This document shows positions 1 to 19,374 of a stretch of 19,374 nt of DNA, one piece after another. Source of the DNA: Candidatus Nanohaloarchaea archaeon (lineage in GTDB: Archaea; Nanohalarchaeota; Nanosalinia; Nanosalinales; Nanosalinaceae); the NCBI GenBank assembly GCA_042218075.1, contig JBDGRK010000032.1:1-19374 (forward strand), given 5' to 3'. Position numbers and translations under genes: made by a program. Position 1 is the first letter of the stretch; every line of letters starts with the position of its first letter. The notes beneath the pieces are model-generated. The model had not been told where the DNA came from. It did not search any database and saw only the letters and a program-made list of their open reading frames with translations.

Positions 1-79
1 TGGGAGCATTATTCTTCTCGAACTTCTCCCTCTTCCCTCTCTTGTGCTTGATCTGCTCTAAAACTTTCTCGTATGACAT
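1..79 (-). CDS. rps14: 30S ribosomal protein S14 (uS14), 5' part only; runs off the window
   Basis: Not in the ORF track. ATG at 79 overlaps the L5 stop (TGATG) and reads MSYEKVLEQIKHKRGKREKFEKNNAP. Lies directly after L5 as in the spc operon and resembles the N-extended DPANN S14. The Zn motif would lie outside the window. Confidence 0.8.
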   Translation of the reverse strand, partial: MSYEKVLEQIKHKRGKREKFEKNNAP

Positions 80-585
80 CAGGCTGTCACCTCCACATCG
101 AACCTGTCTTCAACAAATTCTCTTGCCTCCTCAGCCGATACCCTGTGATCTTTTCCTATCTCGCTGGGCTTGTGATCCCGCTTCTTTACACGGTAGCCCG
201 GCCTCTCGAGGTTAACAGCAACCTCGAATCCCATCATGCCGATATCGGAGTCGTACTCGACTCCCGGAACATCAATATACTCCGAGATACCGAACCCAAA
301 GTTGCCGTTCTCATCGAACGCGTTTTCTTCAAGATTGTCAGCTGCGGGAAGAACCTTTTCAAGGAACTCTTCCGCCTCCTTTCCTCTCAGAGTCACTTTG
401 GCACCGAGCTTAAGGCCCGATCTCTTACCGAAAGTCTTCGCTGCCTCGACAGATTCCGTCTTCACTGCCTGTTTTCCTGTAATATTTTCCAGCAGGTCGA
501 TCGCGTTGTCAACCTGGTCTCCTACATCTCCTACACCTACATTCACAGTCACCTTGCCGATCCTGATCTGCTTCATTTCATTCAT
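79..585 (-). CDS. rpl5: 50S ribosomal protein L5 (uL5)
   Basis: MNEMKQIRIGKVTVNVGVG, GAKVTLRG, FDENGNFGFGISEYIDVPG and RPGYRVKKR motifs; operon position. Confidence 0.98.
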   Translation of the reverse strand: MNEMKQIRIGKVTVNVGVGDVGDQVDNAIDLLENITGKQAVKTESVEAAKTFGKRSGLKLGAKVTLRGKEAEEFLEKVLPAADNLEENAFDENGNFGFGISEYIDVPGVEYDSDIGMMGFEVAVNLERPGYRVKKRDHKPSEIGKDHRVSAEEAREFVEDRFDVEVTA

Positions 586-1234
586 CGCCGATCACCTTCA
601 GATCCTCTATCGCGATCAGGTTTTCGGTTCCGATCTCAATCTCCTGCTCGTTTTCGATTATGGCGTCCCTGCCTATACCTTCATCTTCCATTTCAACTAC
701 TTCCGCGACCTCTCCGGCATGCCTTCCCCTAATAACCAGTACCTCTGCGCCTTCCTTTAGCTCTACTTCTTTTACAGAACCGTCGAACACTAGGGTGTTG
801 CCCGTAGAGTACTCGTCCCCGGTCCTGTAGTTTTCACCTGAATGAAGCCTGTAAACGTATTCTTCTCCCCGGGAGTCCTTGCCTGTGATCTTGGCCGCGA
901 CCCTGCTATCCTCAACCGGAACAAACTCAAGGTATTTTCCTCTTCTTACAGTCCTGTACTTTTCCTCCTTCTCCAGGATTTTGACTACATCCATGATGCC
1001 TATTCCCTCCTTGATATCCCTGATCCTGTCACCGTTTCTCTCCATATCGCCGTTCCTGACTATCTCTTTCGCTTCTTTCTCCGTGTCAGCGTATCCCAGT
1101 ACATCTCTTAAAAGCACAACTGCGGGTATCGCATCCTCACTGCTCCTTGAGCCTTTTATCGTGGAGACATACTTCGTCTCCTTCCTCTCTATCGGGTAAT
1201 GCTTTGGTGCGGGAAGTCTTTTCTGGTGCGTCAT
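578..1234 (-). CDS. rps4e: 30S ribosomal protein S4e (eS4)
   Basis: HQKRLPAPKHYPIERK N-terminus, LRDVLGYA, C-terminal KOW-like GRHAGEVA; lies between L24 and L5. Confidence 0.96.
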   Translation of the reverse strand: MTHQKRLPAPKHYPIERKETKYVSTIKGSRSSEDAIPAVVLLRDVLGYADTEKEAKEIVRNGDMERNGDRIRDIKEGIGIMDVVKILEKEEKYRTVRRGKYLEFVPVEDSRVAAKITGKDSRGEEYVYRLHSGENYRTGDEYSTGNTLVFDGSVKEVELKEGAEVLVIRGRHAGEVAEVVEMEDEGIGRDAIIENEQEIEIGTENLIAIEDLKVIGDE

Positions 1235-2001
1235 TCTTTATCCTCAACCTGGTTTTCAAGCCAGTCTATGAAAGTAGTCCTGTTCTTGTTGGATTTTTCG
1301 GCCTCAAGTACCTCTTCATAATCAACATCCTCCATTTCAGCAAGCTGATCCTTTGCATCACTGATGGTGCCGGAGACTATATCCTCGTAATCTACCGAAG
1401 TCCTAGGTTCAGTTTCCGTCTCTTCATCCACATCTTCATCTGCTTCTTCTACATCCCTTGATTCCTCTGCTTTATCTTCAACTTCTTCCTCCTCTTCGTA
1501 CTCTTCGTGAGCCCCTGACTCTCCTCCCTGCATCTGCTCCATCATCTCTTCCTCCTCGTCTTCCTCGAGAGCCTCTTCCAGTTCTTCCTCGTCGACCTCT
1601 ATAGAGGCGATGTCTTCCACGTCATACTTCTCAATCCTGTCCGTGTTTTCAACATTCAGGGCCACGAGCTGAAGGTTCGAAGGCCTGAGAGCTTTCTGTT
1701 GCTTAGATCCATCGGCTCTTTCCCTCTCAATACCATCAATGTATACAACTTCTTCCTCCCTGTCGATACTGTTTACAATACCCTCGGAACCCCTGTCGTC
1801 GCCTCTGACAACTTTCGCACGATCTCCCGTCCTGACCCTGATGTTCCTTGTCCCGAGTTCTTCTCTAAGCTCATTTGAAAGGTTCGCGGAGACCAGCCTA
1901 TCCTTTACGTGAAGCGGGGCGTTCTGCCTGTACTTCCTCTGCTTCGAGGGGTTGGTGCTCGAATTCCAGTCGCTGCTCCAGTCCTCAGTTCTCTGCGTCA
2001 T
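1231..2001 (-). CDS. rpl24: 50S ribosomal protein L24 (uL24) with a long acidic linker and extra C-terminal domain
   Basis: STNPSKQRKYRQNAPLH and KOW RVRTGDRAKVVRGDDRG; about 130 aa beyond the usual L24 core. Confidence 0.96.
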   Translation of the reverse strand: MTQRTEDWSSDWNSSTNPSKQRKYRQNAPLHVKDRLVSANLSNELREELGTRNIRVRTGDRAKVVRGDDRGSEGIVNSIDREEEVVYIDGIERERADGSKQQKALRPSNLQLVALNVENTDRIEKYDVEDIASIEVDEEELEEALEEDEEEEMMEQMQGGESGAHEEYEEEEEVEDKAEESRDVEEADEDVDEETETEPRTSVDYEDIVSGTISDAKDQLAEMEDVDYEEVLEAEKSNKNRTTFIDWLENQVEDKE

Positions 2002-2054
2002 TTGAAAACCCCGGGTTTTCTGCTATTCCGAAAATCTTCGATTTTCATCATCAT
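1998..2054 (-). CDS. Putative 18-aa bridging mini-ORF (MMMKIEDFRNSRKPGVFK)
   Basis: Its start overlaps the L14 stop (ATGA) and its stop overlaps the L24 start (ATGA). It spans the palindromic element. Confidence 0.4.
   Translation of the reverse strand: MMMKIEDFRNSRKPGVFK
2004..2046. repeat. Tandem double-palindrome element, copy 1
   Basis: GAAAACCC-C-GGGTTTTC, 9-nt spacer TGCTATTCC, GAAAATC-TTC-GATTTTC. Confidence 0.8.
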
Positions 2055-2449
2055 ACCACCTGTGAAGCGATTTTGCCGATCGGAGAGTACCTCTGGACTA
2101 CCTCCTTTGCGATCGGTCCTCTTGTAACGTTTCCTTTTGGAAGACCTGTCTCTTCGACCAGTACTGCGGCGTTGTCATCGAACTTTACAGTCAGTCCATC
2201 TGGCCTCTGGAACTCTTTTCTCTGCCGGACAATGACCGCCTCGTGTACCTGGTTCTTGACCTCCTGGTCTCCTCTGAGTATCTTTACCATGACCTTGTCT
2301 GCTATACCTGCGGAGTTTCTCCTGCTTCTCCTTCCTTTCTTCGACTGCACTCCGATTATCTCCAGTTTTTTCGCTCCCGAGTTGTCGGCGCAGGTCAGTT
2401 CCGCTCCGATGTCAAGGGTTCTAGTAATGTCTGATCCTATCGGTTTCAT
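2051..2449 (-). CDS. rpl14: 50S ribosomal protein L14 (uL14)
   Basis: CADNSGAK, AVIVRQRKEFQRPDG, FDDNAAV, GPIAKEV motifs. Confidence 0.98.
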   Translation of the reverse strand: MKPIGSDITRTLDIGAELTCADNSGAKKLEIIGVQSKKGRRSRRNSAGIADKVMVKILRGDQEVKNQVHEAVIVRQRKEFQRPDGLTVKFDDNAAVLVEETGLPKGNVTRGPIAKEVVQRYSPIGKIASQVV

Positions 2450-2733
2450 TCTTCATCTCCCTCTACAACTTCGGTTATAACCGAGCTCTTGGTTTTAGAG
2501 ATAGGTCTTGTCTCCTCAACTTTCACGAAATCTCCTTCCTCAACCTCAAGATCTTCCGGTACATGCGTTGTGATCTTGGTATTCCTCCTCTCGTACCTCT
2601 CGTACTTCGGAACTTTCTGGCTGTGCTCCCACCTCACAGTCGCGGACTTCTCCATCTTGGTAGAGATTACTTTGCCCGTGAAAGAGCTGCCTCTGGTAGG
2701 GAATTCTAGCTCAGTGGTTTTCTGTTCTGACAA
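2446..2733 (-). CDS. rps17: 30S ribosomal protein S17 (uS17)
   Basis: GKVISTKMEKSATV, PKYERYERR, ETRPISKTKS; TTG start preceded by a GAGGTG SD. Confidence 0.97.
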   Translation of the reverse strand: MSEQKTTELEFPTRGSSFTGKVISTKMEKSATVRWEHSQKVPKYERYERRNTKITTHVPEDLEVEEGDFVKVEETRPISKTKSSVITEVVEGDEE

Positions 2734-2774
2734 GACTTTTGCACCTCGATAAAGCGTGAACGCGTATCAAACTC

Positions 2775-2781
2775 TTTTAAA
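2775..2781 (-). promoter_or_regulatory. Possible TATA box for rps17 onward
   Basis: TTTAAAA on the minus strand about 45 nt upstream of the rps17 start, which would give a short leader containing the SD. Confidence 0.45.
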
Positions 2782-2893
2782 CCGCACCACGGGCGCTGAG
2801 AAAAACAGAGGTTTTCCCAATGCCGCCCGAGTATCGCCTTTCTTAAGAGATCCAGACAATAGACCTCCCCAGTCAGACGACTTCAAGCGGTTC
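2779..2893 (-). ncRNA. Putative Y-shaped structured RNA (sRNA or leader of rps17-rpl14-rpl24-rps4e-rpl5)
   Basis: Closing stem GAACCGC/GCGGUUU. Arm 1: GUCGUCU/AGGCGAU and GGGAGGUCUA/UGGAUCUCUU. Arm 2: CGGGCG/CGCCCG and UUGGGAAAAC/GUUUUUCUCAG. The G-U pairs only work on the minus strand. Confidence 0.65.
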
Positions 2894-2921
2894 ACTGATG
2901 TGACACAAATAGAAAATAATC

Positions 2922-2929
2922 TTTATAAA
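2922..2929 (-). promoter_or_regulatory. TATA box upstream of the structured RNA
   Basis: TTTATAAA about 30 nt upstream of the closing stem; predicted start near 2899. Confidence 0.6.
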
Positions 2930-2972
2930 CAGACTTTATGACTAAATTCATTCAGGCAGGATCTAGATTCAA

Positions 2973-2987
2973 TAGATATGCAATTGG
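2973..2987. repeat. 15-bp direct repeat, left copy
   Basis: TAGATATGCAATTGG, identical to 3760-3774. Confidence 0.9.
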
Positions 2988-3041
2988 AAGCCTCCAGAAC
3001 TGCGGGGAAAAATTTTACAGGTTCAAATTGAATTTATCTTC

Positions 3042-3728
3042 ATGGAAGATATTATTGCCGGAGACAAAGAGAAGAGCGAAGTAGTAAGCTTGAATGGCGC
3101 CATTAATGGAGAAGAAATAAATGTAAAACTTCAATTCTGGAAACCGGAAGGAATTTTTGCCGCATGGGAAATAGGAAGCCACGAAGGATATTTCAAGAAA
3201 GCCACTAGGACTTTTTCTGAAGGCGAGTACGCAACGTATTTAAATGAAGAAGGCCGTTTATTTCTGGGCAAAAAACCTCTAAACAAGAGAAATTATGATA
3301 AAATAACATTTATTGATTTAGACCGAGAAACTAACCAAAAAGTCAAAGATCAATATCAGGATATAAAGGCCTTCTATCAAAGTCCTTCAGGAAGTGCCAA
3401 AGGGCCGTTCGAAACAGTAAATCTGGATTTGGCACCTGATAATTGTGTATCGGGAGATTGCTATAAATCTAAAATGGATGCCTACTCTAATCAAAATGTA
3501 AATTTCTACTTTCAGCCTTGGAGGTTTCAGGAATCAAACGCGATATATTTTGCCTGGAAGTTTGCAGATAGGATAGGTATGTATGGCAGTTATGAACATG
3601 TTTTATGGCTAGACGGAGGGATTCCCTGTTTTGTGTATTTTGAGGAAGAAAGTATCCGTCAAAAAATAATGGATCAAAAGAAACAATTAAGAGGGAGCCT
3701 TGGAAACGGATTAAGAATTCAAGATTAA
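3042..3728 (+). CDS. Hypothetical protein, AT-rich, with an apparent internal duplication
   Basis: 228-aa ORF, visibly more AT-rich than the r-protein genes; no family recognised. Confidence 0.8.
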   Translation: MEDIIAGDKEKSEVVSLNGAINGEEINVKLQFWKPEGIFAAWEIGSHEGYFKKATRTFSEGEYATYLNEEGRLFLGKKPLNKRNYDKITFIDLDRETNQKVKDQYQDIKAFYQSPSGSAKGPFETVNLDLAPDNCVSGDCYKSKMDAYSNQNVNFYFQPWRFQESNAIYFAWKFADRIGMYGSYEHVLWLDGGIPCFVYFEEESIRQKIMDQKKQLRGSLGNGLRIQD

Positions 3729-3759
3729 TTCGGAATTTCCCACATCCCTCTAAATTGTG

Positions 3760-3774
3760 TAGATATGCAATTGG
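3760..3774. repeat. 15-bp direct repeat, right copy
   Basis: TAGATATGCAATTGG, identical to 2973-2987. Confidence 0.9.
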
Positions 3775-3780
3775 CAGTCC

Positions 3781-3828
3781 GAAAACTCGGTAGAGTTTTC
3801 TTGACTACAGAAAATTCCACGGATTTTC
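3781..3828. repeat. Tandem double-palindrome element, copy 2
   Basis: GAAAACTC-GGTA-GAGTTTTC, 9-nt spacer TTGACTACA, GAAAATTCC-AC-GGATTTTC. Confidence 0.8.
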
Positions 3829-3833
3829 GAAGA

Positions 3834-3850
3834 CCCGGATTTGAACCGGG
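3834..3850 (-). other. Isolated tRNA T-arm-like fragment
   Basis: Minus strand reads CCCGG-TTCAAAT-CCGGG, a canonical T stem-loop. No D or anticodon arm is visible upstream. Confidence 0.55.
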
Positions 3851-3905
3851 ATTCTGATAAATCATCTCTTATTGGCTTTTCAATATTCAAGACTAAAGTT
3901 CTTAC

Positions 3906-4457
3906 ATGTCATCAAAGAACGTCTTCTTAATCCACGGATTTGAGGGGAGTCCTGAAGATAACTGGTTTCCGTGGTTGAAGGACAAGCTGGAAGAGAAAGG
4001 TTATGAGGTAATCGTGCCAGATTTCCCAACCCCGGAAGACCAGACCCTGGAAAACTGGATGGATGTTTTCAAAGAGTACGAGGAAGAGTTGAACAGGAAT
4101 TCTATAGTTGTGGGCCACAGTCTTGGATGTCCTTTTATTCTTCACCTGCTCCAGGAAGGTTTCGAGGTTGAGAAAGCGATATTCGTGGCCGGATTTGTAG
4201 GCAAGATCGGAGACGAATATATTGACGAAGTCAATGAGGATATAGCCGGTAGAAAGTTTGATTGGGATAAAATTCGAGGAAATGCTGAAGAGTTTATCCT
4301 GATGCATTCAACTAACGATCCTTACGTGGATAGAGAGAAAGCGGACGAGCTGGAGGAGAAACTGGAAGCTAAATTAAACATTTACGAAGGATACAACCAC
4401 TTCAACGTGAGCGCGGGTTATACAGAGCTACCTGAAATCTTAGAATTTTTCTCTTAA
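3906..4457 (+). CDS. Alpha/beta hydrolase, RBBP9/YdeN family
   Basis: LIHGFEGSPEDNWFPWL, nucleophile elbow GHSLG, HSTNDPYV (Asp), NHFN (His). Confidence 0.93.
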   Translation: MSSKNVFLIHGFEGSPEDNWFPWLKDKLEEKGYEVIVPDFPTPEDQTLENWMDVFKEYEEELNRNSIVVGHSLGCPFILHLLQEGFEVEKAIFVAGFVGKIGDEYIDEVNEDIAGRKFDWDKIRGNAEEFILMHSTNDPYVDREKADELEEKLEAKLNIYEGYNHFNVSAGYTELPEILEFFS

Positions 4458-4468
4458 GAATCTTTAGC

Positions 4469-4753
4469 TCAATCCACGTACTCCCATTTACCCGGGAGGC
4501 TCTGGTCGATCCTGTCCTCCGGTCTTTCGTCGATCAGTTTGCCGTCCAGCTCCACTTCAGTTCCATCCGGGAGCTCGAATAGAAAAACTGAGATCTTCTT
4601 CTCCACTTTCTTTCCATCGATCTCCAGCATAGACCTTGTCTCGTCTTCAACTTCGCCAGAAATTCCTACCTGGCTCTCATCGGAAGACTCGATAACCTCT
4701 GCATGGAGTCCTATAAGTTCGTGTCGGGGAAGGTTATCGGGATTTATAGCCAT
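4469..4753 (-). CDS. rnp1: Ribonuclease P protein component 1 (Rpp29)
   Basis: NLPRHELIGLHAEV, GISGEVEDETRSML, LIDERPEDRI; usual position between aIF1 and S17. Confidence 0.95.
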   Translation of the reverse strand: MAINPDNLPRHELIGLHAEVIESSDESQVGISGEVEDETRSMLEIDGKKVEKKISVFLFELPDGTEVELDGKLIDERPEDRIDQSLPGKWEYVD

Positions 4754-4755
4754 CT

Positions 4756-5220
4756 CTACGGACCTATACCCTTATCTCCCATTACTCCGTAGGTGGCTCT
4801 AGTTACTACATCTGCCACACCTTCTGTATCTGGATCACCAGAGTTTTCTAGGTATCCGCTCTCACTGTAGACTTTATTGATGTATTGGGAAACTGCAGAG
4901 TGTGGATCTCCAGCCGATTCTTCAGGTAAATCTACTATAACTGCCTTTCCCGGAGTCAGGATGAAACTTCCAACTACCTCATCTCCCTGCGGTGTAACTT
5001 CAATTGTTTTGATCCCCAATCCATTATTTTCCGAAAAATACCTGAGAGCGGACGTGCCTTCGTATATCACTAATGTTTCATTTTCACCTTCTTCTACTTC
5101 ATCTACAGGCGGTACTCCTGAAGTATCGACATTTGCCATATCCGGATCCTGAAGCCCCTCAGATAAGTCATCTCTTATTCCATCTAAATCCCGTGAAGTC
5201 TTCGCTTCTAACTCTCTCAT
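4756..5220 (-). CDS. Hypothetical acidic protein inserted between aIF1 and Rpp29
   Basis: 154-aa ORF ending 2 nt before the rnp1 start, with its own TATA-like box; no family recognised. Confidence 0.75.
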   Translation of the reverse strand: MRELEAKTSRDLDGIRDDLSEGLQDPDMANVDTSGVPPVDEVEEGENETLVIYEGTSALRYFSENNGLGIKTIEVTPQGDEVVGSFILTPGKAVIVDLPEESAGDPHSAVSQYINKVYSESGYLENSGDPDTEGVADVVTRATYGVMGDKGIGP

Positions 5221-5239
5221 TATAATTCTACAACCAGGT

Positions 5240-5252
5240 AAAAAATTTTAAA
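5240..5252 (-). promoter_or_regulatory. TATA box for a leaderless transcript, next to a U-run after aIF1
   Basis: Minus strand TTTAAAA 26-32 nt upstream of ATG 5220, followed by TTTTTT. Confidence 0.5.
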
Positions 5253-5263
5253 CCAGTAATCAC

Positions 5264-5572
5264 TCAGTTCTGGACCTCTATCTGTTCCTCGGAGAATCCC
5301 TCGGCACCGAGGACTTCCTTGATCCTCCTGGTGTGATCTCCCTGCAGCTGTATCTGGCCGTTCTTGGCGGTTCCACCACAGGCCAGTTTCGACTTCAGAG
5401 TTGAGCTTAATTCATCAAGGTCAACATCTTCAGAGAGACCTTCGACGACGGTCATCTCCTTGCCGAAGCTTCGAGTGTCAATTTTTACAGTGATTGTCTG
5501 TTCGTCCCGTGCGATGTCGTCGCAGACGCACAGGTCTTGAGGCATACCGCATTTAGAACAGGTATCAGACAT
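5264..5572 (-). CDS. Translation initiation factor 1 (SUI1/aIF1 family)
   Basis: MSDTCSKCGMPQDLCVC, FGKEMTVVEG, LKSKLACGGT, IQLQGDH; start moved to ATG 5572. Confidence 0.96.
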   Translation of the reverse strand: MSDTCSKCGMPQDLCVCDDIARDEQTITVKIDTRSFGKEMTVVEGLSEDVDLDELSSTLKSKLACGGTAKNGQIQLQGDHTRRIKEVLGAEGFSEEQIEVQN

Positions 5573-5582
5573 TTTAGTATCT

Positions 5583-5777
5583 TTAATTCTCGTTGAGAAC
5601 AGTTTTGATCCTTGCAATGGTTTTCTTCATTTCGCCTATCCTGCCAGGGTTCTCAGCGAAGCCCCCGGTCTCTATCTGGCCTCTCTCCTCTACAATCTCC
5701 TTTTTGAGGTCGTTCATCTTTTCCTTAAGATCTGGTTCATTCATGTCCCGAATCTCGTCAGCCGTAAGTATCGCCAC
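5583..5777 (-). CDS. rpl29: 50S ribosomal protein L29 (uL29)
   Basis: AILTADEIRDM and ENPGRIGEMKKTIARIKT; likely GTG start at 5777 after GGTG. Confidence 0.95.
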   Translation of the reverse strand: MAILTADEIRDMNEPDLKEKMNDLKKEIVEERGQIETGGFAENPGRIGEMKKTIARIKTVLNEN

Positions 5778-5802
5778 AGTTAAACACCATTCAAGCTCGC
5801 TT

Positions 5803-6852
5803 TTATTCTTTCTTATTTTCAAGCCATTCTATGAAGGTTTTCCGCTCCTTGTTATCTTTCTCAGATTCAAGCGCCTGTTCATAGTCGGGATCTTCAAGCT
5901 CTTCCAGCATTTCTTTCGCATCACTGATCGTTCCCGATACAATTTCTTCATAATCCGCAGAACTTCCAGAGCCAGTTCCTGTCTCCTCATCTACATCATC
6001 CTCCTCCGCTTCTTCTGCATCCTCTGATTCCTCAGTTTCATCTTCAGTATCTTTGTCTTCCGATTCAGTCTCGATTCCTCCTTCCTCAAATACCTCCCTG
6101 ACTTCATCCTTCGAAATATCAGAGGTATTGATTTCCTCTAGCTCCTCTACCGCTCTTTCAATCTCCGCGGCAGTCATATTCTCCGCCTCTTCAATTATCT
6201 TCGCAATTCTTTCCGGCTTCTCCGCGGCTTCCTCATCCTCCAAAGTTTCATGGAAAAGCTCATCCTCCACGTCAACATCGCGGTGCATGAACTCCGGCAT
6301 CTCCTCCATAAGCCTTACTTTCACTCCGATCGCACCAGGTTTTGTCCTAGCCAGTTCGTATCCCCTGTCAACGTTCTGCTTCGCTGTGTCGCCACAGATT
6401 TTGACGTAACCGAAGGAGAACTTCTCCGTTCTTCCACGATTTCCGCTCAGCTTGCCTGAGATCTCGATCTCCGCCCCGGGAACGCCTGCTTCCTTGATCC
6501 TCCGCAGGTAGGTGTAACCCACTCTCTTGGGCTGCCCTCCCTTCTCAAGCCATGAGGCCATTGCCTCTGCGACAATATTCGCGTCGGCATCCGGTTCTTC
6601 AATCTCGTTTACTTCGATCTGGGGGTTCTCAAAGTCGAACTCTCTCTCGGTCTTTTCAGTCAGTTCCTTGATCCTCGACCCACCTCTACCGATGACCAGT
6701 CCCGGCCTCTGCGCGTGAATTACAAGTTTTGTGGAAGTAGGCGTTCTCTCGATATCGGCGTGAGAGTAACCAGCTCCCTCCAGTTCATCCTTCAGGTATT
6801 CGTGGAGTCTTACCTTCCTTGCGCCTTTCTCTATAAATTCTCTCTTCTGCAT
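5803..6852 (-). CDS. rps3: 30S ribosomal protein S3 (uS3) with an acidic extension and extra C-terminal domain
   Basis: KH domain RPGLVIGRGG, GAEIEISGKL, KPGAIGVKV; about 160 aa of extension. Confidence 0.97.
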   Translation of the reverse strand: MQKREFIEKGARKVRLHEYLKDELEGAGYSHADIERTPTSTKLVIHAQRPGLVIGRGGSRIKELTEKTEREFDFENPQIEVNEIEEPDADANIVAEAMASWLEKGGQPKRVGYTYLRRIKEAGVPGAEIEISGKLSGNRGRTEKFSFGYVKICGDTAKQNVDRGYELARTKPGAIGVKVRLMEEMPEFMHRDVDVEDELFHETLEDEEAAEKPERIAKIIEEAENMTAAEIERAVEELEEINTSDISKDEVREVFEEGGIETESEDKDTEDETEESEDAEEAEEDDVDEETGTGSGSSADYEEIVSGTISDAKEMLEELEDPDYEQALESEKDNKERKTFIEWLENKKE

Positions 6853-6858
6853 CGAACT

Positions 6859-6944
6859 TCACAAACTTCGATCATGCCAAGTTGCGTCCCGGCTTCCGCC
6901 TTCAGCAGTTTTTGGATCTTTTTCTGGTTTTGTCTGCATAGTAT
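6859..6944 (-). repeat. Intergenic repeat family B, copy 1; contains a 26-aa mini-ORF at 6859-6939
   Basis: Aligns with 8534-8608 at about 53 of 78 columns by eye. The ORF reads MQTKPEKDPKTAEGGSRDATWHDRSL. Confidence 0.7.
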
Positions 6945-7361
6945 CTATTTCTCCTCTACGATTATTTTTACGTGTGCGCTTTTGACTTCGCGTCCCCTGT
7001 GCCTTTTCGGAGTTCTGATGCTTGGACCCTGATTCGTGATAACTTTTCCAACTTTCATGTTTCCCAGGTTCAGACCTTCATTCTCCGCGTTGCTTTCCGC
7101 CTGCTCAAGAAGGCTCAGGATCTCCTCCGAGGCCTTTACAGGATACCTTGCAGACCCCTGTCCCGGCTTGTGACCGACGTCAGAGTCAAACTTGGTGTAT
7201 GGAACAGGCAGATCCTTCTCGATCACTCTCTCAAGCTTCGACTTTGCTTTCTCTATCTCGTCATCCTTGATGAAGCGACCGATCTCTGTACAGTCTTTCC
7301 ATGAAACTCTCAGGTTCTTTCCAACAGCCTTAGCCTGGTGAGGTTCGGTCTGGATTGGCAT
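6945..7361 (-). CDS. rpl22: 50S ribosomal protein L22 (uL22)
   Basis: AKAVGKNLRVSWKDCTEI, ARYPVKAS, AESNAE, HVKIIVEE; ATG at 7361 follows AGGTG. Confidence 0.97.
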   Translation of the reverse strand: MPIQTEPHQAKAVGKNLRVSWKDCTEIGRFIKDDEIEKAKSKLERVIEKDLPVPYTKFDSDVGHKPGQGSARYPVKASEEILSLLEQAESNAENEGLNLGNMKVGKVITNQGPSIRTPKRHRGREVKSAHVKIIVEEK

Positions 7362-7371
7362 GATCAAGCAC

Positions 7372-7755
7372 CTACTTCAGAGGCACGTGCTGTGAAGATC
7401 TCGTCGCCCCGAGTCCGGGAGCGCTGTGCGAGACCTCTTTCCTGGTTTTTGCGAACTCTCCTAGGTAGTGACCGAGCATTTCCTCGTTCACTTCAACTTC
7501 GATAAACCTCTGACCGTTGTACACTTCGATCGTCTTCCCTACCATCTTCGGCACTATTATCATGTTTCTCTCGTGGGTTCTCACACGATCATTATCGTCC
7601 AGGTCCTTCAGTATTTTCTTTTCGTTGTCTCTCAGTCCTCTCTGTATCTTTCTCCTGCCTCTGGCGTCAAGAAGCTCTGAGAACTGATTCAGGTTCATCT
7701 GCTGCAGTTCGTCCATTTTCTTCCCCCTGTACGTGAACTCCTCGTTATCAGCCAT
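7372..7755 (-). CDS. rps19: 30S ribosomal protein S19 (uS19)
   Basis: FTYRGK, VRTHERNMII, EMLGHYLGEF, GATRSSQHVPLK. Confidence 0.98.
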   Translation of the reverse strand: MADNEEFTYRGKKMDELQQMNLNQFSELLDARGRRKIQRGLRDNEKKILKDLDDNDRVRTHERNMIIVPKMVGKTIEVYNGQRFIEVEVNEEMLGHYLGEFAKTRKEVSHSAPGLGATRSSQHVPLK

Positions 7756-8462
7756 TATTCACTGCCCTCCTTGTCTCCTGTTCTCTTCGCCGCAATACTT
7801 CCAACCTTGCTGCCCGGCGAGGCATGTCGTGAGGTGGTCTTGGGCTGTCCAGGCTTTGCAGAACCACCAAATGGATGGTCGACCGCGTTCATCGCGACCG
7901 CTGAAACCTTCGGGTAAGGCTTTCCTTTCGCCTTCATCGCGTGATGCCTGTTTCCTGCCTTCACGAACGGTTTGTCCTTTCTTCCTCCCGCCGCGACTTT
8001 TCCAATCGTTGCTCTACACTCGGTATCCAGCTTCTTGAACTCCTTGCTAGGTAGACTGATTCTTACTCCATTCTTTTCCTGTGTTACTACAAAAGCATAT
8101 GTTCCGGAAGCCCTGACAAGTTTTCCACCATCATTTGGCTGGAGCTCGATATTGTGGATCGGTACTCCTTCCGGTATCTCTCCGAGCGGTAGAGTGTTGC
8201 CCTCCTTTATCTCAGCTGAAACACCGATCTCGATCTCTTCTCCAACTGAGAGGTTCTCCGGCGCCAGAATATTTCTCTCCTCCCCGTCCTCGAATTCTAC
8301 GACAGCGACAGGAGCAGTCCTGGAGGGATCGTGCTGTATATCTACAACTGTGCCTTTAAGTTCGGCATTCTTCGTCTCAACATCGCCTCTGCCGTGGTGC
8401 GTATTCGCCCTGTAGTTCGGCGAACCTTTTCCTCTTCTCTGCGGTCTGATTGGTGATCCCAT
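7755..8462 (-). CDS. rpl2: 50S ribosomal protein L2 (uL2)
   Basis: QRRGKGSP, HDPSRTAP, AMNAVDHPFGG; ATG at 8462 follows AGGTGA. Confidence 0.98.
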   Translation of the reverse strand: MGSPIRPQRRGKGSPNYRANTHHGRGDVETKNAELKGTVVDIQHDPSRTAPVAVVEFEDGEERNILAPENLSVGEEIEIGVSAEIKEGNTLPLGEIPEGVPIHNIELQPNDGGKLVRASGTYAFVVTQEKNGVRISLPSKEFKKLDTECRATIGKVAAGGRKDKPFVKAGNRHHAMKAKGKPYPKVSAVAMNAVDHPFGGSAKPGQPKTTSRHASPGSKVGSIAAKRTGDKEGSE

Positions 8463-8482
8463 CAAACTCACCTAGAGAGTTC

Positions 8483-8530
8483 GAAATTCCTTTGGAATTT
8501 CTGCAACGCAGAAACTCCTTCTGGAGTTTC
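8483..8530. repeat. Tandem double-palindrome element, copy 3
   Basis: GAAATTCC-TTT-GGAATTTC, 9-nt spacer TGCAACGCA, GAAACTCC-TTCT-GGAGTTTC. Confidence 0.85.
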
Positions 8531-8533
8531 GAG

Positions 8534-8608
8534 TTTGATCATCTCAAGCCGCATTCCGCTCTGCTCCAGCGGCTTCCGGGTTTCTTTTTGATTTTGAGAT
8601 CATAGTAT
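8534..8608 (-). repeat. Intergenic repeat family B, copy 2
   Basis: ATACTATG...CTTGAGATGATC, homologous to 6867-6944; internal stem AAGCCGC/GCGGCTT. Confidence 0.7.
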
Positions 8609-8620
8609 TTTCTCTCATTT

Positions 8621-8890
8621 TTACATCATTCCCATCTTGGTGGCCACATCCATCGCGTCGTCGGCTTCTGAAAGCCTGACAAACGCCTTTTTCTTGGCCT
8701 GTGGCGTTATTGTCGTGTTTACTTTTTTAACCGTGACATCGAACAGGGTTTCAACCGCGTCCTTCACCTGGTTCTTGTCGCTCTCCAGATTGACCATCAA
8801 TACAAGCTTGTTCTCCATGTCCACCTGGTCCATCGCCTGCTCCGTCATGTGCGGATTCTGTATTACGTCCCAGGCTCTCTGCTCTTCCAT
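8621..8890 (-). CDS. rpl23: 50S ribosomal protein L23 (uL23)
   Basis: PHMTEQAM, ENKLV, VKKVNT, KKAFVRL; ATG at 8890 follows GAGGTTGA. Confidence 0.97.
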   Translation of the reverse strand: MEEQRAWDVIQNPHMTEQAMDQVDMENKLVLMVNLESDKNQVKDAVETLFDVTVKKVNTTITPQAKKKAFVRLSEADDAMDVATKMGMM

Positions 8891-8903
8891 TAACTGTTCA
8901 ACC

Positions 8904-9662
8904 TCATTCGTAAATTGCCTCTTCCTCAAGTTTTTCTACAGCTTTTTCACTCCATACAATCAGTCTTCCGGGCTGGGTTCCAGGTGCTAGCTTTTCAGCA
9001 TTAAGCTGATCAACTCTTGAGACCTCGACTCCCGGAATGTTGCTTCCCGCGTTCATCACTCCTTCATCTTCCGCAACTACGACAAGCGGGCCGACCTTCC
9101 GCCTGTACTTTCTTCCTCTTGAAGTTCCCTTTCCTGCTCTAACCTTCTTTTCTGAACATCTCTCCAGCTCCTCTTCCAGTCCGAGTTCCTCAAGCGTTTT
9201 CTTCAGTTCCTGTGTCTTTTCGATTGACTCTATTCCGTCTTCGACTATAGGAAGCTCACCATCGTAGTCATGTCTCTCCGACACATAGTTTTCTTCGAGA
9301 GAAGCAGAGAGCGCTGACCTGATCGCCTTCCTCCTCTCCCTGTCGTTTATATCTTCCTCAAACTCTTTCTCCGCTTTTGGGGGATGAGCAACTCTACCGC
9401 CTTTAGTGTTCGGAGCTTCAGCACCTCTGCCGAAGATCTGACTTCCCCTTCTCAGCATAATCTTTCTCGGCGTCCTTGACTGGCCTCTTCCCTTCTGGCC
9501 TCTGTACGCGTTGTTTCGCTTCTTCCAGTAGGTGACATGTCGATTGCCGGCTTCCGGATCGGTTCCGTACTGCTGTCTGTTCTTCGACTGGATCGAAAGC
9601 ACGGCTCTCTTGATTATGTCCGGCCTCACTCTTTCATCGAACTGGGATGGCATCTCTTTCAT
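8904..9662 (-). CDS. rpl4: 50S ribosomal protein L4 (uL4), short N-terminus
   Basis: VRPDIIKRAV, GRGQSRTPR, GGRVAHPPK, LAPGTQPGRLIVWS. Confidence 0.97.
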   Translation of the reverse strand: MKEMPSQFDERVRPDIIKRAVLSIQSKNRQQYGTDPEAGNRHVTYWKKRNNAYRGQKGRGQSRTPRKIMLRRGSQIFGRGAEAPNTKGGRVAHPPKAEKEFEEDINDRERRKAIRSALSASLEENYVSERHDYDGELPIVEDGIESIEKTQELKKTLEELGLEEELERCSEKKVRAGKGTSRGRKYRRKVGPLVVVAEDEGVMNAGSNIPGVEVSRVDQLNAEKLAPGTQPGRLIVWSEKAVEKLEEEAIYE

Positions 9663-9673
9663 TTTTATAACCT

Positions 9674-10642
9674 CTATCTATTGATGTGCGTGATTTCAGG
9701 TTTTCCTGGTTTTTCGTCTTTCCTTAAAGCGGTTCTCAGCCTGACCAGCCTTTTCGTGGCTCCGGGAACGGATCCCTTAACTAGAATATAGTTCGATTCG
9801 ATTTCTCCGTAGTTCTTGAACCCTCCTTCCCTCTGCACCTCTTCAGCATCCCCATAATCGAGTATCCTCTTGTTTATCTCGGTTCGATTGTTGAAACCTT
9901 CCTGACCGGGAAGTGGCACCCTCCATGAGAGAGTGTCTGGATGCCATGGACCAACGTTTCCCGCTTTTCTCCGCTTCTTCTGGGTCTTGTGGCCAAGCTT
10001 CTTGACTCCGTACCTCTGGACCGGTCCTTCAGTTCCCTTTCCCTTGGTAACCGCGACTACATCAGAGTAGTCTCCTTCTTCGAATACATCGGAGAACTCG
10101 ACCTGCTTTCCAACCATCTCTTCAGCGTACTCCAGTTGTTCCTCGACTGAGCCTCCCAGGCCTACCTCAAAATTCTCCGCCTTTTTCTTAGAGATTCCTG
10201 ACTCCTGTGGCTGCGTGTGAACAAGCAGTCTAACATCCGTAATATGCTCTGAGTTCTCTTTCGCCTTTTCCATGTTGTGAAGGTTACCTTCTTTCGGAAC
10301 ATCGACGGCTCTCTGTAATTCTGGAGCAGGACTCTCAGTCCAGGCCTCCGTGAAAACCTGTTTTCCGGTGTTGGGATCATAGGTATAGAACCTCGCACCG
10401 TAAACTCTCAGCGGAGGAGCTTCAAGTATGGTTACGGCTTCAGCCACTTCCTGCCCCTTCGTCGCGCCTTCAGTATCGTCGATCATAAGGACTCTCGTCA
10501 TCCCGACCTTGTAGCCCGCGAAACCGAGAGGCTTTTTCTCTTCGGTGTCCTCCCAGTTGTCAATATCCGGGTAGATCCGGTCGGCCCTTACCTTTGGCTT
10601 GAACCCCAGCGATCCGCTTCTAGGTCTGTTTATCTGTGGCAT
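9674..10642 (-). CDS. rpl3: 50S ribosomal protein L3 (uL3)
   Basis: PRSGSLGFKPKVRA, FAGYKVGMT, TKGKGTEGPVQRYG, KGSVPG; GAGGT SD. Confidence 0.98.
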   Translation of the reverse strand: MPQINRPRSGSLGFKPKVRADRIYPDIDNWEDTEEKKPLGFAGYKVGMTRVLMIDDTEGATKGQEVAEAVTILEAPPLRVYGARFYTYDPNTGKQVFTEAWTESPAPELQRAVDVPKEGNLHNMEKAKENSEHITDVRLLVHTQPQESGISKKKAENFEVGLGGSVEEQLEYAEEMVGKQVEFSDVFEEGDYSDVVAVTKGKGTEGPVQRYGVKKLGHKTQKKRRKAGNVGPWHPDTLSWRVPLPGQEGFNNRTEINKRILDYGDAEEVQREGGFKNYGEIESNYILVKGSVPGATKRLVRLRTALRKDEKPGKPEITHINR

Positions 10643-10830
10643 CGTGATACCTCAATCTGAATACTGTTCCAGAGGCCTCCTTCATGCCGCTCGAGGCCAC
10701 CAGCGGAGCTGGTGATTGCGTTCGCAGACTTCCCTCCGGATGTCTGCTTTAAGCACGAACTACTAAGAGTTTCGTGCATTTGCGTAGCGTAACACGCAGA
10801 GGCTTGTCCCCCGAGAACGGTCGAGGGTAA
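10643..10830 (-). ncRNA. Long structured 5' leader of the rpl3 operon (candidate r-leader)
   Basis: Consecutive stems CCCUCG/CGGGGG, UGCGU/ACGCA, GCACGAA/UUCGUGC, GCAGAC/GUCUGC, CACCAGC/GCUGGUG and GCC/GGC; all but the first are enclosed by GCCUCU/GGAGGC. Confidence 0.65.
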
Positions 10831-10850
10831 CAACGGAATGACTGTGAATT

Positions 10851-10858
10851 TTTATAAA
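10851..10858 (-). promoter_or_regulatory. TATA box of the rpl3 operon
   Basis: TTTATAAA about 25 nt upstream of the first hairpin. Confidence 0.7.
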
Positions 10859-10900
10859 GGGGTTGACACCGAGGAAAGAAGAAATGAAGAAATGAGCTGG

Positions 10901-11161
10901 TTACTGCTTCACTCTTTTCTCAACCAGCTCGTTGAAGCCGTCCTGCGCCTCCTCGTATTCCGCATCGTTCAGGAAGATGGGAATCGAGCCCAGTCCAAGC
11001 GGCAGTCTCAGCCTCAGGAAGTAGTCGCCGTTCCTGTCCTCATCGATCCAGCCGGTCACAGACTGATCCCTATTCTGGAACAGAGGAGGCCTGTTTTTGC
11101 TGTTCTCATCCTGGTTTTGAGAACTTTGTGAAGTCTTCGAAGTATCCTGGTTTTCTGACAT
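10901..11161 (-). CDS. Hypothetical protein (86 aa)
   Basis: ATG at 11161; polar low-complexity N-terminus, then a beta-rich core VTGWIDEDRNGDYFLRLRL; AT-rich upstream region. Confidence 0.7.
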   Translation of the reverse strand: MSENQDTSKTSQSSQNQDENSKNRPPLFQNRDQSVTGWIDEDRNGDYFLRLRLPLGLGSIPIFLNDAEYEEAQDGFNELVEKRVKQ

Positions 11162-11288
11162 ATTTTTCAATTATATTATAGATTTTTAAACTTTTTTCTA
11201 TCTTCTAACCCGCATATTTCTTTTCAAATATTAAAAATTATGAAAGAATTCTCCCGTCTAAAATAAAATAATAGAATACCTGACGAGT

Positions 11289-12707
11289 TCAGCCCTTGAT
11301 GTTTACTACAGGCCGCATCTGGGCGACTTTCTCTCCTATTCCGAGCTCGTCGCTAACATTAATTACCTCGTCAATATCCTTGTAGACGCCAGGAGCCTCT
11401 TCTGCGATGGTAGAGCCTGAAGCTGCCTTCACAAGTATTCCCTCTCTCTCAAGCTCGTTCTGGACGTCCTCCCCCCAGTAATCCTGCTTCGCCTGCGTCC
11501 TCGACATCAGTCTTCCCGCTCCATGAGCTGTAGAACCGAATGAGATTTCCGGGGATTTCTCTCCTCCCGAGAGTATATAGCTCGAGGTTCCCATGCTGCC
11601 GGGGATCAGCACCGGCTGCCCGACCTCCGAGTATACATCCGGTACTTCTTCTCTTCCCACAGGCATCGCCCTTGTGGCTCCCTTCCTGTGGACTATCACC
11701 TCTCTTTCCTTCCCATCGATCTCGTGGATTTCCTCCTTGGCTATGTTGTGGCACACGTCATACACCATCTCGACCTCCGGCGAGTTAAATATCGTATTTA
11801 GGCACTCTCTCACCCCCTGTGTGATCGCCTGTCTGTTGCACCACGCGTAATTGGCAGCGGCGTACATCGCTTTCTTGTAATCCTGCGCTGCTTCGTCTTC
11901 TATAGGCGCGTATATCAGGTTCTTCTCCGGTATAGCGTCGACTATCTCGGGGTACTCCTGCTCGAATCTTCTCAGGTATTTGGTGCATGTCTCGTGTCCG
12001 AGTCCTCTTGAACCCGAGTGAACCATCACGACTACCTGCCTCTCTTCGAGACCGTAAGCTTCAGCGACTTCTTCATCGAAAATATTCGAAACAACCTGGA
12101 CCTCAAGGAAGTGGTTTCCAGAGCCGAGAGATCCGACCTGGTTCAGACCTCTCTCAATCGCGTCATCTGGAACTTTCCGGTGGTCGCCGGGAAGTCTTCC
12201 GTTCTCCTCGCACCTTTCAAGATCTGCTTCCTTAGCTTCTCCCTGATCGAGCATCCACTCCATTCCTCTATCAAGTATGTCTCTGAGATCTTCCTTGTCA
12301 GTCTCAAGATAACCTCCCTTGCCCAGACCGACAGGTATCTTGCTGTAGAGGATGTTTGCGAGCTGCTGCTCTCTTCCCTGGATGTCATCCGCGGTTAAAT
12401 CGGTTTTAAGGACTCTCACGCCGCAATTCACGTCGAAGCCGATTCCACCAGGGCTTATGATTCCATTTTCTGCGTCAAAAGCTGCTAAGCCTCCTATTGG
12501 AAAGCCGTAGCCCTGGTGGCCGTCGGGCATAACGATAGAGTACTCCTGGATTCCTGGAAGTGCAGCCATGTTCCTTACCTGCTCCAGTGTATCATCATCT
12601 TTTATCTCCTCCAGAAGCTCTTCTGAAGCGTATACCCTCGCCGGGACGTTCATCTCTTCATCCTGCGGAATCTCGTAGATATTGTCAGATACTTTCTCCA
12701 GCTGCAT
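11289..12707 (-). CDS. rtcB: RNA-splicing ligase RtcB
   Basis: MPDGHQGYGFPIG, GFDVNCG, GSGNHFLE, HSGSRG, HNIAK, HRKGAT, HGAGR, EEAP..YK. Confidence 0.98.
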   Translation of the reverse strand: MQLEKVSDNIYEIPQDEEMNVPARVYASEELLEEIKDDDTLEQVRNMAALPGIQEYSIVMPDGHQGYGFPIGGLAAFDAENGIISPGGIGFDVNCGVRVLKTDLTADDIQGREQQLANILYSKIPVGLGKGGYLETDKEDLRDILDRGMEWMLDQGEAKEADLERCEENGRLPGDHRKVPDDAIERGLNQVGSLGSGNHFLEVQVVSNIFDEEVAEAYGLEERQVVVMVHSGSRGLGHETCTKYLRRFEQEYPEIVDAIPEKNLIYAPIEDEAAQDYKKAMYAAANYAWCNRQAITQGVRECLNTIFNSPEVEMVYDVCHNIAKEEIHEIDGKEREVIVHRKGATRAMPVGREEVPDVYSEVGQPVLIPGSMGTSSYILSGGEKSPEISFGSTAHGAGRLMSRTQAKQDYWGEDVQNELEREGILVKAASGSTIAEEAPGVYKDIDEVINVSDELGIGEKVAQMRPVVNIKG

Positions 12708-12746
12708 ACGACTAATATTGGGCGGGAAGTTTTATAGAAAATTGCT

Positions 12747-12977
12747 CTATGTTCTATCCCTCCCATACCACTGCTCCGGCATAAGACCTGCCACCACCAG
12801 AACTATACCAGCCACAATACCTGCTGTACTGATGGAATTAAAGTTGTAGTTGGTGCCATCGCCTGATAATACATCTTCGGCCTGTTCGACTGCGCCCTGC
12901 TTCTGTTCGGAGTGAAGATAGCCAAACACTCCTGCGAGAAGCAGCAGGGTTCCCAAAATTAGGATTGACATTCTCAT
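12747..12977 (-). CDS. Small two-TM membrane protein
   Basis: Two hydrophobic segments around a polar loop; co-oriented between archease and rtcB. Confidence 0.7.
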   Translation of the reverse strand: MRMSILILGTLLLLAGVFGYLHSEQKQGAVEQAEDVLSGDGTNYNFNSISTAGIVAGIVLVVAGLMPEQWYGRDRT

Positions 12978-13041
12978 CTTCTTAACAAAAGATTAAGCTC
13001 CAGATATACAGTAATTGTTTCACTTGAAAGCTTTATTCTAT

Positions 13042-13458
13042 CTATATATCCAGAACTGCTTCTATTATCCATCCCTCTCCTTTCTCGTAATCAACCTTCA
13101 TCTCGTTGTATGTCGGGGCCTTTACATCCTGATAGCTTGCTCCCTCCGTTATCGGATCAGCCCAGACTGTTGCCTCCAGAGAATGGCCGCTTTGCATCTC
13201 CTCTATCTCGATATCTTCTGCATGGCAAACGACTACTCCCTCTGTCTCCTGGAGGAAGATTAACCTATCGAGGAAATCGAAAAGCAGCGATTCAAGCTTC
13301 TCCGATTCAATATTTAGACTGTGCCTGTACTCCCCAGCATCAGGATCTGCACCTACAATTTCCGCAAAAGCCTCTACAGATCTGGAGAAAGCTTCCTCCA
13401 GCGACTTTCCTTCCGCCCTGAACTTTTCATCCGCAGTGTGTGAAAGAATCTCGTACAT
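13042..13458 (-). CDS. Archease (RtcB cofactor)
   Basis: YEILSHTAD, LLFDFLDRLIF, VKAPTYNEM, C-terminal LDI; close to rtcB. Confidence 0.96.
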   Translation of the reverse strand: MYEILSHTADEKFRAEGKSLEEAFSRSVEAFAEIVGADPDAGEYRHSLNIESEKLESLLFDFLDRLIFLQETEGVVVCHAEDIEIEEMQSGHSLEATVWADPITEGASYQDVKAPTYNEMKVDYEKGEGWIIEAVLDI

Positions 13459-14039
13459 CAGGACCTTTCCGGGAAACGCTTTTCGAGCTTTTGTCTCATA
13501 AACTCTGCCTGTTCCTCAAGGTTCATATCAGTATTGTCGATCACCAGATCGTAGATTTCATCATCTTCCAGACTTATCCCGTAGTAGTCCATGTATCTTT
13601 CCTCATCCCTTGAATCTCTCTTCTCCACTATTTGCCTCGCCTCAACAGCATCCATATCCTCTCTCTCCGCCAGCCTCCTTGCCCTCTCTTCCTCATCCGC
13701 GACCACCTTGATCCTTAAATCTGCGTTGCTTCCGAGCACCCAGCCGGTCAATCTACCATCTATAACACAGTCCTGCTCCAGACCTCTCTCAAGCGTCCTC
13801 CTGTCGACAGCAAGATCGACCTCCTTCTCCGCCTCATCAGAGAGCTCAAAATCCTCCAAACCTCTCTCCTCTGCCACGCTGTAAAAAACATCGCTCGCAG
13901 AAAAATGCTCCAGCTCAAGAACCCCAGCTATCTGTTCTCCAAGTTTTCCCTTCCCGGCTCCAGCCTTTCCATCCACTGTGATTACAAGATCAGAATTTTT
14001 CTCATGGTCTCCCTGGAACTCTTCTATATAGCTCTCCAT
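13458..14039 (-). CDS. cmk: Cytidylate kinase (archaeal type)
   Basis: P-loop DGKAGAGKG, VIDGRLTGW, ERARRLAERE, RYMDYYGI, YDLVIDNT. Confidence 0.92.
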   Translation of the reverse strand: MESYIEEFQGDHEKNSDLVITVDGKAGAGKGKLGEQIAGVLELEHFSASDVFYSVAEERGLEDFELSDEAEKEVDLAVDRRTLERGLEQDCVIDGRLTGWVLGSNADLRIKVVADEEERARRLAEREDMDAVEARQIVEKRDSRDEERYMDYYGISLEDDEIYDLVIDNTDMNLEEQAEFMRQKLEKRFPERS

Positions 14040-14062
14040 GCTTTTCCCTGAATTTACAGACT

Positions 14063-14299
14063 TTAATCTTTTTCCTCGACAAAATTCTTCGCTCTTTCGA
14101 TCATCTGGTTCTTGAGGCCTATGAAAACCCCTCCCTTCTTGCCTCCCACGAAAGAGTTTTCCCCGGACTCGATTATCTCGTTGAGTTCCTCGTGCTCCAC
14201 ATCTATGTGGATGTTCTGCGATCCGGACTCCTTATCTTTCCTTTGGACGTAAACCTTTGCATCCTCAAGCTCAATCTTCGAAGGATGATCTCCCGCCAT
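14063..14299 (-). CDS. Hypothetical protein (78 aa)
   Basis: Acidic ORF that fills the gap, with a GGKKGGVFIG motif; no family recognised. Confidence 0.75.
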   Translation of the reverse strand: MAGDHPSKIELEDAKVYVQRKDKESGSQNIHIDVEHEELNEIIESGENSFVGGKKGGVFIGLKNQMIERAKNFVEEKD

Positions 14300-14305
14300 A
14301 GCTTA

Positions 14306-14326
14306 AAATTGTGGATGCTACAATTT
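14306..14326. promoter_or_regulatory. Inverted repeat in a 33-bp divergent spacer (possible operator)
   Basis: AAATTGT-N7-ACAATTT. Confidence 0.45.
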
Positions 14327-14332
14327 AGTTTT

Positions 14333-14539
14333 ATGGAACAAAACCTCAGCGAGAAAGAGAGAAAGAGGAGACTGATCATCGGCCTGAGCCTTGCCACAGT
14401 TTCAGTAATCGTTTACTCCGAGACCGGCAACTTCTACCTTTCGGCAGCCCTTGGCCTCGCAGCAACAGGATTCATATTCAACTACTTCACTTGCTTCTGC
14501 GGAACCAAGAAGCTGATAAAGAGAATAAAGAAAAGATAA
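14333..14539 (+). CDS. DUF2892/YgaP-like small membrane protein
   Basis: MEQNLSEKERKRRLIIG, two TM segments, FC motif near the end; start moved to ATG 14333. Confidence 0.75.
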   Translation: MEQNLSEKERKRRLIIGLSLATVSVIVYSETGNFYLSAALGLAATGFIFNYFTCFCGTKKLIKRIKKR

Positions 14540-14551
14540 GTTCTTTGAGGC

Positions 14552-16045
14552 TCAGTTTAAATCGGTTAAAAGTGCCCTGAGCACTTCTCTGTCAACCTCG
14601 TCGAATATCCTCCATACCGACACTGAGTAGAGAAGCAGAACAAGAAAATTCGCAGTCAGTGAAAGTTTCAGGGGCATAATTCTGAACAGCCTAAATATTG
14701 TAAGAGTCATAACAGCGCCCAGTGAAAATACTTTAAGGTGCCTCAGACTGAAAGGCTGCATACCCTCCCTCAGGTAGAGCAGAAAGAGTTCCGCCACGTT
14801 GTTTAAAATGTAGGAAGCAGTGTAGGCAATTGCCAGCCCTAGAAGGCCGTATTCAATTGTCATGAAAGTCGTGATTCCAAGTATGATTAAAGTAAGGAAG
14901 AACTGCATGAGCGACTTCACTCTCTGGTTGTCAGTCATGGAGAGCAGGAGCCCGACGCTACCAATAGTACTTGCAGTAAACTGTCCCATAACTACAATTG
15001 GAAGAATCAACGCGTACCTTGCGTACTCCGGCGAGAAAACCTCGAGTATGTGTAGATTGTAAACCGCTATTAAGACAGTTATCGGAAGATTCAGTGAAAG
15101 GATCAGCACCGTGGTTCTGCGGTAGAGCTGATTTATGGAGGATAGCCTGCCCTGGTCGTATAGCTTCGTGGCTATGGGCGGAAATATCTGGTTGACGGAC
15201 TTAAGCGGCCACCTCGCCAAGGCGCTTATAGCGATCGAGACGCCGAATACACCTGCCTCAACCGGTTTGAGAAAAACGGCCATGAATACGAAGAACACGT
15301 GGAACTGCACTGAAACCATTGCTGAATTAAGGGTTGAGAAAAGGCTGTAATCCAGGAAATCCAAGAGGTCCTTTCTATCCGCATCAAGAGAAGGGATCGA
15401 GTAATCGCTGTATCTGTAGAGAAAGAGAATCCCTGTTAGACTCGCAAGACCAAACGCCAGAACCACGGAGGACCATAACGCGAGAGCTGATGAAGACACT
15501 AATAGAACTGTTAGGAGAACAATCATGAGTTTGAGAAGAGGCCCAATTACCTGCCTCAGAAGGTTATAGATCCTGATCCTCCCCATCGACTTGAAGTAGT
15601 TGACCGAAACGAAGAAGAAAGAGGAGAAAAACAGGTTCACCGCGAAGAGGTATATCAGTAACTCGTGGGAAGATTCCAGCAGCGTGTTGGCGATTATGAA
15701 GTCCCTGAAGAACACGACCAGAAGCCCTAAAACAAGAGAGAACAAGCTGAAAATTCCCAAGCTGGTGGTTAAAACCAGGTTTCTTGAAGTGAGGCTGTAG
15801 CGCGGAAGGGACCTCTGTCCTCCGACCAGCAACCCGAAAAACATGAACCTCACGAAGTTCGTCATTCTTTCAAAGACCGTTAGAACTCCATAAACAGCCG
15901 GACCAGCGAAGAAGTTTATTACATACGCGAAAACTGTCAGGAAGATTCTCCTGAGAGATAGAGAGAAAAAAGTGATTCCAGCACCGTCCACGACATCCCT
16001 GAAAAGCTTTTCTACCTCTTCACTCTCAAGTTTTTCCTCAGCCAT
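14552..16045 (-). CDS. MOP-superfamily flippase / polysaccharide exporter
   Basis: 497 aa with many TM segments; GPAVYG, AGVFGVS, IFPPIATKLY, YGLLGLAIA. Confidence 0.88.
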   Translation of the reverse strand: MAEEKLESEEVEKLFRDVVDGAGITFFSLSLRRIFLTVFAYVINFFAGPAVYGVLTVFERMTNFVRFMFFGLLVGGQRSLPRYSLTSRNLVLTTSLGIFSLFSLVLGLLVVFFRDFIIANTLLESSHELLIYLFAVNLFFSSFFFVSVNYFKSMGRIRIYNLLRQVIGPLLKLMIVLLTVLLVSSSALALWSSVVLAFGLASLTGILFLYRYSDYSIPSLDADRKDLLDFLDYSLFSTLNSAMVSVQFHVFFVFMAVFLKPVEAGVFGVSIAISALARWPLKSVNQIFPPIATKLYDQGRLSSINQLYRRTTVLILSLNLPITVLIAVYNLHILEVFSPEYARYALILPIVVMGQFTASTIGSVGLLLSMTDNQRVKSLMQFFLTLIILGITTFMTIEYGLLGLAIAYTASYILNNVAELFLLYLREGMQPFSLRHLKVFSLGAVMTLTIFRLFRIMPLKLSLTANFLVLLLYSVSVWRIFDEVDREVLRALLTDLN

Positions 16046-16076
16046 ATATAAAAATTCAGAGCAGTCAATTTAAGCT

Positions 16077-16502
16077 ATGGTAGAACATGATACTTGTTTC
16101 CCTGAACCGGTTACCGGCGCTCTGATACTTAATGAGAAGGATGAGATATTCCTGATGAAGTCTCCGAAGTGGGATGGACAGTGGCTCGTTCCCGGAGGCC
16201 ACGTCGAGAAGGGTGAAAGGATTGAGGAATGTGTAAAGAGAGAAGTTGAAGAGGAAGTAGGTCTGGAAGTAGATGATATAGAACTTGTAACTGTGCTGGA
16301 AGGCATGCCGGAGAGGTTCGAGAGGGATACTCACTTTATATTTCTGAACTACTCCTGCAGAGCTGGTGAAAAGGAAGTGGAGCTTGACGAGGAAGAAGCA
16401 GTAGATTATGTCTGGATGGATCCCAAAGAAGCCTTGGAAAGCGAGAAGGAAATAAATCAAAGTACGAGAAAGTTCATACAAGAATATCTGGAAAAAAGTT
16501 AG
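16077..16502 (+). CDS. NUDIX hydrolase
   Basis: Nudix box GGHVEKGERIEECVKREVEEEVG. Confidence 0.96.
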   Translation: MVEHDTCFPEPVTGALILNEKDEIFLMKSPKWDGQWLVPGGHVEKGERIEECVKREVEEEVGLEVDDIELVTVLEGMPERFERDTHFIFLNYSCRAGEKEVELDEEEAVDYVWMDPKEALESEKEINQSTRKFIQEYLEKS

Positions 16503-16506
16503 AACT

Positions 16507-16620
16507 GCGCCCAAGCCAGGGTAAGGTCGAAATATGAAGTACCAACCCGGCTGAAATCGCCGAGCCAACTTCACATTTCGGCAAACGCCCAGACCAGACT
16601 TAACAGGGCTTGTTGAACAC
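16507..16620 (-). ncRNA. Putative structured RNA of unknown class
   Basis: 13-bp stem CGAAAUGUGAAGU/ACUUCAUAUUUCG topped by UGGCUCGGC/GCCGGGUUG; possible closing stem GUGUUCAA/UUGGGCGC; the G-U pairs favour the minus strand. Confidence 0.55.
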
Positions 16621-16676
16621 CTTCTCTATTTCTTGGTTTTCTACAAGTAAAATATACATGATTTAGGTTTAAATTT

Positions 16677-16826
16677 ATGGTTATGAAGCTGCAGGTTCAA
16701 GGACCACACAGCCAGGCCAGAATCACAGTACCCAAAGCCATGCGGAACGCCAAAGGATGGAAAGATGGTCAGGAACTCGAATGGAAAATCAACAATAAAG
16801 GAAACCTGGAGCTGGAAGAGAAATAA
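16677..16826 (+). CDS. AbrB/MazE/SpoVT-family DNA-binding protein (49 aa)
   Basis: Not in the ORF track. MVMKLQVQGPHSQARITVPKAMRNAKGWKDGQELEWKINNKGNLELEEK matches the ITVPK...GW..G.EL pattern. The stop overlaps the next ATG. Confidence 0.85.
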   Translation: MVMKLQVQGPHSQARITVPKAMRNAKGWKDGQELEWKINNKGNLELEEK

Positions 16827-17510
16827 TGGCTGAAGAAATAGATACAGAATTCAATGTCTCTAAAGTAGTGTTAAGGCCTGAAAACTTCCTGGAGAAAGTA
16901 GCAAACAGGGAATGGGGTCAGGGAGATGTCGTGGTATTCGATGAGGCCGGAGCCGGAATGAGTGCCAAAGCCCACATGACCAAAAAGAACCGTATAATCG
17001 ACCAGGTACTCCAAACCTTCAGGCGTCAGAACATAGCTGTAATCTTTACAGTTCCTTCCAAGTCGAATGTGGATAAATCGGTCCGGAGACTGCTTCATAC
17101 CTATATCGAGACCAAGGGAATTGACTACAACAAGAAACAGAATCTCTTGAAGTGGCTGGAAATGGATTACAACCAGAAACAATAAAATATACTACAAGTA
17201 TAACAAGAAGAGAGATGAGAATGGAGCTGTCAAGAAGATAAAGACGGTGAAAGTCGGGAAACCAGATCAGGAATTGATTGACAGTTATGAGTCGAAAAGA
17301 TCACGTTTCCAGGATAGAAAGAATAAAGAGTTCTACAATGAGCTTCAGGAAAAGATGTCAGATCCTTCAAATGATGGCAGTGGGAAGAGTAAAAAACAAA
17401 AGATAAAGGAAGAAATTGAAGAGGAAGATGGTGAGACTTCAACTAAAGAATTGGCTAAAAAGTATGACACTGATCAGAGCTATGTCTCACAGATAAAAAA
17501 TCAGGTTTGA
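16826..17510 (+). pseudogene. Truncated, frameshifted virus/plasmid-type P-loop ATPase with C-terminal HTH
   Basis: Walker B VVVFDEAG and a downstream FRRQNIAVIFTVP strand are present but there is no Walker A. After a +1 shift near 17180 the frame stays open (NKIYYKY...) to STKELAKKYDTDQSYVSQIK. Confidence 0.7.
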
Positions 17511-17650
17511 CAGAAATAATTTAGTTTAGTATAAGAATCCAGTGTGTTCTAACTCAAGCTAAATACTAAAGAAGTACTCAGTTAACGGAATATTCCGGTA
17601 TAGGTCTCCATTTCATTATAAACCCAATTTGTCTAATCTTTGTAATCCAA

Positions 17651-17953
17651 ATGAAAGAAAACAAAATAAATGAAGCCGGAACGTGCTATAGAGCTGGAGG
17701 CCACCAAACCGTAGAAGACGGAAACGGAATCGAGATATGCATCAGATGCGGTGAAAAATCTGAACCAACTAATGCAGTAAACAGAAAAAATGGAAAAAGG
17801 AGAACTGGAAAAAAAGATCTATCACAGGAATAACTTGAAATCAAACTAAAGGAATTAGGATTCACTAACCTCAAACAATACACAGAAAAATATAATGAAA
17901 CCCACCAGGAAAAAGATCCTGGCAAGTTGCCTTTAAAAATTTCTAAAACATGA
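17651..17953 (+). pseudogene. Small Zn-finger-like protein, possibly with a premature stop
   Basis: C-x5-H...CIRC motif; TAA at 17831-17833 is followed by 39 more open in-frame codons (LEIKLKELGF...). Confidence 0.4.
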
Positions 17954-18035
17954 TTATAATTTAAAAGATAATTATCAACAGCTTCTACAATTGATTTGGT
18001 AAAATTTTATATTGAATAAATAAGTTATAGGTTTC

Positions 18036-18407
18036 ATGAATCACAACAAATTTGTTTCAGCGATAATTAAGGGGATTATCGGTTCCGGAATCGCTATCTT
18101 AATTACAGTACTATTTCACAGCTTTATTATATCGACTTCAGCACTTGAATGGGCTTTAATTGCAGTAACTATGGGATCTTTTTTCTCAGGATTCTTTGCC
18201 GAATATACCGATAAAATAGTATGTGAAGGGGAAGAAAACGATAGGAAAGATAATTATATTACTTTAGCATCGGTATTCTTCATTCTGGGAATAACGGATG
18301 TAATGGATAGTAGAATTGCTTCCGGTCTCTACGTTTTAGGCAGTATATTGTTCGGAATAGCAGCATACAGGGAATGGGAAGGAAATATTTCAGATTACCT
18401 AATTTAA
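18036..18407 (+). CDS. Hypothetical membrane protein (about 4 TM)
   Basis: Four hydrophobic segments in 123 aa. Confidence 0.75.
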   Translation: MNHNKFVSAIIKGIIGSGIAILITVLFHSFIISTSALEWALIAVTMGSFFSGFFAEYTDKIVCEGEENDRKDNYITLASVFFILGITDVMDSRIASGLYVLGSILFGIAAYREWEGNISDYLI

Positions 18408-18417
18408 TCGATATTTC

Positions 18418-19083
18418 ATGTGTGGCCGGAACTCACTATACGTTAATGGAAAAACTTTGAAGGAAAGATATTCAGCCTCTCTGGATATAGAATGGAGTAA
18501 ATCGTACAACATAGCTCCTGGAAACAGTCAGCCAGTGGTCAAAAAGAACTCTCCAAAGACCCTGGAAAGAATGAAATGGAACTTTATTCCTTCATTCGCT
18601 AAATCAGAAAAAGAGAAACGGAAATGGAGAAAAAGATCCTTGATCAATGCCAGAATTGAAACAGTTGAGGATAAAAACACGTTCAAGAAAAGCTTCCAGG
18701 AACGAAAATGTTTGATCCCATCCACAGGTTTCTACGAATGGAAAGATGAGGGAAACCCTAGGAAAACACCGTACCACATCCAACCAGGTAAAGGAAGAAT
18801 ATTCTCGATGGCCGGATTCTACAATGATGGAACTTTTGTAATCCTGACAAAGGATTCTGAAAACAGTGAAATGAGTGAGATCCACGACAGAACCCCTGTC
18901 ATACTGGAGCAAAGTATGGAAGATCCATATCTAAACGGTGAGGTTTCCAGGAAAGAGCTTGAAGATTCAAGCTATGATAACTTGGAGATTGAACAGGTTT
19001 CCAGAAAGGTCAATAATCCGGAAAATGATTCAAAGGATGTCCTAAAATTGGATTCACGTCAATCCAGTTTCCGAGACATGTGA
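18418..19083 (+). CDS. SOS response-associated peptidase (SRAP, YedK/HMCES family)
   Basis: N-terminal MCGR, YNIAP, INARIET, GFYEW, IHDRTPVIL, VSRKVN. Confidence 0.96.
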   Translation: MCGRNSLYVNGKTLKERYSASLDIEWSKSYNIAPGNSQPVVKKNSPKTLERMKWNFIPSFAKSEKEKRKWRKRSLINARIETVEDKNTFKKSFQERKCLIPSTGFYEWKDEGNPRKTPYHIQPGKGRIFSMAGFYNDGTFVILTKDSENSEMSEIHDRTPVILEQSMEDPYLNGEVSRKELEDSSYDNLEIEQVSRKVNNPENDSKDVLKLDSRQSSFRDM

Positions 19084-19098
19084 GCCAGAATTATATAA

Positions 19099-19236
19099 TT
19101 AGTCAGTTTCTTTCTCTATCCTGTCCTCATAGACATAGTAAATCTCCATATCAGCCTCAACCAGTAACGCCTCACCTTCCTTTCCAACTACGGACCCCTG
19201 GATCACCTCCCTGTAATCCACATCTTCAGTCATCAT
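19099..19236 (-). CDS. Hypothetical 45-aa acidic protein
   Basis: Not in the ORF track. MMTEDVDYREVIQGSVVGKEGEALLVEADMEIYYVYEDRIEKETD; starts 6 nt after the upstream stop. Confidence 0.5.
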   Translation of the reverse strand: MMTEDVDYREVIQGSVVGKEGEALLVEADMEIYYVYEDRIEKETD

Positions 19237-19242
19237 TAAGCA

Positions 19243-19374
19243 CTAAACTGTTTCAAGATCTGCTAATACAGATTTTGCACGTTTTTTCGAAAAGTTTCCG
19301 GTAAAAACGAACATATACTGCAGGTTATCTACATAGGTGGCAAAAATATGTACATTGCCTTCCTGGCCATATCT
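19243..19374 (-). CDS. 3' end of a hypothetical protein that starts outside the window
   Basis: Frame open from the window edge: RYGQEGNVHIFATYVDNLQYMFVFTGNFSKKRAKSVLADLETV*. Confidence 0.5.
   Translation of the reverse strand, partial: RYGQEGNVHIFATYVDNLQYMFVFTGNFSKKRAKSVLADLETV

Follow-up and report, generated by a model that had tools for sequence, protein, structure and literature searches.

A predicted four-helix module at the termini of uL24, uS3 and other proteins of Nanohaloarchaeota, a possible docking tag

Lineage-specific extensions of ribosomal proteins are known. The C-terminal element of the ribosomal stalk acts as a 'fishing line' for partners and binds the translational GTPases. 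In eukaryotes, the beta-grasp domain ubiquitin is fused to the N-terminus of ribosomal proteins and is cleaved off, and the fusions to eL40 and eS31 serve as assembly aids. In the HeH/LEM proteins of the eukaryotic inner nuclear membrane, a small helical domain at the N-terminus precedes a linker and a TM helix, and dockerins are extracellular Ca-binding modules whose partner is cohesin. No description was found in the literature searched of the module reported here, which ends two ribosomal proteins, uL24 and uS3, encoded in the window (the whole stretch of DNA analyzed, 19,374 nucleotides).

The module in uL24 and uS3

The features of the two genes are given in Table 1. Both proteins were identified at equivalog level through their cores, uL24 by TIGR01080 (101 bits, cut-off 47.65) and uS3 by PRK04191 (230 bits, cut-off 147) and TIGR01008 (212 bits, cut-off 150.25). 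The net charge of the cores was 0 to +1, in contrast to the strongly negative linkers. The end of the module-coding sequence of uS3 overlaps the listed TTG start of the uL29 gene (5583-5822), whose product was identified from Pfam PF00831.

Table 1. Features of the uL24 and uS3 genes in the window
Feature	Coordinates	Strand	Basis
uL24 gene	1231-2001	-	Translation of 256 aa
uL24 core, residues 1-124	1630-2001	-	Pfam PF16906 Ribosomal_L26 (15-124, E 1e-18), KOW, NCBIfam TIGR01080
uL24 acidic linker, residues 125-200 (76 aa)	1402-1629	-	Asp+Glu 54%, net charge -37
uL24 C-terminal module, residues 201-253	1243-1401	-	BLASTP against uS3 tail; hmmsearch E 1.3e-36
uL24 residues 254-256 and stop codon	1231-1242	-	
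uS3 gene	5803-6852	-	Translation of 349 aa
uS3 core, residues 1-184 (KH domain and S3 C-terminal domain)	6301-6852	-	Pfam KH_2 16-87, Ribosomal_S3_C 99-180; NCBIfam PRK04191
uS3 acidic linker, residues 185-296 (112 aa)	5965-6300	-	Asp+Glu 44%, net charge -41
uS3 C-terminal module, residues 297-349	5806-5964	-	hmmsearch E 4e-34
uS3 stop codon	5803-5805	-	

An earlier note on this DNA had claimed that a common domain of about 50 aa ends both proteins, each copy behind a Glu/Asp-rich linker. The translated ends were exactly as it had quoted them, and the two tails were identical at 36 of 53 positions, ungapped (BLASTP with composition-based statistics, E 2e-20); its hand count of 35 of 50 corresponds to the invariant columns D4 to E53 of alignment A1. 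Both linkers were present, and no cryptic second copy of the module was found in them by hhalign against the module profile (E 0.23 in uS3 and 0.41 in uL24). An HMM of the two copies, the search which that note had proposed, was run against 20,281 six-frame ORFs (at least 30 aa) of the 1.10-Mb genome and gave five matches at E <= 3.4e-8, followed by the next at E 0.75. A chance compositional match is ruled out by this gap. The original framing, "both uL24 and uS3", was correct for the two proteins and too narrow for the module, which is promiscuous.

The uS3 module was modelled by AF2 from a 76-sequence alignment with a pLDDT of 94.0 and a pTM of 0.75 (five models, 91-94), with helices at residues 5-10, 13-22, 28-37 and 42-52, and the uL24 module was modelled with four helices at a pLDDT of 87. 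From these models we are confident in predicting an independently folding four-helix domain, in agreement with the earlier suggestion that flexible, charged arms of the two subunits each carry a small helical module. Among 255 unique copies, Glu34 and Arg40 were conserved in 100%, followed by Lys16 (91%), Thr42 (90%), Tyr4 (89%), Asp26 (87%) and Lys38 (85%). The net charge of the module was -11 to -12 in the halophilic copies.

No significant match to a characterized domain was found in Pfam, NCBIfam or the PDB. Foldseek against PDB structures gave best E-values of 6.0 and 6.8, and VIA-align against 48,161 chains gave best Z-scores of 6.5 and 5.6, both in flat lists made up of helical hairpin arrangements; no SAP, LEM, HeH or HTH family was among the fold matches listed by either program. 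Rows for ankyrin, DARPin, PPR and IFT proteins stood in the flat list at Z 4.3-6.5, below the level that is meaningful for helical models, and no alpha-solenoid repeat family was matched in Pfam at E <= 10. Function is not transferable from the fold, because it has no informative structural relative. In Pfam-A (hmmscan of the five bare modules, E <= 10), the four C-terminal copies matched no family and the N-terminal copy matched only the unrelated and weak DUF5344, DUF3364 and PP2C_C. The HeH/LEM/SAP identity that had been considered for the module is not supported, as neither those families nor Rho_N was matched by any of the five copies at this threshold.

Several candidates were rejected. 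The NCBIfam match 'LipDrop_Rv1109c' was sub-threshold (14-21 bits against a cut-off of 110) and is probably compositional. A ubiquitin or beta-grasp identity disagrees with the model, which is all-helical and without a strand; single ubiquitin chains were matched at E 0.3-0.8, the polyubiquitin matches (E down to 8e-14) were an artefact, being the sum of nine repeats of about 6 bits, and the invariant Glu and Arg were aligned to glycines in the ubiquitin profile match. AF1502 (5a1q) was found at E 0.35 with a 5-copy profile and was absent at E <= 1 with a 76-copy profile. The stalk element Ribosomal_60s (PF00428) was matched by P1 but neither by the bare modules nor by the module-bearing P0. 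PHROGs gave only weak matches to function-less families, phrog_29632 (3 of 8 queries, E 0.0015-0.017) and phrog_1983 (E 0.0011).

The sequence of the module may correspond to DUF8129 (PF26450) of Pfam 38.1. In a language-model look-alike search with two independent copies, the nearest clusters carried DUF8129 (46-81% of the members of the archaeal clusters and 12-13% of those of the viral clusters), with 181-187 shared features and scores of 0.83-0.84, below the 0.9 that the tool sets for more than a lead. None of the precomputed Pfam accessions covers the module, no source labels a module-bearing protein as DUF8129, and no mention of DUF8129 was found in the literature.

Carriers, distribution and evolution

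Exactly five carriers were found in the genome of the window: uL24, uS3, eS24, uL10/P0 and a bitopic membrane protein, which bears the module at its cytoplasmic N-terminus. The module was terminal in all five, joined to the core by a linker of 17-112 aa with a D+E content of 37-61%. The membrane carrier is a conserved single-pass, DsbC_N-like protein consisting of the N-terminal module, a linker and a TM helix.

The module is conserved in relatives, being present in 69 of the 70 Nanohaloarchaeota genomes with 1-11 matches each. In the 70th, a lysine-rich genome (G028), the uS3 tail matched the profile of the module at an hhalign E-value of 1.8e-4, compared with 0.23 and 0.41 for the acidic linkers. 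The invariant E and R and the conserved K and T were aligned, and judged from this alignment the tail is probably a diverged copy; its net charge was +6. The uS3 module appears to be older than the split from the lysine-rich lineage. A search for deeper, non-halophilic relatives with this tail as the query recovered only G028 itself.

Ribosomal proteins accounted for 22 of the 46 module proteins across seven genomes, and uS3 and the membrane protein were carriers in all seven. RNA polymerase A'' (RpoA'') carried the module in 3/3 genomes of two deeper families and only in those two families, and P0 carried it only in the genus of the window. Other carriers in relatives were eL31, uL22, eS6, GINS51, KaiC-, MoxR- and PilB-type ATPases, and wHTH, C2H2 and zinc-ribbon proteins. 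A Candidatus Paceibacteria MAG (a CPR bacterium) also encodes the module, on bL31, and a caudovirus does so on its prohead protease. Among the best 150 representatives, it was located 15 residues or fewer from a terminus in most, and tandem arrays of 2-4 copies were found in 20. Charged tails were also found without the module, in P0 of four other genera and in uL24 of G028.

Haloarchaeal virus proteins carry a diverged module. The gp66 protein of halovirus HSTV-2 resembles the module in structure (TM 0.71) and in sequence (HMM E 4.6e-5; hhalign probability 82%, E 1.1e-5). Only four close homologues of HSTV2_66 were found, none with a family name. A pattern scan of IMG/VR for the module gave no relative, and tblastn of two copies of the module against 50,697 phage records gave none at E <= 1.

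In the DNA alignment, most synonymous sites differ among the four C-terminal copies of this genome. The earlier note had offered gene conversion as one source of the identity between the uL24 and uS3 copies; recent conversion is rejected on this ground, and the likeness of the copies is probably kept by purifying selection. The within-genome co-variation of the copies was modest (0.609 vs. 0.574, p about 0.007, among kin that are not independent), and to this modest degree it is as expected for a shared partner.

Possible roles of the module

We consider that the module may be a tethered docking tag for a shared partner or for self-association, with a probability of roughly 0.4. It would form a lineage-specific four-helix 'head' at the tip of a tether that is long, charged and presumably disordered. 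On ribosomal proteins of both subunits such heads would stick out from termini exposed to solvent, and on the single-pass membrane protein from its cytoplasmic N-terminus; in relatives, they would also extend from RNA polymerase A'', DNA-binding proteins and several ATPases. A conserved polar patch, made up of the invariant Glu and Arg, two near-invariant Lys and one Thr, would bind one common partner, either some factor or another copy of the module. In these very small cells, such binding would tether the components of translation, joined in the deeper families by those of transcription, to one another and to the membrane.

This reading gains from the carriers, because they include the membrane protein, RNA polymerase A'', ATPases and tandem arrays; tandem copies and terminal placement are as expected of a binding module that builds avidity. 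The residue conservation, a constraint beyond folding, the independence of the module from the charge regime and its portability to a CPR bL31 and viral proteins are counted in its favor, as is P0 of this genus, which ends in the module and not in the factor-binding peptide. Against docking, the invariant Glu and Arg could be a purely structural salt bridge, and a generic accessory would account for the heterogeneous carriers, which vary by genus, as well as a specific network would. Charged tails also occur without the module, so that the primary adaptation may be the tail, with the module as a secondary one. The modelled dimer of two copies (alignment A3) gave 0.46, 0.01 and 0.33 in three runs, a median of 0.33 against a mark of 0.42, with controls at 0.00-0.01, and speaks neither for nor against self-association. 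A far-reaching form, which we regard as unlikely, is a common plug and cell-wide tethering code. The heads of uS3, eS24, uL24/eL31/uL22, P0, the DsbC_N-like membrane protein and, in the deeper families, RNA polymerase A'' would bind each other or one hub, linking transcription to the small subunit at its mRNA-entry side and mooring the large subunit to the membrane by its tunnel-exit side, and the plug would have been borrowed by haloviruses and a CPR bacterium.

A passive role is doubtful. The charged tail and its folded cap would help with solubility or assembly, as an intramolecular chaperone or 'entropic bristle' without a specific partner, serving aggregation-prone ribosomal and nucleic-acid-binding proteins, with the cap shielding the disordered end. 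Charged tails occur without the module as well as with it; the carriers are also enriched in basic nucleic-acid-binding cores (0 to +1 in uL24 and uS3), and the ubiquitin fusions to eL40 and eS31 offer a precedent. A cap, however, does not need invariant surface Glu, Arg and Lys residues in 255 copies, and the module was retained in the lysine-rich lineage at the opposite net charge and placed on ATPases, viral proteins, tandem arrays and the cytoplasmic end of a membrane protein.

We hold it equally improbable that the module is an accessory nucleic-acid-binding domain of the SAP/HeH/LEM kind, which would contact rRNA, mRNA or DNA in molar salt and anchor the membrane protein to the nucleoid or ribosomes. 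Nucleic-acid machines are frequent among the carriers (ribosomal proteins, RpoA'', GINS51, wHTH, C2H2 and zinc-ribbon proteins), the AF2 model places the invariant Arg and the conserved Lys and Thr around a helix-turn-helix-like H3-turn-H4, and the module-linker-TM layout is that of the inner-nuclear-membrane HeH/LEM proteins. The strongly acidic halophilic copies speak against it, as do the lack of a Pfam match to SAP, LEM, HeH or HTH families at E <= 10 in 5/5 copies and of such an entry among the listed fold matches; long tethers leading away from rRNA-bound cores would also be odd for rRNA contact.

Least of all do we expect a by-product of evolution, a mobile, readily duplicated mini-domain of little function that recombination or gene conversion would have placed on whichever termini tolerated it. 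In its favor, the carriers are distributed patchily and vary by genus, the nearest neighbour came from the same genome for 15 of 44 copies, and viral and cross-domain copies exist. Against it, the module is kept almost throughout the phylum, its protein sequence is conserved over diverged synonymous sites, orthologous copies within a family (0.57-0.59) are more alike than different carriers in one genome (0.47-0.48), and the uS3 copy seems to predate the split from the lysine-rich lineage.

If the module is a docking tag, it would show how genome-reduced, nanosized symbionts organize translation, transcription and membrane with very few dedicated factors, and it would provide a 50-aa handle for pull-downs and in situ structural work in a group with few cultivated members. 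The viral and CPR copies hint at an exchange of tags within hypersaline communities. Even as a mere solubility cap, it would neatly illustrate modular adaptation in ribosomal proteins.

Comparison with known systems

It is unusual for one folded domain to be shared, throughout a phylum, by four to six ribosomal proteins from the two subunits, RNA polymerase and a membrane protein. DUF8129 comprises small haloarchaeal and haloviral proteins without known function, and the module also has a halovirus relative in HSTV-2 gp66. The module shares with SAP, LEM and HeH domains its small helical form and its place on flexible linkers at termini, and with their membrane proteins the layout of its membrane carrier; it differs in having no profile match, four predicted helices over about 50 residues instead of the two helices and 35-45 residues of helix-extended-helix, and a strongly acidic composition. 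As in Ub-eL40, Ub-eS31 and FUBI-eS30, one small domain is fused to ribosomal proteins of both subunits, whereas the module is C-terminal, predicted to be all-helical, and borne on long linkers. Dockerins are alike only in the way they work, as small modules that linkers join to the ends of numerous unrelated proteins, at times in tandem, and that point to a shared receptor; the module is cytoplasmic and has no sequence relation to them. The tails of the stalk proteins P0/P1 (aP0/aP1; PF00428) likewise present a conserved terminal element in several copies per ribosome on flexible acidic linkers, and in the genus of the window the module itself ends the acidic tail of P0. The stalk element, however, is a short peptide confined to stalk proteins, with which P1 of this genome still ends (...EGLGDLF, matching PF00428), whereas the module, a predicted four-helix domain of about 50 aa, is borne in both subunits by proteins other than those of the stalk, and also by proteins outside the ribosome.

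Common terminal domain of uL24 and uS3

The window was found to contain, on its minus strand, a ribosomal-protein cluster of the archaeal S10/spc type, in the order uL3, uL4, uL23, uL2, uS19, uL22, uS3, uL29, aIF1/SUI1, Rpp29, uS17, uL14, uL24, eS4 and uL5. The C-terminal ends of uL24 and uS3 quoted in the earlier note were matched exactly on translation, and the domain it proposed as common to both was recovered by BLASTP over 53 residues without gaps (36/53 identical, E 2e-20); its hand count of 35 identities in 50 was reproduced in the alignment of the two copies. The linker preceding this module was 76 aa long in uL24 (54% D+E) and 112 aa long in uS3 (44% D+E). Neither linker matched the module profile (hhalign E 0.41 and 0.23, respectively), so the similarity of the tails is that of a discrete domain and not of composition.

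Between Rpp29 and uS17 the operon was broken by two plus-strand genes (window 3042-4457). The GC content was 0.38 in 3001-4000 versus 0.45-0.51 in the flanks, and the two-gene stretch therefore looks like inserted DNA. An orphan ORF was present inside the operon, and three genes including an RtcB RNA ligase were grouped near the cluster (see table). A Zot-like ORF of 119 aa (PF05707, E 3.7e-6; score 27.0 bits, cut-off 20.3) and a SRAP peptidase gene lay in a low-GC stretch (0.36-0.37 in 17001-19000), possibly an integrated element.

Positions of the features discussed (window coordinates unless a locus is named)
Feature	Position	Strand	Remark
uL24	1231-2001	-	256 aa
uS17	2446-2733	-	
Orphan ORF	3042-3728	+	228 aa; no Pfam match
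Serine hydrolase	3906-4457	+	PF06821 (Pfam)
Rpp29	4469-4753	-	
Orphan ORF	4756-5220	-	154 aa; no Pfam match; between aIF1/SUI1 and Rpp29
uS3	5803-6852	-	349 aa
RtcB RNA ligase, archease, cytidylate-kinase-like gene	11289-14039	-	just upstream of ribosomal cluster
Orphan ORF	14552-16045		497 aa; precedes low-GC stretch
Orphan ORF	16065-16574		169 aa; precedes low-GC stretch
Low-GC stretch	16826-19083		
SRAP peptidase gene	18418-19083		in low-GC stretch
P0	L002:3493-4734		contig C36 of the same genome; relatives at L098-L102
ORF between P0 and P1	L002:4773-6218		contig C36; 481 aa; no Pfam family
N-module membrane-protein locus	L003:3179-4530		13 related loci

Carriers and their distribution

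The window's genome assembly (1.10 Mb, 40 contigs, 92% complete) yielded 20,281 six-frame ORFs. Searched with an HMM of the two copies, as the earlier note had suggested, these gave five proteins at E <= 3.4e-8, followed by a next match at E 0.75; a second round with a five-copy HMM over the same ORFs added no carrier. Besides uL24 and uS3, the carriers were eS24 (PF01282), uL10/P0 (PF00466 and PF17777) and a 223-aa protein whose N-terminal module was joined by an acidic linker to a single hydrophobic helix, beyond which lay a DsbC_N-like ectodomain (PF10411, E 1.3e-6). The gene of this N-module membrane protein was directly followed by a Fe/Mn superoxide dismutase gene in 8 of 14 loci, and one paralogue carried a thioredoxin/DsbA domain. 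Together with the ectodomain, this neighbour and this paralogue hint at a redox context.

In this genome the stalk protein P1 had the canonical ending (...EGLGDLF; P1 was read in this one genome), whereas P0 ended in the module. Of five relatives, four had a P0 with a bare acidic tail and one (G028, a lysine-rich genome of the same phylum) a P0 without a tail, and a GLGxLF-type peptide was absent from P0 in all five. Thus the canonical C-terminal factor-binding peptide was missing from P0 in 6/6 nanohaloarchaeal genomes examined, and comparison of the P0 ends indicates that in the window's genus the module was added to the tail as a cap. P0 and P1 genes are usually adjacent; here an ORF lay between them.

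The five-copy profile matched 40/41 nearest genomes and 69/70 genomes of the phylum, with 1-11 matches each. All 47 loci recovered from named GTDB contigs, by a pattern-based scan biased to close relatives, came from Nanohaloarchaeota, including Nanohalobium, Nanoanaerosalina, Asbonarchaeum danakilense, SG9 and M3_22. Among 1.84 billion cluster representatives, 325 proteins matched at E <= 1e-3 and 124 at E <= 1e-10; the names given by their sources were all nanohaloarchaeal, denoting either the host ribosomal protein or a 'hypothetical protein', and no Pfam accession in the annotations of this search covered the module.

The best 150 representatives were classified with Pfam at E <= 1e-5. Ribosomal carriers numbered 29 (eS24 14, eL31 8, uL24 3, and one each of uS3, uL22, eS6 and bacterial-type bL31), followed by 7 from other families (KaiC-type ATPase, RpoA'' with Rpb1 domain 5, C2H2 zinc finger, MoxR AAA, GINS51, HSBP1-like and caudovirus prohead protease S78) and 114 without a family. 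By a crude hydrophobic-window rule, 45 of the 150 had the module at the N-terminus ahead of a single membrane helix, and 20 of the 150 contained 2-4 module copies. The bL31 carrier, P0126 (MFB6226321.1, 'type B 50S ribosomal protein L31'), contained the module at its end after a Gln/Glu/Lys-rich linker. Its source was annotated as a Candidatus Paceibacteria (CPR) MAG, which would place the module on a ribosomal protein of Bacteria as well; the finding points to exchange across domains or else to a mis-binned contig.

In a census of seven genomes (the window's and six others spanning three families), 22 of 46 module proteins were confirmed as ribosomal. The module was carried by uS3 and the N-module membrane protein in 7/7 genomes, followed by uL24 (5/7), eL31 (4/7) and eS24 (at least 4/7). 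RpoA'' contained it in 3/3 genomes of the two deeper families versus 0/4 of the window's family, and P0 in both genomes of the window's genus (2/2) and in no other. Additional carriers were a wHTH protein, a bPH and zinc-ribbon protein, a zinc-ribbon protein, a PilB/T2SSE ATPase and a thioredoxin/DsbA-type membrane protein with the module N-terminal.

The sole genome of the phylum without a profile match was G028 (93% complete), of a lysine-rich, non-acidic lineage. Its uS3 contained a Lys/Glu linker followed by a C-terminal segment which aligned to the module profile over 44 columns (hhalign E 1.8e-4, probability 48%) with the invariant residues in register, and which had a net charge of +6 versus -11 to -12 in the modules of the window's genome. 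Its uL24 had a charged tail and no module. On these data we consider the uS3 copy to be the oldest, and the module to be more than a halophilic device.

Divergence and role of the module

Gene conversion, offered in the earlier note as one possible reason for the high identity, was excluded as a recent event, since the four C-terminal copies of the window's genome differed at most synonymous positions. Within a family, orthologues sharing a carrier were 0.57-0.59 identical, versus 0.47-0.48 between different carriers of one genome. The nearest neighbour of the 44 census copies was on the same carrier in 12, in the same genome in 15 and elsewhere in 17. The cross-carrier identity within genomes was 0.609 versus 0.574 with shuffled genome labels (p about 0.007, 5,000 shuffles), in a test of 12 uS3, uL24 and eS24 sequences from four genomes of the window's family, which as kin are not independent. 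Such a modest signal would fit either co-evolution towards a common partner or conversion that was old and occasional.

In known ribosome structures the tunnel exit is ringed by uL24, uL22 and eL31, the mRNA entry is lined by uS3, and the solvent face of the small-subunit body holds eS24 and eS6. The module has the anatomy of a folded head, often in tandem, held at a protein terminus by a long charged tether; its carriers are surface proteins of large machines and a conserved membrane protein that bears it at the cytoplasmic end. The invariant polar residues persisted through a full reversal of net charge. Because a tethered terminal head with invariant polar residues is what a docking tag predicts, we tentatively predict, at a probability of roughly 40%, that the module docks to a common partner. 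A passive cap aiding solubility or assembly is doubtful, nucleic-acid binding by the heads is improbable to a similar degree, and functionless spread is very hard to credit. Full-text searches of main texts found no description of the module on nanohaloarchaeal ribosomal proteins, nor was it mentioned in the term-matched passages of PMC8116511, PMC13195033, bioRxiv 10.1101/2025.08.05.668663 and PMC8672879.

Fold and haloviral look-alikes

AlphaFold2 predicted four helices from five sequences (pLDDT 87; three of five models only 55-59), and with 76 sequences all five models reached 91-94 (pTM 0.75), with helices at 5-10, 13-22, 28-37 and 42-52. The 255 unique copies contained the signature D-Y-x2-[ILV]-[VL]-x-G-T-[VI]-x-[ED]-[AV]-K ... 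P-D-[YF]-x2-[LV]-L-E-A-E-K-x-[NG]-K-[DN]-R-K-T-L-x2-W-L-E, in which Glu34 and Arg40 were invariant, followed by Lys16, Thr42, Tyr4, Asp26, Leu31 and Lys38 (85-91% conserved). Thr11, Asp26 and Thr42 are probably helix N-caps, and the Glu/Arg/Lys cluster may be a structural salt-bridge network or a candidate binding site. Solved structures gave no informative relative (Foldseek PDB best E 6.0 and 6.8; VIA-align best Z 6.5 and 5.6, with flat lists of alpha-solenoid-like hairpins).

A viral structure library gave matches of good geometry (TM 0.71-0.73, rmsd 1.3-2.3 A, 47-54 columns) at sub-threshold E 0.7-1.2, one of which was L7TK25 of Halorubrum sodomense tailed virus 2 (HSTV-2). When the 255-copy HMM was run over the 1,192 six-frame ORFs of this virus, the top match (E 4.6e-5) was the ORF containing HSTV2_66, a protein of 140 aa, equal in length to L7TK25 and, from virus and length, presumably identical with it; HSTV2_102 was a second match (E 0.0014). 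Both ORFs retained the invariant Glu and Arg-x-Thr. By hhalign, HSTV2_66 aligned over the half formed by the third and fourth helices (probability 82%, E 1.1e-5), and HSTV2_102 gave a probability of 7% (E 0.005). A language-model search with two independent copies placed clusters of 44-71-aa proteins nearest (scores 0.82-0.84), as leads only; DUF8129 (PF26450), for which no paper was found in the literature, was assigned to 12-13% of members or none in the nearest viral clusters and to 46-81% in the archaeal clusters. From these halovirus matches and DUF8129 leads, the module may therefore, as an unproven reading, belong to a broader mini-domain of haloarchaea and haloviruses, within which it would form the nanohaloarchaeal branch.
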